DNA of 64,000 bases. Origin: Gemmatimonadota bacterium. Its GTDB lineage: Bacteria > Gemmatimonadota > Gemmatimonadetes > Palauibacterales > Palauibacteraceae. Location of the stretch: the NCBI GenBank assembly GCA_039584255.1, contig JBDGYE010000001.1:4228-68227 (forward strand), read 5' to 3'. The first letter of the stretch is position 1; every line of letters starts with the position of its first letter. The translations under genes were made by a program, and so were the position numbers. This document shows positions 1-64,000 of the stretch, one piece after another. The notes below the pieces were generated by a model that was not told the origin of the DNA, ran no database searches, and was given only the letters and a program-made list of their open reading frames with translations.

Positions 1-570
1 TTCGAGACCGTGGAGCCAGCGGTGGCCGAGGTCGCCGACCGCTTCGGACTCGACGCCCTGGTGCTCCCGATCCGCTCGGTGGGCGTGAAGGCCGACCTGC
101 GGGCCTACGAGCATCCGGTGCTTCTGAGCGGTAGCGCGAGCTGGGACGTGCTGCTGAAGGCCGCCTCCGTTCTCACCGCCGACGTACCGGGGATCAACCG
201 CTGCATCTGGAATCTCGGGGACGGGTCGCCCGGCGAGGCGATTCCACTGCGCGCTGTGGTCACCCGCGAGCGCCTGGATGTGCTGCGGGACGCGGACCAC
301 ATCGTCATGGAGGGCCTGCGCCACCACGGCCTGTACGACAGTGTGTGGCAGTGTCCGACGGTCCTGGTTCCCCTGGACCTCGACGCCAGAGGCGGCGAGC
401 TCGTGGTCGTGCGACCGGTGCTCTCGAAGCGGGCCATGACGGCCGCCCCCGCCGAGCTGCCCCCGGGGCTCATCTCCGAGCTGCGCAGCGGGATCCTTGG
501 ATTGGCCGGTGTTTCGGGCCTCGCCCTCGACATCACCTCCAAGCCGCCCGGCACCATCGAGTGGGAATGA
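1..570 (+). CDS. guaA: GMP synthase (glutamine-hydrolysing), C-terminal fragment; the 5' end lies outside the window
   Basis: Frame 1 is open from base 1. The translation ...IRSVGVKADLRAYEHPVLL...SKPPGTIEWE* matches the C-terminal dimerisation domain and terminal IEWE signature of GuaA. GC3 is high. Confidence 0.8.
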   Translation, partial: FETVEPAVAEVADRFGLDALVLPIRSVGVKADLRAYEHPVLLSGSASWDVLLKAASVLTADVPGINRCIWNLGDGSPGEAIPLRAVVTRERLDVLRDADHIVMEGLRHHGLYDSVWQCPTVLVPLDLDARGGELVVVRPVLSKRAMTAAPAELPPGLISELRSGILGLAGVSGLALDITSKPPGTIEWE

Positions 571-1304
571 TCCAGGTCCGCAAAGCCGTCGCCGTGCTCG
601 CGCTGGCGGCGCTCGGTGTCCTGATTCTGAGGCTGGATCCCAGGGATCCGGGCGGCAGCCTCGACCGGACGGGGGCGGCGGTGTGGGTCCTCCTGGCTCC
701 GCTTCTGATCACCATGGCGGGTCTGCTTCGGGAAAGGTACTGGAGCCGTTGGCTGGCCCTCGCCGCCGGGATCGCCGTCCTGCCGTGGGCGTTCGTACTC
801 GTGGTCGCCCCCGGCTTCGGAATGGACATGTGCCCGCAGCAGATGGCCCTTGGCGCCTCCGCTCTGCTGCTCCTCAGCCTCGTGGGCCGGACGATGTTCG
901 AGCGCTACGAAGGTCGCGCGGACCAGGCCGACTGGGCCGGGAGACGGATGACCCTCGTCCGGTGGACCATCATCTGCAACGTGGCATCGGTGCTGGCTCT
1001 GTATCTCTTCGTCGCCGCCTACGACTACCGTGCCGAGTGGCACCTGCTGGTTCCGGCCCTGCTCCTGGTCGTGCTCCTGCTCGGCCTCCTGATGCTGGCA
1101 CACCAGAGGACAGCCGGGATCCTGCTGGTGGCATTGTGCTGTGTCCTGCTCCTTCCCGCCGGAGCCTACTTTGTGGCCACGGAGGCGCGAACGAGTGGGG
1201 AGGGTATTCTCTTCGCCGCGATATTCCTTCCCGGAATCCTCACCGGCTGGGCCACCCTGCTGGTGTTCGGGAAGCCGATGCTGCGCTACCTGAGATCAGG
1301 TTGA
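567..1304 (+). CDS. Polytopic membrane protein, function unknown
   Basis: The ATG at 567 overlaps the guaA stop (ATGA). The translation MIQVRKAVAVLALAALGVLIL... contains about 7 hydrophobic helices. The upstream part of ORF 345..1304 overlaps guaA and is R/P-rich noise. Confidence 0.6.
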   Translation: MIQVRKAVAVLALAALGVLILRLDPRDPGGSLDRTGAAVWVLLAPLLITMAGLLRERYWSRWLALAAGIAVLPWAFVLVVAPGFGMDMCPQQMALGASALLLLSLVGRTMFERYEGRADQADWAGRRMTLVRWTIICNVASVLALYLFVAAYDYRAEWHLLVPALLLVVLLLGLLMLAHQRTAGILLVALCCVLLLPAGAYFVATEARTSGEGILFAAIFLPGILTGWATLLVFGKPMLRYLRSG

Positions 1305-1873
1305 CGGGCTTGAAACGAGGCTGGCCCAGAACGGCGGTCGCGGTCTTGGTCGCTCTCGCGCTCCTTACCGTCCTGCGGTACCTGATGGAGCGCGGACCAA
1401 CGCCCGTGGACGAGCCGGAGCGCCCGGACCTCGTGCCCTGGGACCTCACGGGATGCTGGGATCTGGAGGTCGGCCCCTGGCAGCCGGAAGGCGCCGGGGC
1501 ACCCAAGTCGGCCTCGCCGGCCGGCGCCGCGTTCGTGGTTCCGCCGACGCGTGTGATGCTCGTCGCCGATTCCATCGACCCTTCGGGGAGGGCATCCACT
1601 ACGTACCGCGCCGTTCCCATGGCGGGGGACCACGACGATCGGCTGCGTGACTATCTGAGGTGGCTCGTGCGCGCCGACACCCTGTGGCTACTCTGGTCGG
1701 ACCGGAGCTCCGGGGCCGGGATCGCCCTCCTGTCTCACGCCGACAGCCTCGTGGGCCGGGCGCGATCGTTCGGCGACGGTGGTGCGCTGGATGCGACGGC
1801 CAGGGCCGTCGCCTGGAAGATCAACTGCTCGTCGCTGTACCTGGATCGAAGGCGGACGGGTCCGCGCCGCTGA
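1301..1873 (+). CDS. Hypothetical protein with an N-terminal hydrophobic anchor
   Basis: This is the 3' part of ORF 497..1873. A TTG at 1301 overlaps the preceding stop (TTGA), and TTG 1310 is an alternative start. The translation LKRGWPRTAVAVLVALALLTVL... has a signal/anchor followed by a soluble domain. No family was recognised. Confidence 0.4.
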   Translation: MTGLKRGWPRTAVAVLVALALLTVLRYLMERGPTPVDEPERPDLVPWDLTGCWDLEVGPWQPEGAGAPKSASPAGAAFVVPPTRVMLVADSIDPSGRASTTYRAVPMAGDHDDRLRDYLRWLVRADTLWLLWSDRSSGAGIALLSHADSLVGRARSFGDGGALDATARAVAWKINCSSLYLDRRRTGPRR

Positions 1874-1966
1874 TCGCTAGGCGGGCAGTTCGCTCTCCGG
1901 GTGGTCGGGGTCGGGCCGGTACGGATGCGTACAAAGCCTAGGACAAACTAACGGGAGGCCCTGCCC

Positions 1967-2431
1967 ATGACAGACGCCGCCGGCCTGCTACTCTTCCGCC
2001 GGAGAGATGCGGATCTCGAAGTCTTTCTCGCACACCCGGGCGGTCCGTTCTGGGCCAATCGGGACGAAGGCGCCTGGACGATCCCCAAGGGCCTGGTGGA
2101 CGAGGGCGAGGATCCCTGCGGGGCAGCCCTGCGTGAGTTCGAGGAGGAGACCGGGATTCGTCCCGGCGGGGAGCTTCGCGCGCTGGGCAGCATCCGCCAG
2201 AAGTCCGGCAAAGTCGTTCACGCGTGGGCCTTCGAGGGAGAGGCGGATCCCGAGCGAATCACCAGCAACCTCGTCGAAATGGAGTGGCCTCGGGGGTCGG
2301 GCCGGCGGATCCGCTTCCCCGAAGTGGACAGGTGCTCCTGGTTCGACCCGGACACCGCGCGCCGGAAGATGAACCCCGCCCAGGCCGAGCTGGTAGACCG
2401 TCTCGAGGCGCTGCTCTCGGAACGGGCCTGA
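1967..2431 (+). CDS. NUDIX family hydrolase
   Basis: Nudix-box-like segment GLVDEGEDPCGAALREFEEETGI (GX5EX7REUXEEXGU pattern). GGGAGG RBS upstream. 154 aa. Confidence 0.85.
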   Translation: MTDAAGLLLFRRRDADLEVFLAHPGGPFWANRDEGAWTIPKGLVDEGEDPCGAALREFEEETGIRPGGELRALGSIRQKSGKVVHAWAFEGEADPERITSNLVEMEWPRGSGRRIRFPEVDRCSWFDPDTARRKMNPAQAELVDRLEALLSERA

Positions 2432-2441
2432 CGCGAACCCG

Positions 2442-2720
2442 TCACTCGCCGCCGCGACCCTCCCAGCCGTCGGCCACCCAGTCGGCGACGGCCTGGATAC
2501 TCGAGAGCACCTTGTCTCCGGCCCACTCGAAGGCGTTGCCTACGAGGGTCTGATCGAGGATGCCGGCCCAGGTGGCCACGAAGATCACCAGGATCACGAC
2601 CAGCGCCGGCTTGAAGATCACCTTCACCGCTTCCCTGATCACCACGAACGCGATGATCGCCAGGAGGAGGAAGAAGACGATCGCTCCAACCAGAGACGAG
2701 GGAATCGTCACGCCATCCAC
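2442..2720 (-). CDS. Small membrane protein (two predicted TM helices), unknown function
   Basis: 92-aa ORF with hydrophobic stretches LVGAIVFFLLLAIIAFVVI and ALVVILVIFVATWAGIL. Codon bias is coding-like. Confidence 0.5.
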   Translation of the reverse strand: MDGVTIPSSLVGAIVFFLLLAIIAFVVIREAVKVIFKPALVVILVIFVATWAGILDQTLVGNAFEWAGDKVLSSIQAVADWVADGWEGRGGE

Positions 2721-2833
2721 AACTCAGGGCCTCCGAGAGTGTCGGTTCTCTCTTCGTCTCGGTACTGTAAACTAGGACGGTCACACGCCACACGGAGTTT
2801 CGCAATGAGACTGCTCCTGAGGCCGAAGGACGG

Positions 2834-3313
2834 GTGAGACGACACTACAGGGCCCCATGGAGCTCGAAGCTCGCGGTGACGACGGCGGCGGTCCTGGCGG
2901 TCGCCGCGCTCGTGGTCTTCACCGCAGGGACCCTTCCGTCGCTGATAGTGGTCGGCATCGTAGTGCTCGCCGCCGCCTTCGGCGTTCGCGGCTATACCGT
3001 TGCCGATGGCAGCCTCATGGTGCACCGCCTCGGCTGGGCCACCAGAATCCCGCTGGCAGGGCTCGAGAGCGTGGAGGCTGAGTCGGGGGCGACCATCGGC
3101 TCGGCCCGGGTGTTCGGGATCGGAGGCGTGTTCGCCTTCGTCGGCCGGTACCGCAACGACATCCTGGGCACCTACCGGGCCTATGCCACCGACGGAATGC
3201 TGGCCGTCGTGCTGTACTTCGGCGACGAGAAGATCGTCGTGACGCCGGACGCGCCCCTCACCTTCGCGGATGCGGTGCGTGTGGAAGCCGGGCTCGAGCC
3301 CGAACCGGACTAA
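2834..3313 (+). CDS. Membrane protein with two N-terminal TM helices and a bacterial PH-like C-terminal domain (tentative)
   Basis: GTG start. A TM hairpin (LAVTTAAVLAVAALVVF / LIVVGIVVLAAAF) is followed by a ~100-aa beta-rich domain. The architecture resembles bacterial PH (bPH) membrane proteins. Confidence 0.55.
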   Translation: MRRHYRAPWSSKLAVTTAAVLAVAALVVFTAGTLPSLIVVGIVVLAAAFGVRGYTVADGSLMVHRLGWATRIPLAGLESVEAESGATIGSARVFGIGGVFAFVGRYRNDILGTYRAYATDGMLAVVLYFGDEKIVVTPDAPLTFADAVRVEAGLEPEPD

Positions 3314-3315
3314 CC

Positions 3316-3948
3316 ATGCTTTCGATGCGAGCGCTGATCTCCTTTGTCCTGTTGGGCGTCTCCGCCACCGGGATCTTCGGACAGGAAGCCGCCCCGCCGG
3401 CGGATCCGGGAAGTCAGGAAGCGGCTGTCACGCCGAGCGCTGAAGCCAGCCGGGCCCTGGTGATGCGATTCTACGAGGAGGCGTGGCAGCGGGGCGACTT
3501 CGAGATCGCCGACCAGCTCTTCGCCCCCGACTACGTCTACCACGGCGAGGGGGAGCCCGTAAGCCCGGGTCCGAGCCACGGCGATATCATCCGCCGTGCA
3601 CACGAGGCGCTCGAGAACCTCGAGGTGGCGGTAGACCACATCCTGGTCGAGGGCGATCTGGTAGCCGTGAGGTCCCGGCTCCGGTTCTCACCACACGGCC
3701 TGGCCCTGCTCGTGTGGCGGCTCGCCGGGAACGATCTTCCGATCAACGTGAACGCCGCGAGCGTCTTCCGGGTCGAGAACGGCAGGATCACGGAGATGTG
3801 GACCACCTCGGACGGCGTCACCCGGTGCGTCGAGACAGGTATCGTTCAGGTGTACGCCATCGGAGGCCTGCTCTCCGGGCTGTTGCTGGCTTTGCTAGGG
3901 CTGTGGGTCGTGAGGCGCATCCGGCGGCCCTGGATACCGACAGGCTGA
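3316..3948 (+). CDS. SnoaL-like / predicted ester cyclase fold protein with a signal peptide and a C-terminal TM anchor
   Basis: The motif region ALVMRFYEEAWQRGDFEIADQLFAPDYVYHG ... VFRVENGRITEMW is typical of the SnoaL/ester-cyclase family. N-terminal signal peptide. C-terminal helix GGLLSGLLLALLGLWVV. Confidence 0.7.
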   Translation: MLSMRALISFVLLGVSATGIFGQEAAPPADPGSQEAAVTPSAEASRALVMRFYEEAWQRGDFEIADQLFAPDYVYHGEGEPVSPGPSHGDIIRRAHEALENLEVAVDHILVEGDLVAVRSRLRFSPHGLALLVWRLAGNDLPINVNAASVFRVENGRITEMWTTSDGVTRCVETGIVQVYAIGGLLSGLLLALLGLWVVRRIRRPWIPTG

Positions 3949-3969
3949 TCGGCCCGCCGAGGTCGTCTC

Positions 3970-6900
3970 TCAGCCCTTCTTCTCGCACCACTCGCGGGCG
4001 TTCTGGAACATCCGGATCCATGGCGAGAAGGGAAGCGCGCCCCGGGCCGCGGTCCGCCTGGCGTCCTCCCGCAATCCGTCCGGCGCCCACCCCCATTGCC
4101 AGGCCAGGAAGCTGCGCTCCGGGTGCGGCATGATGGCCAGGTGACGTCCGTCGGGCGAGCAGAGGGCAGCGATCCCACGAGCGGATCCGTTGGGGTTGAA
4201 GGGATAGCGCTCAGTTGGCTGCCCTTCTTCGTCCACGAAGCGGACGGGCGCGAGGCCCTCGGCTTCCACCCGCTCCAGGATCGACGCGTCCGGGAAGAAA
4301 GCCTTGCCCTCGCCGTGAGCCACCCAGATACAGAGGGTCGCCCCCGCCATCTCCCTCAGCATGATCGCCGGGCTCTCCTCGATCCGGACCGAAGCGAAGC
4401 GCGACTCGAACCGCCCGGAGGCGTTTCGGACGAAGCGAGGCTGGGTTCGGTCGGAGATGCCGCGCCAGGGCACCCAGCCCAGCAAGGCCTCGAGCTGACA
4501 CCCGTTGCAGACCCCGAGACTGAAGGTGTCCGGGCGGGAGGCGAAGTCGCTGAACTGCCGCTCCAGCTCCTCGTGGAAGCGGATCACCGCAGCCCAGCCC
4601 TTGGCGGAGTCCAGGACGTCGGCGTAGGAGAAGCCGCCCACGAAGGCCACTCCCCGGAACGGATCGAGCGTGACCCGGCCGGCCAGCAGATCCGACATCG
4701 CGACGTCCCACGGCTCGAACCCGGCGGCGAAGAAGGCCGAGGCCATCTCGCGGTCGGAGTTGCTGCCCTCTTCCCGGATGACGGCCACCCGCGGCCGGGT
4801 AGCGCGAGCGAGGATCAGGGGCGCCGTCGGACCGTAGTCGAAGGGAACGTGAAGACGCGGAGCCGTGCGGTGGCGCAGTCCCGCCCGTTCCTCGTCGACG
4901 CAGTCCGGGTTCGCCTGGAGACGGTCGAGCTGGAAGCTCGTCTCTTCCCAAACGTCCCTCAGATCCCGCAGGTCGGCTTGCAGCACGTGAGTTCCGCCGC
5001 TCAGGATCGACACGGCGGTGTCGGGGGTCGTGCTGCCAATGATGGCGCAAGGAACGTCGGCACGCCCGAACCGCTCCAGTACATCACGCTCGCGGTCAGC
5101 CGCGACCTCCAGCACCAGGCCCAGCTCCTCCGCGAACAGCTGGGCGATCGGGCCCTGCGGTATGGCCGGGAGCTGCACCTCGATCCCGTGCCCTCCGGCA
5201 AAGGCCATCTCGAGGAGCGTCGTCACCAGACCTCCATCGCTCCGGTCGTGGCCCGCGGCCACGAGGTCTTCGTCGATGAGCCCCTGGGTGACGGCGAAGG
5301 CGCGCTTCAACAGCGCCGGGTCGTCCAGGTCGGGCGAGTCGTCTCCCACCTGCCCGTAGACATGGGCGAGGGCGGATCCTCCGAGTCGGTGCCGGCCGCC
5401 CCCGAGATCGACGTACAGGAGGCGTCCCGAGCCCGGGAGCTCGAGGTCGGGCGTCACCGTCTTCGTGATGTCGGGGCAGGTCACGTACGCCGAGATCACC
5501 AGCGAGCCCGGCGCCTTGACCGTTTCGTCCTGTGCGCCGCGCGGCCCGGGCGCGATGGCCGCCATGGACAGGCTGTCCTTGCCCCCGTCGATGGCGATGC
5601 CCAGATCCAGCAGTACCTCCGCCAGCGCCGCCGCCGCGTCCGCCAGCTCCGCACCTTCGCCCGGGAGCTTCGCGGCCCACATCCAGTTTCCCGAGCACTT
5701 CACGTCTTCCAGCGCGCTGACCCGGGCCCAGACCAGGTTGGTGAGCGCCTCCCCGACGGTCATTCGTGCCATCGCCGCCGGATCGAGCAGACCCTTGATG
5801 GGCTGCTCTCCGATGGCCGTGGCTCCACCGGTGACCGAGAAGTGGCTCTGGGCGATGACCGCCACGTCGGCCACCGTGAGCTGGAATGGTCCGGCGCATT
5901 GCTGCCGGGCCACGAGGCCCGTGACGCTCCGGTCCACCTTGGTGGTGAGGAAGCGCTTCGATCCCACCGACAGAAGTCGCAGCACCCTGTCGAGCGCATC
6001 CCGAACGGTCAGGCTGGCGGGCAGCTCGAGGGGCTCGGGTGCGGAGCGGATCCGCTCGAGCTCGAAGGTCTTCTGGGGCATGTCGCCGAGCACGGCGTCC
6101 AGATCCAGGTTCACCGGCGTGCTGTCATCGCGCTCGTCATGAAGAACGATCCGTCCGTCGCCCGTCACGCGGCCCACGAACGCCACCGGCACCTTCTCTC
6201 GCTCGGCGAGTGATCGAAACAGCCCCTCCTGCCCGGGCCGAAGCAGAAGGGCGTCGTTCTCCTGGTACTCGGCACCCCAGATCTCCAGAACGGAGAGCGT
6301 GTCGTCCCCAAGCGGGATCGCCCGGGCCTGGATCCTCGCGCCCGCGGGCTCGACGATCTCCTTCAGGACGTTGCAGTTCCCTCCGGCTCCCTGGTCGTGG
6401 ATGCTGACGACCGGATTGTCGTCGCCGAGCTCGACGCAGGCCCGGAGCACCCGGTTCACCTTCTGCTCCATCTCGGCGTCGCCGCGCTGGACGGCGTTGA
6501 AGTCCAGCTCCGCCACGTTCTCGCCCTGAACCATGCTCGAGGCCGCGCCGCCCCCCATCCCGATCCGGTAGGCGGGTCCTCCGATCTTCACGACCCACAT
6601 CCCCGGCTCCGGGGAGTGCTTCGCCGTGTGCCGGGCGTCGATCTGCCCGATCCCGCCGCTGAACATGATCGGCTTGATCCACTCCCGGCGCTCCCCGCCG
6701 GGGAGGCGGAGGCCGAACGAGCGCGTGTACCCCTGGATCACAGGCTCGCCGAACTTGTTTCCGTAGTCGGAGGCACCGTTGCTGGCCTCGATCTCGATCT
6801 CGAGGGGCGAGGCGAGGTTGTCGGGGTAGGCGAAGCCGCCGTTCTCCCAGGGCAGCTCATATCCCGGAACTCGGAGGTTGCCGACGCAGTAGGCGGCCGT

Positions 6901-7929
6901 CCCCGCGACGACCAGCGATCCCCGGCCGGCCGCGTGAACGTCCCGGATCCTGCCACCGGTGCCTGTCTCCGCACCGGGGAACGGCGCCACGCCGGAAGGG
7001 AAGTTGTGGGTTTCCGCGGTGAAGATGATGTGGTAGTCGGGCTCCGCGGCCACGAAGCGCCCGGGCTCTCCCGGCCGCTCGGGCAGGATCGTCCGGATCC
7101 GGTAGCCCCGGATGGCACTGGAGTTGTCCTTGAAGGCGATGACGCTGTTGCGAGGGCTGGCGTCCAGCGGCTCCCTGAGGAGCTGCATGAGGTGCTTCGG
7201 GCTCTCGATGCCGTCGATGATCAGCCGGCCCTTGAAGAACCAGTGCCGGGAGTGCTCGCTGTTGGACTGCGCGATGTCGAACAGCTCCACGTCGGTCGGG
7301 TCGCGGCCGATCTCGTCGCGGAACAGGCGCGTGTAGTACTCGAGGTCCCACTCGTCGAACGCCAGGCCCATCTCTCGGTTCACCCGCTCGAGCGCATCCC
7401 GGCCTTCCTCGAGCACCGGAACCGTCCCCACGGGAACCGGCTCGATTCCGGTCTCGAAGGTCCGGAGAGGCTCCGGATACTCGCACTCGGTCATCCGGTC
7501 GTGGACCTCGGCCAGAATGACCCCGACCTGCTCGTCCGTCATCGGCTCCGGCGTACGGAGCAGGTAGCGGCGCGAGCGCTCGATGCGCCGGATCTTGTCC
7601 AGCCCGCAGGCATGACAAACCGAGACGGCGTTGGTGGACCAGGCCGTCGTGAAGCTCATTCGCGGCCCGACCTCGAGCAGCGTGCTCCCTCCGTCCTCCT
7701 GGCGCAGGAAGCTCGCGCTGCCGAAGCTCTCGGGCTCGAAGGTCTCGGCGAGCAGCCAGGTGAGGATCCGCAGCTCGTCCTTTGTCAGGTCGCCGCGGGC
7801 CTCGACGTTGAAGCAGAACTCGGTGTCGATGGCTGCCACGGAAAGCTCGCGCTCGCCGATCCTCCAACGAAGGGCGCCCACCGCCGCCTCGGTCAGGGCG
7901 GGCGAGCGATAGAAGTGCAGGAGATCCAT
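3970..7929 (-). CDS. purL: Phosphoribosylformylglycinamidine (FGAM) synthase, single-chain large form
   Basis: The 1319-aa translation starts MDLLHFYRSPALTE.... It has the AIR-synthase-like repeats and a C-terminal glutamine amidotransferase domain (GVCNGCQ, HGEG, MPHPER). The ATG at 7929 was verified (cat at 7927..7929). Confidence 0.95.
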   Translation of the reverse strand: MDLLHFYRSPALTEAAVGALRWRIGERELSVAAIDTEFCFNVEARGDLTKDELRILTWLLAETFEPESFGSASFLRQEDGGSTLLEVGPRMSFTTAWSTNAVSVCHACGLDKIRRIERSRRYLLRTPEPMTDEQVGVILAEVHDRMTECEYPEPLRTFETGIEPVPVGTVPVLEEGRDALERVNREMGLAFDEWDLEYYTRLFRDEIGRDPTDVELFDIAQSNSEHSRHWFFKGRLIIDGIESPKHLMQLLREPLDASPRNSVIAFKDNSSAIRGYRIRTILPERPGEPGRFVAAEPDYHIIFTAETHNFPSGVAPFPGAETGTGGRIRDVHAAGRGSLVVAGTAAYCVGNLRVPGYELPWENGGFAYPDNLASPLEIEIEASNGASDYGNKFGEPVIQGYTRSFGLRLPGGERREWIKPIMFSGGIGQIDARHTAKHSPEPGMWVVKIGGPAYRIGMGGGAASSMVQGENVAELDFNAVQRGDAEMEQKVNRVLRACVELGDDNPVVSIHDQGAGGNCNVLKEIVEPAGARIQARAIPLGDDTLSVLEIWGAEYQENDALLLRPGQEGLFRSLAEREKVPVAFVGRVTGDGRIVLHDERDDSTPVNLDLDAVLGDMPQKTFELERIRSAPEPLELPASLTVRDALDRVLRLLSVGSKRFLTTKVDRSVTGLVARQQCAGPFQLTVADVAVIAQSHFSVTGGATAIGEQPIKGLLDPAAMARMTVGEALTNLVWARVSALEDVKCSGNWMWAAKLPGEGAELADAAAALAEVLLDLGIAIDGGKDSLSMAAIAPGPRGAQDETVKAPGSLVISAYVTCPDITKTVTPDLELPGSGRLLYVDLGGGRHRLGGSALAHVYGQVGDDSPDLDDPALLKRAFAVTQGLIDEDLVAAGHDRSDGGLVTTLLEMAFAGGHGIEVQLPAIPQGPIAQLFAEELGLVLEVAADRERDVLERFGRADVPCAIIGSTTPDTAVSILSGGTHVLQADLRDLRDVWEETSFQLDRLQANPDCVDEERAGLRHRTAPRLHVPFDYGPTAPLILARATRPRVAVIREEGSNSDREMASAFFAAGFEPWDVAMSDLLAGRVTLDPFRGVAFVGGFSYADVLDSAKGWAAVIRFHEELERQFSDFASRPDTFSLGVCNGCQLEALLGWVPWRGISDRTQPRFVRNASGRFESRFASVRIEESPAIMLREMAGATLCIWVAHGEGKAFFPDASILERVEAEGLAPVRFVDEEGQPTERYPFNPNGSARGIAALCSPDGRHLAIMPHPERSFLAWQWGWAPDGLREDARRTAARGALPFSPWIRMFQNAREWCEKKG

Positions 7930-8026
7930 CTGCGCCGGGAGTTCAGACTTCGGTTGCCGTCTGCGTGGGACGCGAGCTCTTGCAGGGGTCATAGGATGGA
8001 CCGGAGGATGCGTCAAGGAGAGCCTG

Positions 8027-8407
8027 TCAGCCCGGGAACCCCAGCCGGCGTGCCACCGCCGCCTGCCGTTCATCAGAGGTGATGAACGGCAGTTCCCGCG
8101 GGCTCTCCGCCAGGTACAGCGCGCAGGCCAGATGCCACAGGTCGGCTCCACGAAGATAGCCGGCCGACAGCACGGTAGTGATCTCCCGGCTGAGCGGTCG
8201 GTCCGGAAGCACCCATGTGATCGAGCCCAGCATCGGTTGGTCAGGTGCGACACCCTCCCGCAGGAAGGCGGTGAGAAGCTCAGCCTCCAGGAGATTAGAG
8301 GCCAGAAGGCAGTCGAAGCTCTCCAACCGACGGGCAAGAGCAGCGCCGCCCCGCTCTCCGAAAGCGATGGCCACCAGGCAGGAGCTGTCGACGTAGGCCG
8401 GCTTCAT
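8027..8407 (-). CDS. vapC: PIN-domain toxin (VapC family)
   Basis: The N-terminal MKPAYVDSSCLVAI carries the PIN acidic residue, followed by later D/E residues. 4-nt overlap with the upstream antitoxin gene. Confidence 0.85.
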   Translation of the reverse strand: MKPAYVDSSCLVAIAFGERGGAALARRLESFDCLLASNLLEAELLTAFLREGVAPDQPMLGSITWVLPDRPLSREITTVLSAGYLRGADLWHLACALYLAESPRELPFITSDERQAAVARRLGFPG

Positions 8408-8676
8408 TCGTCGCGCTCGGCCAGAAAGCGCTCCAGGGCTCCCGGGCGGCGCGCGATGCGCACAAAGGTGCCCCCGCCTGCTTCGCCTCCCTGCAGGATG
8501 CCCTCCTCCCGGAACCGCACGAAGCGTTGCTCGAGTGTCGCAGGCTCCGCGTCCACCGGGCGGATCTCTGCCACGGGCCTTCCTCTGTGTGTTACGGTGA
8601 TCGTTCTTCCCCGCCGCACGAGACGGATCACCTCACTGAACTTCGCCTTCGCCTCGTAGATCGAGTAGGTTGTCAT
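8404..8676 (-). CDS. Phd/YefM-family antitoxin
   Basis: MTTYSIYEAKAKFSEVIRLVRRGRTITVTHRGRPVAEIRP is the canonical Phd/YefM N-terminal fold sequence. The gene precedes and overlaps vapC. Confidence 0.85.
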   Translation of the reverse strand: MTTYSIYEAKAKFSEVIRLVRRGRTITVTHRGRPVAEIRPVDAEPATLEQRFVRFREEGILQGGEAGGGTFVRIARRPGALERFLAERDE

Positions 8677-8692
8677 GCTACAATCATCTATA

Positions 8693-8711
8693 CACTAGTC
8701 AGACTAGTCAA
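8693..8711. promoter_or_regulatory. Putative antitoxin operator: two ACTAGT palindromic hexamers 9 bp apart, inside an AT-richer promoter region
   Basis: The sequence cACTAGTCagACTAGTCa lies 17-35 bp upstream of the Phd/YefM start codon. On the minus strand it overlaps a TTGACT -35-like hexamer. Confidence 0.4.
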
Positions 8712-8864
8712 GTGGCACCGGCGGTGTTGTGGTGGCACGAGCGGCTGACCCCGCCTGACCCCGTGGCGTACGACCTGCCCGCGTCTAGTCAACGTCCGGC
8801 ACGGGCGCGCTGTTTTGCTGGATGTCTTGAAGTTCCTCACCCTGGAGGCGAAGGAGTGAAGGCA

Positions 8865-10919
8865 ATGCGAATGGTTCTCTTGGCGGGTCTGGGCGTCCTG
8901 ACGCTCGGCGCGTGCGGACCCACAGATAATGGTCAGGAACAGGTCCCGGAGCGAGCGGAGGCGGCCCTCGGTCTGGGAATCGATGCCGACGGGATGGACG
9001 CTGAGGTCAGGCCCCAGGACGACCTGTACGGCTTCGTGAACGGCACCTGGATGGAGCGCACCGAGATCCCGCCGGATCGATCGAACTACGGAGCGTTCAT
9101 CGAGCTCGTGGACGGGGCGGAGGAGGACGTCCACGAGATCATGCGCGAGGCGGCACAGCAGGACGCCCGCCTGCCCGGCTCCGACGCCCAAAAGGTCGGC
9201 GACTTCTATAGGAGCTTCATGGACACCGCCCGCGTGGAGGAGCTGGGTCTCGAGCCGCTGCGCCCGACGCTGACGCGAGTAGACGGGATCGAGAGCCGCG
9301 AGGACCTCTACGACGTGATGGCGGAGCTCGAGGTCCTGGGTGCACAGAAGCCCTTCGGCCTGTGGGTCAGCCAGGACGCGCGGGCCGCCGATCGTTACAT
9401 CACGTATCTGAGTCAGTCGGGTCTCGGCCTCCCCGACCGGGACTACTACTTCAACGAAGACGAGCGCTTCCGGACGTTTCGCGACAAGTACGTACAGTAC
9501 GTCGAGGACATGCTGGAGCTCGCGGAGACACCGGGTGCCGCCGACGCGGCCCGGCGCATCATGGCGCTCGAGACGCGGCTCGCCGAGAACCACTGGACGC
9601 GCGTCGAGAACCGCGACCGCGAGAAGACCTACAACAAGGTCACCCTCCAGGAGATGGCCGACATGGTACCGGTCATCGACTGGCCCCGGTACCTGGAGGA
9701 AGTCCACCTCGACGAGGCCGACGAGCTGATCGTCCGGCAGCCGTCGTATTTCGAGGCGATGGCGCAGATCCTGGCCGAGGTGCCGCTGGATGACTGGAAG
9801 GCCTATCTGCGCTTCAAGGCCCTCGACGCGTTCGCTCCTTACCTCAGCAGCGACCTCGTCGAGACCCGGTTCGACTTTCGTCGCCGCACCCTGAGTGGCG
9901 TCGAGGAGAATCGAGACCGCTGGAAGCGGGCGGTCACGGCCGGTGACGATGTGCTGGGTGAGATCCTGGGCCGGATGTACGTCGATCGGCATTACCGGCC
10001 GGAGGCCAAGGCGCGAATGGACTTCATGGTCGAAAACCTGCGAACCGCCTTTCGCCAGTCGATCGACGGGCTCGAGTGGATGGGAGACGAGACCAAGCAG
10101 CAGGCCCAGGGAAAGCTGGCGAAGTTCAACACCAAGATCGGCTACCCCGAGAAGTGGAAGGACTACTCACAGCTCGAGATCCGGGAGGACGAGCTGCTGG
10201 GCAACGTCATGCGGTCGCGCCAAGTCGAGCACGACCGGGTCGTGAAACGTCTGGGGCAGCCGGTGGACCGGACCGAGTGGTTCATGACACCGCAGACGGT
10301 GAACGCCTACTACAGCCCCACCATGAACGAGATCGTCTTCCCGGCGGCGATCCTCCAGCCCCCGTTCTTCAACGTGGAGGCGGACGACGCGGCCAACTAC
10401 GGGGCGATCGGGGCCGTGATCGGTCACGAGTTCAGCCACGGCTTCGACGACCAGGGCCGCAAGTCCGACGGCGACGGCAATCTGCGCGACTGGTGGACCG
10501 AGGAGGATGCCGAGGGCTTCAAGGGCCGGGCGCAGCAGCTGGTCGACCAGTACGCCGGTTACAGTCCCATCGAGGGGATGAACGTGAACGGGGATCTGAC
10601 CCTGGGCGAGAACATCGGCGACCTCGCCGGACTCACCATGGCCTACCGCGCGTACAGGCTGTCGCTGGAAGGCGAGGAGCCGCCGGTGATCGACGGCTAT
10701 ACCGGCGACCAGCGCTTCTTCATGGGCTGGACCCAGGTGTGGCGTCGCAAGTACCGCGAGGATGAGCTGCGCCGCCGGCTGGTGACCGATCCTCACTCGC
10801 CCGCCGAGTACCGCGCCAACGGTACGGTTCTGAACATCGACGCCTACCATGAGGCGTACGGCACGCAGCCGGACGACATGATGTGGAAGGAGCCGGCCGA
10901 CCGCGTGACTATCTGGTAG
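8865..10919 (+). CDS. pepO: M13 family zinc metallopeptidase (PepO / endothelin-converting-enzyme-like), lipoprotein
   Basis: HEFSHGFD zinc motif (HExxH), NAYY and GENIGDLAG motifs. The start MRMVLLAGLGVLTLGAC has a lipobox and is preceded by GGAGG. The ATG at 8865 was verified. Confidence 0.9.
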   Translation: MRMVLLAGLGVLTLGACGPTDNGQEQVPERAEAALGLGIDADGMDAEVRPQDDLYGFVNGTWMERTEIPPDRSNYGAFIELVDGAEEDVHEIMREAAQQDARLPGSDAQKVGDFYRSFMDTARVEELGLEPLRPTLTRVDGIESREDLYDVMAELEVLGAQKPFGLWVSQDARAADRYITYLSQSGLGLPDRDYYFNEDERFRTFRDKYVQYVEDMLELAETPGAADAARRIMALETRLAENHWTRVENRDREKTYNKVTLQEMADMVPVIDWPRYLEEVHLDEADELIVRQPSYFEAMAQILAEVPLDDWKAYLRFKALDAFAPYLSSDLVETRFDFRRRTLSGVEENRDRWKRAVTAGDDVLGEILGRMYVDRHYRPEAKARMDFMVENLRTAFRQSIDGLEWMGDETKQQAQGKLAKFNTKIGYPEKWKDYSQLEIREDELLGNVMRSRQVEHDRVVKRLGQPVDRTEWFMTPQTVNAYYSPTMNEIVFPAAILQPPFFNVEADDAANYGAIGAVIGHEFSHGFDDQGRKSDGDGNLRDWWTEEDAEGFKGRAQQLVDQYAGYSPIEGMNVNGDLTLGENIGDLAGLTMAYRAYRLSLEGEEPPVIDGYTGDQRFFMGWTQVWRRKYREDELRRRLVTDPHSPAEYRANGTVLNIDAYHEAYGTQPDDMMWKEPADRVTIW

Positions 10920-11038
10920 CTTTCGTCCCGAGGCCCACAGGTTCAGGGGAGCTTCCGTAGAACGGTCGATTGCCCGAACTTTCCCCCGCGCCGGAGCTGC
11001 TTCCGGTGCGGGGGATCACCATCAGCAAAGGAGAGAGG

Positions 11039-11899
11039 ATGCGCTCGCACACCGCGGCGGTTCTCGTATTCCTCCTGGCGCTTGGCGCCGGTACGGCGCA
11101 TGCCCAGGACGCCGAAAGGGATCTAGGGTGGATGTTCAGCGCTGAGTTCTCGGGTGTGTGGACGGGCGGCAACCAGGAGACCTTTACGCTGGGCCTGGAC
11201 GGTACTGTCGAATACGTGTGGCCCAGATCTCTGGTCCGCTTCCGGGGTGGGGCCGTGACGACCGAATCCTCCCTCAAGACCCGGACGGCCGTCGGTACGG
11301 GCCAGGATGACTTCGTCCTCCAGGAGGCAACGGTCACCGAGAAGACGGCCGAGGCCTACTACGCACGTGGTCTGTACGAGTACGACGTGAGCGGCCGCTT
11401 CTACCTGTTCGGCGGCGTCGACTGGCTCCGCAATACCTTCTCGGGAATCGACAGCCGATTCCTGATCGCCGCCGGTGCCGGTAACACGTGGAAGAACACG
11501 GACGAGTTCAGGTTCAGGACCGGCTACAGCCTCACGTATACCTTCCAGGAAGACGTCGTCAAGAACCCGTTCATCAAGACCAACTTTCCGGGCCTGAGGC
11601 TGGACTACGACTGGTTCTGGAAGCTCACCGCCTCGACCGACCTGGAGAGCATCCTCATCGCCGACTTCAACCTGGACAACACGGACGACATCCGGCTGGA
11701 CTGGTACAACGCCCTCCCCATCTCCATCAGCTCCAAGCTGGCCTTCAAGCCAAGCCTCAGATTGCTGTGGCGCAACGAACCGTCGCTGACGGCGGTGCCG
11801 CTGTTCGACGCCGGCGGCAACGAAACGGGAACCACGGTCCTGGCGCCTCTGGAGAAGCTGGACAGCTTCCTCACGATCGCGCTGGTGGTGACTCTGTAG
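11039..11899 (+). CDS. DUF481-like outer-membrane beta-barrel protein
   Basis: Signal peptide MRSHTAAVLVFLLALGAGTAHAQ, then alternating beta-strand pattern. The motifs GGNQETFTLG and WRNEP resemble the DUF481/YdiY family. AGGAGAGAGG RBS. Confidence 0.7.
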   Translation: MRSHTAAVLVFLLALGAGTAHAQDAERDLGWMFSAEFSGVWTGGNQETFTLGLDGTVEYVWPRSLVRFRGGAVTTESSLKTRTAVGTGQDDFVLQEATVTEKTAEAYYARGLYEYDVSGRFYLFGGVDWLRNTFSGIDSRFLIAAGAGNTWKNTDEFRFRTGYSLTYTFQEDVVKNPFIKTNFPGLRLDYDWFWKLTASTDLESILIADFNLDNTDDIRLDWYNALPISISSKLAFKPSLRLLWRNEPSLTAVPLFDAGGNETGTTVLAPLEKLDSFLTIALVVTL

Positions 11900-11948
11900 A
11901 GCGAGGCGTCCCCTGCTCCTCCGCTCTCGCCGCGGCGGCCCGGCAGCT

Positions 11949-12455
11949 TCAGGCGTGGGCCCTGCCGATCCAGGCGGCGACCAGTCTGAGAAGCTCGTCC
12001 ACCTCCTCCGGCTCCAGTTCCTCCAGCCGGCGGTCGGACGCAAAGGTGGCGTCGAGCAGAAGCCGGCCGGCTCCCTCGCTGAAGTCCGACCTGCCCGATC
12101 CCTTGTCGAGGAAGCGGAGCAGGTCCTCGCCGGCAAGGCCGGACACCCGCTCGGGCCGGGACTGCAGGGCGACCGCCGTCTTCTTCACCAGCTTGGGGAC
12201 CTGCCGAAGCGCTACCGCACGGGTGGCTGGTTCGCGTGCCATCCTGCGGATCCGTCCCAGCTCCCTGTAGGCCGTGCTTCGGTAGTAGAAGGCGCGCAGG
12301 CGCTCGCCGATCCAGGTGAGGACGAGGAGCGCGAGAAGCACCAGGAGCCCAGCCACGAGCCACCCCCGCAAGCCGTCCGGCAGCCAGCCCGGGAGCTCGA
12401 TGTCGGGAAGACGCTCAAGGAGCTCGTCGGCCTCCTGGAATCTGATCGACATCAC
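11949..12455 (-). CDS. DUF4381-like single-pass membrane protein
   Basis: The N-terminal LPDIELPGWLPDGLRGWLVAGLLVLLALLVL followed by YRSTAYRELGRIR fits the DUF4381 pattern. No Bat/MoxR/vWA partners are present in the window. Confidence 0.55.
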   Translation of the reverse strand: MMSIRFQEADELLERLPDIELPGWLPDGLRGWLVAGLLVLLALLVLTWIGERLRAFYYRSTAYRELGRIRRMAREPATRAVALRQVPKLVKKTAVALQSRPERVSGLAGEDLLRFLDKGSGRSDFSEGAGRLLLDATFASDRRLEELEPEEVDELLRLVAAWIGRAHA

Positions 12456-12722
12456 CTTCTGGAACCTCCGTTGCGCAGAGACACTCGTACCACCTTAACC
12501 GACAAGAGCGTGTGGGTCACGGCCCACCGTCGTCGCCTCAGTCGAGAATCTGCGCCGGAGGCGCCCTGCCGCTAGGGCCGAACCGCGACGCCGGCCGTTG
12601 CCCGCGCGCGTACATCCGGTCTAATCTCGGGGAGCGTCCTATCCCGCGCCGATCCCGAGAGCAGGAGGCCCGCCATCCTCAAGAGATTCAAGGAATTCGC
12701 CGCCAAGGCCAACACGCCGGAC

Positions 12723-14219
12723 ATGGCCGGTGGTAGTGAGGGCCTTCAGCAGGACGAGGGACGCCGCCGTTTCCGCCGGCCCCGGCTCCGCCTGGGCAGG
12801 AAGGCGAAGCGCGCCGGACTCGTGGCTCTGCTCTTTCACCTGGCCGGCTTCGCGCTCTCGATCCACTCGGTCATGAGCACTCGCACGGCACAAGGCGCCA
12901 TCGCCTGGGCCGTGTCGCTGAACACGGTTCCGTACGTGGCGGTGCCGCTCTACCTGGTCCTCGGGCGCGGCAAGTTCAACGGATACGTCACCGCCCGCCG
13001 GCAGGGCGACCTCGAGGTCGAGTCCGAGGCGGAGGGGGCCGAAGCGAGCGTGCAGCCGTTCATCGCGACGTTGGGCGCGGACTACGCATCTGTGCGGGCG
13101 GCGGAGCGTCTGGCCGAGCTTCCGACGCTTACCGGCAACGACGCGGAGCTCCTCGTGGACGGCGAAGCGACCTTCGCCAGCATCCTGGAGGGAATCGCCG
13201 TGGCCCGGGACTACGTGTTGGTCCAGTTCTACATCGTCAAGGACGACGACATCGGACGCGCCCTCAAGGAGGTGCTTATCGAGCGGGCCCGGGCCGGCGT
13301 GCGGGTCTACTTCCTGTACGACGAGGTAGGGAGCCACAAGCTGCCGAAGCGGTACCTCGAGGACCTGCAAGAGGCGGGAGTCGAGGCCCACAACTTCCAT
13401 TCGCAGCGCGGGCCGTGGAACCGGTTCCAGATCAACTTCCGGAACCACCGCAAGATCGTGGTGGTGGACGGCTTCCAGGGCTGGGTCGGTGGCCACAACG
13501 TGGGCGACGAGTACCTGGGGCGCGATGCCAAGTTCGGGGCGTGGCGCGACACCCACGTTCGCGTCGAGGGGCCGGCGGTCCTGGGCCTGCAGCTCTCGTT
13601 TCTGGAGGACTGGCACTGGGCGACGGAGGAGGTCCTGGAGCTGAACTGGACCCCGCGTCCCTCAAAGACGGGCGACATTCCGGTGCTCGTCGTTCCCTCC
13701 GGGCCGGCCGATGCCCGGGAGACGGCCACGCTCATGTTCACGCACGCGATCAATTCGGCCCGGGAGAGGATCTGGATCGCGAGTCCCTATTTCGTGCCTG
13801 ACCACGGGGTGATGAACGCGCTCCGGCTCGCGGCGCTCAGGGACGTCGACGTCCGGATCCTGATCCCGAACGACCCGGACCACTACCTGGTCTACCTGGC
13901 AGCCTTCCACTACTACGAGGAGATGAAGGATTCGGGCGTCACGGTCTATCGATATACGGACGGCTTCATGCACCAGAAGGCGATGCTGGTTGACGAGGTC
14001 TCCGCGGTCGGGACGGCGAACTTCGACAACCGGTCCTTCCGCCTCAACTTCGAGATCACGGCCTTCTTCCTGGATCCGGGTTTCACGAGCCAGGTCGAGG
14101 CCATGTTCGAGGAGGACTTCCGGCGATCGCGTCTGATGACGCCGGCCGACCTGGACGACAGGCCGTTCTGGTTCCGGCCGGCCGTCCGCGTGTCGCGGCT
14201 TACGGCGCCGGTGCAGTAG
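12723..14219 (+). CDS. cls: Cardiolipin synthase (PLD superfamily, two HKD motifs)
   Basis: N-terminal TM helices. HKD motif 1 is NHRKIVVVDG...GGHNVGDEY. HKD motif 2 is MHQKAMLVDE...VGTANFDNRSF. Confidence 0.9.
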   Translation: MAGGSEGLQQDEGRRRFRRPRLRLGRKAKRAGLVALLFHLAGFALSIHSVMSTRTAQGAIAWAVSLNTVPYVAVPLYLVLGRGKFNGYVTARRQGDLEVESEAEGAEASVQPFIATLGADYASVRAAERLAELPTLTGNDAELLVDGEATFASILEGIAVARDYVLVQFYIVKDDDIGRALKEVLIERARAGVRVYFLYDEVGSHKLPKRYLEDLQEAGVEAHNFHSQRGPWNRFQINFRNHRKIVVVDGFQGWVGGHNVGDEYLGRDAKFGAWRDTHVRVEGPAVLGLQLSFLEDWHWATEEVLELNWTPRPSKTGDIPVLVVPSGPADARETATLMFTHAINSARERIWIASPYFVPDHGVMNALRLAALRDVDVRILIPNDPDHYLVYLAAFHYYEEMKDSGVTVYRYTDGFMHQKAMLVDEVSAVGTANFDNRSFRLNFEITAFFLDPGFTSQVEAMFEEDFRRSRLMTPADLDDRPFWFRPAVRVSRLTAPVQ

Positions 14220-14250
14220 CGACGCGAGCAGGGCGCAGGAGGCCTCGGGG

Positions 14251-14880
14251 TTAGCGCGCCCCGATCGGAACGTACCAGATCGCCCTGAACTGCCACGAGC
14301 GGTTTCGGACGCTGGAGTCCTCGAAGATGTCGGACAGGCCGATCGCGTAGCGGATGTCGATCCCCAGAGACGATCCCCCGAGGTCGCGCGCGAAGAATAG
14401 GCCCAGCGGAATCGACCAGTCCGTTGTCTTCTTCACTGCCAGGCTGGTGTCATCGCAGTCCTGCGAGCCGGAGGTGGACTTCACCTTGCAGGAAATCTGG
14501 AAGCCGAGCGAAATGCCCGCGTAGAGTCCGGACTCCCAGCCGGAGAAGCTGTTGATGTAGCCTATGGTGAGCGGGAACTCGATGTACTGAAGATCGAGGT
14601 CCTGAATCTCGCCCTGCGAGAACGCCACCCTGTTCCCGCCCTTCTGCACCCAGTTAGCCTCGAACGCGATGGACGTAAGGCGGGCCGGGCGGTACGAGCC
14701 GAATGCCCCGGCCATTCCTCCCCACGACCAGTCGCCGAGGGTCACGTCCGAACCGCCGACGCTGTTGTACGAGGCGCCGCCGGAAAGCCCGAGGCTGAAC
14801 GAAGACGTCTGGGCTTCCGCCGGTGCTGAGCCGGCGAGGACGAGTGCGAGTGCGACGACGAACGGCGCAAAGCGTTTCAT
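14251..14880 (-). CDS. Outer-membrane beta-barrel protein (porin-family / OMP_b-brl_2-like), paralog 1 of 3
   Basis: Signal peptide MKRFAPFVVALALVLAGSAPAEAQ, GGAGG RBS and alternating hydrophobic strands. It shares ANWVQKGG, IEFPL/IELPL and NRSWQFR with the ORF at 46591..47166. Confidence 0.8.
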   Translation of the reverse strand: MKRFAPFVVALALVLAGSAPAEAQTSSFSLGLSGGASYNSVGGSDVTLGDWSWGGMAGAFGSYRPARLTSIAFEANWVQKGGNRVAFSQGEIQDLDLQYIEFPLTIGYINSFSGWESGLYAGISLGFQISCKVKSTSGSQDCDDTSLAVKKTTDWSIPLGLFFARDLGGSSLGIDIRYAIGLSDIFEDSSVRNRSWQFRAIWYVPIGAR

Positions 14881-14991
14881 GTATTCCTCCATTAGGGGTC
14901 CCCGCGTCTGGTGTAGAACGCCCATCGGGCACCGAATGTGGCGGCTGGGTGGCCCTTTGTCACCCCCCGGTCTGGCCGGGAGGGGGGTTTC

Positions 14992-15019
14992 CACATATTA
15001 TGTGTCCACATGTTATGTG
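14992..15019. promoter_or_regulatory. Putative operator: two tandem 13-bp palindromes directly upstream of the RHH antitoxin gene
   Basis: CACATAtTATGTG (14992..15004, perfect) and CACATGtTATGTG (15007..15019, one mismatch). They are followed by the GGGAGG RBS and the ATG at 15031. Confidence 0.5.
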
Positions 15020-15030
15020 TGGGAGGACTT

Positions 15031-15258
15031 ATGAACATTACACTTGCCATCGATGACGATCTGGTGAAGGCCGCGCGCGAGGTTGCAGGTGCCATGGGAA
15101 AAAGCCTGAATCAAGTCATCCGGGAGTACCTCGAGCACCTCACCGATCGGGGCCGGGTCGAGCGGGACATGCGAGAGCTGGAGCGGTTGTCCAGGGAGAG
15201 CGGGGGACACTCTGGCGGGCGACGCTGGTCTCGCGAAGAGATCTATGACCGTTCGTAG
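15031..15258 (+). CDS. Ribbon-helix-helix antitoxin (VapB-like)
   Basis: MNITLAIDDDLVKAAREVAGAMGKSLNQVIREYLEHL has a beta-strand plus two helices typical of RHH antitoxins. 14-nt overlap with the downstream PIN gene. Confidence 0.75.
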   Translation: MNITLAIDDDLVKAAREVAGAMGKSLNQVIREYLEHLTDRGRVERDMRELERLSRESGGHSGGRRWSREEIYDRS

Positions 15259-15658
15259 CTTTCTGGACAGCAATGTCCTGATCTACACGGACGACGTCGA
15301 TTCGCCGGGGAAACAGAGATCCGCGCTGGACCTGGTCAAGGCAGCGATTGCTGGCAGCTGGGGTGTCGTCTCAACGCAGGTACTCCAGGAATACTTCGCA
15401 GTCACTGCAAGTAAGCTCGGCGTATCAGCGGAGGCAGCGCGGGCCAAGGTCGAGATCTTCGGCCGGCTGGACGTCGCCACGATCGACATGCCGACGATCC
15501 TGGGGGCCATCGACATTCATCGACTGCACGATGTCAACTTCTGGGACGGCCTGGTCATCTACACGGCCCGGGCGGCAGGCTGCCGCATCCTGTACACGGA
15601 GGATCTCCAGCACGGCCGTCGATTCGACGGACTGGAAGTCGTGAATCCGTTCGAATGA
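15245..15658 (+). CDS. vapC: PIN-domain toxin (VapC family), second copy
   Basis: FLDSNVLIY (first acidic residue), ...VLQEY..., ...FWDGLVIYTA..., ...LYTEDL give the PIN catalytic D/E pattern. Confidence 0.85.
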   Translation: MTVRSFLDSNVLIYTDDVDSPGKQRSALDLVKAAIAGSWGVVSTQVLQEYFAVTASKLGVSAEAARAKVEIFGRLDVATIDMPTILGAIDIHRLHDVNFWDGLVIYTARAAGCRILYTEDLQHGRRFDGLEVVNPFE

Positions 15659-15695
15659 GGCTGCCAGAGGCCCCTGCCGACGCCAGCCGCCTCCA

Positions 15696-16325
15696 CTACC
15701 CGAAGAACCTGCCGAGTCCTCCGAGAAGCATCTGGACACCGATCGTAGCGAGGAGCAGCCCTCCGATACGGGCGATCACCGCCATTGTGGCAGGCCGGAT
15801 CTTCGTGAACACCCCGCTCAGCAGCGCGTAGGCAACGAACGCGATCAGGGCCACGACTCCTGCTCCGATGAGTGCCGCGGTCACGCCCTCCGACCCGTCT
15901 CGGCTCGCGGCGATCGTGATGGTGGTCGTCATGGCTCCCGGACCGGCGATCAATGGCAGTGTGAGTGGAATGAGCAGCGCGTCGCCCTCCACTGGACCTG
16001 CCTGCCGCTGCTCTTCCCCTTGGGTCTTGCTGGCTCCGCCGCCGTAGAGCATCTCGAAGCCCATCAGCGCGATGATCAGGCCTCCCACCACGCTGAAGGC
16101 GTTCAGGTCGATACCGATCAGGTCCAGCAGCTGCCGTCCCGCCAGGGCCGTCCCACCCAGGATGAGGGCTACGTAGAGCGCTACCCTTCCCGCGGCCCAC
16201 GTCCGGTTCCGGGGTGGGTCGGCGATGGCCTGGTTGAAGAACATGACCTTGATCGGGTCCATGGGGGACGTGATCACCACCATGGAGATGATGGACTGGA
16301 CGAGGAACTCGACGTCTATGGCCAA
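15696..16325 (-). CDS. marC: MarC family (UPF0056) integral membrane protein
   Basis: 209 aa with six hydrophobic segments. The N-terminal VITSPMDPI and the GGASK loop are characteristic of the MarC/NAAT family. Confidence 0.8.
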   Translation of the reverse strand: MAIDVEFLVQSIISMVVITSPMDPIKVMFFNQAIADPPRNRTWAAGRVALYVALILGGTALAGRQLLDLIGIDLNAFSVVGGLIIALMGFEMLYGGGASKTQGEEQRQAGPVEGDALLIPLTLPLIAGPGAMTTTITIAASRDGSEGVTAALIGAGVVALIAFVAYALLSGVFTKIRPATMAVIARIGGLLLATIGVQMLLGGLGRFFG

Positions 16326-16338
16326 GGGTGAAACCCTC

Positions 16339-17601
16339 CTAGACGGAAATGTCCCACTGGATCCGGACGTTCGTGCCGCCCTCCTCGCCCTGAACCGGAT
16401 CCTTGAAGTTCAGATACGAGACCTCGGCCGTCAGCTTGTTGCGGTGCCCGTTGAAGAACCAGTTCACCGCAAACGAGAACTGCTGCTGCAGGTCCGTCGG
16501 CTGGTCCAGCCGGGGGTCGTAGAAGGCGTAGCGAACGGCCAGCTCCAGCGGCCTCGGAAACGCCTCCCATGCGTGATGGAAGAAGTATCCCGCCTGGACG
16601 TAGTTGCCGACCAGGGTTGAGACCGTCCCGTTCACCGTGTCGTCGATCTCCTTCCAGTGGAACTCCTGTTGCCACGAGAAGCCGCGGTACTTGAAGGCGG
16701 TCTCCGCCATCCACTGGTAGACCCTGTACTGCCCGTCCTCCCCATCCTCGAATCCCTCGAGCTGTCCTCCGCCCGCGGTCGAAAAGCGGGTGAAGCGGCT
16801 GCGGTTGGTGTTACCCGCCAGGGCGACGAGTGCCGCGGGCTTCTCGCTATGCGCGATGTCGGAACCTGAGAAATCGACCACCCGTCCGAAAGGATTCCAC
16901 TGGCCGCGCACCGACCACATCATGTGTTCGTCGTCGTTGCTCGTCGCACCCCGACCAATGCCGGTGAACACGCCGGCCCAGTGGCTGAAGTCGGCGACCC
17001 CCTTGCCCTCGAGCCGACCGTACGCTGCCACTCCGACCTGGCGATCGACCGTGAACGGCCGGGTGATGATCGAGCGTTCCGACATCTGCTGCTTGCCCGA
17101 CGAGATGATACGCTCGCGATTGTAGTGCACCTTCCACTGCCCGACCTTCAGCTTGAGAGCCGGCAGCTTCTCGATCATGAAGCGAAAGTCGAGCAGGGCC
17201 CCGGCGGCCAGCTCGTACTCCATGTAGTACTTGAGCCACGGCCGGTAGCCGTGCCCACCGATCTTGGCTCGCGCCCGGTTGATCTTGAACGTGGCGTCGT
17301 CCGGTCCCGAGAGGGCCTCGAAGGTGACCGGGCTCGCGTCGTAGGGATAGGCGAACCGGAACTGGATGCGCAGCTCGCCGTGAAGCAGGAAGTTGCCGTC
17401 GGAGGTCCCGACCCAGAATCCCTTGTCCCCGTAACCGCCCTTGATCGAGGGCTCCTCCTGGGCGGCGCTGTCCTGAGGGGCGGAATCGTCGGGCGGAGGC
17501 TCTCCCTCCTGGGCGACCGCGAGCGGGCACAGCGACAGGATCCAGCCGAATAGCAGGGAGGCCGTCGCCCACGCGGGCGCCATTCGTCGCGCTCCGATCA
17601 T
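16339..17601 (-). CDS. Phosphate-selective porin O/P family outer-membrane protein
   Basis: Signal peptide, then G.L.IQFRF...INRARAKIGGH...WKYYMEYEL and the C-terminal NKLTAEVSYL, typical of OprO/OprP-like porins. Confidence 0.8.
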   Translation of the reverse strand: MIGARRMAPAWATASLLFGWILSLCPLAVAQEGEPPPDDSAPQDSAAQEEPSIKGGYGDKGFWVGTSDGNFLLHGELRIQFRFAYPYDASPVTFEALSGPDDATFKINRARAKIGGHGYRPWLKYYMEYELAAGALLDFRFMIEKLPALKLKVGQWKVHYNRERIISSGKQQMSERSIITRPFTVDRQVGVAAYGRLEGKGVADFSHWAGVFTGIGRGATSNDDEHMMWSVRGQWNPFGRVVDFSGSDIAHSEKPAALVALAGNTNRSRFTRFSTAGGGQLEGFEDGEDGQYRVYQWMAETAFKYRGFSWQQEFHWKEIDDTVNGTVSTLVGNYVQAGYFFHHAWEAFPRPLELAVRYAFYDPRLDQPTDLQQQFSFAVNWFFNGHRNKLTAEVSYLNFKDPVQGEEGGTNVRIQWDISV

Positions 17602-17614
17602 CTGATCACTGGCT

Positions 17615-19909
17615 CTAGCGTCGCCGGGCGCCGCTCCGGCTCCGCCCTCCGGACGACCCGGAACGCTGGCTGTTGTAATTGTTCGTCCTCGTCGATCCCC
17701 GACTCCGCGAGTTGCTGCTCCGCTCTAGATTCTGGCCGGTGGACCCGTACCCGCTCTGCGGTCGCTGCTGCGAGGGCTGCTGCTGCGGCCGGGCCCGCTC
17801 CGGCTGCTGCTGCGGGCGCTGGCCCGCCTGCCGGTCGCCGGCCGCGGCACCGGATCGGTCAGCCGTACTCGCCCGCTCGCGCTCCGCGTCGCGGTTGACG
17901 GCGTCGTTGCCCTGCCACCCGTCTCCCGTACGCTGGTCCCAGTTTCCGTCGTTGTTCTTGCGGTAGACGTTCCCGTCGCGGTCGGAGAACACGTTGTTGT
18001 CCCGGCCCTCGGCCACCCGGCCGCGCGCGTCGGCCCGCGCACGATCCGACGGGGCGTTGCGCGCCACGTTGTCCTGCCGTTTGTAGATGTTGTTTCGCTT
18101 CGCGGCATTCGAGCCCGCCCGGTAGCCCGCCCGGTACCCGGCTCTGGCTCCGCGATTCCACCCGCGGTGGTAGCCTCGCCTGTACCCCCGATAGCGAGCC
18201 GGTCCCCACCAGCCTCCGCGGTACCACCCTCCGCGTCCGATATAGAACGTGAAGGGGCCGGTGCTGTAGCTGAACCCGAAGCTCCAGCCGAACCAGGGAT
18301 TCCAGCGTACGTGGAATCCCCAGGTGGCGGGGCGGGGGTAGTAGTAGCGGCCGTACCAGCCCGGGTAGTACCACCCGGTGCCATACACGACGGTCCCGTG
18401 ATACACGTAGCTGTGCGTGTAGCCGGGGTAGTAGCCCACGTACACCACCTCCGGCGTCGACTCGTATACGTACACGTACGTTACGTTGTGCGCCGGGCTT
18501 TCGAGCGGGATCTCGTACACCTCGTCGGGCACCTCGGTAGCGACCGTCCACGGGCCCTCCGGATCGTCGGCCTCGTACCACACGGCCTCGTGGCAGGCGT
18601 AGTACTCGCCCTGCACTTCGATCACCTGTTCCCCCGTGTTCGCGGCGTAGCTCATGCTCGTGCCTTCGATCGGCTCGAACTCCGGGTCTCCGTCGTACTC
18701 GACGTCGATCGTGGCGTCACGCTTGATCGCCGACGTCTGCGGAATCTGGTTCTCCATCACGGCTTCGTTCGCCTGCTCCGTGCCCGGGACCGAAACGAGG
18801 ATGTGCCCCATATCGGACTCGAGCGGGATCTCAGCGAAGCGGTCAGCAAGCTGGTCGGCGGGAACGTTCACCCACGGTCCGTCGAACGACTCCGACGTGA
18901 ACCAGCGTCCGGAGAGGATCACGAAGTAGCGTGCGGACTCGAGATCGAGCAGAACGTCGCTCTCGGAGTTACTCACGTACATGAGGTCGGTGCCGCTGAT
19001 CGGCGTGTACTCGGGCTCTCCCTCGATCACTATGAGCTCCGTGGGCTCGGTCGCGACAAAGACTGCGGGTGGCGGACCCGGCTCCTCTTCCTCCACGGCC
19101 TCTCCCGGGTCGACCCCTTCGGGCAGCTCGTCGGCGGGGATTTCCTCTTCCGGCAGCGGTTCGGGGGCCAGCGCCGCCACGTCCGACGGAACCTGGTCGC
19201 TGAGAGCCCACGGGCCCTCGTACTCGGGCGCCGCGTACCACTGGTCCTCGCCCGCCCCGAGGTAATACGTACGCGAGTTCCGATCGAGGATGATCGTGAA
19301 AGCCGTGTTCAGGATCCGCATGTGCTCCGAGCCCTCGACCTGCTGCATCCGGGGCTCGCCGTCGATCGTCACGAGGATCGCCGGCTCGAGCGAAAACAGG
19401 ATCACCGGCGGCTCCATGTTCAGGCCTTCGGCAGCCCTCCGGCGGGTCTCGGCCAACTCGAGGTCGGTGAGGAGCCGGTCCATCGCGATGTCCAGCTCCC
19501 AGGCCGGGATCTCACGCTCGAGAAGGCGGGCGAGCGCCTCCTTGTGTTCCTCCGTCGCGGCGGGGAAACCGACACGCGTCACGGCCAGGTCGTCGATCGT
19601 GGCCATGCGGGTGTCGCGGTCCGTGTCCAGCCGCGCCTCCAACCACACCGTGCCGAACACGGGCTCCTGGTCCGTTGGCGTCACCGAAACGGCCGCCCGC
19701 CCGGCGAGCTTGTTGCCCTCGAAGGTGTCGGACTGAGGCTGGTAGACGACGACCGTCCCACCATCGACGGTGATCTCCCGCGGCCAGCCCTCGGCGGGTT
19801 CCTCCTGAAGCATCGCGAGGCCGGCGCCGGCGCCCGTAGCGACCAGCACCGCGGCCACGAGGGCATTCATCGATGGGCGACTGTTCAACTTTTGAAGTAG
19901 CGATGCCAT
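17615..19909 (-). CDS. Exported 764-aa protein with three internal ~95-aa repeats and a ~290-aa Tyr/Trp/Gly/Arg-rich low-complexity C-terminal tail; function unknown
   Basis: Signal/anchor MNALVAAVLVATGAGAG. Repeats carry GEP..(V/I).G(S/T)..M....N(T/S)....YY/YF....W(Y/F).....GPW.....VP at residues ~176-250, ~290-365 and ~400-470. The tail begins near YVYHGTVVYGTGWYYPGWYGRYYYP and ends ...GGRSRSGARRR. The stop is 13 bp upstream of the porin start. Confidence 0.7.
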   Translation of the reverse strand: MASLLQKLNSRPSMNALVAAVLVATGAGAGLAMLQEEPAEGWPREITVDGGTVVVYQPQSDTFEGNKLAGRAAVSVTPTDQEPVFGTVWLEARLDTDRDTRMATIDDLAVTRVGFPAATEEHKEALARLLEREIPAWELDIAMDRLLTDLELAETRRRAAEGLNMEPPVILFSLEPAILVTIDGEPRMQQVEGSEHMRILNTAFTIILDRNSRTYYLGAGEDQWYAAPEYEGPWALSDQVPSDVAALAPEPLPEEEIPADELPEGVDPGEAVEEEEPGPPPAVFVATEPTELIVIEGEPEYTPISGTDLMYVSNSESDVLLDLESARYFVILSGRWFTSESFDGPWVNVPADQLADRFAEIPLESDMGHILVSVPGTEQANEAVMENQIPQTSAIKRDATIDVEYDGDPEFEPIEGTSMSYAANTGEQVIEVQGEYYACHEAVWYEADDPEGPWTVATEVPDEVYEIPLESPAHNVTYVYVYESTPEVVYVGYYPGYTHSYVYHGTVVYGTGWYYPGWYGRYYYPRPATWGFHVRWNPWFGWSFGFSYSTGPFTFYIGRGGWYRGGWWGPARYRGYRRGYHRGWNRGARAGYRAGYRAGSNAAKRNNIYKRQDNVARNAPSDRARADARGRVAEGRDNNVFSDRDGNVYRKNNDGNWDQRTGDGWQGNDAVNRDAERERASTADRSGAAAGDRQAGQRPQQQPERARPQQQPSQQRPQSGYGSTGQNLERSSNSRSRGSTRTNNYNSQRSGSSGGRSRSGARRR

Positions 19910-20007
19910 GGGGATCCGACCTTTCCCAGATTGCTATATGTGGGGGAAGCCAAGATAAACGCCGCGGCGTTCGCGCGCAGGAACAACGGCAAATCTTGCA
20001 GGAAGGC

Positions 20008-20748
20008 CTAGGGACTCCAATTGTGGAAAGCACGCAGGCGCAGGAAGAGCTCGTTGAACGAGCCCTCTGCGAAGAAGCGTCCCGCCTTCTGCCAGGTGGC
20101 CTCCAACCGCGCTCGCCAGGCCGGGCCGATTCCTCGCTCTAATCCGGCGACCACGCGGATCTGCTCCTGCGCCTGGCCTTCCTGGCCAGCCAGCCTCGCG
20201 AAAAGCTCCGCGCTCAGCAGGACGCGCCACATTCGATCCCGCCTGAGCCACGCGCCCCATTGATGAGACGCGCGGATCCGGTAACGTAGACGCAGCGAAA
20301 TCTGGGAGTCCCAGGTCTCCGTGTTGAACTCGAACCGCTCCTCCAATCGCAGCACGTGCTGGAGCTGGAACGGAAGCCTGGGCCACACCGCCGACACACC
20401 CTGCCATGGACGAACCTCCCAGCGGTTGGCCGTGTCCTCGTTCCAGGTGAAGAAGCTGCCGATACCTCCCTGGATGACGACCCTGTCGCTTGCCGCATAG
20501 CGCACGTTCGGCCGGATGACGAGACGGTGCCAGCCGCTCGACTCGAGCTGCGTCCGGTATCCCACGTCGCCGAAGAGATCGACGCGCTCCGATATCGCGG
20601 TCGACGGGTTGTAGTCCAGCCACAGCTCCGGCACCACCTCGTCCTCGCTCTGCGCGGCCGCCGGATCTGGGGCAAGGAACGTGAGCCCGACAAGAGCCGG
20701 GAAGAACACAGAGACGCGACGCACGGCAGTGCTCGGCAACGGCGTCAC
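20008..20748 (-). CDS. DUF2490-like outer-membrane protein
   Basis: A GTG at 20748 overlaps the TetR stop (GTGA); GTG 20724 is an alternative start. Signal-like VSVFFPALVGLTFLAPDPAAAQ. The motif RLEERFEFN....SLRLRYRIR is typical of DUF2490. Confidence 0.7.
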   Translation of the reverse strand: MTPLPSTAVRRVSVFFPALVGLTFLAPDPAAAQSEDEVVPELWLDYNPSTAISERVDLFGDVGYRTQLESSGWHRLVIRPNVRYAASDRVVIQGGIGSFFTWNEDTANRWEVRPWQGVSAVWPRLPFQLQHVLRLEERFEFNTETWDSQISLRLRYRIRASHQWGAWLRRDRMWRVLLSAELFARLAGQEGQAQEQIRVVAGLERGIGPAWRARLEATWQKAGRFFAEGSFNELFLRLRAFHNWSP

Positions 20749-21362
20749 CCGTCGGTGAGAAAGACCACCAGACGGTCGACCAGTTCTCGGCGTCTCTTCT
20801 TCGAGAGAGCCGGATACATCTTTCCCTGCCAGGCCATATAGCAAACGAACGTGCGTGACCTGAACTCCCTCTCGTCACCGGTGATGCCCAGTTCCGCGAG
20901 TGCCTGCTGCACGTAATCCAGCCGCAGCCGGATCACCCTGTTCACGCGGCGCGCCACCTCCCCGTCGTGTTCAGCCCAGGCGAGGAAAGCCAGATCGTAC
21001 CCAGAGAGATCGTGCTCCAGGACCAACTCGGCGATTCGGTGCAGCCTCTTCCGCGGTTCTACCATGCGCAGCTCGGGATTCTCGGAGAGAACCTCGGTAT
21101 ACTCGTGAGCCCAATACTCGAGCATCTGCATGAAGAGGTCCCGTCGGTCCTTGAAATGCCAATAGAATCCGCTCTTGGAAGTAGCCAGGTCGCGCGCCAG
21201 TCGCTCTACTCGCACTCCCCCAACTCCCTCTTCACCGAGGACTCGCATCGCAGCCTCGAGCCACTCTCCTTTTCTCTTTCGTTTCTTCCCGCGTACGCTC
21301 ACCGCATGACTCGCTGGTCGGGGCATCTGACGGCTTGTCCGCTCTTCGGACGGACGACCCAA
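20745..21362 (-). CDS. TetR/AcrR family transcriptional regulator
   Basis: HTH region WLEAAMRVLGEEGVGGVRVERLARDLATSKSGFYWHFKDRRDL. The start is uncertain (ATG 21362 or the internal MPRPASH). Confidence 0.85.
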   Translation of the reverse strand: MGRPSEERTSRQMPRPASHAVSVRGKKRKRKGEWLEAAMRVLGEEGVGGVRVERLARDLATSKSGFYWHFKDRRDLFMQMLEYWAHEYTEVLSENPELRMVEPRKRLHRIAELVLEHDLSGYDLAFLAWAEHDGEVARRVNRVIRLRLDYVQQALAELGITGDEREFRSRTFVCYMAWQGKMYPALSKKRRRELVDRLVVFLTDG

Positions 21363-21585
21363 GAAAGCTAACCTGCTTGCACCGCGAGTGCTCCAAGTCC
21401 TACGGCACCGCCTGCATGACTGGACGCAAACGTCTCCGTACAGTAATCTATACGCCGCCGTCTATCGGGAATCGACCGTTCTCGGTGAACCTTGCGTCAG
21501 GTTGCATACCCCCAATGGACCAGTCTGACGCCTCAGGATGTGGAACGATCGGCAGTCGGACGTCACGGAAGACGGAGGGTTACCC

Positions 21586-22140
21586 GTGAGGCTATCCAGT
21601 CGAATTCTCGTCTGGTGGGCACTCCTGATCGTCGTCTCGCCCGGGGCGTCACTCGGTCAGGAGCACGACGCGGAGGGTGCCGAGGCCGAAGAGGCCTTCC
21701 ACAAGAACCACCTCTCGCTGTTCACCGGCGGCACGACCGAATCTAGAGACGGCTCCACCAGCACCTACTTTTCCCTCGGGCTCGACTACGAGCGCCGGAT
21801 CAGTGAGCTCATCGGGCTGGGGGTAAGTGGGGAGTTCGTGTTCGGCGGCGAGGAGCGGGAGGCGCTCGCAGGCCTGCTCTTCAACCTCCACCCGGCGGGC
21901 GGGCTGGTCCTGGCCGCTGGCCCCGGACTCGAATTCGCCAAGGAACGCCACGCCGAGGGCGAAGTGGAGGCACAGCAGGAGGAGTCGGGGACCGAGACGC
22001 ACTTCGGCTTCCGGGTCGGCGTTCTGTACGAGTTCGAGGTGGGCCAGCGGTATTCGATCGCCCCTTCGATCTACACCGACTTCATCGAAGGCAAAGAGCC
22101 GACGTTCGTGTGGGGATTGGCGTTCGGGGTAGGCTTCTGA
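21586..22140 (+). CDS. Hypothetical exported beta-rich protein ending in Phe (possible small outer-membrane barrel)
   Basis: The GTG at 21586 is preceded by GGAGGG. Signal VRLSSRILVWWALLIVVSPGASLGQ. The C-terminus is ...FVWGLAFGVGF. No family was recognised. Confidence 0.5.
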   Translation: MRLSSRILVWWALLIVVSPGASLGQEHDAEGAEAEEAFHKNHLSLFTGGTTESRDGSTSTYFSLGLDYERRISELIGLGVSGEFVFGGEEREALAGLLFNLHPAGGLVLAAGPGLEFAKERHAEGEVEAQQEESGTETHFGFRVGVLYEFEVGQRYSIAPSIYTDFIEGKEPTFVWGLAFGVGF

Positions 22141-22184
22141 AGGCAACAGTTGGCTACCAGGAATCTCAAGAGGGAGGTCGGGCG

Positions 22185-23507
22185 ATGCGAAAGTTTCTCG
22201 TGATGCTTGGCGGCCTCGGCGTTCTGGCTCTGGTGCTGGCAGCGTACGACCTGGGCCGCGCCGACCAGGAAGCCGGAATCGACCGGCTGACGGCGCCGGC
22301 CCTGTACGCCGCCGACGCGAACACCATCATCGGGCTGGAAGCCGGCACCACGCTGCCCCAGGAGCGGCAGACGATCACACGCACCGGCACGGTCGAGGAT
22401 CGCGACGTCTACTATCCGGGCACGGAAGCGCTGGGCCCGGATGAGATGCGCGTCACGGCCTGCGGAACGGGCATGCCCAACGCACGGCCCAAGCAGGCGG
22501 CGGCATGCTGGCTGGTCGAGCTTGGCAACGGCGACAAGTTCCTGTTCGACATCGGGACCGGGTCGGCCGAGCGCATCTCGGCGCTCAAGATCCCCTACGA
22601 CTTCCTGGACAAGGTATTCGTCGGCCACCTGCACTCCGATCACTTTGGCGACCTCGACGCGCTGTGGGTCGGCGGCGTGGTCGGGAACCGGGTGACGCCA
22701 CTCAAGGTGTGGGGGCCGAGCAGCGAGACCCACGAGTACGGTACGGCCTACGCACTGGAGCATCTCGAGAAGAGCCTCAAGTGGGACGTGGACACGCGGT
22801 TCGGCAACACGGACACCCGGGGCCTGTTCCTCGAAGTGACCGAGTTCGACTACCGGGGGATCAACGAGGTCATCTACCAGGAGAACGGGGTCACCATCCG
22901 GACCATCCCCGCCATCCACATCTACGACGGCCCGGTGAGCTTCATCCTCGAGTGGAACGGGCTGAAGTTCGCGTACTCGAGCGACACGTTTCCCAACAAG
23001 TGGTGGATCGAGCACACCAAGGGCGTCGACCTTGCGGTCCACGAGTGCTTCATCACCCCGGAGGCCCTGGTCGCGAAGCAGAACTTCACCCCGGCTGCCG
23101 CACTCAACGTGGGCACGCAGATTCACACCTCGCCGGCACAGTTCGGCAAGGTGATGGCCGAGACCCGGCCGCGCATGGCGGTCGGCTATCACTTCTTCAA
23201 CGACTTCGACACGCAGCCGGGGGTCCTGCGCGACATTCGGCGCTCCTACGATGGACCGCTCGCGCTCGCCGTGGACTACATGGTGTTCAACGTGACGAAG
23301 GACGACATCAGGGTGCGGATGGCGGCAGTGGACGAGGACATCTGGCCGATGCCGTCGGCGCTTGGAAACGCTCCGCCCGATCCGGCGCTCCAGCGCACTC
23401 AGTTCTCGGACATGATGCTCGGCGGCAAGGTCGTGCACCGCGACATCCTCGAGGAGATCTATGCCGAGATCAACGACATGTACGGGACGGAGATTCCCGT
23501 GCCGTAG
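22185..23507 (+). CDS. MBL-fold metallo-hydrolase (RNase Z/ElaC-like subgroup) with an N-terminal membrane anchor, paralog 1
   Basis: HxHxDH motif in VGHLHSDHFGD. Start MRKFLVMLGGLGVLALVLAAY after an AGGGAGG RBS. By eye, more than half of aligned positions are identical to the ORF at 26199..27431. Confidence 0.85.
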   Translation: MRKFLVMLGGLGVLALVLAAYDLGRADQEAGIDRLTAPALYAADANTIIGLEAGTTLPQERQTITRTGTVEDRDVYYPGTEALGPDEMRVTACGTGMPNARPKQAAACWLVELGNGDKFLFDIGTGSAERISALKIPYDFLDKVFVGHLHSDHFGDLDALWVGGVVGNRVTPLKVWGPSSETHEYGTAYALEHLEKSLKWDVDTRFGNTDTRGLFLEVTEFDYRGINEVIYQENGVTIRTIPAIHIYDGPVSFILEWNGLKFAYSSDTFPNKWWIEHTKGVDLAVHECFITPEALVAKQNFTPAAALNVGTQIHTSPAQFGKVMAETRPRMAVGYHFFNDFDTQPGVLRDIRRSYDGPLALAVDYMVFNVTKDDIRVRMAAVDEDIWPMPSALGNAPPDPALQRTQFSDMMLGGKVVHRDILEEIYAEINDMYGTEIPVP

Positions 23508-23610
23508 AAGTAGCCAGTACTCGTCGTGCGTGCCGAGATTCCTCGCGCCACGGTGCAGCTTCCGCCAGGTCGATCGGAAGCGTAGCCAGTACGCGAACTA
23601 GAGGGATGAG

Positions 23611-25296
23611 ATGAAGCTCAACCGATTCCGACTGATGACGCTACTGCCGTTGGCACTGGCCGGGTGTGCCGGTGAAGGGACGGTGAGCAAACCGGAGACC
23701 CGCCCCAACATCCTTCTGATCGTCGCGGACGACCTGGGCTACAGCGATGTCGGAGCCTTCGGCGGCGAGATCCACACCCCTGTTATCGACCAGCTCGCCT
23801 CAGAGGGCCTGCGGTTCTCGGGGTACCACGTGCTGCCCACATGCTCTCCCACACGCTCGGCCCTGCTGTCCGGCAACGACAACCACGTCGCCGGCCTGGG
23901 CGTGATGGGCGAGTTCATCTACCCGGAGATCGCCGACCTTCCGGGCTATTCCGGTCACCTGGCCGACGAGGTCGCCACGATTCCCGAGATCCTGCGCGAG
24001 GCGGGCTACCACACCTACATGGCAGGGAAGTGGCACCTGGGCGAAGAGGATTCACAGAGTCCGTACGCGCGCGACTTCGAGCAGACGTTTACGATGATGA
24101 ACGGCGGGGGCAGTCACTGGGCGGACATGCGGCCGTTGTCGCCGCCGCAGACGATGATCTATCGGAGGAACGGGCAGCGGATCGACGAGCTGCCGGAGGA
24201 CTTCTACTCGTCGAAGAACTACACGGATGCGCTGATCGAATTCATCGACACCAACAAGGACGACGGGAAGCCGTTCTTCGCTTACATGTCCTACACCGCC
24301 CCTCACGACCCCCTGCACGCTCCGGCCGAGTACGTCGCGAAGTACCGCGGCACGTATGACGAGGGATGGGATGCGCTCGCACGGAGGCGGCTCGCGAGTT
24401 TGCAGGAGCTCGGCCTCGTGCCCGCCGAGGTTGCCGAGCTTCCCTCCAACTTCATGACGCGACCATGGGACAGCCTTCCTCCTGACGAGAAGGCGATCCA
24501 TGCGCGGGACATGGAAGTCTACGCGGCCATGGTCGAGTACATGGACATGTCGATCGGGCGCCTGCTGGACTACCTGAGAGAGAACGGGCTGTACGATAAC
24601 ACGCTGATCGTCTTCTTCTCCGACAACGGAGCGAACGGGGCACACGCGACCGCGTATCCCGGCAACGCCGACGGCAGTTACCTGGCTACGTTCGACAACG
24701 CGCTGGACAACCGCGGCCTCCCCGGCTCGTTCATCGACATGGGACCGAACTGGGCTCAGGCCAGCTCCGCACCTTTCAGGTTCTTCAAGAGCTTCACCAC
24801 GCAGGGCGGGATCAGGTCGCCGATGGTCGCCAGGCTGCCGGGGACGATGAGCACCGCCGGCCAGTGGAACCACGCGTTCCTCCACGTGACGGACATCATG
24901 CCGACGTTCCTCGAGATCGCTGGTGTCACCTACCCGCAGACTCTAGGCGGAAGATCGATCCGGCCGCCCATCGGAAGATCGACGGTGCCGATCCTAACCG
25001 GCGAGTTGGAGCATATCCGAGAGAACGAAGGGGTAGGGTACGAGCTGTTCGAAATGAGAGCGTACATCCAGGACAACTGGAAGCTGCTCCGTCTTCCGGC
25101 ACCCTTCGGCACGGGCACGTGGCAGCTGTACGACCTGGCACTCGATCCCGGTGAGATTCATGACGTCTCCGCGGAGAACACCGACTTGAAGGCTGCATTG
25201 ATCCGATCGTGGGATCAGTACGCGCGCGAGAACGACGTCGTGGATCACGAAGGACGGTTCGACGCAGCGTACCGTGCGGCCTACGGAGACCACTGA
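23611..25296 (+). CDS. Arylsulfatase (formylglycine-dependent, Cys-type), lipoprotein
   Basis: The CSPTRSALLSG sulfatase signature (C-x-P-x-R) follows NILLIVADDLGYSDVGAFGG. Lipobox LALAGC. Confidence 0.9.
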   Translation: MKLNRFRLMTLLPLALAGCAGEGTVSKPETRPNILLIVADDLGYSDVGAFGGEIHTPVIDQLASEGLRFSGYHVLPTCSPTRSALLSGNDNHVAGLGVMGEFIYPEIADLPGYSGHLADEVATIPEILREAGYHTYMAGKWHLGEEDSQSPYARDFEQTFTMMNGGGSHWADMRPLSPPQTMIYRRNGQRIDELPEDFYSSKNYTDALIEFIDTNKDDGKPFFAYMSYTAPHDPLHAPAEYVAKYRGTYDEGWDALARRRLASLQELGLVPAEVAELPSNFMTRPWDSLPPDEKAIHARDMEVYAAMVEYMDMSIGRLLDYLRENGLYDNTLIVFFSDNGANGAHATAYPGNADGSYLATFDNALDNRGLPGSFIDMGPNWAQASSAPFRFFKSFTTQGGIRSPMVARLPGTMSTAGQWNHAFLHVTDIMPTFLEIAGVTYPQTLGGRSIRPPIGRSTVPILTGELEHIRENEGVGYELFEMRAYIQDNWKLLRLPAPFGTGTWQLYDLALDPGEIHDVSAENTDLKAALIRSWDQYARENDVVDHEGRFDAAYRAAYGDH

Positions 25297-25371
25297 GCCG
25301 AGGCGGCCAGATACGGCGTAGACGGGAATCGCCATAAGATCTCCAACGGGCGACCGAACGGAGCGAGGGAA

Positions 25372-26179
25372 GTGCGAGCTAGATCTTGTAGCGGGACCTG
25401 TCGCTCTTCTCTCGCTCCTTCGCTGATGGCCTTCTGCCTTCTGGTCGGGCCACTGGTCAGGCCCGGCGCCCTCCGCGCCCAGGACGACAGCTCCACCACC
25501 CAGATCTGGGCCAACGTGACGCTCGGTATCCCGAGCGCGAATCCGAAGTGGTTCTACGAGATCGACTTCGAGCCGAAGGTACAAGTAAGCGGCCCGGAGA
25601 AGTGGACGGGGATGACCATCAACACGCTGGCTTCGCTTCGGCCGCTTCACTGGCTGGATCTGACGGGGGACGTCAGCGTCGATTACACCGTACAGAGCGA
25701 CGACCTTCAGACGTTCTCCATCGTTCCACGGATCGGCGCGGCGCTTCACATCCTGTCCAACATCCGTGAGACTGGGTTTATCTCCCAGAAGGTGAAGCGC
25801 CTCGGCCTCGCAACCCTGCTGCGCCTGGAGTGGCGGAACTTCTGGTACTCGGGATCGGCCGCCGAGCAGAGCTACGAATCCTCCCTCGTGGCGGTTCCGG
25901 ATGCGTTTTGACGTGCGCCTCGGGTTGAACCGGGCGGATCGGTCAATGCCGAAGACGTGGTACCTGTTCGGCGACGCGGAGGCGTTCGTGAACCTCGGCG
26001 ACCCGACCGCGGAGACCTTCAACTCCAGGTGGCGGGTGCGCATCGGGCCGGGCTACCGCCTGAACCGGGGCTGGCGTTTCGAGCTGCTGTACATGTTCGA
26101 GGAAACGCGCAATACTCTCGAGGGAGACTTCGAGCGGTCGAACAACGTGATCGATTTGAGGGCCGGCTACAACTTCTGA
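25372..26179 (+). pseudogene. DUF2490-like outer-membrane protein gene interrupted by a +1 frameshift near 25883..25885
   Basis: ORFs 25372..25911 and 25901..26179 are consecutive fragments. Removing one C from the CCC run joins them as ...RLEWRNFWYSGSAAEQSYESS-WRFRMRFDVRLGLN.... This aligns with RLEERFEFNTETWDSQISLRLRYRIRAS of the intact paralog at 20008..20748. Confidence 0.6.
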
Positions 26180-26198
26180 ACCGAAAAGGAATGCGAGC

Positions 26199-27431
26199 AT
26201 GACATTCAAGACCGGTGTGCTGGTGGGCGTGATAGCGACCCTCGTCGCGGGCGCCACCGTCGGCTTCGTGATGACGCAGGAACGTGATGCGCTGGTGAGT
26301 GCGACCGAGGCCCGCGGGCCCGCTGACGCCTACTACCCGAACTCCGAGACCCTGGCGCCCGACGAAATGCGGGTCATCTCGTGCGGCACGGGCATGCCGA
26401 CGGGACGCGAGTCCCAGGCCGCCGCCTGCTTCCTGGTGGAGCTCGGGAACGGCGACAAGTTCCTGTTCGACTCGGGCACGGGCTCGCACGTCCGCGTCGC
26501 CAGCCTGGAGATCCCGTACGACTTCCTGGACAAGATCTTCATCAGCCACCTGCACACGGACCACTTCGGCGACTTCGCGGCCTACTACATCGGCGGCTGG
26601 GTCGGCGGCCGCAGCGTGCCGCTCAACGTGTGGGGACCGAGCGGTCCGCGTGAGGACCTGGGGACCGACTACGCGCTCACGCACTGGAAGGAGGCGCTGG
26701 CCTGGGACCGCCAGAACCGGGTCGGCCGGCTGCCCGCCCCCGGCGGCGAGCTCGTGATCCACGAGTTCGACTACAAGGGTGAGAACCAGGTGGTGTACGA
26801 GGAGAACGGGGTGGTCATCCGGTCGTATCCGGCGATCCACGGCATCGACGGTTCGGTCAGCTACCGGCTCGACTGGAACGACCTGTGCTTCGTGTTCGGC
26901 GGCGACACGTATCCCAACCAGTGGTTCGTCGAATATTCGCAGGGCTGCGACCTCGTCGTGCACGAGGCGATGATGGCCGTCGAGGACTACATCGCTAAGT
27001 ACAAGTTCCCGCCCAGCCTGGCGCTCGAGATCGGCGTGGGGATCCACACGTCGCCGGAGTCGTTTGGCAAGGTGATGAGCCTGGTCCGGCCGCGGATGGC
27101 CGTGGCCTACCACTTTTTCAACGACTTCGACATCCAGGAGCGCGTGGGCCTCGGGATCCGCAGCACGTACGACGGGCCGATCACGCTGGCCACCGACTAC
27201 ATGGTGTGGAACGTGACCAAGGACGACATCAAGGCGCGCGAGGTGGTGTTCAACGAGAACGTGTGGCCGCCGCCCGCCGCGTATCCGAAGCCCGAGATGG
27301 ACACGTCAGGCATGATGTTCGTGTCCGAGGAGATCGGGGCCCGGAAGCTGGTCGAGGCCTTGGACGTGGACGAGACGATCTACGCGCGCATCAACGCGGC
27401 GTACGGGACGGACTACAAGCTGCGTCGCTGA
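26199..27431 (+). CDS. MBL-fold metallo-hydrolase (RNase Z/ElaC-like subgroup) with an N-terminal membrane anchor, paralog 2
   Basis: SHLHTDHFGD motif. Collinear with 22185..23507 along its whole length (YYP..E.L.PDEMRV..CGTGMP, VELGNGDKFLFD.GTGS, RPRMAV.YHFFNDFD). Confidence 0.85.
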   Translation: MTFKTGVLVGVIATLVAGATVGFVMTQERDALVSATEARGPADAYYPNSETLAPDEMRVISCGTGMPTGRESQAAACFLVELGNGDKFLFDSGTGSHVRVASLEIPYDFLDKIFISHLHTDHFGDFAAYYIGGWVGGRSVPLNVWGPSGPREDLGTDYALTHWKEALAWDRQNRVGRLPAPGGELVIHEFDYKGENQVVYEENGVVIRSYPAIHGIDGSVSYRLDWNDLCFVFGGDTYPNQWFVEYSQGCDLVVHEAMMAVEDYIAKYKFPPSLALEIGVGIHTSPESFGKVMSLVRPRMAVAYHFFNDFDIQERVGLGIRSTYDGPITLATDYMVWNVTKDDIKAREVVFNENVWPPPAAYPKPEMDTSGMMFVSEEIGARKLVEALDVDETIYARINAAYGTDYKLRR

Positions 27432-27451
27432 TCTCCAGCACTCCTTCCACC

Positions 27452-27483
27452 GAGGGCGGACGCCACCGAAGGCATCCGCCCTC
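27452..27483. terminator. GC-rich hairpin between convergent genes (copy A of the duplicated HAD terminator)
   Basis: gagggcggacgcc-accgaa-ggcatccgccctc forms a 13-bp stem. The single mismatch is C-A on the plus strand, which is G-U on the minus-strand transcript. No clear U-tract. Confidence 0.4.
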
Positions 27484-27528
27484 CATCACGACGCTTCCCT
27501 ACGGCAGGTCGGGCGACGGGAAGATCCT
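27456..27528. repeat. Direct repeat copy A (~73 bp), homologous to 28445..28517
   Basis: Aligned by eye as gcggacgccaccgaaggcatccgccctccatcacgacgcttccctacggcaggtcgggcgacgggaagatcct versus copy B, with roughly 10 mismatches. It contains a relic stop plus the codons ...FPSPDLP*. Confidence 0.75.
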
Positions 27529-27544
27529 GACGATCGGCGGGCAA

Positions 27545-27868
27545 TTACTTGGCCGCAGCCTTGCGAGCCTTCTTCTGGCGCGGCCGGACGACGTCGAGCA
27601 CGGCTTCCGGGTGGAAGGCTGCGACGCGAAGCAGAACCCTGGCGGGCCCGCGCGGAATGCGACGACCTTGCTCCCAGTTCTGGAGAGTCCGGACGCTGAT
27701 GCCCATGAGAGAGGCGAACTTGGCCTGCGACAGCCCGTACCGCTCGCGAATGGCCGCGACATCCGCTTCCGGGATCTCGAAGGTACGAGCGGCATGTGCA
27801 CGCTCTCGAAGGATGCTACTGCCCTGACGGACGCTCTCCTCGAGTTCCTGGAACAGTTCGTCCTTCAC
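27545..27868 (-). CDS. higA: HTH (XRE-type) antitoxin, HigA-2-like
   Basis: GLSQAKFASLMGISVRTLQNWEQGRRIPRGPARVLLRV is the typical HigA-2/COG2944 HTH segment. 4-nt overlap with the upstream toxin gene. The toxin-first gene order is typical of hig loci. Confidence 0.8.
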   Translation of the reverse strand: MKDELFQELEESVRQGSSILRERAHAARTFEIPEADVAAIRERYGLSQAKFASLMGISVRTLQNWEQGRRIPRGPARVLLRVAAFHPEAVLDVVRPRQKKARKAAAK

Positions 27869-28182
27869 TTGTACTCCTCCTCTACGATCCGGCGCAGGAT
27901 CTTCTTCTGATCACGGGTTAGATCGCTGCGCTCGCTCTTCGCGAACATCATGAGCAACAAGATCGTATCGTAAGCCCTGGCCCAATAGTAAATGACGCGA
28001 ACGCCGCCGCTCTTGCCGCGACCGGAGCCACGCCACCGTATCTTCCGCAGACCGCCGGTACCCGGAATGAGTGATCCCGCCTCAGGGTCCGCGGCGAGGC
28101 GCAGCTGCAGAAGACGATAGCTCTCCGCATCGAGCAGGCTCTGCGCCCGCTTGGAGAAGACCGTCGTCTCCTTGATCAGCAT
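27865..28182 (-). CDS. higB: RelE/ParE-superfamily toxin, HigB-2-like
   Basis: GGLRKIRWRGSGRGKSGGVRVIYYW is the conserved core of this toxin family. Start MLIKETTVF at 28182 (verified cat 28180..28182). GC is locally lower. Confidence 0.8.
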   Translation of the reverse strand: MLIKETTVFSKRAQSLLDAESYRLLQLRLAADPEAGSLIPGTGGLRKIRWRGSGRGKSGGVRVIYYWARAYDTILLLMMFAKSERSDLTRDQKKILRRIVEEEYK

Positions 28183-28444
28183 GATGAATATACGCCAATG
28201 ACGTACATAAAACAAGCCTGCGGTTTCGGTCCATGCGCCTGCCTGATTCTGCGGGAACGCAAGGATGGTGGACGCTACCGTACCTTCGTGACTCTAGGCG
28301 AGGAGATTCAAGAGAGGTTCAACCAGGCTGGTCGGCTCAGAGCCCGGGGGGACCGGATACGCCACGCAAGGGCGCGGAGGCACCGGAGGCTTCCCTAGCA
28401 GCCACCGCCGACCCACGAGCACCCGGTAGATGATGTAGCCGGCA

Positions 28445-28468
28445 GCGGACGCCACCGGAGGCGTCCGC
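28445..28468 (-). terminator. Putative terminator hairpin of the HAD hydrolase gene
   Basis: gcggacgcc-accgga-ggcgtccgc has a perfect 9-bp stem and 6-nt loop, 20 bp downstream of the stop at 28488. Confidence 0.45.
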
Positions 28469-28517
28469 CCTCCATCATGACGCTGCTCTACGGCAGTTCG
28501 GGCGAGGGAAAGACCTT
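28445..28517. repeat. Direct repeat copy B (~73 bp): terminator hairpin plus the last ~10 codons of the HAD hydrolase gene
   Basis: gcggacgccaccggaggcgtccgccctccatcatgacgctgctctacggcagttcgggcgagggaaagacctt matches 27456..27528. Confidence 0.75.
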
Positions 28518-29534
28518 CTTCCAGTCGTTCTTCATGCTGACCACCGTCCACCCGCGCTCCGGCGCTTCGGTAAGCGCCACGTCCAGTCTCCCCACATGCG
28601 AGTCGCGATCGTAGGCGGCTTCGCGCTCGTCATCGTCGTGGTGGACGATGAGGCCGAACGCCGTCCGTTCTCCAGGAGCCGCGTACTGCAGCATCTGGAG
28701 GTCTCCGTCCGAGTTCCCGGCGGCGAAGATGGGCCGACGGCCGATGTACCGGTAGATGCCGACCGGCTTGCCGGCCTTGTCGTCCACGAAGTTGATCTCG
28801 GGCAGCTTGTGCAGCGTCGGGAACCCGTCGTCCATGCTGAACTCGAGCGCCCCCGAACTGCCCACTACCTGCTCCGGTGGTATTCCGTACGCATCTTCGG
28901 CGAAACTGCGCATGAAGTCGATGCCGCCGCCGGACACGATGAACGTCTTGAACTCGTGCGCCCGCAGGTACACAAGCAGCTCCACCATCGGCTGGTAGAT
29001 GAGCTCGTCGAACGCGACCCCGTACCGTGGGTGACGCGCGGTGGCCAGCCAGTCCTTGAGGACGGCTTCGAACTCGTCCGTCGTGAGGCCAGAGTGAGCG
29101 GTCATCACGACCTTGAGTACATCCTGCAGCTCGAACGTCGCCAGGGCCTCCCGATCGTCCTCGAGTACGGCCCTGAACGCTTCCTCCTCGCGCCACTCGG
29201 GGTGCTCGTCCGCCAGCGCCTTCACCCGGTCGATGGCGAACTGGACTTGGAAATACATCGGCTGCTCGGACCACAGCGTCCCGTCGTTGTCGAACACGGC
29301 GATGCGTTCGGCAGGTGCCACGTAGTCGGACGAAGCCGGATCCGTGACGCGGGCCACGAAGTCGATGATCGCCTGCTTCGACGCGCCCTCGTTCCAGGAT
29401 CGAAGGGACGGCGCCGGCGCCGCCTCGGAGATCTGGCTCAACTCGGAGGAGGAGTCGGCGGGCCGCTCGGTGCAGGCGCTGAGACCTGCGAACGCAGCCA
29501 ACAGAACAAAAGCCGGAATTCGTTGAATTTGCAT
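28488..29534 (-). CDS. HAD-superfamily hydrolase (phosphatase-like), lipoprotein
   Basis: DxDxT motif in AVFDNDGTLWSE, later SGG and GNSDGDLQML (HAD motifs III/IV). Start MQIQRIPAFVLLAAFAGLSAC with a lipobox. The ATG at 29534 was verified. Confidence 0.8.
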   Translation of the reverse strand: MQIQRIPAFVLLAAFAGLSACTERPADSSSELSQISEAAPAPSLRSWNEGASKQAIIDFVARVTDPASSDYVAPAERIAVFDNDGTLWSEQPMYFQVQFAIDRVKALADEHPEWREEEAFRAVLEDDREALATFELQDVLKVVMTAHSGLTTDEFEAVLKDWLATARHPRYGVAFDELIYQPMVELLVYLRAHEFKTFIVSGGGIDFMRSFAEDAYGIPPEQVVGSSGALEFSMDDGFPTLHKLPEINFVDDKAGKPVGIYRYIGRRPIFAAGNSDGDLQMLQYAAPGERTAFGLIVHHDDDEREAAYDRDSHVGRLDVALTEAPERGWTVVSMKNDWKKVFPSPELP

Positions 29535-29650
29535 TGGTGCCTTTCTTCTCGAGCGCTGAGTCTGAAGCGCAATCCAGCGGAGTGGATGAATGCGAAGCGG
29601 GCGCCACTCCGGGCGCCCCCTATCGCTACCTGGCATTCAGCACGCCGTCC

Positions 29651-31210
29651 TCAATTCGTCGGCGGTGCCAGCTTCTCCATCACCTGCTGCAGGCTGAAGC
29701 TCGCCGCCTTCTGCCGCGGCGGATACTCCTGGAACGTGGCAAGGAACCGCGCAACGTAGGATTGCGCAGGGACCATGAAGAACACGTGGTCGAGGACCCA
29801 ATCGAAGTAGGTGTTCGAGGTAGTCTCGGCCCGCTCGTACGGATCGCGGCGCAGGTTGAACATCAGCGGAGCGCGGAGCGGAACGAACGGCTCCATCCAG
29901 ACACGGAAGGTGCCAGTGGCCTTCTGCTCCATGAAGATCAGCTTCCAGTCGTTCCAGCGCAGCGCCGTCAGATCTCCGTCATCCGAGAAATAGAAGATCT
30001 CTTCACGGGGGCTCTCGTCTGTCTGGCCCGTGAGGAGCGGCAGGATGTTGTAGCCGTCCAGGTGCACCTTATAAGACCGGCCGAGTGCAGACGACTGCCA
30101 GCCGTCCAGCAGGTCCTCCTTGACGTCCGACTTGCCGGCGGCCGCGGCGAACGTCGGCAGCCAGTCCATGTGGTGCACGATCTCGTTGGTCACCGACCCG
30201 GCCGGGATGTTGCCTGGCCAGCGGACCATGGCCGGCACGCGCCAGCCACCTTCCCAGTTCGTGTTCTTCTCGCCCCGGAACGGAGTGGACGCGGCATCCG
30301 GCCACGTGTTGTAGTGCGGGCCGTTGTCGGTCGAGTAGAACACGATCGTGTTGTCCGCGATGCCCAGCTCGTCGAGCAGGTCGAGGAACTTCCCGATGTG
30401 CATGTCGTGCTCGACCATTCCATCCGAGTACTCGTCCTGCCCCGAGATCCCTCTCAACTCTTCCTTCACGTGCGTCCGGAAGTGCATGCGCGTGCCGCTC
30501 CACCAGACGAAGAACGGCTGGCCGCGCTCGTGAGCGTCCCGGATGAAGCGGACGGCGGCCTCAGAGGTCTCGTCATCCACGGTCTCCATCCGCTTCTTCG
30601 TCAGCGGCCCCGTGTCCTCGACGCGCTGGGTGCCGTCCTCGTTGGCCCAACTGTGGATGACGCCCCGCGGCCCGAACCGCTCCCGGAAGGTCCGGCCATC
30701 AGACGTGATCAGATCGCCGGGATAGTCCTCGAGCTCGGGCTCCTCCTCGGCGTTCAGGTGGTACAGGTTGCCGAGGAATTCATCGAACCCGTGGTTCGTC
30801 GGCAGCATTTCGTCCTTGTCACCCAGGTGGTTCTTCCCGAACTGCCCGGTCGCGTATCCGAGCTCCTTCAGGACAACCGCGATCGTCGGATCCTCCACCT
30901 GCATGCCCAGATCGGCGCCCGGAAGTCCCACCTTCGAGAGGCCCGTCCGGAACACGCTCTGACCCATGATGAAGGACGAGCGACCGGCCGTGCAGCTCTG
31001 CTCGCCGTAGTAGTCCGTGAAGATCATGCCCTCGCCGGCGATGCGGTCGATGTTCGGGGTCCGGTAGCCCATCACGCCCATCGTGTAGGTACTGATGTTG
31101 GACTGACCGATGTCATCACCCCACACGACGAGGATGTTGGGCTTGTCCTGCGCGGCGGCCGGGGCGGCAAACAGCAATGCCGCGCAGCTGCCAAGGAACC
31201 ATCGTTTCAT
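29651..31210 (-). CDS. Arylsulfatase (formylglycine-dependent, Cys-type)
   Basis: NILVVWGDDIGQSN ... CTAGRSSFIMG (C-x-A-x-R signature). Signal peptide MKRWFLGSCAALLFAAPAAAQ. Confidence 0.9.
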   Translation of the reverse strand: MKRWFLGSCAALLFAAPAAAQDKPNILVVWGDDIGQSNISTYTMGVMGYRTPNIDRIAGEGMIFTDYYGEQSCTAGRSSFIMGQSVFRTGLSKVGLPGADLGMQVEDPTIAVVLKELGYATGQFGKNHLGDKDEMLPTNHGFDEFLGNLYHLNAEEEPELEDYPGDLITSDGRTFRERFGPRGVIHSWANEDGTQRVEDTGPLTKKRMETVDDETSEAAVRFIRDAHERGQPFFVWWSGTRMHFRTHVKEELRGISGQDEYSDGMVEHDMHIGKFLDLLDELGIADNTIVFYSTDNGPHYNTWPDAASTPFRGEKNTNWEGGWRVPAMVRWPGNIPAGSVTNEIVHHMDWLPTFAAAAGKSDVKEDLLDGWQSSALGRSYKVHLDGYNILPLLTGQTDESPREEIFYFSDDGDLTALRWNDWKLIFMEQKATGTFRVWMEPFVPLRAPLMFNLRRDPYERAETTSNTYFDWVLDHVFFMVPAQSYVARFLATFQEYPPRQKAASFSLQQVMEKLAPPTN

Positions 31211-31235
31211 TCTTAGACTCTCCGTCTGATGTGAC

Positions 31236-31259
31236 GGGGACCGCTGGATCGCGGTCCCC
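31236..31259 (-). terminator. Putative terminator hairpin downstream of the superoxide dismutase gene
   Basis: ggggaccgc-tggatc-gcggtcccc has a perfect 9-bp stem, 31 bp past the stop at 31290. No strong U-tract. Confidence 0.4.
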
Positions 31260-31289
31260 GAGGCGTGTAGCCAGGTCTGTGTTTGGGCG

Positions 31290-31988
31290 TCAGTCCGTGA
31301 TCTTCTTCAGCGCGTCCTTCAGGGAATCCCACTGTCCCTTGGCCCAGCCCTTCATCTCCTCGAACGTCTCATGCGCCCGCACCAGGGCCAGTCGCGCCGC
31401 GACTTCATCCCAGTCCACAACGTTCCAAAATGCCTCGATGTAGTCCGGGCGTCGGTTCTGGTAGTTGAGGTAGTAGGCGTGCTCCCACACATCGAGACCG
31501 AGGATGGGCACCGCGCCATCGGTGAAGATCGGGTTGTCCTGGTTGGCGGTCGAGGTCACGATGAGACCGTCCGAAGCCGCGCACAGCCAGGCCCATCCGC
31601 TCCCGAACCGGGTACCGGCCGAGGCGCTGAACTGCTTGTGGAACTCCACGAACGACCCGAAGGACTCGTCAATCGCCTCGCCCAGCAGTCCGCCGGGCGT
31701 TCCCCCGCCATTGGGACTCATGTTGGTCCAGAAGAGCGAATGATTTACATGTCCCCCGCAGTTGTTGCGGACCGCCGTGCGGATGCTGTCCGGGATCGGG
31801 TCGAGATTCAGCAGCAGCTCGAGCGCCGTCAGGTTCTGCAGATCCGGGTGACCCTCCAGGGCAGCGTTCAGCTTGTTTACGTAGCCCTGGTGATGCTTGG
31901 TGTGGTGGATCTCCATGGTGCGTGCATCAATGTGCGGCTCGAGGGCATTGTAGGCGTACGGCAGTTTGGGCAGAGTGTGGCTCATCAT
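31290..31988 (-). CDS. Fe/Mn-type superoxide dismutase with a ~30-aa C-terminal extension
   Basis: [37 protein letters not shown] and [10 protein letters not shown] are canonical Fe/Mn SOD motifs. An extra tail ...[29 protein letters not shown] follows. Confidence 0.95.
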
Positions 31989-32029
31989 GCTTCCTTTCAG
32001 ATTGCGTCGCTCGAAGCGAAAGATCGATT

Positions 32030-32062
32030 GTCGGGCCGCCTAATCTGCACAGGCGGCCCGAC
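32030..32062 (-). terminator. Putative terminator hairpin downstream of the OMP gene at 32133..32795
   Basis: gtcgggccgcc-taatctgcaca-ggcggcccgac has a perfect 11-bp stem. On the minus strand it is followed by a moderately T-containing tract. Confidence 0.45.
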
Positions 32063-32132
32063 TGAATTCAAGTTCAAGTCCTACGGCACCTCAGGCGACG
32101 TGTACACCTCCCGTTCCGATCCTGCGAAATCT

Positions 32133-32795
32133 CTACCCGATCGGTACGCCGAACCCGAGCATGAACGACCACACGCGGCTCTTCACGCTGACCTCCGAGG
32201 CGTCAGACGAGTCGTTCAGGTTCGTGAGGCCCAGGTTATAGCGCACGTCGAGCTGGACCGTCAGTCGGCTGTACAGGAACTCGAAGCCGCCTCCGAACAC
32301 CAGGCCGTATTCCGTCTTCTTCGTTTCAAGCTCGCCGTCGAGCAGGGGATCGTCACAGTCCAGGCTCAGGCTCACGCCTTCATCCTCGCCGGTTGCCTGG
32401 CACCGCATCTCGAAGGCCACGGACGGCCCGGCGTACACCATGGGGTAGATCGGGCTCTCCCTCGAGCCGAGGCGGGCCATCAGGAGCATGGGGAGCTGGA
32501 TGTAGTTCAGGTTCAGCTTGATCGCCGGGTCGTCGTCGCGCGACTTCGCCCCACGCTGCGAGTACAGTACCTCGGGCTGGAAGGCGAACACGCTGCCGAT
32601 CCCGAACTGAGCGAAGATCCCGGCGAGGAAATCCGTCTGGCGGTCGAACCCGAAGTCGGGGTCGGCGGGATCGTCCACGCTCAGGTTGGCGACGTTGAGC
32701 CCGCCTTTCACGCCGAGTGTGGTTTGCGCACCCGCATCGGCGGGAGCCAGTGCGATCACCCAGGCGATCGTCAGCAGGGCCTTTGTATACCGCAT
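32133..32795 (-). CDS. Outer-membrane beta-barrel protein (porin-family / OMP_b-brl_2-like), paralog 3 of 3
   Basis: Signal MRYTKALLTIAWVIALAPADAGAQ, GGAGGGAG RBS. LNYIQLPML and the C-terminal WSFMLGFGVPIG match the other two paralogs. The start is 17 bp after the stop of the upstream 1027-aa gene. Confidence 0.8.
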   Translation of the reverse strand: MRYTKALLTIAWVIALAPADAGAQTTLGVKGGLNVANLSVDDPADPDFGFDRQTDFLAGIFAQFGIGSVFAFQPEVLYSQRGAKSRDDDPAIKLNLNYIQLPMLLMARLGSRESPIYPMVYAGPSVAFEMRCQATGEDEGVSLSLDCDDPLLDGELETKKTEYGLVFGGGFEFLYSRLTVQLDVRYNLGLTNLNDSSDASEVSVKSRVWSFMLGFGVPIG

Positions 32796-32812
32796 GCTGC
32801 GACTCCCTCCGG

Positions 32813-35800
32813 TTACAGGGCTACCTTGACCCAACGGGCCATCTTCCACGTAAACCCCGTGTAGTAGGGCAGGTACTCGTTCAGCTGCTCCACGGAATCG
32901 AGGTAGGTGGCGGCTCCCGCGATTCCTATCGAATCGAAGAATCCGTTCATCGTGGCCCGGCCCGACAGTGCTACCGCGACCTCACCGTCCATCATCATCG
33001 ACCGGTAGTCCTGGTTCGACGACCCGACGACGAAGTAGCCGGCGGACCGCGCCGCCAGCTCCGGTCCATACTCCTCATGCATGTCGCGGACCATCTCGAA
33101 GAACGGATCCGCCAGCGTGAGGTTCAGCTGGCGCACGTCGCGGTATTCCCGCCGGGTGACGTGGTCCAGCGAGCGCTGGATGATGAACTGGCGGGCGAAC
33201 TCCGCGAACGCGGGAGACTGGAGGACGATGTCGAGCACCTCGCCGGTCACGAAGAAGTTGGTCTTGAGATGCAGCTTGGGCCGGACGACGCCCCCGAGCT
33301 CGTCCGACAGGTACTCGACTTCCCGGCCTTCCACGGCCTCGGCGAAGATCTTGTCCGCGTTCTCCATCACCGACATGAGGTCCGGGCCGACGGGCAGGAC
33401 CTCCTGAAGCCAGGGATTCGATCGGAACCCTTCGGCGAAGGCCTGAATGCGCCCGGGCAGGTTGCCCACGTCTACATCGGTGTCGTACAACCCCGACTTC
33501 AGAAGCCCACCGACAGCCTCCAGCTCCGACCCGAGCTCGTGCTCGGCGATGATCAGCCGCTCGAACATCTCGTTGGCCCGCGACAGGGTCGCGAAGGCCT
33601 GCCCGGGCGCGTTCGCCTGCGAGGGGTGGATGATGAAGACGCGCACGCCGCGCAGGGCGCTGCCGGTCAGCATGGAGGCCCACAGCGGGCTGTGGAACAG
33701 CGAGTCTGGATCGATGATCACCGTGCCCGGCGGCATGAGCGTATACAGGACCGCCTTCATCACGTTGATCGGCTTCATCAAGTAGCCGGTACCGTTGTGC
33801 AGCTGGATCGCCCTGGGCCTCACGCCTCCTTCGACCTGCGCCGCGTACTCCTCGACCTTCTCCCAGTAGTCCTCGGCGAAAGGTTTCGCCCGGAACGGCT
33901 CGGGGACCTCGTCCTCATCGAACCCCTGGCTCTCGAGCAGGGCCCGGGCCTGGTGCTTCACCTCGAGGGCCGCCGGGCCGCTGAGCACCAGCGCCCGGTC
34001 CTCCCAGTTCGGACCGATGTAGTGCTCGCCGACGCCCATCCCGCTGAACGTGGCCGAACCCCGGTACGGATCCTCCTCCGTGATGTCGTAGAACGAGATC
34101 TTGCGGTGGTCCCGGATCGCGTTGTCCGGCCATCCCCGGAGCGGGAGATACGAGTTCGCCCAGTACGAGATGTCGGCCGGGTTCGTGACGCTAACCTGCA
34201 CCTTGATCCGGTTCTTGAGCCACTCCTCGCCGTACTGCCCCGCGCCCGCCTGAAGCCGCTCCGAGCTTGCCACGGCCTCACGCAAGTCCGCCTGGGCCAC
34301 CGTCAGCGAGTCCACCATCCACTCGAACCCGTCCGGCAGCTTGGGCAGGTGGTCCAGCGGCTTCTCGAGGACCGTCAGCCAGCGACGGGACTTCGCGATC
34401 TCGTAGTAATGTTGGTCGATGAAGATGAAGTAGGTCGGCATGTGGCCCACCTCATCGTACTCGCGCACCCGGTCCGCCAGGACCTTCAGGTAATTCAACG
34501 TCATATGGAACGAGACCAGGTCCGGCTCGCCCTGTGCGTTCTTGCCCTTGTAGTCGTGAATCCACAGGACGTGGTAGTCCTCTGCCCGCTGGATCCCCAT
34601 GTACAGCTCCCACTGGAACTGGAGCCCGAGAGCGTAGGACGCTCTGTTTCCTACCGAGAACTCCTCTCCGGTGGCCCGCTCGATGATCGCGTCGAGCTCG
34701 GCCTGCGTGTCGTGCTCCTCGGGCAGCAGGCCGTACTGGAGCGGGAGCCACACCAGCCGGTCGTCTCCCCACCATTCCTTCGACTGGGCCCGGGCCGCCT
34801 CGACCTCGTCGAGCACGGCCTGGAAGACGCGGCGCACGGCCTCGATCCGATCGGCCGGCACCGACGCGCTCGATTCTGCCCAGTCGGTGAATACCTGCAT
34901 GGCTGCAAACGCCAGGCCGTTCGTGGTGTCGTTCTTCTTGTGCACGCCCAGGAGTCGGTCGTACGGAAGCAGGACCTCCTCCAGCAGGATCGCCCGCGCC
35001 ATTTCGGCCGCCGCTTCGCCCGCCGGGGTAGCCCGGCCGAGCGAGACCGCCGCACCCGAGATCGCGATCGAGAAGGCCCGCGCGACCTCCGCATGGTACG
35101 CCCGGGTCTCTGCCTCAGCGCCGTGCGCACCTCCGAACAGGGGATCGGACGCAGCGAGCCGGGCCTGGATCTGCCTCGTGTCCTCGGTGAACGCGGCCAC
35201 GGCCTGATCCCTGCGGCGGGCCGCCTGATCGAAATAGGGGACCGTGAGGCGGTTCACCCAATAAGAGGTCTCCCGCACGTTGGCGAGGGCAGGCTCGAGC
35301 GCCGGGTCGGAGAACCCGACAGGAGCCAGGTCCGGACGATCGGGTGAGACGGGGTACGCCATGTGGTTGGGCCGGGTCTTGCCGGCCCACTTCTGCCCGA
35401 TCGGGAAGCTGAATCCGAAATTGAAGGAGTTGCCACGCGCGGGAAGCCAGTCGACGGTGACCAGGCCGCCGCGCGCGATGACTCCGCCGCGCCGGAAGGG
35501 AATCGACGCGCGCAGCAGGAACGGGAGGCTTCCGTCGCGGAAGTTCCAATCGACACCCCCCGAGAGCCAGATCGCCGGGATGCTGTAGAGGAATCTGGCT
35601 CCCCCATCGATCTCGCTGCCCCGCACGCCGCCGTACCCCTCCAGCAGCAGGGCCCCCAGCGCGACCACCGGGCTCAGGAGGTCCTTCCGGATCCCTGCGT
35701 TCAGGTAGGCCGTGAACTCCGACGCTTCGTCCTCGAAGTAGCCCCCGAGCGAAAGGCCCGCCTGGGGCTTGAGGGACAACGGCTGGCCCATCGAGACCGT

Positions 35801-35896
35801 CATGCCACCGTCGTCGGGGGAGAGCATCTCCTGAGCGCTGGCCTGAGGGGCGGCGATCACGGACGCGACGAGGAGGACCCCGGTCATCACTCGCAT
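32813..35896 (-). CDS. Exported 1027-aa protein with PLD-superfamily-like HKD/GSSN motifs; function unknown
   Basis: Signal MRVMTGVLLVASVIAAPQASAQ (ATG 35896 verified). Residues ~40-170 are beta-rich. HRKISFYD (HxKx4D) lies at residues 597-604. HLKTNFF at 876-882 is followed ~80 aa later by VVGSSNQDYRS, compared with VGTANFDNRS in the cls gene of this window. Confidence 0.7.
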   Translation of the reverse strand: MRVMTGVLLVASVIAAPQASAQEMLSPDDGGMTVSMGQPLSLKPQAGLSLGGYFEDEASEFTAYLNAGIRKDLLSPVVALGALLLEGYGGVRGSEIDGGARFLYSIPAIWLSGGVDWNFRDGSLPFLLRASIPFRRGGVIARGGLVTVDWLPARGNSFNFGFSFPIGQKWAGKTRPNHMAYPVSPDRPDLAPVGFSDPALEPALANVRETSYWVNRLTVPYFDQAARRRDQAVAAFTEDTRQIQARLAASDPLFGGAHGAEAETRAYHAEVARAFSIAISGAAVSLGRATPAGEAAAEMARAILLEEVLLPYDRLLGVHKKNDTTNGLAFAAMQVFTDWAESSASVPADRIEAVRRVFQAVLDEVEAARAQSKEWWGDDRLVWLPLQYGLLPEEHDTQAELDAIIERATGEEFSVGNRASYALGLQFQWELYMGIQRAEDYHVLWIHDYKGKNAQGEPDLVSFHMTLNYLKVLADRVREYDEVGHMPTYFIFIDQHYYEIAKSRRWLTVLEKPLDHLPKLPDGFEWMVDSLTVAQADLREAVASSERLQAGAGQYGEEWLKNRIKVQVSVTNPADISYWANSYLPLRGWPDNAIRDHRKISFYDITEEDPYRGSATFSGMGVGEHYIGPNWEDRALVLSGPAALEVKHQARALLESQGFDEDEVPEPFRAKPFAEDYWEKVEEYAAQVEGGVRPRAIQLHNGTGYLMKPINVMKAVLYTLMPPGTVIIDPDSLFHSPLWASMLTGSALRGVRVFIIHPSQANAPGQAFATLSRANEMFERLIIAEHELGSELEAVGGLLKSGLYDTDVDVGNLPGRIQAFAEGFRSNPWLQEVLPVGPDLMSVMENADKIFAEAVEGREVEYLSDELGGVVRPKLHLKTNFFVTGEVLDIVLQSPAFAEFARQFIIQRSLDHVTRREYRDVRQLNLTLADPFFEMVRDMHEEYGPELAARSAGYFVVGSSNQDYRSMMMDGEVAVALSGRATMNGFFDSIGIAGAATYLDSVEQLNEYLPYYTGFTWKMARWVKVAL

Positions 35897-35949
35897 GCTA
35901 TTCACCCATGGTTTTGGGACTCCTATCCAATCCTCTACCGGACCCCTCC

Positions 35950-36730
35950 TCAATCGACCCCCACCTCGAACCCGAACAGCGCTCGGAATCGGCTCCAGAC
36001 GAACTTCGCGGCGAAACCCTCGTCGGGTCCCCCGAGGACATCTGTCACGCGCTGTGCGGGCTCGCTGCCCCACCCATAGCCGGCCCCGACTGTGAGCCGG
36101 GCATCCTTCACCATGAAGTCCGCCCCGAGGAACGCGGAATACAGATCTACCGTGGTGAGCGACAGGTCCGCTCGCTCGATGTCCTCAGTCAGACCTGACC
36201 GGTCCGTCGAGAACGAGGCGTATCCGACGACCGACTCCTTGAACGCGTATTCCAGTCCCAGGGCCCAGTTGAATACCTCGTCCGGACTGGACCAGGTCGG
36301 GCTGCCGCACCTCCTGCGGTATCTGCTGTACGTATTCTTCTCCCTTCATCACGACGTACGGATCGATTCGGTCAAACCATTCGCCGCTCGCGTTCAGGCG
36401 GGCCTTGCCGATCTGCCAGCCAAGGCCGAGAGCCACCGACAAGGGCGACTTGAACTCGGCCGGAAGGTCCGTCTGGACCGTCGCGCGCAGCACGGTCGTG
36501 TCCGCGGTGAACTCGGCGTCATTCACCCCGAGCTCCCCTGACCCTGTGATGTGCACGCTGGGCGTAGTCACCGCGAGCCCCGCGCTGACGGGTCCACTGC
36601 TGAAGTAGCCCCCGATCTTGGCCAGCGTGCGCAGGGCGGAGTACTTACCCCCCGTGTCGCCGTGGGGGTGGTTCTGCGCCCCGTCGTGTGGGTGGCGCGT
36701 GCAGAGTGACTCCGGGCGCGTGTTAGACAT
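35950..36730 (-). pseudogene. Decayed outer-membrane beta-barrel-like gene: no signal peptide, frameshift between ~36290 and 36345
   Basis: The upstream part is the 3' portion of ORF 36185..36952 (...GGKYSALRTLAKIGGYFSSGPVSAGLAVTT...GLGWQIGKARLNASGEWFDRIDPYVV...). The downstream part is an unlisted frame open from 36345 to the stop at 35950..35952. I translated it by hand as ...SPTWSSPDEVFNWALGLEYAFKESVVGYASFSTDRSGLTEDIERADLSLTTVDLYSAFLGADFMVKDARLTVGAGYGWGSEPAQRVTDVLGGPDEGFAAKFVWSRFRALFGFEVGVD*. Both parts have high GC3. Confidence 0.5.
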
Positions 36731-37043
36731 CAGCCTTGGCCCGGGTTCGCTTTCTCCCTCGCTCTCGCGCAACGCGCTCGGCCAGGAAGACCTTGAGCAG
36801 GCTCTGGTATGGAACGTCGCGTTCGTTCGCGAGTGCCTTGAGTTCCTCGAGCAGGGCTTTCGGCAGACGGAGCGATATCGTCTGGGTAGATGGCTTGAGC
36901 GCCGGGAAGGAGCCCGAAACCGACTTCTCCCAATCGAAGAAGTCCACGACATCGTGTTCGGCCCAGAAATCCCGCTCCGCGTCCTCGGTGCGGAACTTCG
37001 GCATGCTCTCCTTCACCACGGGCTTCTTCTCACGCTCGCTCAT
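36723..37043 (-). CDS. brnA: BrnA-type antitoxin (CopG/RHH-like C-terminus)
   Basis: ...FWAEHDVVDFFDWEK....ISLRLPKALLEELKALANERDVPYQSLLKVFLAERV is the characteristic BrnA pattern. 14-nt overlap with brnT. Confidence 0.85.
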   Translation of the reverse strand: MSEREKKPVVKESMPKFRTEDAERDFWAEHDVVDFFDWEKSVSGSFPALKPSTQTISLRLPKALLEELKALANERDVPYQSLLKVFLAERVARERGRKRTRAKADV

Positions 37044-37335
37044 ACACCCTCCGCTCGCGACGGCTCATCGGTCGCGCTGAGATCACCCGGATCAGGGTTC
37101 CGCGGATCGTGAACACGATAGTCAGCAATCTGCCGTCGGCTGTCTGCCCCAGAGCCGCAAACCGTGGCTCGCGCTGGGAGTGTCTCGGGTCCGCGGCTAT
37201 CAGTACGGGGCGTTGGAAGAAGACCTGCTCGCACTCAGCCGCCGAGACCGGGTGGCGCTCCCGGCTCTTGTCTATGTTTCCAGCATCCCACTCAAAGCCG
37301 GTGCACGCCGTGAGTTCCTTAGGCCACTCACCCAT
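37030..37335 (-). CDS. brnT: BrnT-type toxin (DUF497 ribonuclease family)
   Basis: FEWDAGNIDKSRERHPVSAAECEQVF....RFAALGQTADGRLLTIVFTIRG..IRVISARPMSRRERRVY matches the DUF497/BrnT signature. Confidence 0.85.
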   Translation of the reverse strand: MGEWPKELTACTGFEWDAGNIDKSRERHPVSAAECEQVFFQRPVLIAADPRHSQREPRFAALGQTADGRLLTIVFTIRGTLIRVISARPMSRRERRVYERA

Positions 37336-37341
37336 AGTTTG

Positions 37342-37370
37342 AGTATATAATCACCATATACGTCTGTCAA
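37342..37370 (-). promoter_or_regulatory. Near-consensus sigma70-type promoter for brnTA, implying a leaderless or near-leaderless mRNA
   Basis: The minus strand reads TTGACA (37370..37365), a 17-nt spacer, TATACT (37347..37342), 6 nt, then ATG (37335). It lies in an AT-rich island within a GC-rich genome. Confidence 0.5.
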
Positions 37371-37488
37371 CGGTGTTCTGAACATCCTTGCGGGGGTTGC
37401 TCTGCCTCCCGGATCACGACCCCAGCATGAGCCCCCCCTGAGTCCTACAGGTTGACGCCAAAATGTTTTCCATTATTGTTTAACTATA

Positions 37489-38187
37489 GTGTCAAACTCT
37501 CTGGACAGGATCGGGAACGTGACGACACAGGATACAGAGTCGCGAACGATGGCAGACTCCGAGGCGGCCGACACCGAGGCCCGCATCTTCGAGGCGGCGC
37601 TCAGGGTGTTCGCCCGCAAGGGCAGAGACGGGGCGCGCATGCAGGAGATCGCGGATGAGGCTGGAATCCACCGTCCGCTGCTGCACTACTACTTCCGAAC
37701 CAAGCAGCAGCTCTTCGAAGCGTGCTTCACGCACATGTTCGGCCAGTTCATGGAGAGCTTCGAGGTGCCAACGGTCGAGGACGCCCCGTTCTCCGAGATC
37801 CTGCGGGGCTTCATAGACCACTACGTAGACAACGTCCGCGAGCACCAGGACATGGCGATGATGATCGTGGCGGAGAACCTGAGTGGCAGCACGCTGTTGG
37901 GCGAGCACCTGGCCCGTGCCTTCGCCACCAGGGGTTCCCCGCAGCAGCGGATGGAGGAGGCGATCCTGCGGGCGGCCGAGAAGGGCGAGATCCGGGCCGT
38001 CGACCCGAAGCAGACCATGCTTACCATCGTCTCGGCCTGCGTCTTCTTCTTCGTCTCGCTCCCCACGGTCCGGATGCTCAACCCGCTCGCCCGCGAGGAC
38101 TTCGACGCCTTCGTCGAGGCCCGCAAGGAGCATGTGTTCGAGGTGGTCTACTACGGGCTGGCGAGCCGGGAGGTGTCCGATGCGTAG
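37489..38187 (+). CDS. TetR/AcrR family transcriptional regulator (first gene of the efflux operon)
   Basis: HTH IFEAALRVFARKGRDGARMQEIADEAGIHRPLLHYYFRTKQQLF. The start is either GTG 37489 or ATG 37549. The 3' end overlaps the next gene by 8 nt. Confidence 0.85.
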   Translation: MSNSLDRIGNVTTQDTESRTMADSEAADTEARIFEAALRVFARKGRDGARMQEIADEAGIHRPLLHYYFRTKQQLFEACFTHMFGQFMESFEVPTVEDAPFSEILRGFIDHYVDNVREHQDMAMMIVAENLSGSTLLGEHLARAFATRGSPQQRMEEAILRAAEKGEIRAVDPKQTMLTIVSACVFFFVSLPTVRMLNPLAREDFDAFVEARKEHVFEVVYYGLASREVSDA

Positions 38188-39739
38188 CCGAAGGCGTTTA
38201 CGGGGCTCGGTAGTTCTCGCGGCGACCTGGACCGTCCTCGCCTCCGGCTGCTCCTTCGCCCCGGAACCCAGGGAGCCGGTCGTCGTTCGGAATCTGCCCG
38301 AGGGATTCGCGGCGGCTCCCGACAGCACACCCGAGGCGGCCCGCGAGGCGGAGCGCTGGTGGACGGTCTACAACGATCCGGTGCTGGAGCGGCTCGTCGA
38401 CACCGCCCTCGCAGCGAACCTCGATCTGCGGGAGGCCGTCGCCCGCGTCGAGGAGGTGCGCCAGCGTTACCGGATCGCCCGCGCGGACCTGTACCCGTCG
38501 CTCGGGCTGTCCGCCGACGCGACCTACACCGACGCGCCGACCAACACCGGCTTCGCGGGCGAGATCGGCGACGGAGACGGGGACGGGGGCGCGCCGCCGG
38601 GAGGGATAGCCTTCCCGGATCGTTTCAAGTACTGGACCTACAGCGCGGCCCTTGGGTTCTCGTACGAGCTCGACTTCTGGGGCCGGGCACGAAACGATAC
38701 CAAGGCCGCCGTGAGCGACTTCCTGGCCTCGGAGGGTGACTACGAGACTGCCCGCCTGGCGGTGATCGCCACGACGGTGTCTACCTACTTCGAGTTCGTC
38801 GAGCTGGAGCGGAGCGTAGAGCTCACCCGGCTCAGCGTCGACCTTCTCGACGAGCGGGCCGACCTCACGAACGAGCGCTACTACCGGGGACTGGTCACCA
38901 CCTTCGAGCTGTACGGCATCCAGTCGCTGTTCCGGAACACGCAGGCCGCGCTTCCCGTGCTCGAGAGTCGGCTCGAGGAAGCGAAGGGCCGACTGGCAGT
39001 GCTACTCGGCCGCTACGCCGGTCAGATCGATGAGCTGCTTGGCGAGGAAACGGCCCCGGCCATCGTGCTGGACCCCGTACCGCCCGAGTTGCCCGCCTCC
39101 CTGCTCGAGGGGCGGCCCGACGTGTGGGCGGCATGGCAGCGCATGGAGGCTGCCCGCTACCGCATCGGAGCGAGAAAGGCGCAGCTCTACCCCGCGATCC
39201 GTCTCGACGCGAGCGTGGGACTTCAGTCGGGCGAGATCAACGACCTGTTCCGGGTCGACCAGTACTTCCTCAACCTCGTCGGCGGCTTGCTCCAGCCGAT
39301 CTTCCAGGGCGGGCGGCTGCGCGCGAACGTGGGCGTCGCCGAGGCCCGATTCCAGGCTTTTGCGGCGGCCTACGTGCGCACGGTGCTCACCGCGTTCAAG
39401 GAGGTACAGACGAGCCTGGTAAACCTGGAGAAGCAGGGCGAGCGCTACGAGCTCCTGCGGCGTCAGCTCGCGTCGGCGCAGGGGTCGGTGGACTTCCAGC
39501 TCCGCTCGTTCCAGCGGGGAGTGGGTGACTACCTGGAGTACCTGGACGCACGGCAGAACCTGGCCAGCACCGAGACCAACCTGGCCACCGCCGAGCGGGC
39601 GCTGGCCGAGGCGCGGCTCACGGTCCATCGAGCCCTCGGCGGCGCCTGGGTGGTCGACGAGGATCCGAGCCAGGGCGTGCAGGATGCGTTCGAGCGCATG
39701 GATGACGTGATGTTCCGGTCCGAGGAGGTGGGGCGATGA
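38180..39739 (+). CDS. RND efflux outer-membrane factor lipoprotein (NodT/TolC family)
   Basis: Lipobox LASGCS, then WW..YNDP.L..LV..AL..N.DL..A..R and two TolC-like repeats. Confidence 0.9.
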   Translation: MRSRRRLRGSVVLAATWTVLASGCSFAPEPREPVVVRNLPEGFAAAPDSTPEAAREAERWWTVYNDPVLERLVDTALAANLDLREAVARVEEVRQRYRIARADLYPSLGLSADATYTDAPTNTGFAGEIGDGDGDGGAPPGGIAFPDRFKYWTYSAALGFSYELDFWGRARNDTKAAVSDFLASEGDYETARLAVIATTVSTYFEFVELERSVELTRLSVDLLDERADLTNERYYRGLVTTFELYGIQSLFRNTQAALPVLESRLEEAKGRLAVLLGRYAGQIDELLGEETAPAIVLDPVPPELPASLLEGRPDVWAAWQRMEAARYRIGARKAQLYPAIRLDASVGLQSGEINDLFRVDQYFLNLVGGLLQPIFQGGRLRANVGVAEARFQAFAAAYVRTVLTAFKEVQTSLVNLEKQGERYELLRRQLASAQGSVDFQLRSFQRGVGDYLEYLDARQNLASTETNLATAERALAEARLTVHRALGGAWVVDEDPSQGVQDAFERMDDVMFRSEEVGR

Positions 39740-40962
39740 GCGGGAGGAACAGATTCTCAGCCTGGTTCGGAGGTCTAAGCCCTCTCCTCAAGGCGCTTGT
39801 GATCCTGGGGGTCGGGGTCTTCGGCTTCGCGCTGCTCATGGTTCTGAGACCGCGCCCGGCTCAGCAGGAGCCGCCGCGCCGCCTGCCCCTCGTGGTGACG
39901 ATCCCGGCCGACGTCCGGTCCGGGAACCTGACGATCCGGGGGAACGGCACCGTGCGGCCTCGCAGCGAGATCACCCTCTCGCCACAGGTCGCCGGGCGGG
40001 TAGAGTGGGTAGCTCCATCCCTGGCATCCGGCGGCCACTTCCAGCAGGGGCAAGTGCTGCTCCGGATCGAGTCGGACGACTACGAGAACGCTGTCGAGAG
40101 CGCCGCCGCCGAGGTCGCCCAGCGCCAGGTGGACGTCCTGGAAGCCGAGGAACGGCGCGAGCTGGCGCTCGAGGAGTACGATCGGCTGCGACAGCGGGAG
40201 GGGATCGAGACCCCACCCGATTCGGGTGAGCTTGGCAGCCTAATCTTCCGCGAGCCCCAGCTCCGGGCGGCCGAGGCCTCGCTACGCCGGGCCGAGGCGC
40301 GACTGGAGGACGCCCGCCTGTCGCTGGATCGGACCCGGATCCGGGCGCCGTTCGACGGCGTAGTGCGGTCGAAGTCGGTCGACGTCGGGCAATACGTTGC
40401 CCCGGGCCAGGTAATGGCCGCGCTGTACGACTCGAACGAAGTCGAGATCGTCGTGCCCCTCACCGACTCTGAGGCATCGCTGGTGGAGGGGTTGTGGGAG
40501 ACCGCGGCGGGCGATCGCGAGTCCGCCATCCCGGCCACGGTTCGCGCCGAGTTCGGCGGCCGGACCTACACCTGGGGCGGCTACGTGGATAGAGCCGAAG
40601 CGGCGCTGAACCCGGAGACCCGGACGGTAGACGTCGTTGTCCGGATCCCCGATCCCTTTTTGAGCGACGACTCGGGACGCCCGCCGCTGCTGCTCGGCAC
40701 CTATGCCGACGTGGACATCCAGGGTGCCGCCGTGGGGAGATACCTGGTCGTTCCGCAGGCGGCCTTCCGTGACGGCCGCGAAGTCTGGGTCGTACGCGAG
40801 GACACGCTTCTCGTCATCGCACCCGCGGCCCTCATCCAGGAAGTGGATGGCGAGGTGTTCGTCGAGGCGGGAGTGCGGCAGGGCGAACCGGTCGTGGTCA
40901 GTCCGATCGACGTGGTTACGAACGGGATGACCGTCCGCATCGTGGAAGGCGGTGGGCCGTGA
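39736..40962 (+). CDS. RND efflux periplasmic adaptor (membrane fusion protein, HlyD family)
   Basis: N-terminal TM segment, the G.V.P..E..L.PQV.GRV lipoyl-like motif and a coiled-coil hairpin. ATGA overlap with the OMF gene. Confidence 0.9.
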   Translation: MSGRNRFSAWFGGLSPLLKALVILGVGVFGFALLMVLRPRPAQQEPPRRLPLVVTIPADVRSGNLTIRGNGTVRPRSEITLSPQVAGRVEWVAPSLASGGHFQQGQVLLRIESDDYENAVESAAAEVAQRQVDVLEAEERRELALEEYDRLRQREGIETPPDSGELGSLIFREPQLRAAEASLRRAEARLEDARLSLDRTRIRAPFDGVVRSKSVDVGQYVAPGQVMAALYDSNEVEIVVPLTDSEASLVEGLWETAAGDRESAIPATVRAEFGGRTYTWGGYVDRAEAALNPETRTVDVVVRIPDPFLSDDSGRPPLLLGTYADVDIQGAAVGRYLVVPQAAFRDGREVWVVREDTLLVIAPAALIQEVDGEVFVEAGVRQGEPVVVSPIDVVTNGMTVRIVEGGGP

Positions 40963-43900
40963 GCCGCGCCATCGAGTGGATGGCAGGCCACAAGGTGGCC
41001 GCGAACCTGCTGATGATCTTCATCCTCGCGGCCGGCTTCCTCAGCGTGTCCACCATCGTGACGGAGGTCTTTCCCGAATCCAGGCTGGACGCCGTCCAGG
41101 TCCGGGTCGAGTACCCGGGCGCATCGCCCGCGGAGGTGGAAGAGGGAGTCATCCAGCGCATCGAGGAGCGCGTGGAGTCGGTCGAGGGAATCAGTCAGAT
41201 CACCTCGACGGCATCGGAAGGGGTGGGCGTCGTGTTCGTCGAGCTCAACCTGGGCGAGGACGTCACGCGTGCGCTGGACGAGATCAAGGCCGAGGTGGAT
41301 CGCATCACGAGCTTCCCCTTGGATGCCGAGGAGCCGGAGGTCACGCAGGTCACGAACCGCACCCGGGTGATCGAGATCGCTGTGCACGGCGACGTTCCCG
41401 AACGGACGCTCAAGGAGCTGGCCAACCGGATGAAGGACGATCTCTCGACCCTGCCCGAGATCTCTTTCGTGCGCACCAGCGGCGTGAGGGACTACGAGAT
41501 CTCCATCGAGGTGCCCAACGAGGTGCTTCGATCCTACGGGCTCAGCCTCGAGGACGTGGCCCGGGCCGTTCGAGCGGCGAGCCTCGACCTTCCCGGCGGC
41601 CGGGTAGACACGGCGGATGAGGAGATTCTGGTCCGTGTGGAGGGTCAGAACTACGACCGGGATGACTTCGCCGAGATCATCGTGCGAGGCGCCCGCGACG
41701 GGGCCACCCTGCGCCTCGACCAGATAGCCGATGTCAAGGACGGTTTCCAGGATGCCGACCTGATCAACCTCTATGACGGACAGCCGGCGGCCTTCGTCCA
41801 GGTCTTCCGCACCGCCGATGAGCAGGTCCTGGAGATCGTCGATGTGGTGGAGCGCTACCTTGACCAGGACCTCGAGCCGACCCTTCCCCGCGGCATCGAG
41901 GTGGCGATCTGGCAGAACGACGCGGAGCTGCTCGACAGCCGCCTCAGCCTGCTACGCAAGAACGGAATCATCGGCCTCGTACTGGTGCTCATAGCCCTTA
42001 CCCTCTTTCTGGACCTCCGACTTTCGTCGTGGGTCGCGGTGGGAATCGCCCTCTCCTTCATCGGCACCTTCGCGGTGATGCCGTGGCTGGGGGTCTCCAT
42101 CAACATGATGTCGCTGTTCGGGCTCATCCTCGCCATCGGGATCGTGGTCGACGACGCGATCGTCGTGGGCGAGAACATCTACAAGGAGCGTGAGCGGGGA
42201 ACGGGTCCCCTCCAGGCGGCGATCAAGGGCACCCAGCGTGTCTCCGTTCCGGTCACCTTCGCCGTCCTCACCACGGTGGCGGCGTTCACCCCCCTGCTGT
42301 TCATTCCCGGGTTCATCGGGAAGTTCCTGAAGTTCATCCCCATGGTCGTGATCGCGGTGCTGCTGTTCTCTCTGATCGAATCGCTGTTCATCCTGCCGCA
42401 CCACCTGTCGCACCTGCCGGAGGGAGCCCACGCACGGCTTCCCGGCTGGCTGTGGCCGGTGGAGCGCGTCCAGGAAGCGGTTCAGAGCGGCCTGCGGCGC
42501 TTCATCGACGGTCCGCTGGATCGGACGGTGCGCTTCGCCACCGAGCACTATGGCTTGGTCCTCGCGGGCTCTGTGTCGGTCGTGCTCATCACGCTCGGGG
42601 TCGTCGCGGGACGGTACCTCAGCTTTAGCTTCCTGCCCCGCATCGAAGGAGACCAGGTCATCGCGCAGGTGGAGATGCCTCAGGGCACGCCGACAGAGCG
42701 TACCCGGGACGTGGCGGCCTATCTGGAGCGGCTCGGCCGGCAGGTGGCCGACTCCTTCCAGTCCGAGCTGAGCGACGATCACCCGCCGCTTATCGAGGCG
42801 GTACACGTGAGCGTCGGCAGCTACCCCTCGGCCGAGGTGGGCCCGGGGGCGGGATTGCTCCCCGCCTTCATCGAGTCCCACAAGGCCGAGGTCGTCTTTC
42901 GTCTTCTCGAGGCGGAGAACCGCCAGATCAGCTCGACCGAGTTCGAGAAGGCGTGGCGCGCAGCCGCAGGCGATCTGCCCGGACCGCGCAGCCTCACCTT
43001 CTCGGCGCAGCTCATAGACCTTGGCGCGCCGGTTCAGGTGGAGATCTCTCACCCCGACACCGCGGTGCTCACGCGGGCGGTCGGTGAGGTTCAGTCGGAG
43101 CTTCGGGCCTACGCAGGTGTGTTCGACGTGCGCAACGACCAGGAGATCGGGAAGCGCGAGGTCGAGCTGCGACTGAAGCCACGCGCCAGGACACTTGGCG
43201 TCACGCTGGACGACCTCGGGCGACAGGTCCGGGCGGCCTTTTTCGGCGCCGAGGCGCTGCGCATCCAGCGCGGGCGGGAGGAGGTCCGGGTCTACGTTCG
43301 CCTGCCGGAAGACGAGCGGAACACGCTCGCCGACATCCGGCGGTACCGGATCGTCACGCCCTCCGGGGCGGCGATCCCCTTGTCGGAGGCGGCCGACGTC
43401 TCCTTCGGAAGCGCGCCTTCCACGATCCGGCGAGTGAACGGCCGCCGGATCGTAACGGTCATGGCCGAAGTGGACCGCTCCGTGATCACGGGCCAGGAAG
43501 CGAACACCGAGCTCACCGGGTCGATCCTGCCTGAGGCGCAGGCACGCTATCCGGCCCTGCGCTACGGCTTCGGCGGCGAGCAGCGCGAGCAGGCCAGGGC
43601 ACTCGGCGGAATGATGCGGGGGTTCCTGCTGGCCGTGTTCGTCATCTATGCCCTGCTGGCGATCCCCTTCCGATCCTATGTGGAGCCGCTGATCATCATG
43701 GCGGCGGTTCCATTCGGCTTCGTGGGCGCGGTGGTCGGTCACCTGGTGATGGGGCTGGAGCTTGGGATGCTGAGCCTGTTCGGGCTGGTCGGACTGAGCG
43801 GCGTGGTGGTGAACGACTCCCTGGTGCTGCTCGACTTCGTCAACGCGGAACACCGGAGCGGCAAGCCCCTGCCGGAAGCGATCCTGACCGCCGCGAAGAT

Positions 43901-44150
43901 TCGCTTCCGGCCCATCCTTCTCACCTCGCTGACGACCTTCCTCGGAGTCTTTCCGCTGATCATCGAGCGCAGCCTGCAGGCCAGGTTCCTGGTACCGATG
44001 GCGGTGAGCCTGGGCGTCGGTATCCTCTTTGCCACCGCGATCATCATGGTGCTTGTACCGGCGCTGACCATGCTGCAGCATCGGGTCACGGAAAGGGTTC
44101 GCGAGTGGCGCGGGCGTCGGGTCCCGGCCCCGGAGCCGGGAGCGGCGTAG
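40959..44150 (+). CDS. RND family efflux transporter permease (AcrB/HAE-type, 12 TM)
   Basis: 1063 aa with two large periplasmic loops. Conserved GIVVDDAIVV and VVNDSLVLLDF segments. GTGA overlap with the MFP gene. Confidence 0.95.
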   Translation: MSRAIEWMAGHKVAANLLMIFILAAGFLSVSTIVTEVFPESRLDAVQVRVEYPGASPAEVEEGVIQRIEERVESVEGISQITSTASEGVGVVFVELNLGEDVTRALDEIKAEVDRITSFPLDAEEPEVTQVTNRTRVIEIAVHGDVPERTLKELANRMKDDLSTLPEISFVRTSGVRDYEISIEVPNEVLRSYGLSLEDVARAVRAASLDLPGGRVDTADEEILVRVEGQNYDRDDFAEIIVRGARDGATLRLDQIADVKDGFQDADLINLYDGQPAAFVQVFRTADEQVLEIVDVVERYLDQDLEPTLPRGIEVAIWQNDAELLDSRLSLLRKNGIIGLVLVLIALTLFLDLRLSSWVAVGIALSFIGTFAVMPWLGVSINMMSLFGLILAIGIVVDDAIVVGENIYKERERGTGPLQAAIKGTQRVSVPVTFAVLTTVAAFTPLLFIPGFIGKFLKFIPMVVIAVLLFSLIESLFILPHHLSHLPEGAHARLPGWLWPVERVQEAVQSGLRRFIDGPLDRTVRFATEHYGLVLAGSVSVVLITLGVVAGRYLSFSFLPRIEGDQVIAQVEMPQGTPTERTRDVAAYLERLGRQVADSFQSELSDDHPPLIEAVHVSVGSYPSAEVGPGAGLLPAFIESHKAEVVFRLLEAENRQISSTEFEKAWRAAAGDLPGPRSLTFSAQLIDLGAPVQVEISHPDTAVLTRAVGEVQSELRAYAGVFDVRNDQEIGKREVELRLKPRARTLGVTLDDLGRQVRAAFFGAEALRIQRGREEVRVYVRLPEDERNTLADIRRYRIVTPSGAAIPLSEAADVSFGSAPSTIRRVNGRRIVTVMAEVDRSVITGQEANTELTGSILPEAQARYPALRYGFGGEQREQARALGGMMRGFLLAVFVIYALLAIPFRSYVEPLIIMAAVPFGFVGAVVGHLVMGLELGMLSLFGLVGLSGVVVNDSLVLLDFVNAEHRSGKPLPEAILTAAKIRFRPILLTSLTTFLGVFPLIIERSLQARFLVPMAVSLGVGILFATAIIMVLVPALTMLQHRVTERVREWRGRRVPAPEPGAA

Positions 44151-44316
44151 TCGCGGGACCCCTCCAGCGCTCGAGTCCAACCGCCGGTCGGGCCGCACTG
44201 ACGCGCAAGAGCACTGAGCGGCGCCCTGGCCGCCATCGGGCAGACGTTTGCCTATCCCCTTACATTGCCCCTCGCAAATCTCGAACGGCGAACCTCCTGG
44301 AGTGGAGCGACGAAGC

Positions 44317-44886
44317 ATGCCTCCGACGTCGAAGCGGCTTCACAGGGAAGACTGGCTCAACCACGCTCTGGAGACGCTGGACAAACAGGGCGTCGAAGGC
44401 CTGTATGTAGAGCCGTTAGCCCGCTCGCTGGGCGTGACTCCGGGCAGCTTCTACTGGCACTTCGAGGACCGCCAGGCCATGCTCGACGCGGTGGCGGACC
44501 ACGTCTCTCGATACATGCTGGAGGCGATGAGTCGGAGCGCCGAGAGCACCGAGGGAAGCCCGGCCAACCGCCTCCTGTCGCTGATGGAAGAGATCTCCCT
44601 TCAGGACCGTGGACGCTACGAGAAGGCCGTCCGGGGCTGGGCCTCGACCGACCCCAAGATCATGAAGATCGTGAAGGAGGTCGATCAGAAGCGACTTGGA
44701 TACATGACCCGGGCGTTCGAAGAGATCGGCTTCGAGAGAGAGGAGGCCGAATGCCGCGGTATGGCCATGATGTTCTGCCACATGGGCGCGGCGACTTTCT
44801 CGCTCAGGAGGACGAAAGAAGAACGGCTGAGGTTCGCCCGCGACGTCCACGTGCTGCTCACCTCGGGGGCGCCCGGCCACACTTAG
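44317..44886 (+). CDS. TetR/AcrR family transcriptional regulator (same subfamily as 20745..21362)
   Basis: WLNHALETLDKQGVEGLYVEPLARSLGVTPGSFYWHFEDRQAML. The ATG at 44317 was verified. The upstream part of the listed ORF is not needed. Confidence 0.8.
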   Translation: MPPTSKRLHREDWLNHALETLDKQGVEGLYVEPLARSLGVTPGSFYWHFEDRQAMLDAVADHVSRYMLEAMSRSAESTEGSPANRLLSLMEEISLQDRGRYEKAVRGWASTDPKIMKIVKEVDQKRLGYMTRAFEEIGFEREEAECRGMAMMFCHMGAATFSLRRTKEERLRFARDVHVLLTSGAPGHT

Positions 44887-44901
44887 CCACGTCCTCGACT
44901 C

Positions 44902-46332
44902 CTAGACCTCCTTCTCCTTCCACCGCCCGCGCCGGAAGAGGTAGACTCCCAGAACCGCCGACAGCGAGTACGACACCGCGATCGCCCAGTACACTCCCTC
45001 CGGCCCGATCCCGCTCTCCCGCGACAGCACCCAGGCCAGCGGAATCTGGAACAGCCAGAAGCAGAAGAAGTTGACCCACGTCGGCGTCGCCGTGTCTCCC
45101 GCCCCGTTGAAGGCCTGCAGCATCACCATTCCCCATGCGTAGAAGACGTATCCGTAGCTGATGATCCGAAGTGCGCTCGTGCCTACGGCGTGGGTCTCGG
45201 GGTCGGACGTGAAGACTCCGACGATGGAGTCGGCGAACAGCACGAAGATCACGGTCACCACGGCCATGAACAGCATGTTCCATCCGCCGGTGACCCATAC
45301 TGAGCGCTCGGCACGATCGGGCTTCTTCGCCCCCAGGTTCTGGCCGACCAGCGTGGCGGCGGCGTTGGAGAGTCCCCACGAAGGCAGGATGATGAAGATC
45401 ACCACCCTGATCGCGATGACGTATCCGGCCAGGACGACGCTGCCGAAGGTTGCCAGGATGCGGATCAGTCCGACGTAGCTGGCCGTGGCGATGATCATCT
45501 GGCCGACACCGCCCGCCGAGACCCGGAGCAGCCGCCCGATCACGGACGGATCAAGGCGGACGTCCGCGCGACCGATCCGGAGTCGTCTCCCCCTCGAGAA
45601 TCCCCAGAACTGGTAGAGCACTCCCGTGCTGCGACCGATCGTCGTGGCCACCGCGGCTCCCGTCAGCCCGAGCTCGGGGAAGGGCCCGATCCCGAGTATC
45701 AGCAGCGGATCGAGCACGACGTTGATCCCGTTGGCCAGCCACACGGAGCGCATGGCCATCGCCGCGTCTCCCGCACCGCGGTAGATGGCGTTGTTCAGGA
45801 ACAGCAGCAGGATCGCGATCATGCCGCCGTACAGGATCCGCGTGTAGGTTGTCCCTTCCGCGACGGTGGCCTCGTCTGCCCCCATGAGCCGCAGCAGGTC
45901 CGGGGCCCAGATGATGCCGGCCACCCCGAAGATCACCGAGAGAACCACGCCCACGGCGATGGCCTGCACCGCCGTGCGGGCCGCCGCACGCTCGTCCTTC
46001 TCGCCGACTCGTCGCGCGACCAGCGCCGTTGTCGACATGCTGAGTCCGACGGCGATCGCGTAGATGATCTCGAGCACCGACTCCGTGAGGCCGACGGCCG
46101 CCAGCGCCTCCGCCCCCAGCCGGGCCACGAAGAAGGCGTCCACGACCGCGAACAGCGACTCGCCCGCCATCTCCAGCACCATCGGGATGGCCAGCAGAGC
46201 CACCGCCCGGTTCAGGCTTCCGGTGGTGAAGTCCTGTTCCGTGCCGGCCAGCGACTCGCGCACGGAGCTCCAGAGACCCCGGCCGGGGCCGTCGGATGCG
46301 CCGCTGTCATGGTGGGAGCGCTGCTCGCTCAT
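44902..46332 (-). CDS. MATE family efflux transporter
   Basis: 12 TM segments. LAIPMVLEMAGESLFAVVDAFFVARLG and later GAGD motifs are typical of NorM/DinF-type MATE proteins. ATG at 46332. Confidence 0.9.
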   Translation of the reverse strand: MSEQRSHHDSGASDGPGRGLWSSVRESLAGTEQDFTTGSLNRAVALLAIPMVLEMAGESLFAVVDAFFVARLGAEALAAVGLTESVLEIIYAIAVGLSMSTTALVARRVGEKDERAAARTAVQAIAVGVVLSVIFGVAGIIWAPDLLRLMGADEATVAEGTTYTRILYGGMIAILLLFLNNAIYRGAGDAAMAMRSVWLANGINVVLDPLLILGIGPFPELGLTGAAVATTIGRSTGVLYQFWGFSRGRRLRIGRADVRLDPSVIGRLLRVSAGGVGQMIIATASYVGLIRILATFGSVVLAGYVIAIRVVIFIILPSWGLSNAAATLVGQNLGAKKPDRAERSVWVTGGWNMLFMAVVTVIFVLFADSIVGVFTSDPETHAVGTSALRIISYGYVFYAWGMVMLQAFNGAGDTATPTWVNFFCFWLFQIPLAWVLSRESGIGPEGVYWAIAVSYSLSAVLGVYLFRRGRWKEKEV

Positions 46333-46590
46333 GACTCCTGCTCGATGCCCGCTTCCGTCGTGCACCCCGTTTCTCCGGATGCACGAGTGCTCCACCTGCG
46401 TTCGGGAAGACCCACGCTTCGCGCCCGGGAGAACGGACGCGCTCCGGCGATCGGGCGACGAGCTGCCGCCGGCGACGGGACACGCGGGATGTCGGACGAG
46501 CGTTCGCGAGAGCCCGGAACAGATCCCGCCAGCCAGTCGTCGAGCCCGGCGGTCAGGTGTTCGGCCGGGATCGGAAGCCCGGTGCCGGTT

Positions 46591-47166
46591 CTACCTGCCC
46601 TTGCCCACGATCAACCGGAACTGCCACGAGCGGTTCTTGAACGTCGAGTTCTCCAGAACGTCCGACAGGCCCAGGGAGTAGCGGATGTCGACTCCGATGA
46701 GCGTCCCTCCGCTTGTCCAGCGCGCGAAGGTGAAACCGAGCGGCAGGGCCCATTCGGTGCTCTTGGCACGGTCGCAGTCGACGGACCCGCTCGCGCTGCA
46801 CGCCACGTTGAACCCGATCCCTATGCCGGCGTATGCCCGGCCGCGCCATACTCCGTCGGCCAGCGTACCGACGCCACCGATAAGCAGAGGCAGCTCTATG
46901 TAATCCAGGCGCGTGTTGTCGCCGCCCTTCTGAACCCAGTTGGCTTCCAGCGCGACTACCGAGTTCCGGCTGGTGCGGATTCCACCCTGGAGCCCCGCGG
47001 TTCCTCCCCAGCGGCTGCTGGTGCTGAAACCGCCTCCGGCCAGGTCTCCCACCGTCGCGCCGCCGCTGAGCGCAATGAACTTGTTCCCGCGCTGCTGCGC
47101 GAGCAGGGGATTGGCGGCCCCCAGGAAGAGACAGGCTACGAACAGCAGCGCTGCGAGATTCCTCAT
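46591..47166 (-). CDS. Outer-membrane beta-barrel protein (porin-family / OMP_b-brl_2-like), paralog 2 of 3
   Basis: Signal MRNLAALLFVACLFLGAANPLLAQ. EANWVQKGG, YIELPLL and NRSWQFR are shared with 14251..14880. Confidence 0.8.
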   Translation of the reverse strand: MRNLAALLFVACLFLGAANPLLAQQRGNKFIALSGGATVGDLAGGGFSTSSRWGGTAGLQGGIRTSRNSVVALEANWVQKGGDNTRLDYIELPLLIGGVGTLADGVWRGRAYAGIGIGFNVACSASGSVDCDRAKSTEWALPLGFTFARWTSGGTLIGVDIRYSLGLSDVLENSTFKNRSWQFRLIVGKGR

Positions 47167-47316
47167 GTTCTGCTCCTAATCCGGTTGACCGACGGGCCGG
47201 GCGAACGATGGCCGCTGAAGCTATGGGCCTTCCCCGAACGCCGCTATCTTGCTTCAACACACGGCCGGCATGGGGCCGCCCTCGAACCCTCGCAGCATTG
47301 CCACCGGAAGGTAGAA

Positions 47317-48651
47317 ATGCGAAGACAGCTCGCCGCAGCGATACCCATGGTTCTCCTGTGCTCCAGCCCTCTCCTCGGCCAGGCCGAGCTTCTCCAGTCG
47401 GGCCCCATGGTGGGCTACTCGGAGATGTTCGAGGCGCTGCTGTGGGCGCAGACGAAAGGGGCCGCCGAGGTGAAGTTCGTCTACTGGAGTGAGGCCGACC
47501 CCTCCACGCGGTATCAGACGGAGAACATCCGCACGAAGGCCGACCAGGCCTTCATCGCCAAGACGGTCGTCGGAAGACTGGAGCCGGGCCAGCGGTACGG
47601 ATACGAGCTCCACATCAACGGGCAGCCGGTCGAGCGGCCGTATCCTCTGCGCTTTCAGACGCAGCACCTCTGGCAGTGGCGCACCGATCCGCCCGACTTC
47701 CGGTTCGTCATCGGAAGCTGCTTCTACGTGAACGATCCCCCGTACGATAGGCCGGGTGAGCCGTATGGAGGAGGCTTCGAAATCCTCGACGCCATCCTCG
47801 ACAAGAACCCCGACGCCATGATCTGGATGGGCGACGATGTCTACCTGCGCGAGTCAGACTGGTATACGCGGACCGGGATGTTCTACCGCTACACCCACAC
47901 CCGGTCCTATCCCGGGCTGCAGCCGCTGCTGGGCTCGGTACACCACTACGCCATCTGGGACGACCACGATTACGGTCCCGACAACAGCGACTGGACGTGG
48001 AGGGAAAAGCGGACCGCACTCGAGACGTTCGACCTCTTCTGGGGCAACCCCGAGGTGGGGACTCCGGAATTCGGCGGCATCACCACGATGTTCGAGTGGG
48101 GCGACGTGCAGTTCTTCCTGACCGACAACCGTTGGCACCGGTCGCCCGAGCATCGACGCGAGCCCGGGCGCACGATGCTAGGCCGCGAGCAGCTGGACTG
48201 GCTGATCGACGCGCTCCGGAGCAGCCGTGCCACCTTCAAGATCGTGGTCGTCGGCAGCCAGGTGCTGAACCCGGTCCCGGGCTGGGAGGCCTACGCCACC
48301 TTCCCGGAGGAGCGGGCCGAGCTGCTGCGCCGGATCCAGGACAACGACATACGCGGGGTATTCTTCATCACCGGTGACGTCCACTACACGGTACTGACCA
48401 AGCTCGACCGCTGGGGCACGTATCCCTTCTACGACATGACGGTTTCGCCGTTTACGGCAGGCCCGGCCGACTTCGATCCGGACGGGTACGACAACTATCT
48501 CGCCGTGCCCGGGACCTTCTACCAGGACCGCAATTTTGCCACGCTGGACTTCGCCGGCCCCCGGGAGGACCGGTCGATGACGATCAAGGTGTACGACACA
48601 GCGGGCCGCGAGCTGTGGAACCGAACGGTGAAGGCGGTTGAGCTGCGGTAA
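47317..48651 (+). CDS. phoD: PhoD-like alkaline phosphatase / phosphodiesterase
   Basis: Signal MRRQLAAAIPMVLLCSSPLLGQA. Metallophosphatase motifs FVIGSCF, MGDDVY, WDDHDYGPDN and ITGDVHY. ATG 47317 follows GGAAGG. Confidence 0.85.
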   Translation: MRRQLAAAIPMVLLCSSPLLGQAELLQSGPMVGYSEMFEALLWAQTKGAAEVKFVYWSEADPSTRYQTENIRTKADQAFIAKTVVGRLEPGQRYGYELHINGQPVERPYPLRFQTQHLWQWRTDPPDFRFVIGSCFYVNDPPYDRPGEPYGGGFEILDAILDKNPDAMIWMGDDVYLRESDWYTRTGMFYRYTHTRSYPGLQPLLGSVHHYAIWDDHDYGPDNSDWTWREKRTALETFDLFWGNPEVGTPEFGGITTMFEWGDVQFFLTDNRWHRSPEHRREPGRTMLGREQLDWLIDALRSSRATFKIVVVGSQVLNPVPGWEAYATFPEERAELLRRIQDNDIRGVFFITGDVHYTVLTKLDRWGTYPFYDMTVSPFTAGPADFDPDGYDNYLAVPGTFYQDRNFATLDFAGPREDRSMTIKVYDTAGRELWNRTVKAVELR

Positions 48652-48730
48652 TGGGGCCGGCGCCGCCTGCCCGGTCCCGAATCCTAGACACCGGTGAGCG
48701 AGCCGACGGCCAGGAGCCGGAAAGGAAGGA

Positions 48731-48763
48731 CCCCGGGCGGACGCGGTTCGCATCCGCCCGGGG
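48731..48763. terminator. Strong GC hairpin in the 343-bp convergent intergenic region (possible bidirectional terminator)
   Basis: ccccgggcgga-cgcggttcgca-tccgcccgggg has a perfect 11-bp stem. AAAA follows on the plus strand and a T/C-rich tract follows on the minus strand. Confidence 0.4.
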
Positions 48764-48994
48764 AAAACAAGCGCCAGAGAGGCAGACTGACGCTTGTCGG
48801 AGCGAGGGTCTGCGCGGACTCCCCCTAGATTGCCCACGCTGTCGGCGGCAATTAGCGGGGCCGCGGAACGACCCTCCTCGCACCGCAGGAGCGGGCACCC
48901 TCTTCCACAGGGCACCCTACGGCCGAATCATAACGGCACACTTTCTCTGTGGTCAATAGGGCCGCCTATGGAGTAAGCCGGCCGCGCCCCGCGG

Positions 48995-49594
48995 TCAGGA
49001 GGCTCCGGGCTCGCGCAGCATCCCCCATACCTCAGGCCCACCGTCCACCGCGAGCTCGTCCTCGACCTCGAAGCCGAGGCGCCGGTAGAAGCGCAGGTTG
49101 TCGGCTACGCTTGTCTCCAGGTAGATGAGGTAGCCCGCGGAGTCGCACACGCTCATCACGGGCCGCAGGAGTGCCGTTCCGATTCCGCTTCGCTGGCGTT
49201 CGGGATCTACTCCGAGGACCGGCAGGTAGTAGTGAGCCTGTGTGGGACGCGCGGCGTTGAGCTGGCCGATCTGACGCCGCACCGTATCGGTTCGCGACCC
49301 GAACATGCGCCGCATTTGCAGCGGGAGAATCAGCTGCGTGAACGGCCCGCCGTACGGAAGGTCGGGAATCGTCCACAGCGAGGCACCGGCCCGGTCCTCC
49401 GTGGTATAGGCCTCTCCGTCCCGTGAGTGAACCCGAAGCAACAGACGGAAGAACTGCCGGCCGTGCAGGAGCCATTCCTCGTCTCCGCCGAACATCCACC
49501 GGTAGAGGGGGTCGTTGCGAAACGCCTCCGCAAGAACCGCGGCCAGGGGACCGATGTCCCGCCACGACACGGGCCTGACTCCGAGCTCGCTCAC
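48995..49594 (-). CDS. GNAT family N-acetyltransferase
   Basis: The GTG at 49594 overlaps the upstream stop (GTGA). The acetyl-CoA motif region is LGVDPERQRSGIGTALLRPV...YLETS...NLRFYRRLGF. Confidence 0.75.
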   Translation of the reverse strand: MSELGVRPVSWRDIGPLAAVLAEAFRNDPLYRWMFGGDEEWLLHGRQFFRLLLRVHSRDGEAYTTEDRAGASLWTIPDLPYGGPFTQLILPLQMRRMFGSRTDTVRRQIGQLNAARPTQAHYYLPVLGVDPERQRSGIGTALLRPVMSVCDSAGYLIYLETSVADNLRFYRRLGFEVEDELAVDGGPEVWGMLREPGAS

Positions 49595-50253
49595 AACCCC
49601 AGCCGCTCCGCCCACGCCGACATGGCAACGGCGAGCTCGGCGATCACCTCGTCGTACGAGCGACCGGCTCGCTTCGGAACCTTGAAGGAATGATCGCCGT
49701 CGTCGACTACGTGCAGCGTCGCGCGCTCGCCCAGCCCCTCGCACACCTCGCCGATGAGACCGACATCGGCCAGCCGGTCGCGGGTGCCCTGCAGGAACAG
49801 CATCGGTACGTCCACGCTCTTGAGATGATCGGCCCGGCCCGCCGACTTCTCTCCTGGCCTGTGCAGCGGGAAACCGAAGAAGACGATGCCCCGAACTCCC
49901 CGCAACGCCCCCTCCGAGGCGGCGGTCGAGGTCATCCGGCCACCCATGGACTTGCCACCGGCTACGAGGGGCAGATCTGAAGCGGCATCTCCGGCCGTTG
50001 CGACGGCCGAGCGCACCGTCTCGACGAGCACCGGCGCCCGATCCGGCGCCCGGCGATCGGCCTCCGTGTATGGGAAGTTGTAGCGCAGCATGCCGATCCG
50101 ATGTCTCGCCAGATGACGGGCAACGGACTCGTGGAAGAGGTGCCGCATGTCCGCGCCCGCGCCGTGCCCGTACACCACGAGGCAGCGTGCATCGGAAGGG
50201 CGAGTCAGCAGCGCGGAGACCTCGCCGGAGCTCGGTCCGGCGAGGAAGCGCAT
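49591..50253 (-). CDS. Alpha/beta hydrolase (dienelactone-hydrolase / KANL3-Tex30-like, COG3571-type)
   Basis: [12 protein letters not shown], nucleophile elbow [15 protein letters not shown] and GDHSF. ATG 50253 verified. Confidence 0.8.
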
Positions 50254-50326
50254 TTCGGTCGTGGTCGTGTCGGTCTCGATTCGGCTACCTCGCGTTAGAT
50301 CAGGTTTGCCCGAAATAGGCTGCAAT

Positions 50327-51238
50327 CTACGACCGGCGCCCGCCGGCCGCGTCCCCTCCGGACGGCTCGTCGTCCGCCACGAATTGCGCGCCGTCCCACC
50401 GTGCCTGCGTGGCCCGGAGCGACCTTCCCTCGAGCTCGAAAAGCCACAGGCCCTCGCGGCCGCTGATCGTGGCACTCCCGGCGCAGTAGATGGTGGGTCG
50501 GATGTTTGCCAGCCGAAGCCGGAACGTGCGATGGATGTGGCCGCACAGGATGGCGCCGTGGCGAATCGTCGCACAGGCAGTCAGGAAGTCCTCGGCATTC
50601 TTCATCCGGTGATCCAGGCGGTCCGGCCGGCCGTCCGCGCGGCGGGGGGCATAGTGCGTGACGACGAAGACGAAGCGATCGAGCAGCCTCGGGTCATCCA
50701 GGATCCTTCCGAGCGCCTCCAGCTGCGATGCAGGTACGCATCCGCTGGAGAGCCAGGGCGCTGGATTCGGGCGTGCACTGTTGACTGCGACCACTGCTAC
50801 GTCCTCCCCCACCAATCGCACGAGGGGCCAGGGTCCGTCCACCCGGTGCTCCGGGGCGTCGGTTTCCAGGAGATCGCCGAAGTGACTCTCGAAGCGGTGC
50901 TGCCGCAGGGTGCCGAGGGTGTAGAGATCGTGGTTTCCGGGGACGTTCACATAGCCGGCCGGCGCAGCCGTCAACGGCTCCACCGCCTCGCGCGCTGCCG
51001 CGAGCTCGGCGTGCGTGCTGAGATTCGTGTAGTCGCCGCTGAAGATCACTAGGTCGGGCTTCTGCTCCCGGAAGAGGCGGACCAGCGCCTCCATCTTCCG
51101 GCTCGCCCCCGCGAGCTGGCGACCTCTGGCCCGCAGCAGGTTCAGCAGGCCGATCGCCCGCTTGCTGAACAGGTCCCCAAGCGGGACCCGCCGGATGCCC
51201 AGCCCCAGGTGGATGTCACTGAAGTGCAGGATCCTCAC
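50327..51238 (-). CDS. Calcineurin-like metallophosphoesterase
   Basis: ILHFSDIHLG, VIFSGDY, VPGNHD, VVTHY and CGHIH are the canonical metallophosphatase motifs. GTG start. Confidence 0.85.
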   Translation of the reverse strand: MRILHFSDIHLGLGIRRVPLGDLFSKRAIGLLNLLRARGRQLAGASRKMEALVRLFREQKPDLVIFSGDYTNLSTHAELAAAREAVEPLTAAPAGYVNVPGNHDLYTLGTLRQHRFESHFGDLLETDAPEHRVDGPWPLVRLVGEDVAVVAVNSARPNPAPWLSSGCVPASQLEALGRILDDPRLLDRFVFVVTHYAPRRADGRPDRLDHRMKNAEDFLTACATIRHGAILCGHIHRTFRLRLANIRPTIYCAGSATISGREGLWLFELEGRSLRATQARWDGAQFVADDEPSGGDAAGGRRS

Positions 51239-51336
51239 GGCGTCTGGCTCTCCTCGTGAATCGGGCCCGCGTGGTCATGGCCGGGCGCTCGGGCCACCTT
51301 ACCGACAGGCGACGTCGCGGCTATTGTTCGCCCAGC

Positions 51337-52314
51337 ATGAAGCTCGCGAGCATATCCGCAGCGGACCTGCGCCGGGCTCTACCCATGCCCGAGGCGATCG
51401 AGGCCATGAAGTCGGCCTTCGCCACGCTCTCGCAGGGACTTGCCGCCGCTCCCCAGCGCGGCGTGGTTCCGGTGGGCGACGCTGACGGAACCACGCTGCT
51501 CATGGGTGCATACCTTCCGGACGAGGGTCTGGCGGCGAAGACCGTCTCGATCTTTCACCGGAACCCGGAGCTTGGCAAGCCGGCGGTGACGGGACTGGTC
51601 CTCGTGCTCGATCCGCGGACGGGCGAGCCTCAGGGCCTCATGGACGGCGGCCCCCTAACAGCATGGAGGACGGGAGCGGCTTCCGGCGCGGCCACTGACC
51701 TGCTCGCCGTTCCCGCGGCACGGGTCGGAGCCGTGGTCGGCGCCGGCGCCCAGGCCCGGACCCAGGTCCTGGCGATCGACGCCGTCCGTGAGCTGGATGC
51801 GGTGAAGGTGCATTCCTTGGACCGAAACCAAGCAGAGCGCCTCGTCGCCGAAATGCAGAACGACACCCGCGCACAGCTCGAAGTCGCGGGATCGTCGGCC
51901 GAGGCGGTAGCGGACGCCGACGTCATCTGCACGGCCACTAGCTCGGCCACACCTGTCTTCGACGGTGAGCTGCTCAAGCCGGGCGCGCACATCAACGCGA
52001 TCGGGACGTTCACGCTCGATAGACGTGAGCTGGATTACGTCACCGTCGATCGCTCGCGGGTGTTCGTGGACCTCGTCGGTGCGGCCCTCGAGGAAGCGGG
52101 CGACCTGATGGCGGCGGTCGAGCACGGAGTCACCGGCAGCGAGGAATGGACCGAGATCGGACTCGTCGCGGCGGGCCTGGCGGATGGCCGACAGACGCTT
52201 GACGAGATCACCCTCTTCAAGTCGGTCGGGCACGCCGTCCAGGACGTCGCCGCAGCCTCACGTGTGCTGCGGGCGGCCCGGGAGATGGGTCTGGGCCACG
52301 AGATCGAGCTCTGA
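51337..52314 (+). CDS. Ornithine cyclodeaminase / mu-crystallin family protein (possible delta1-pyrroline-2-carboxylate reductase)
   Basis: The LTAWRTGAASGAATDLLA and GAGAQA Rossmann motifs are typical of the OCD/CRYM family. ATG 51337 verified. Confidence 0.85.
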   Translation: MKLASISAADLRRALPMPEAIEAMKSAFATLSQGLAAAPQRGVVPVGDADGTTLLMGAYLPDEGLAAKTVSIFHRNPELGKPAVTGLVLVLDPRTGEPQGLMDGGPLTAWRTGAASGAATDLLAVPAARVGAVVGAGAQARTQVLAIDAVRELDAVKVHSLDRNQAERLVAEMQNDTRAQLEVAGSSAEAVADADVICTATSSATPVFDGELLKPGAHINAIGTFTLDRRELDYVTVDRSRVFVDLVGAALEEAGDLMAAVEHGVTGSEEWTEIGLVAAGLADGRQTLDEITLFKSVGHAVQDVAAASRVLRAAREMGLGHEIEL

Positions 52315-52317
52315 GAG

Positions 52318-53370
52318 ATGCCTTCCTTCGAACCGGCGCCCGACTGGCTGCGGATAACCACCATCGATGCCCACACGGCGGGCGAGCCGCTCCGGGTGAT
52401 AACCGGGGGATGGCCCGAGATTCCGGGAGCCACCCTCCTCGAGAAGCGGCAGTACGCCCGCGAGAACCAAGACCACCTGCGCCGGGCCCTGATGTGGGAG
52501 CCCCGGGGCCATGCCGACATGTACGGCTGCATCCTCACCCCCCCGGTCACGCCGGACGGCGACGTCGGCGTGCTGTTCCTTCACAACGAGGGATACAGCA
52601 CCATGTGCGGCCACGGGATCATCGGCCTGGTGAAGGTAGGTCTCGAGGCCGGCCTCCTCGATCTGCCGGTCGAGCCCGCGCCCGAGATCCGCATCGACAC
52701 GCCCGCCGGCCGGGTTACCGCAGTGCCCCACCTTCGTTCCGCCGCCGGCCGCCCACGAGTGGACGCGGTCTCGTTCCGCAACGTTCCCTCATTCGTCCTG
52801 GAGCCGGATCTCCGGGTCGACATTCCGGGTCTGGGGACCGTTAGCTGCGACATCGCCTTCGGTGGCGCCTTCTACGCCTATGTCGACGCGGCCGACGTCG
52901 AGCTCGCGCTCACACCACAGCACTACGCCCGCATCGCAGACACCGGAATGCGTATCAAGAGGTCCGTCATGCGCTGCTACGAGATCGTGCACCCCGACGG
53001 CGAGGCGGACCTCAACTTCCTGTACGGGACCATATTCGTAGAGCGGCTCGACGACCCGGACGGCTCGGGCTCCCACAGCCGCAACGTCTGCGTCTTCGCC
53101 GAGGGCGAGGTCGACCGCTGTCCGACCGGGACGGGGGTCAGCGGTCGTGCGGCCATTCACCACTCCCGTGGAGAGCTCGCTGCCGGCCGGTCGATCACCA
53201 TCGAGAGCATCATCGGAACCACGTTCGATGTGCGCGTGGTGGACGAGACCAGGGTCGGAGGCCTGCCGGCCGTGGTGCCCGAGGTAACGGGGGCGGCCCA
53301 CATCACCGGGCGGCACGAGTTCCTCGTTGACCCGGCGGATCCGCTCGGGGATGGCTTCCTCCTGCGCTGA
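52318..53370 (+). CDS. Proline racemase superfamily enzyme with Cys/Thr catalytic pair (trans-3-hydroxy-L-proline dehydratase-like)
   Basis: The TIDAHTAGEP first catalytic segment is GYSTMCGHG (Cys). The second segment is DRCPTGTG, with Thr where racemases and epimerases carry Cys. Confidence 0.85.
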   Translation: MPSFEPAPDWLRITTIDAHTAGEPLRVITGGWPEIPGATLLEKRQYARENQDHLRRALMWEPRGHADMYGCILTPPVTPDGDVGVLFLHNEGYSTMCGHGIIGLVKVGLEAGLLDLPVEPAPEIRIDTPAGRVTAVPHLRSAAGRPRVDAVSFRNVPSFVLEPDLRVDIPGLGTVSCDIAFGGAFYAYVDAADVELALTPQHYARIADTGMRIKRSVMRCYEIVHPDGEADLNFLYGTIFVERLDDPDGSGSHSRNVCVFAEGEVDRCPTGTGVSGRAAIHHSRGELAAGRSITIESIIGTTFDVRVVDETRVGGLPAVVPEVTGAAHITGRHEFLVDPADPLGDGFLLR

Positions 53371-53384
53371 AGGAAGGTAGAGCG

Positions 53385-54302
53385 ATGCATGATTTACGTG
53401 ACCCTGGCGGCGACTCGGATAACCGGCTCCTCTCCGGCACTCCGATACCCTTCGCCGGCTGCTTCGCCGACGAGCCCGACCAGACGCTTCCCGTGGCCTT
53501 CGTCGGCCTCCCGTGCGACAGCCAGTCGTCGTTCCGACGGGGCCCGGCCGCGGCCCCGGGGAGGATCCGGCTCGCCTACGACGGACGCTGCTACAACGCC
53601 ACCACCGAGCTCGGGACGGATCTGGAAGGGCTCGTATCGGACGTCGGCGACTGGTTTCCGGGGGAGGGATGGGAAGAGACGTTCGAGGAGTACCGTGCCC
53701 GGGCCGAGGGCCTGTTCATGTCGGAACAGGTGCCGTTCTTCGCCGGCGGCGACCACGCGGTGACCGTTCCCCTGGTCGCCGCCCTCGAAGTCCTCGACGA
53801 GCAGGTCCACGTGATCCAGCTGGACGCCCATCCGGATCTGTATCCCGAGTACGGCGGTGACAGAGGGTCCCACGCCTGCGTGGGGGCCCGGATTCTGGAG
53901 ATGGAGCACGTCGCCTCGCTGACCCAGATCGGGATCCGCACCCTCAACGCGCCTCAGCTCGCGGAGGTCGGCAGGCACGGCGGCCGGCTGGGAGTGTTCG
54001 AAGCGCGAGACATGCCCGTGCGGATGGCCGAGCTCGGTCACATCCCGAAGAATGCGCCGGTCTACGTGACGGTAGACCTCGATGCCTTCGACCCCGCCTT
54101 CGCTCCGGGCGTCTCCCACCCGGTCCCGGGCGGCTTGTCTCCGCGGCAGATCCTGCGGCTACTCCAGGATTCCGAGTGGGCGCTGGTCGGGATGGACGCC
54201 GTCGAGGTGAATCCGTCCCGGGACGAAGGCGACCGGACGTCGATCCTGGCCGCGCGTCTGCTTCACGAGGGGATGGGGCTGGCCGTGGGAACGGGGGACT
54301 GA
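53385..54302 (+). CDS. Ureohydrolase (arginase superfamily), agmatinase/SpeB-like
   Basis: Mn-binding motifs GGDHAVT, QLDAHPD and TVDLDAFDPAFAPGVSHPVPGGLS. The last resembles agmatinase / guanidino-acid hydrolases more than arginase. Confidence 0.85.
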   Translation: MHDLRDPGGDSDNRLLSGTPIPFAGCFADEPDQTLPVAFVGLPCDSQSSFRRGPAAAPGRIRLAYDGRCYNATTELGTDLEGLVSDVGDWFPGEGWEETFEEYRARAEGLFMSEQVPFFAGGDHAVTVPLVAALEVLDEQVHVIQLDAHPDLYPEYGGDRGSHACVGARILEMEHVASLTQIGIRTLNAPQLAEVGRHGGRLGVFEARDMPVRMAELGHIPKNAPVYVTVDLDAFDPAFAPGVSHPVPGGLSPRQILRLLQDSEWALVGMDAVEVNPSRDEGDRTSILAARLLHEGMGLAVGTGD

Positions 54303-54373
54303 TCCCGGCTGTTGTCGGCCGAGGGCGACGGAAACGGCTACCGCTGCGGCACCGTGGCCGCCACACTCCTGGC

Positions 54374-54910
54374 CTATTGCAGCCTCTCGTACAGGCCGTT
54401 GAACTGAACCTCCCAGCTCTCTCCGCCGTCGCCCGACGTTCTCCAGATCTGCCTGACGTCGCCGCCGTCCAGCGGCGCCCACGAGATCTCGTGCATCACG
54501 GGCGATCCGTTACGACCGGGCCGCTCTCCCCTGAGTACCATCTTCCCTTCTTCGAGACCTCCGTACAGCTCGAGAAGCCGACCGACGGTGTCGACCCACG
54601 TCTGATGCCACCGGCCACGACCCCCGTCGTAGATGTTGAAGCTCTTTCCCGTGAAGGCGCTCCCGGCACTGCTCCACTCCTCCATCAGGACACAGCCACC
54701 GAGGATCGATGTGATTCTGTTCGTTCCGGCCACGTCGCCGTCGGCGCCGGTTACCTGCCACTCGCCAAGCCAGAAATCGAACTGCCGGTACTCCTCCTCC
54801 GTGCACCTCGCCTCCTGCGCTGCCACTGACGACGGAGCGACGCCGACAGCCAGGAGCGCCAACCCCACCATCACCAGGCCTCTGAGCCCGACCTTTCTCT
54901 CTTCCCGCAT
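54374..54910 (-). CDS. Hypothetical exported protein (~178 aa)
   Basis: Start MREERKVGLRGLVMVGLALLAVGVAPSSVAAQ (cat 54908..54910). Compact beta-rich domain FDFWLGEWQV...GKSFNIYD...WHQTWVD. The long upstream part of ORF 54374..55855 is antisense to the sigma factor gene and was discarded. Confidence 0.6.
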   Translation of the reverse strand: MREERKVGLRGLVMVGLALLAVGVAPSSVAAQEARCTEEEYRQFDFWLGEWQVTGADGDVAGTNRITSILGGCVLMEEWSSAGSAFTGKSFNIYDGGRGRWHQTWVDTVGRLLELYGGLEEGKMVLRGERPGRNGSPVMHEISWAPLDGGDVRQIWRTSGDGGESWEVQFNGLYERLQ

Positions 54911-54929
54911 AGCACCTCTCTTGTGTGTC

Positions 54930-54953
54930 GGAACGCGATGCTGCAGCCTCGTT
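54930..54953 (+). promoter_or_regulatory. ECF-type promoter-like motif upstream of the ECF sigma factor gene
   Basis: GGAAC (54930..54934), 15 nt, then CGTT (54950..54953), i.e. GGAAC-N16-GTT. It lies 120-160 bp upstream of the candidate starts. Confidence 0.3.
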
Positions 54954-55072
54954 CTATCGAGCAACGCTTCATCTACCGAATGTCGCACCCCAGGATCCGT
55001 TCGAGTCTCGAATAAAGGAAGAGCGGGCGTGTATCCCTTCCAGGTAGGACCCCGATCGGGCCTCCGCAGCGA

Positions 55073-55669
55073 GTGAGGAAGCACTTGGAGCCGAAACCCG
55101 ATTCCGAGAGCCGGATGGTTGAGCAAGTGCTGGTCGAGAGAGCGCAGGCCGGAGATACGGAGGCCTTCGGAGAGTTGGTCGGCCGCTACATGAGGCGCGG
55201 CTATTTCGCCGCTCTCGGTCTGGTCGGCTCCCACGAGGACGCTCTGGACCTCTCGCAGGAGGCGTTCGTGCGCGCCTTTCGCGCTCGCAGCACGATCGAT
55301 CCCGGCCGGCCCTTCTATCCATGGCTCTACCAGATCATTCGCCGCCTGTGCTTCAACTTCGTGCGCGACACCCGCACGCGCAGAAGGAAGTTGGAGGCGG
55401 CCGGCGGCTGGCTGGCGGACGAAGTGGGGAACCGGGCGGCAGGGACGAATCCGGAAAGGGAGGCGGAGCGAGCGGAGCTGCGCGAGCGCTTCGAGGCGGC
55501 GATCGGCGAGCTTCCGGAAGCGCAGCGCGAGGTCCTGGTGCTGAAGGAGTTCGAAGGGCTCAAGTACCGGGAGATCGCAGAGCTTCTGGACATACCGATC
55601 GGCACGGTGATGTCGAGACTCTATGCTGCGAGGAAGAGCCTCGCCGCCAGCCTGGGAGATGTCTCGTGA
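55073..55669 (+). CDS. ECF-family RNA polymerase sigma-70 factor
   Basis: Region 2 is DALDLSQEAFVRAF...PFYPWLYQIIRRLCFNF. Region 4 is REVLVLKEFEGLKYREIAELLDIPIGTVMSRLYAARKSL. The start is GTG 55073 or ATG 55115. Confidence 0.85.
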   Translation: MRKHLEPKPDSESRMVEQVLVERAQAGDTEAFGELVGRYMRRGYFAALGLVGSHEDALDLSQEAFVRAFRARSTIDPGRPFYPWLYQIIRRLCFNFVRDTRTRRRKLEAAGGWLADEVGNRAAGTNPEREAERAELRERFEAAIGELPEAQREVLVLKEFEGLKYREIAELLDIPIGTVMSRLYAARKSLAASLGDVS

Positions 55670-56127
55670 ACGGAGACCGCTACAGCGAGGAACGCGTCCG
55701 CGAGCTGCTGATGGGAGCGCTCGACGGCGAGTTGACACAGGAAGCGCGGGCAGAGCTCGAGAGGCTGCTGGCCTCGGAGCCCTTGTTGCAGGAAGAGTGG
55801 AAGCGACTCTCGCGGGTGAAGGAGGTGACGGAGAGCATGAAGCTGAGAAAGCCACCCGAGGAGACCTGGGACGGCTACTGGAACAGCGTGTACAGTCGGC
55901 TGGAGAGAAGCATCGCCTGGATCCTGGTTTCCATCGCGGCCATCGTGCTGATCTCCTACGGAGGGTGGCACGGCGTCCAGGACCTTCTCGCCGACGCCGA
56001 GTTGCCGTGGTACATCAAGGGAAGCGTCCTGGCCGGAATCGTGGGGCTGGCAATGCTCCTGGTCTCCGTCGTCCGACACAGGATCTTCGTGAGCCGCTCA
56101 GACCCGTACAAGGATATACAGCGATGA
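55666..56127 (+). CDS. Putative anti-sigma factor (membrane-anchored)
   Basis: GTGA overlap with the sigma gene. The N-terminal RVRELLMGALDGELTQEARAELERLL resembles the anti-sigma N-terminal helix pattern. Two TM helices lie near the C-terminus. Confidence 0.65.
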   Translation: MNGDRYSEERVRELLMGALDGELTQEARAELERLLASEPLLQEEWKRLSRVKEVTESMKLRKPPEETWDGYWNSVYSRLERSIAWILVSIAAIVLISYGGWHGVQDLLADAELPWYIKGSVLAGIVGLAMLLVSVVRHRIFVSRSDPYKDIQR

Positions 56128-56462
56128 TTATCACGCCTTCCGCGGACATTCCCGGTTACCGGGTGGTGAAGTCGTTCGGCCTGGTACGGGGAAACACGAT
56201 ACGCGCCAGACATGTGGGGAAGGACATTCTGGCTGGCTTCCGCAACATCGTGGGCGGCGAGATCGGCGAGTACACGAAGATGATGGCTGAGTCCCGGGAG
56301 CAGGCCATCGACAGGATGACCGCCGAGGCCGATAAACTAGGAGCCAACGCCATCATAAACGTTCGCTTCATGACATCCTACGTGATGGGCTCGGCCTCCG
56401 AGATCCTCGTGTTCGGGGATGCGGTGATCGTGGAGGAGGAACCGGAGGTGTCCGGGTTCTGA
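56124..56462 (+). CDS. ybjQ: YbjQ family (UPF0145) protein
   Basis: IPGYRVVKSFGLVRGNTIRARHVGKDILAGFRNIVGGEI.EYTKMMAESREQAIDRM...A..LGANAIINVRF is the conserved YbjQ sequence. ATGA overlap with the anti-sigma gene. Confidence 0.85.
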   Translation: MIITPSADIPGYRVVKSFGLVRGNTIRARHVGKDILAGFRNIVGGEIGEYTKMMAESREQAIDRMTAEADKLGANAIINVRFMTSYVMGSASEILVFGDAVIVEEEPEVSGF

Positions 56463-56545
56463 CCGGATCGTCGCGACCCTTTCACCACCGACATAACCAG
56501 AGAACCAGGTCTGTAGGGGCCCGCGCGTCGCGCGCGAGAACCGAA

Positions 56546-57013
56546 ATGGAGAATACGATGCTGAAGAGGGCACTCGCGACGCTCATGCCGGCGACCTTCG
56601 GATGGCTTCTGCTCGCTGCTTCGCCGGTGGCGGCACAGGAGTCCGGGTCGGCGGCAGGCGACTGGGAGGGGAAGATCTCGGCCCAGGGAATGGAGTATCG
56701 CATCGCATACCACATTGCGGAGGCGGATGACGGCACTCTGTCGGCAACACTGGACAGCCCGGATCAGGGGGCATTCGGACTTCCGTTCGACAGTATCGAG
56801 ACGGACGGCGAGTCCGTGAGGCTCAGCTACGCCGCGGCCGGCGCGGTCTGGGAAGGCACCCTGACCGAAGACGGCAGGCTCGATGGCGTGTGGCGGCAGG
56901 GAGGCAGCGAGATTCCGCTCGTCCTCCATCGGGTGAAGGATGAGACCGCCGAAGAGGGAGACGAAGCCACTGAGGCCGGGGGCGAAACCACCGAAGAGAA
57001 GGAGGAGGGATGA
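56546..57013 (+). CDS. Exported ~155-aa protein homologous to the N-terminal domain of the downstream hydrolase, with an acidic tail
   Basis: Signal peptide, then GDWEGKISAQGMEYRIAYHIAEADDGTLSATLDSPDQGAFGLPF...VRLSY...WEGTLTEDG.LDGVWRQGG. This parallels GHWLGTLQAGVELRIVFHIERGADGALSGSMDSPDQGAYAIPA...VRLSV...YEGRLSEDGSTLDGIWKQAG. Confidence 0.6.
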   Translation: MENTMLKRALATLMPATFGWLLLAASPVAAQESGSAAGDWEGKISAQGMEYRIAYHIAEADDGTLSATLDSPDQGAFGLPFDSIETDGESVRLSYAAAGAVWEGTLTEDGRLDGVWRQGGSEIPLVLHRVKDETAEEGDEATEAGGETTEEKEEG

Positions 57014-58434
57014 CCGCCGGGGCCGTGGCCCTGTTCGCGGCGCTCATCATGGGAACGGGAACCGAGCCGACCGAGGCCCGTGCGGCCCGGACTCCGCAGG
57101 AGCCACAGCGGGGGATCGAAGGCCACTGGCTCGGTACGCTCCAGGCCGGGGTAGAACTGCGCATCGTCTTCCACATCGAGCGTGGAGCGGATGGCGCCCT
57201 CTCGGGGTCGATGGACAGCCCGGACCAGGGGGCCTACGCCATCCCGGCCAGCGAGGTCGAGGCGTTCGGGGATTCGGTGAGGCTTTCGGTGGCCGCCGTC
57301 GGCGGCGAGTACGAGGGCCGGCTGAGCGAGGATGGCTCGACTCTGGACGGGATATGGAAGCAGGCCGGCATGGTCCTGGATCTCGTCATGGAACGCTCGG
57401 ACGCGGAGGCTCTCGCCCAGCCACGCCCACAGGAGCCCGAAGAGCCGCTCCCCTACGTGGCCGAGGACGTCTCGTTCGAGAATCTCGAGGCCGGAAACCG
57501 GCTTGCCGGAACGCTGACCCTGCCCGAGGAGCCCGGTCCGCATCCCGCCGTCGTTCTCATAAGTGGGTCCGGCCCGCAGGACCGGGACGAGACGGTGTTC
57601 GGCCACCGGCCGTTTCTGATCCTGGCCGATTACCTGACCCGGCGGGGGATCGCCGTGCTGCGGTTCGACGACCGCGGGGTCGGAGGGTCCACCGGCGACA
57701 TCGCTAGCGCGACCACGGAGGACTTCGTCGGCGATGCCCTGGCCGGCGTGGCCTACCTGAAGGATCGCTCCGAGATCGACGACGCGAAGATCGGGCTCCT
57801 CGGTCACAGCGAGGGTGGCCTGGTGGCGCCGCTCGCCGCGAATCGCTCCCCCGACGTGGCCTTCGTCGTCCTCATCGCCGGGCCCGGCCTCGACGGCGGC
57901 CAGATCCTGGAGCTCCAGGTGGAGACGGTCAACCGCACGATGGGCGTGTCCGAGCAGGTGATCGCGCGCCGCGTCGCCGCGCAGAAGAGAATCATGGAGG
58001 TTATGAGGACGACGCCGGACGACAGCGCCGCTGCGGCCCAGCTGCATACGGTCTTCCGGGAGATCGGGGTCGCCGATGAGCAAACAATCGAGAATCAGAT
58101 CCGCCAGCTTCTGACGCCCTGGATGCGGCACTTCATCACGTATGACCCCGCGCCGGCGCTGGAGGAGGTGCAGGTGCCGGTCCTGGCCGTGATCGGCGAA
58201 AACGACGTTCAGGTTCCCCCGGCGGAGAACCTGCCGGCGATCGAGGCGGCGCTTAAAGCAGGCGGGAATCCCGACTTCACGATCCAGGAGCTCCCGGGCC
58301 TGAACCACCTGCTGCAGGCCTCCGAGACGGGCGCCGTGACGGAGTACGCTCAGATCGAAGAGACGATGTCACCGGATGCCCTCCGGGTCATCGGCGACTG
58401 GATCGTCGAGCGGACGAAGGCCGGCGGCGGTTGA
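57010..58434 (+). CDS. Alpha/beta hydrolase (serine hydrolase, S9/CocE-like) with an N-terminal accessory domain
   Basis: Nucleophile elbow GHSEGG, preceded by VVLISGSGPQDRDE. ATGA overlap with the upstream gene. Confidence 0.8.
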   Translation: MTAGAVALFAALIMGTGTEPTEARAARTPQEPQRGIEGHWLGTLQAGVELRIVFHIERGADGALSGSMDSPDQGAYAIPASEVEAFGDSVRLSVAAVGGEYEGRLSEDGSTLDGIWKQAGMVLDLVMERSDAEALAQPRPQEPEEPLPYVAEDVSFENLEAGNRLAGTLTLPEEPGPHPAVVLISGSGPQDRDETVFGHRPFLILADYLTRRGIAVLRFDDRGVGGSTGDIASATTEDFVGDALAGVAYLKDRSEIDDAKIGLLGHSEGGLVAPLAANRSPDVAFVVLIAGPGLDGGQILELQVETVNRTMGVSEQVIARRVAAQKRIMEVMRTTPDDSAAAAQLHTVFREIGVADEQTIENQIRQLLTPWMRHFITYDPAPALEEVQVPVLAVIGENDVQVPPAENLPAIEAALKAGGNPDFTIQELPGLNHLLQASETGAVTEYAQIEETMSPDALRVIGDWIVERTKAGGG

Positions 58435-60290
58435 TCAGGGCCGTCCTCCAGGACTTCCAGCGCACGTGGCCGCAGCTGCTGGCGGCCGACCTGCTGGCGC
58501 GCGCAGTCGCCTTCATCGTTCTGACGCCGTCGGCCGCTCTTATCCTCAGGCTCCTGATCCGGCGGTCCGGCAGCCAGGTCATCGCCGATCAGGACATCCT
58601 CCATTTCCTGTTGACACCTCTCGGGGTGGTCACGCTCGCGGTCGCGGGCGCGGCTGCACTCGCCATCTTCCTGGCCGCTCTGGCGCTCCTCATGACGATC
58701 GGCCTCGGGGCCACGCGCGATCGCCTCGTGAGCTACCTCGCGGCAGGCCGCTTCGTCGGGCGACGCGCACGAGGTCTGGCGAGCCTTTCCGTGCACGTAG
58801 TGTTACGCCTCCTTCTCGTGGCCGCGCCTTTCGCGGCGGCGATCGGTCTCATCTTCGTCGTCGTCCTCGGTCGCCACGACATCTATTTCTACCTGAACGT
58901 CAAGCCTGCCGAGTTCTGGATCGCAGCGGCGCTGACGGTCCTGGTCCTCCTCGCGGCGGCGCGCATTCTGGTGCCTATCGTCCTCGCGTGGACCTTCGCT
59001 CTGCCGATTCTCCTGTTCGAGGATGCCACGGCGCGCCAGGCGCTGGCTCGAAGCCAGACGGAGACGCCGAATCATCGTCTCCGGATCGCGCTGTGGCTGC
59101 TGGGGTGGCTCGCGCTCACGACCGCCCTCGGCACCGTGGCCTCGGGCACGGTCCTGTGGGTCGGTCAGCGCGTCCTCCCGGTCAGCCAGTCGTTGCCTCT
59201 GATCGCGGCCTTTCTCGCCGGGATCCTGGGGGCGGTCGGACTCGTGAACCTTCTGGTATCGTTTCTCGGTTCCGCCCTGCTGGCCCTGCTGCTCACCCGG
59301 CTCTACACGACGCTCGGGCGCGGGGGCGCAACGGAAGCATCCCTGCCTTCCGACACCCGGCCGCTCGGGGCACGCGCCGAATGGAGCTTCCCGGGGAAGC
59401 GGCTGCTGTGGGGCGCCCTGGTTGCCGCAGTCGCCGTGGGTGTCGGAGCCGTGCTGCTGGTTCGCGACGTCCAGGTCGAGGATACGACGGAGGTGACCGC
59501 GCACCGTGGCTACTCCACCGTCGCCCCCGAGAACACGATTGCCGCTATGGAAGCGGCGATCGCCGCGGGCGCCGACTGGGTGGAGTTCGACGTCCAGGAA
59601 ACGGCGGACGGGGTCGTCGTCCTGCTGCACGACAGCGACCTCATGCGGGTAGCCGGGCTAAGACTCAACATCTGGAACACCGCTCTCTCCGACATCGAGG
59701 ACCTGGACGCCGGCAGCTGGTTCGGGCCTGAGTTTGCGAGCCAGCGCGTCCCGACGCTCGCTGAGGTACTGGAGATCTGCCGCGGCCGCATCCGAGCGCT
59801 TATCGAGCTCAAGCACTACGGCCACGCCGAACGGCTCGAGGAGCGCGTCGTAGAGGTGGTCGAGGCCGCTGGAATGAGCGCGGAAGTGGCTCTCATGTCG
59901 CTGAAGCACGAGTCGGTAAGCAGGCTTCAGGAGCTGAGGCCGGACTGGAACGTTGGCCTACTGGCGGCCGTGGCCATCGGCGACCTCACGCTCCTCGACG
60001 CCGACTTCCTGGCGGTGAACCACTCGATCGCGACGCCCGGTTTCATCCGCCGGGCCCACCGCCGCGGGAAGGCCGTCCATGCGTGGACGGTGAACGACCC
60101 GGTTCAGATGTCTGCGCTCATCAGTCGCGGCGTCGACAATTTGATCACCAAACAGCCGACTGTCGCGCGATCGGTCCTGGTACAGCGGGAGGAGCTCACG
60201 CCGGTTGAGCGGCTGCTTCTCCAGGTGGCGATGGACCTGGGCGTCGTGCCCGGACACGAGGAGGCGCCGTCGAAGCCGGAAGACGCTTGA
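58431..60290 (+). CDS. Glycerophosphodiester phosphodiesterase with a large N-terminal multi-pass membrane domain
   Basis: The C-terminal GDPD domain is VTAHRGYSTVAPENTIAAMEAAIAAGADWVEFDVQETADGVVVLLHD...VHAWTVND. About 7 TM helices precede it. The TTG start overlaps the preceding stop (TTGA). Confidence 0.8.
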   Translation: MIRAVLQDFQRTWPQLLAADLLARAVAFIVLTPSAALILRLLIRRSGSQVIADQDILHFLLTPLGVVTLAVAGAAALAIFLAALALLMTIGLGATRDRLVSYLAAGRFVGRRARGLASLSVHVVLRLLLVAAPFAAAIGLIFVVVLGRHDIYFYLNVKPAEFWIAAALTVLVLLAAARILVPIVLAWTFALPILLFEDATARQALARSQTETPNHRLRIALWLLGWLALTTALGTVASGTVLWVGQRVLPVSQSLPLIAAFLAGILGAVGLVNLLVSFLGSALLALLLTRLYTTLGRGGATEASLPSDTRPLGARAEWSFPGKRLLWGALVAAVAVGVGAVLLVRDVQVEDTTEVTAHRGYSTVAPENTIAAMEAAIAAGADWVEFDVQETADGVVVLLHDSDLMRVAGLRLNIWNTALSDIEDLDAGSWFGPEFASQRVPTLAEVLEICRGRIRALIELKHYGHAERLEERVVEVVEAAGMSAEVALMSLKHESVSRLQELRPDWNVGLLAAVAIGDLTLLDADFLAVNHSIATPGFIRRAHRRGKAVHAWTVNDPVQMSALISRGVDNLITKQPTVARSVLVQREELTPVERLLLQVAMDLGVVPGHEEAPSKPEDA

Positions 60291-60321
60291 GCGACGCCAG
60301 CCGGGCGGCACCGGCGGAGAG

Positions 60322-60735
60322 CTACTCCTGCTCTTCCTTCCTCCTCTTCTCTCTTCTCCCCTTCAGGCTGCGGTGGATCTCCAGCGCCTGGCTTTCCAGG
60401 TAGTCCACGATGACGTCGCTTCCGCCATCACCCAGCAGGTCGGCCGACTCCGGCCGCCCCCCCGGTCGAATCGAATAGAGGCTCAGCCAGCCCTCGAAGC
60501 GCTCTCCGAGCCGGGCCACCTTCGTGAGGAGAAGGCCGCGCCGCTTCCCGCCGAGCAGCAAATCGCCGATCGCGGCCAGGAGCGCCAGCGGCGCCAGGAC
60601 GATGTCCTTGAGCCCGTCGAGGGCGAGCTTGCCCTCGAACACCGCCAGGTCGCGGACGAGCTTCCAGCGGCTGGCGTAAGGTGGAACGGCCGGGAGTTGC
60701 TCCCCCCTCGGCTCGGGCGGTTGCGTCGCGTCCAT
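60322..60735 (-). CDS. Hypothetical protein (137 aa) with one hydrophobic segment and a K/R/E-rich tail
   Basis: The ATG at 60735 lies 14 bp after the MscS-family stop. Translation MDATQPPEPRGEQ...LAPLALLAAIGDLLLGG...GRREKRRKEEQE. No family was recognised. Confidence 0.45.
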   Translation of the reverse strand: MDATQPPEPRGEQLPAVPPYASRWKLVRDLAVFEGKLALDGLKDIVLAPLALLAAIGDLLLGGKRRGLLLTKVARLGERFEGWLSLYSIRPGGRPESADLLGDGGSDVIVDYLESQALEIHRSLKGRREKRRKEEQE

Positions 60736-60749
60736 CGATACGTCCTTGT

Positions 60750-62039
60750 TCAGCCGTGGGCGGCGGCCGCAACGCCCGCCAGCCCTACCTCGTGGATGTC
60801 CTGTCCCGACGGGTGCTGGAACACGCGCAGCCCGAACTCGGGGACAATGGCCAGGATGTGGTCGAAGATGTCCGACTGGATCCCCTCGTACTCGGCCCAC
60901 CTGGTCGTCGCCGTGAAGCAGTAGATCTGGATAGGTAGCCCATCGGGCGTGGGCTCGCGCTGTCTAACCAGGAGTGTCATTCCCTGGTTGATGCTGGGAT
61001 GAGCGCGCAGGTAGGCGAGGATGTACGCACGTAGAGTACCGATGTTGGTGAGCCGATGGGCGTTCACCGGGTCACCGTCCATCTCGGCCAGCGGCCGGTT
61101 CGCCTCCTCGAGCAGGTCCTCCTTCTCTGCGATGTAGCTCTTCAACAGCTCGAACCGCTTGAAGCGCTCCGCCTCCTCCTCGGTCAGGAATCGGATGGTG
61201 CTCTGGTCGATGTGGAGGTCGCGCTTGATCCGGCGGCCACCGGACTCGGACATGTAACGCCAGTTCCGGAACCAGTCGGTTATGAAGGCGTGGGTGGGGA
61301 TGGTGGTGACCGTCTTGTCCCAGTTCTGGATCTTCACCGTGTGCAGCGCGATCTCCACCACGTCGCCGTCGGCGCCGTACTTCGGCATCTCGACCCAGTC
61401 ACCGATGCGGATCATGTCGTTGCTGGCGATCTGGATGCTCGCCACCACCGACAGGATTGTGTCCTTGAACACGATCATCAGCACCGCGGTCATGGCGCCG
61501 AAGCCGCCCAACAGAACGAGCGGTGACTGGCCGAGGACGATCGCTACGATGAGCAACGCCCCCGTGATGTACAGGAAGATCTTGAGAATCTGCAGCCAGC
61601 CCTTGATGGGCCGATTGCGGGAGAACGGGAACTCCTTGTAGATCAGCTCGGCGGCGTTGATCAGCCCGTCGGCCGACCTCATCACGATGAACACGACGAG
61701 GACCATGGCCAGGTCTCGGACCACGTTCACGACGCCAGCCGGCAGCCCGGGAACCAACGTGATGCCGAGGTAGACCAGCGCGACCGGCACCAGGTGGGAG
61801 AGGCGCGTGAAGACGCCTGCGCGGTAGACGATGTTGTCCCAGTCGACAGGAGTGCGCTCGAAGATCCTCTTGAGCGCCCGGAGGATGTACCGGCGGGCGA
61901 CCACGTCGGACAACCATGCCAGGGCCAGGAGAGCCCCGATGGCCGCTACGGTCTCGATCACTGGGTGGGCTTCGAACCAGTCGCCGACGGCCTCGATGAA
62001 CTCCCGGCCCTGCGACGCCTGCACGTATGCATGAATCAT
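60750..62039 (-). CDS. Mechanosensitive ion channel family protein (MscS superfamily, YbdG/MscM-like)
   Basis: TM helices followed by the MscS core LGGFGAMTAVLMIVFKDTILSVVASIQIASNDMIRIGDWVEM...GDVVEI.LHTVKIQNWDKT. ATG 62039 is preceded by GGAG. GTG 62054 is an alternative start. Confidence 0.85.
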   Translation of the reverse strand: MIHAYVQASQGREFIEAVGDWFEAHPVIETVAAIGALLALAWLSDVVARRYILRALKRIFERTPVDWDNIVYRAGVFTRLSHLVPVALVYLGITLVPGLPAGVVNVVRDLAMVLVVFIVMRSADGLINAAELIYKEFPFSRNRPIKGWLQILKIFLYITGALLIVAIVLGQSPLVLLGGFGAMTAVLMIVFKDTILSVVASIQIASNDMIRIGDWVEMPKYGADGDVVEIALHTVKIQNWDKTVTTIPTHAFITDWFRNWRYMSESGGRRIKRDLHIDQSTIRFLTEEEAERFKRFELLKSYIAEKEDLLEEANRPLAEMDGDPVNAHRLTNIGTLRAYILAYLRAHPSINQGMTLLVRQREPTPDGLPIQIYCFTATTRWAEYEGIQSDIFDHILAIVPEFGLRVFQHPSGQDIHEVGLAGVAAAAHG

Positions 62040-62064
62040 TGGCTCCGCTCCCACGGCGCGGGTC

Positions 62065-62562
62065 TCAGAGTGGCAGGGCGTACCAGCGGTTGCACCCGAA
62101 ATGTCCGGTATCGCCCAACGGTGCCTCCAGGGGGCGGAAACCGAAGTCCTCGTAAAGCTTTCGCGCCCTGTCCATCTGCGCCAGCGTCTCCAGGTAGCAC
62201 ATTCGGTAGCCCCTCTCTCGCGCGGCGTCCAGGCAGATTTCGAGCAGACGCCTCCCCAGACCGAGGCCCCGCGCCTCCGGCAGCAGGTACATCTTACGGA
62301 GCTCGCACACGCCGGCGCCGGCGCCCTCCAGAGGCCCGATGCCGGAGCCGCCGACCAGGCGGCCGCCGACCTCCGCCACGACGTAGGCGGCGACCGGTTC
62401 GGGGTACGCCTCGAAGATGGCGTCGACCTCCGGATCCGCGATCGAGTACCCTTCGCCGACGGCCCCGAACTCGGTCATAACCTCGCGGATGATGCGTCCC
62501 AGCTCCTCGTTGTCGGCCGCCCTTACGGGTCGGATCCGCGCCGCCGGCTCAGCTTTCCTCAC
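62065..62562 (-). CDS. GNAT family N-acetyltransferase
   Basis: IRPVRAADNEELGRII... and the acetyl-CoA binding motif LLPEARGLGLGRRLLE...YLET...ARKLYEDFGF. The GTG start overlaps the upstream gene by 14 nt. Confidence 0.85.
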   Translation of the reverse strand: MRKAEPAARIRPVRAADNEELGRIIREVMTEFGAVGEGYSIADPEVDAIFEAYPEPVAAYVVAEVGGRLVGGSGIGPLEGAGAGVCELRKMYLLPEARGLGLGRRLLEICLDAARERGYRMCYLETLAQMDRARKLYEDFGFRPLEAPLGDTGHFGCNRWYALPL

Positions 62563-63706
62563 CCCGCCCTCCTCCGTCGTCCTCCACCCCGGTGACCCTG
62601 GCCTCTCCGGGGACGATGATCTTCGGCTCGCCGGCCAGCTTCCGCTTTTCGTCCTCGACGAACTCCTCGACCTCCCGAGGGACCAGGAGGTCGTCCGCTA
62701 TCGAAGCGATCTCCTCGGCGTTCCGCCACGCGGCCTCCAGCACCGCGAGCTCGCCCTCCATCGCCCTGCGCTCTGCCTCCTCGTGGGTCGCCATCTCGAT
62801 GGCCAGGCGAACGTCGCCGGGCAGCTTGGCCAGGGAGCCTGCCGTGGCCTTCTCCAGCTTCTTCGGATTCTCTCCGGCCTTCTCGCGCCGCAGGCGCTCC
62901 GATTCACGCGTAGCCTCGGCCAGGAAGCTCTCCGGGTGGCCGATATCCTCGATTCGCCGCACCGCCTGTTCGATCGTCTTCCTGCTGCCACCGGACCGGT
63001 TCGCTCTTGCCATCAGCTTGCCCGCGACCTCCATGGCCTCGTCGCCGCTGAACACCAGGGGCTCGCCGTGCCCGCTGGTAAAGCCGCTTCCCCAACCGCT
63101 GGCATGGCGGATGTGGAGCTCCCAGGCGCCGGAATCGCCTGTCGGAACGAACCGTGAGCGCTCCAGATGCTTCAGTTGGACCTTGATCTTCTCGCCGTCC
63201 TCGGTGCGGAGCCGAGCGGCGATCCGCTCGTTGGAGATCCACCGAATCAGCTGCGTGTAGCCGTACCATCCGCCGCCGATCGAGATTCCCGCGGCCGCGC
63301 CTCCCACGACAAGCAGGCCGATTCCCGCGGCGCCGGCAGTGCCGTACGCCATCGAGCGCCTCCGACGCCTGCCGAACTGATCTCCGTACCGCCAGGCGGC
63401 GAACTCTCCTCGCAGCGGCCTGCCGAGCCGCACCAGCTCAAGGCCTTCCGGAAGGCGGGCGAGGCCGATGTTGTCCGTGGACACACGCAGCCGCGTGTCC
63501 CGGAACAGCCGCTCGCACTCTTCGATCGCCTCCCACCGGGCCTCCAGCGGGGAGAGGTTCCAGCGCTCGCAGCGCCTGCAGACGACCCACAGCCGGCCCT
63601 TCGCCCCGTCGAAGGCGAGACGCCGGCCCACGGGGAAGGTCTCGACCACCTCGTTGGTGCCCAGCGGACGGTTGCAGAAGATGCAGGTCGAATACATGGC
63701 GTCCAA
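62549..63706 (-). CDS. Hypothetical protein: N-terminal CxxC...CxxC zinc-ribbon-like module, central Gly-rich TM segment, C-terminal charged helical region
   Basis: CIFCN(22)CRRCERW, then YGTAGAAGIGLLVVGGAAAGISIGGGWYGY, and a C-terminal E/R/K/A-rich region. No family was recognised. High GC3. Confidence 0.6.
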   Translation of the reverse strand: MDAMYSTCIFCNRPLGTNEVVETFPVGRRLAFDGAKGRLWVVCRRCERWNLSPLEARWEAIEECERLFRDTRLRVSTDNIGLARLPEGLELVRLGRPLRGEFAAWRYGDQFGRRRRRSMAYGTAGAAGIGLLVVGGAAAGISIGGGWYGYTQLIRWISNERIAARLRTEDGEKIKVQLKHLERSRFVPTGDSGAWELHIRHASGWGSGFTSGHGEPLVFSGDEAMEVAGKLMARANRSGGSRKTIEQAVRRIEDIGHPESFLAEATRESERLRREKAGENPKKLEKATAGSLAKLPGDVRLAIEMATHEEAERRAMEGELAVLEAAWRNAEEIASIADDLLVPREVEEFVEDEKRKLAGEPKIIVPGEARVTGVEDDGGGRGEES

Positions 63707-64000
63707 GCTAACGCAGAGTGGCTTACACCGGGACGATCTGGCGCGATCTCGGCCGGATCCGCCCGCCTCCTTCGCCGGCCCGATCGGACCCTGACCCGCT
63801 GCGTTGCGGCGGTCGCCTCCGATCTCCGGGCAACAGCGTGCGTTGCGGGCTCGCCAATCCGGCCGTTCCCGACCGTAACGGCACGGGCCTGGTGCCCCGT
63901 TCGTGGCACGGATGATGAACCCCTCTCTTCAGCTGTCCTCAAGCAAGAACCGGACGAAGAGAGGCTACCGTGAAGATGAGTTGGATGCTGTTGCCGGCGT

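What the first reader, a model, noticed from the sequence alone, without database searches (positions are those of the whole stretch)
27452..28517. HigBA-like TA cassette is bracketed by ~73-bp direct repeats that duplicate the 3' end and terminator of the neighbouring HAD hydrolase gene
Segments 27456..27528 and 28445..28517 align collinearly by eye, with roughly 10 mismatches over ~73 nt.
- Copy B holds the last ~10 codons of the HAD gene (...KKVFPSPELP*) plus a 9-bp-stem hairpin 20 bp downstream.
- Copy A holds a relic reading ...RIFPSPDLP* followed by the same hairpin. The relic is visible as the C-terminus of the otherwise meaningless ORF 27499..27801.
- The single substitution in the copy A stem is C-A on the plus strand. 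That is a G-U wobble in the minus-strand transcript, so the RNA structure is preserved.

The ~916 bp between the repeats holds only higB, higA and ~260 bp of unassigned, visibly less GC-rich DNA. No integrase or transposase is present. This looks like an insertion scar (attL/attR-like, or a recombination-generated target duplication) of a self-contained TA cassette at a gene's 3' end. Such a mobility footprint is rarely documented for TA modules.
Basis: seen in the sequence. Interest (0 to 1): 0.7.

Follow-up and report, generated by a model that had tools for sequence, protein, structure and literature searches.

The report
Recombination scar around a HigBA-2 module
The 69-bp direct repeat around this toxin-antitoxin pair is real, but it is most likely a scar of sloppy, short-homology recombination that fused two alternative versions of a variable chromosome spot in a Gemmatimonadota bacterium, not the footprint of a self-mobile toxin-antitoxin cassette.

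Summary
Segments 27456-27524 and 28445-28513 are 61/69 identical, about 73 nt with one indel. This is far above chance, there are only two copies in 64 kb, and two independent assemblies show the same arrangement. Copy B is the 3' end, spacer and terminator of the intact HAD gene. Copy A is a relic of the same module next to the convergent MBL gene.

- A related genome has sulfatase-HAD-one hairpin-convergent MBL-fold gene and no TA. However, that MBL is the ortholog of a paralog (window 22185-23507).
- The 916 bp between the repeats is not a self-contained cassette. Window 28374-28455 is a 90% identical relic of the 3' end of a Zn-metallopeptidase gene that sits intact in this interval in relatives.
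- That relic joins the copy-B hairpin through a 10/11-nt microhomology.
- The HAD relic next to higA is shared by all relatives with higBA beside this MBL gene, including relatives with no HAD gene and no copy B.
- No recombinase, tRNA, attC or dispersed copies were found.
- The toxin and antitoxin belong to the Vibrio HigB-2/HigA-2 family. Their closest non-syntenic relatives sit in integron-like attC arrays, but the window copy has no attC.

Best reading: a mosaic built by microhomology-mediated (HFIR-type) recombination. Interest is moderate to low.

The parts
26199..27431 (+). MBL-fold hydrolase gene ('MBL410'), convergent with the TA and HAD genes. It is the right-hand conserved anchor of all higBA-bearing variants of this locus.
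   Evidence: Pfam Lactamase_B and Lactamase_B_2; NCBIfam GntH-like, 452 bits. DNA identity is 90-92% to L099, L083 and L084.
27432..27451 (.). Post-hairpin flank of the original HAD terminator module. It is homologous to the flank after the single hairpin in the TA-less relative.
   Evidence: By eye: window (- strand) CTCGGTGGAAGGAGTGCTG against L001 CTCGCTGGTAGGAGTGGTG, 16 of 19 matching.
27452..27483 (.). Hairpin A. This is the full 13-bp-stem terminator-like hairpin between the convergent genes (arms 27452-27464 and 27471-27483).
   Evidence: the repeat finder I20. RNA folds of both strands. No U-tract follows, so the simple terminator scan does not call it.
27456..27528 (.). Direct repeat copy A: the relic of the HAD 3' end (27499-27528, with the stop relic at 27499-27501), plus spacer and hairpin.
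   Evidence: The coding part is identical to the relic in L088 and near-identical to that in L183.
27529..27544 (-). Short 3' flank of higA (- strand TTGCCCGCCGATCGTC). Its first roughly 13 nt resemble the stretch between the higA stop and the attC R'' box in the integron-type cassettes. It is followed by joint J3 to the HAD relic.
   Evidence: By-eye comparison of the downstream sequences printed: CTCCCGC(A/C)GACC is shared with L191, L090 and L179.
27545..27868 (-). higA-2-like antitoxin gene (107 aa, HTH_3; GTG start overlapping the higB stop).
   Evidence: Pfam HTH_3 1.9e-9 and NCBIfam NadS/MqsA-like. PDB V. cholerae HigA-2, E 5e-13. dN/dS about 0.1 against relatives.
27865..28182 (-). higB-2-like toxin gene (105 aa, RelE/ParE superfamily).
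   Evidence: Pfam PF06296, 29 bits against a cut-off of 27. PDB V. cholerae HigB-2 (5JA8, 5JA9), E 6e-21. The identical protein P0001 occurs in L081 and L082. dN/dS about 0.2-0.3.
28183..28335 (-). higBA upstream region. It contains a conserved imperfect palindrome plus a -10-like TATATT just before the ATG (28186-28205). It is shared with all MBL-adjacent relatives. Only the proximal roughly 25-45 nt are shared with the integron-type cassettes.
   Evidence: BLAST borders at 28335 or 28323 (L083-L088, L183, L182, L192) and at 28205 (cassette forms). Sequences. Coordinates.
28326..28342 (.). Joint J2 (- strand CTCTGAGCCGACCAGCC). The Zn-peptidase stop region (CTGAGCCG, as in L099) is fused to the higBA upstream region (GCCG(G)ACCAG, as in L182 and L192). 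It looks like a microhomology deletion of the MarC and glucosaminidase genes.
   Evidence: Sequences. Coordinates. Inference by eye.
28374..28455 (-). Relic of the 3' end of a Zn-metallopeptidase (PF04298) gene. It reads ..ASAAGYIIYRVLVGRRWLLGKPPVPP.. and the intact gene lies in this interval in L099 and L182.
   Evidence: 90% (74/82) to L099 and 88% to L182. The L099 protein hits PF04298 at 7e-74.
28445..28455 (.). Joint J1, an 11-nt overlap (- strand GTGGCGTCCGC). It belongs both to the copy-B hairpin arm and to the Zn-peptidase homology (L099 GTGGCATCCGC), giving a 10/11 microhomology.
   Evidence: whose alignment end points overlap.
28445..28517 (.). Direct repeat copy B: the last roughly 10 codons of the intact HAD gene, stop, a 19-nt spacer and a hairpin truncated to a 9-10-bp stem.
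28488..29534 (-). HAD-IB family hydrolase gene. The likely start is the ATG at 29534, which gives a lipoprotein-like signal peptide; the ORF itself runs to 29636.
   Evidence: Pfam HAD 1.1e-10. 86% DNA identity and collinear with sulfatase-HAD in L185 and L001.

Best explanation
The locus is a hybrid of two alternative gene-content versions of one variable interval. Illegitimate recombination at short microhomologies fused them. The direct repeat is a by-product of that fusion, not a transposition or att footprint.

**Shown.**
The conserved frame is SOD-sulfatase ... MBL-fold genes. Related Gemmatimonadota fill the interval in different ways:
- (a) HAD followed by one terminator hairpin (L001, L185-L190).
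- (b) Zn-peptidase-MarC (L099).
- (c) Zn-peptidase 3' end-MarC-glucosaminidase-higB (L182). L183, which shares the glucosaminidase-like upstream flank, supplies the right-hand part: higBA followed by the HAD 3' relic. Joining the two into one arrangement is an inference.
- (d) MarC-glucosaminidase stump-78-nt HAD stump-higBA-HAD relic (L083-L088).

The window reads sulfatase-HAD-spacer-hairpin B | Zn-peptidase 3' relic | higBA | HAD 3' relic-spacer-hairpin A-MBL.

**Inferred history.**
1. An ancestor carried HAD, spacer and hairpin next to the MBL gene.
2. In one lineage a block ending in higBA displaced HAD. Only its last 27-45 nt, the spacer and the terminator remained. This is joint J3 and copy A.
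3. MarC and glucosaminidase were deleted between GCCG-type microhomologies. This is joint J2.
4. An intact HAD with its terminator was joined to the interior of the Zn-peptidase gene. The joint is the 11-nt microhomology GTGGCRTCCGC, which lies in the hairpin's distal arm. This is joint J1 and copy B. The likely route is homology-facilitated illegitimate recombination: one end anchored by homology in the flanking sulfatase or MBL gene, the other end joined at the microhomology.

Copies A and B are then two descendants of the same HAD-3'-end/terminator module brought into one chromosome. Gene conversion may have partly homogenised them.

higBA itself is an intact HigBA-2-type module under purifying selection. 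It survives in every rearranged variant. That fits counter-selection of any recombinant that loses it, but this point is inferred, not shown.
For: - **Repeat real and locus-specific:**
- **Zn-peptidase relic inside the 'insert':** its homology starts exactly where the repeat ends, with a 10/11 overlap.
- **Alternative interval contents in relatives that share the flanking genes:** L099 has sulfatase at 88% and MBL at 90% DNA identity but Zn-peptidase-MarC in between. L185 has SOD-sulfatase-HAD collinear with the window. L182 has the Zn-peptidase 3' end, MarC, glucosaminidase and higB, where the contig ends. L084 has MarC, a glucosaminidase stump, a 78-nt HAD stump and the TA.
- **Shared right-hand joint, variable left flank:** the joint of higA 3' flank to HAD relic, including a shared 6-nt gap relative to HAD, is common to the window, L083-L088 and L183. 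The left flank differs in every type.
- **Order of events:** the window and L084 share derived characters in the higBA upstream region (CCGAC, plus a CCTGG/CCTAG insertion). The L084 joint (..TCGCCCGAC|CAGCC) is what a roughly 160-nt microhomology deletion (CCGAC) of the window type would give.
- **Age:** the A-B distance is 8/69 = 0.12. dS of higBA between the window and L183 or L084 is 0.14-0.19. The repeat is therefore old, not a fresh insertion.
- **Recombination between lineages is visible inside the module:** L088 is L084-like on the left and window-like from mid-higA onward.
- **No dedicated machinery:** no recombinase among the eight ORFs of 14-37 kb that matched a Pfam family (six others gave no match), no tRNA, no Rfam element.
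- **Precedent:** HFIR with 3-10-bp microhomology joints is an established route for foreign DNA (de Vries & Wackernagel 2002, Prudhomme et al. 2002, Meier & Wackernagel 2003, as summarised in PMC6382021).
Against: - After the relic stop codon, copy A's spacer and hairpin are about 88-94% like copy B. They are hardly alignable with the spacer and hairpin at the same position in L183, L084 and L088. If copy A were simply the old relic, it should resemble those. This needs gene conversion from B, replacement of the terminator region in the other lineages, or a duplicative origin (rival 1).
- No contig shows the complete TA-bearing version together with what lies upstream of the Zn-peptidase gene. 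A HAD copy could already have been present there.
- The only TA-less HAD-hairpin-MBL site found has the paralogous MBL gene.
- Several joint assignments (J2, J3) rest on short by-eye alignments.
- Natural transformation or another DNA-uptake route is unknown for these uncultured Gemmatimonadota.
Confidence: 0.5

Rival explanations
1. One-step duplicative insertion. A foreign fragment (Zn-peptidase 3' end-higBA-first part of an older HAD relic) entered a HAD-spacer-hairpin-MBL site by two template switches or staggered joints. The first switch left the recipient at the hairpin arm through the 11-nt microhomology. The second returned to the recipient 69 nt upstream through the roughly 25-nt homology between the donor's HAD relic and the resident HAD 3' end. 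The 69 nt were therefore copied twice. The repeat is then a true target duplication, made by replication or repair (MMBIR/FoSTeS-like) and not by a mobile-element enzyme.
For: - Copy A looks chimeric. Its first 18 nt on the - strand (27528..27511) are identical to the L088 relic and differ from copy B at 4 of 18 positions.
- From the stop codon onward, copy A follows copy B (5 mismatches in 51 nt, TAG stop). It does not follow the other relics (TGA, unalignable spacer).
- One breakpoint lies in a strong hairpin, a plausible replication pause site.
- There is microhomology at J1.
Against: - The L084/L088-type joint is most simply derived from a window-type ancestor. The duplication is therefore at least as old as that split, and the present A-B similarity is equally explained by age (0.12 against dS of 0.14-0.19).
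- The chimera argument rests on about 9 informative sites.
- No independent example of such a duplication was found at other loci.
Confidence: 0.25
2. Site-specific integration. A mobile element carrying higBA integrated into the 3' end of the HAD gene through an attP that mimics the HAD 3' end and terminator. This gave attL and attR as the two copies. The recombinase gene and the rest of the element were later deleted.
For: - The repeats bracket DNA that is absent from a related HAD-hairpin-MBL site.
- Integration into gene 3' ends with a replacement 3' end is a known habit of tyrosine-recombinase elements (general knowledge).
- The repeat length of 69 nt is within the range of such att duplications.
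Against: - No recombinase gene lies between or near the repeats and there is no tRNA.
- The longest perfectly identical run between the copies is 14 nt.
- The left end of the repeat coincides with a microhomology to a Zn-peptidase pseudogene. That gene is ordinary chromosomal cargo of this same interval in relatives.
- Homologous higBA modules elsewhere carry attC-like repeats, or no repeat of this kind.
- Relatives keep the relic without the second copy.
Confidence: 0.07
3. Integron-integrase-mediated insertion of a higBA gene cassette at a secondary (non-attI, non-attC) site, followed by decay of its attC.
For: - The nearest non-syntenic relatives (HigB 86-89% aa, 79-82% DNA) are cassettes in arrays. 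They are separated by 80-90-nt attC-like sites with R''/R' boxes and bottom-strand hairpins.
- V. cholerae HigBA-2, the structural homologue, is a superintegron cassette (general knowledge).
- TA cassettes with their own promoters are typical of chromosomal integrons (PMC13108822).
- Homology to the cassette form ends about 13 nt after the higA stop, where the cassettes' attC begins.
Against: - No attC-like sequence is found anywhere in the 64-kb window, allowing up to 3 mismatches.
- A secondary-site insertion would leave a whole attC, not a duplication of 69 nt of target.
- About 130 nt of non-cassette upstream sequence is shared by all MBL-adjacent copies.
- The direction of descent, cassette to chromosome or the reverse, is unknown.
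Confidence: 0.03
4. The repeat is a generic dispersed terminator or REP-like element, or a chance resemblance limited to the hairpin.
For: Both copies contain a GC-rich hairpin in a terminator position.
Against: - There are only two copies in 64 kb, and none in the unrelated loci.
- The similarity runs 45 nt beyond the hairpin, through the spacer and into the HAD coding 3' end.
- The alignment score is about 30 sd above shuffles.
Confidence: 0.01

Closest known systems
Vibrio cholerae HigBA-2 (type II toxin-antitoxin; PDB 5JA8, 5JA9, 5JAA)
   Same: - The toxin gene comes first and overlaps the antitoxin start.
- The toxin matches HigB-2 at E 6e-21 and the antitoxin matches HigA-2 at E 5e-13.
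- The toxin scores above threshold for Pfam PF06296, and the antitoxin has an HTH_3 domain.
   Different: - The host is a Gemmatimonadota chromosome.
- This copy is not in an integron array, although close relatives in other metagenomic contigs are.
- Activity is untested.
Homology-facilitated illegitimate recombination (de Vries & Wackernagel 2002; Prudhomme et al. 2002; Meier & Wackernagel 2003)
   Same: - Foreign or heterologous DNA is joined at a short microhomology (here 10/11 nt at J1, about 4-7 nt at J2).
- Long homology is available on the other side, in the sulfatase or MBL genes.
- No dedicated recombinase is needed.
   Different: - Here it is inferred from natural sequence variants only, and DNA uptake in this organism is unknown.
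- One joint lies inside a terminator hairpin.
- The product carries a 69-nt duplication, which classical HFIR replacement events do not require.
Chromosomal TA 'islets' in intergenic regions and TA cassettes of sedentary chromosomal integrons
   Same: - A small intact TA pair sits between convergent or conserved genes and is present in some lineages and absent in others.
- Relatives of the same TA travel as integron cassettes with their own promoter (PMC13108822).
   Different: The window copy lacks attC. It is flanked by nested relics of two displaced neighbour genes (HAD and Zn-peptidase), which record several rearrangements around a constant TA.
attL/attR of integrative elements that target the 3' end of a gene
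   Same: Direct repeats comprising a gene's 3' end bracket the extra DNA, and the target gene stays intact.
   Different: - There is no recombinase.
- The identity is imperfect (88%, longest identical run 14 nt).
- The repeat end coincides with a microhomology joint to a chromosomal pseudogene.
- The relic is shared by relatives without the second copy.

Membership tests
HigBA-2-type type II toxin-antitoxin module | Toxin of the RelE/ParE superfamily related to HigB-2 | tested here: met
   PF06296 at 29.0 bits against a cut-off of 27. phmmer to PDB HigB-2 chains gives E 5e-21 to 1e-20 over residues 4-101.
HigBA-2-type type II toxin-antitoxin module | HTH (Xre/HTH_3) antitoxin related to HigA-2, encoded downstream of the toxin (reverse gene order), with genes overlapping | tested here: met
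   HTH_3 at 1.9e-9. HigA-2 at E 5e-13. higB 27865-28182 lies upstream of higA 27545-27868, with a 4-nt overlap GTGA.
HigBA-2-type type II toxin-antitoxin module | Toxicity (ribosome-dependent mRNA cleavage) neutralised by the antitoxin; autoregulation at an operator | not testable with these tools
   Indirect evidence only: both ORFs are intact, dN/dS is 0.1-0.3 against relatives, and a conserved imperfect palindrome overlaps a -10-like box at 28186-28205.
Integron gene cassette | attC site (R''-L''...L'-R', GTTRRRY) at the 3' end of the cassette | tested here: not met
   No match to either half of the relatives' attC in the whole window, allowing up to 3 mismatches. Homology to the cassette forms stops about 13 nt after the higA stop. 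The relatives L179, L191 and L090 do have such sites.
Integron gene cassette | Location in an array next to intI/attI | tested here: not met
   The neighbours are HAD, sulfatase and MBL genes. No integrase was found among the eight ORFs of 14-37 kb that matched a Pfam family; six others gave no match.
Site-specific integrative element (attL/attR) | Recombinase gene within or next to the bracketed DNA | tested here: not met
   The bracketed 916 nt hold only higB, higA, their upstream region and a Zn-peptidase relic.
Site-specific integrative element (attL/attR) | Identical core shared by both repeats, and the same att sequence at independent insertions | tested here: not met
   The longest identical run is 14 nt. 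The other loci carrying homologous higBA have different flanks: attC-like repeats, a glucosaminidase promoter, or a HAD stump.
Site-specific integrative element (attL/attR) | Empty site in a related genome with a single copy of the repeat | tested here: inconclusive
   L001 and L185-L190 have HAD, one hairpin and a convergent MBL-fold gene. That MBL is the ortholog of window 22185-23507, not of 26199-27431.
Transposon / IS target-site duplication | Transposase, terminal inverted repeats, short (2-15 bp) target duplication | tested here: not met
   There is no transposase. The only inverted repeats at the ends are the hairpins themselves. The duplication is 69 nt.
REP-like / dispersed terminator repeat | Many copies at unrelated intergenic sites | tested here: not met
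   There are two copies in the window, and otherwise only the same locus in L081 and L082.
Homology-facilitated illegitimate recombination product | Illegitimate joint at a 3-10-nt (or slightly longer) microhomology | tested here: met
   J1 is GTGGCGTCCGC against GTGGCATCCGC, an overlap of both homologies. J2 shares GCCG / (G)TGAACC, judged by eye.
Homology-facilitated illegitimate recombination product | Extended homology on one side serving as the anchor, and heterologous DNA acquired from a related donor | tested here: inconclusive
   Flanking sulfatase and MBL genes are shared at 88-92% with genomes carrying the alternative contents. The actual donor and recipient, and the uptake route, cannot be identified.

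The most novel reading that the evidence does not exclude
The toxin-antitoxin pair acts as the fixed point of a recombination hot spot. Because losing higBA is lethal or costly, allelic replacements and deletions in this interval can only survive if they stop at its borders. Successive events therefore leave nested stumps of the displaced neighbour genes on both sides: the HAD 3' end, the Zn-peptidase 3' end and a glucosaminidase stump. Occasionally they also leave a long duplication, when a terminator hairpin serves as the breakpoint for a template switch. The 69-nt repeat would then be a readable record of 'addiction-constrained' illegitimate recombination.
Probability: 0.2. Interest if true: 0.55.

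Novelty: new member of a known kind. Interest (0 to 1): 0.35.

Why it matters
**For annotation.**
- The pair is a HigBA-2-type module.
- The 'unassigned' DNA beside it contains a Zn-metallopeptidase pseudogene fragment.
- ORF 27499-27801 and ORF 28294-28551 are artefacts that read through gene relics.

**For genome evolution.**
- The locus, with its relatives, is a compact natural series of at least five structural variants of one interval. Joints can be read to the nucleotide.
- Chromosomal TA modules here sit in mosaics made by microhomology recombination, while sister copies of the same TA circulate as integron cassettes.
- A direct repeat around a TA pair should not by itself be taken as a mobility footprint.
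- If the addiction-constrained reading is right, the locus offers a sequence-level signature of TA-mediated stabilisation of neighbouring DNA. That signature could be searched for systematically.

Tried and rejected
- **Chance or REP explanation.** Rejected by shuffles and copy counts.
- **attC in the window.** Both conserved halves of the relatives' attC-like repeat were searched with up to 3 mismatches. Nothing was found.
- **Known RNA elements.** An Rfam E-value search of 26000-30000 gave only a chance-level hit (cold-seep-1, 22 bits against a gathering score of 126, E 0.55).
- **tRNA or tmRNA.** None in 15-40 kb, so this is not a tRNA-type att.
- **Promoter and terminator consensus scan.** No sigma-70-type site. 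The hairpins lack U-tracts.
- **PADLOC.** No defence-system assignment for HigB, and only weak HTH hits for HigA.
- **Treating L001 as a perfect empty site.** Rejected once its MBL gene proved to be the ortholog of the paralog at 22185-23507.
- **Completing the TA-bearing version.** I looked for what lies upstream of the Zn-peptidase gene through glucosaminidase homologues. The contexts found (L193-L195) are unrelated (LOR, MscS, BrkB) and uninformative.
- **Dating the duplication from hairpin similarity.** Abandoned as unreliable. The terminator region differs completely even between L084 and L088, which encode the identical HigB protein P0005 and are nearly identical across the left part of the module, and L088 is itself a recombinant.
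- **A 14-nt match (TCTCCCGCCGAYCG) on both sides of higBA in L084 and L088.** Judged possibly chance or a microhomology and not used.
- **Literature.** Searches for direct-repeat footprints of TA modules gave no close precedent. One query failed on syntax.
Full report
**1. The observation**

The repeat is real. The repeat finder reports 27456-27524 and 28445-28513 as a 69-nt ungapped direct repeat at 88% identity, 989 nt apart. A gapped local alignment carries it to about 73 nt. Its score is 99, against 17.8 +/- 2.6 for shuffled sequence. A 33-nt core occurs only twice in the 64-kb window, allowing up to 3 mismatches. Among the 192 loci held at that point, it occurs only in L081 and L082. Those two contigs come from two different metagenome assemblies of the same organism. 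They are 100% identical to the window over window 27300-28700, which spans both repeat copies. The structure is therefore not an assembly artefact.

- Copy B carries ...KKVFPSPELP*, the HAD stop, a 19-nt spacer and a hairpin.
- Copy A reads ...RIFPSPDLP*, followed by the same spacer and hairpin.
- The one stem substitution in copy A is a G.U pair on the minus-strand RNA.

Two refinements are needed.
- The copy A hairpin has a full 13-bp stem (27452-27464 / 27471-27483). The repeat ends inside the stem at 28445, so copy B keeps only 9-10 pairs.
- Only the part of the 'unassigned' DNA next to higB is lower in GC.

**2. The genes**

- 26199-27431 (+) is an MBL-fold hydrolase ('MBL410').
- 28488-29534 (-) is a HAD-IB hydrolase.
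- 29651-31210 (-) is a sulfatase.
- The pair 27865-28182 / 27545-27868 (-) has the toxin gene first and overlapping. The toxin scores above threshold for PF06296, and the antitoxin has an HTH_3 domain.
- By sequence, the two proteins match the solved Vibrio cholerae HigB-2 (E 6e-21) and HigA-2 (E 5e-13).
- Against relatives, both genes show dN/dS of about 0.1-0.3. The module looks functional.

**3. What related sequences show**

(a) *A TA-less HAD site.* L001 and L185-L190 come from a Gemmatimonadota MAG and from the same JGI sample series as the window's organism. HAD is 86% identical in DNA. These loci read SOD-sulfatase-sulfatase-HAD-stop-one hairpin, then a convergent MBL-fold gene 73 nt away, with no TA.
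- The window is collinear with them from SOD through HAD to the hairpin, ending at 28444.
- The 20 nt beyond hairpin A (27432-27451) are still homologous to the post-hairpin flank of L001.
- Caveat: the convergent gene there is the ortholog of window 22185-23507 ('MBL440', 88%), not of MBL410 (68%). This is not a perfect empty site.

(b) *A different filling of the same interval.* L099 has MBL410 at 94% aa identity and the sulfatase at 88% DNA identity. Between the sulfatase and MBL410 it has a Zn-metallopeptidase gene (PF04298, 7e-74), a MarC gene, then a hairpin.

Window 28374-28455 is 90% identical (74/82) to the last codons of that Zn-peptidase gene. The stop-codon region (CTGAGCCG) can also be recognised at 28333-28340. 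The 'unassigned DNA' therefore contains a pseudogene stump of a gene that belongs to this interval in relatives.

The Zn-peptidase homology starts at 28455. The repeat ends at 28445. The 11 nt in between (minus strand GTGGCGTCCGC; L099 GTGGCATCCGC) belong to both. This is joint J1, a 10/11 microhomology located in the distal arm of the terminator hairpin.

(c) *Other TA-bearing versions.* HigB homologues at 90-93% identity lie next to MBL410 in several contigs.
- L182 and L192: Zn-peptidase 3' end-MarC-glucosaminidase (opposite strand)-higB.
- L183: glucosaminidase-like gene-higBA-HAD relic.
- L083-L088: MarC, about 230 nt that are 91% identical to the MarC 3' end and glucosaminidase 3' end of L182, a 78-nt stump of the HAD 3' end, higBA, HAD relic, hairpin, MBL410.

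All of these share the same right-hand joint (J3). After the higA stop come about 16 nt, then ATCTTCCCGTyGCCCGACC..., the HAD 3' relic, which shares a 6-nt gap relative to intact HAD. Their left flanks all differ.

The window and L084 share derived characters in the higBA upstream region (CCGAC, and an extra CCTGG/CCTAG). The L084 joint ...TCGCCCGAC|CAGCC... is what a roughly 160-nt deletion of the window arrangement between CCGAC microhomologies would produce. I therefore take the window type to be ancestral to the L084 type.

The window's own joint J2 (CTGAGCCG|ACCAG, about 28333-28340) looks like a deletion of MarC and glucosaminidase from an L182-like arrangement (L182: GGTGCCGGACCAG).

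L088 is itself a recombinant. It is L084-like on the left and window-like from mid-higA onward.

(d) *The mobile form of this TA family.* The nearest non-syntenic relatives have HigB at 86-89% aa and 79-82% DNA identity over window 28205-27555 only. They lie in arrays with other TA pairs (HicAB, DUF4160, Gp49/HTH).
- Every unit in those arrays is separated by an 80-90-nt repeat: CTAACGGTCGGCGCCTGAGCTGCG...CAGCTCCAGGCGCGTGTTAGG.
- The bottom strands fold like attC sites: R''/R' pairing, an L-box stem with a bulged base, and a variable loop.
- These relatives are integron-type cassettes, as HigBA-2 is in the V. cholerae superintegron (my own knowledge). TA cassettes with their own promoter are typical of chromosomal integrons (PMC13108822).
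- The window has no such site.

**4. Age**

The two copies differ at 8 of 69 positions (0.12). Synonymous divergence of higBA between the window and L183 or L084 is 0.14-0.19. The duplication is therefore old, roughly as old as the split from those lineages. That agrees with the inference that the L084 type derives from a window-type ancestor.

**5. Best explanation (confidence about 0.5)**

The locus is a hybrid of two alternative contents of one variable interval. One is a HAD version. The other is a Zn-peptidase-MarC-glucosaminidase-higBA version that had already displaced HAD, except for its last 27-45 nt and terminator. The two were fused by illegitimate recombination at short microhomologies.

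J1 lies in the hairpin arm. The most likely route is homology-facilitated illegitimate recombination, with the flanking sulfatase or MBL gene as the homologous anchor. That mechanism uses 3-10-bp microhomologies (PMC6382021, citing de Vries & Wackernagel 2002 and others).

On this view, copies A and B are two descendants of one HAD-3'-end/terminator module that ended up in one chromosome.

- Shown: the relics, the microhomologies, the alternative contents, the shared J3, and the absence of recombinase, tRNA and attC.
- Inferred: the order of events, the HFIR route, and the idea that higBA persists in every variant because its loss is counter-selected.

**6. What does not fit, and the main rival**

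After the relic stop codon, copy A follows copy B (TAG stop, 5 mismatches in 51 nt). It does not follow the corresponding spacer and hairpin of L183, L084 or L088 (TGA stop, barely alignable). Yet copy A's first 18 nt are identical to the L088 relic and differ from copy B at 4 of 18 positions. Copy A therefore looks chimeric.

Three explanations are possible:
- gene conversion by copy B;
- replacement of the terminator region in the other lineages, which clearly happens, because L084 and L088 differ completely there;
- a genuinely duplicative origin.

The third is rival 1 (0.25). A fragment (Zn-peptidase stump-higBA-start of an older relic) entered a HAD-hairpin-MBL site by two template switches. 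One switch left at the hairpin through the 11-nt microhomology. The other returned 69 nt upstream through the relic/HAD homology, so that 69 nt were copied twice.

Both readings involve replication or repair-type illegitimate recombination, not a mobile-element enzyme.

**7. Other rivals**

- An att-type integration with later loss of the integrase (0.07) is disfavoured. There is no recombinase. Identity is imperfect, with the longest identical run 14 nt. The repeat end coincides with a joint to an ordinary chromosomal pseudogene. Relatives keep the relic without the second copy.
- Integron-integrase insertion at a secondary site (0.03) could at most explain the remote origin of the gene pair. 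It would leave an attC, not a 69-nt target duplication.
- A REP-like or chance repeat is refuted.

**8. Comparison with known things, and novelty**

The gene pair is a new member of the HigBA-2 family. The way it sits in the chromosome resembles known chromosomal TA islets and HFIR products. It is not an integron cassette, since the attC test was not met. It is not an integrative element, since the recombinase and core tests were not met.

The most unusual aspect is descriptive. A natural series of at least five structural variants surrounds one constant TA module, with nested stumps of displaced genes and nucleotide-level joints, one of them inside a terminator hairpin. That is useful but not surprising to specialists. 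I rate it as a new member of a known kind, with interest 0.35.

The most novel reading not excluded is that TA addiction constrains which recombinants survive, and so shapes these scars. I give it probability about 0.2 and interest 0.55 if true.

Noticed in passing
L179:900-2348, L191:303-1657, L090:2139-3740 (also L089-L098, L180, L181): Close homologues of the window's higBA sit in arrays with other TA pairs (HicAB, DUF4160, Gp49/HTH). Every unit is separated by an 80-90-nt repeat with R''(..CTAAC)/R'(GTTAGGY) boxes, and the bottom strand folds like an integron attC. These are probably chromosomal integron or CALIN cassette arrays in Gemmatimonadota/'Palauibacterales'-type genomes. No integrase was seen on these short contigs.
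   Followed up: partly
window 26199-27431 and 22185-23507: There are two paralogous MBL-fold genes at about 68% DNA identity. The first scores 452 bits against NCBIfam 'GntH guanitoxin biosynthesis MBL hydrolase' (cut-off 333), with no other guanitoxin genes evident nearby. This is probably only a family-level resemblance. In L099 and L083 the two paralogs are adjacent. In the window a sulfatase and a DUF2490 gene lie between them.
   Followed up: partly
window 25372-26179 (L081 2862-3615): The DUF2490 gene between the sulfatase and MBL410 is called as two pieces (161 aa and 77 aa) in overlapping frames. It may be a frameshifted pseudogene. A full-length DUF2490 gene lies at 20008-20874.
   Followed up: no
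window 15110-15658 (+) and 15696-16409 (-): A PIN-domain protein gene lies beside a second MarC-family gene. That MarC is 76% identical in DNA to the MarC which sits next to MBL410 in L099. The MarC of the variable interval may have a relocated or paralogous copy elsewhere in this genome.
   Followed up: no
L184:780-952: In the contig with the closest HigB (93%), higA loses its 3' end. It continues in frame into an enolase-superfamily (mandelate racemase-like) sequence. This is either another rearrangement at the higA end or a chimeric assembly.
   Followed up: no
L182:900-1856: The glucosaminidase (FlgJ/Bax-like) gene beside higBA is split into 93-aa and 217-aa ORFs, whereas homologues are 319-338 aa. 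It is likely a pseudogene in that lineage. In L084 only about 170 nt of its 3' end remain. In L193-L195 the intact gene sits in an unrelated context (LOR, MscS, BrkB).
   Followed up: partly
L088 vs L084 and window (alignment A1, columns ~990-1130): L088 is nearly identical to L084 through higB and the first half of higA. It then switches to window-like sequence through the HAD relic. Its spacer and hairpin resemble neither. This indicates recombination breakpoints inside the TA module and at the relic/spacer boundary.
   Followed up: partly
window 28183-28205: A conserved imperfect palindrome TACGTCATTGGCGTA overlaps a -10-like TATATT only about 8 nt upstream of the higB ATG. It is conserved even in the integron-cassette relatives. 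This suggests a HigA operator and possibly a leaderless higB mRNA.
   Followed up: no
window 29534-29636: The HAD ORF extends to 29636. Homologues (348 aa) and a lipoprotein-like signal peptide (MQIQRIPAFVLLAAFAGLSAC) point to the ATG at 29534 as the real start.
   Followed up: partly
L099:168-1081: The L099 lineage lacks HAD between the sulfatase and MBL410. It carries a HAD homologue (75% DNA identity, C-terminus ..KKVFPSPELP*) about 3 kb away on the other side of the MBL genes, followed by a co-directional gene instead of a hairpin.
   Followed up: no
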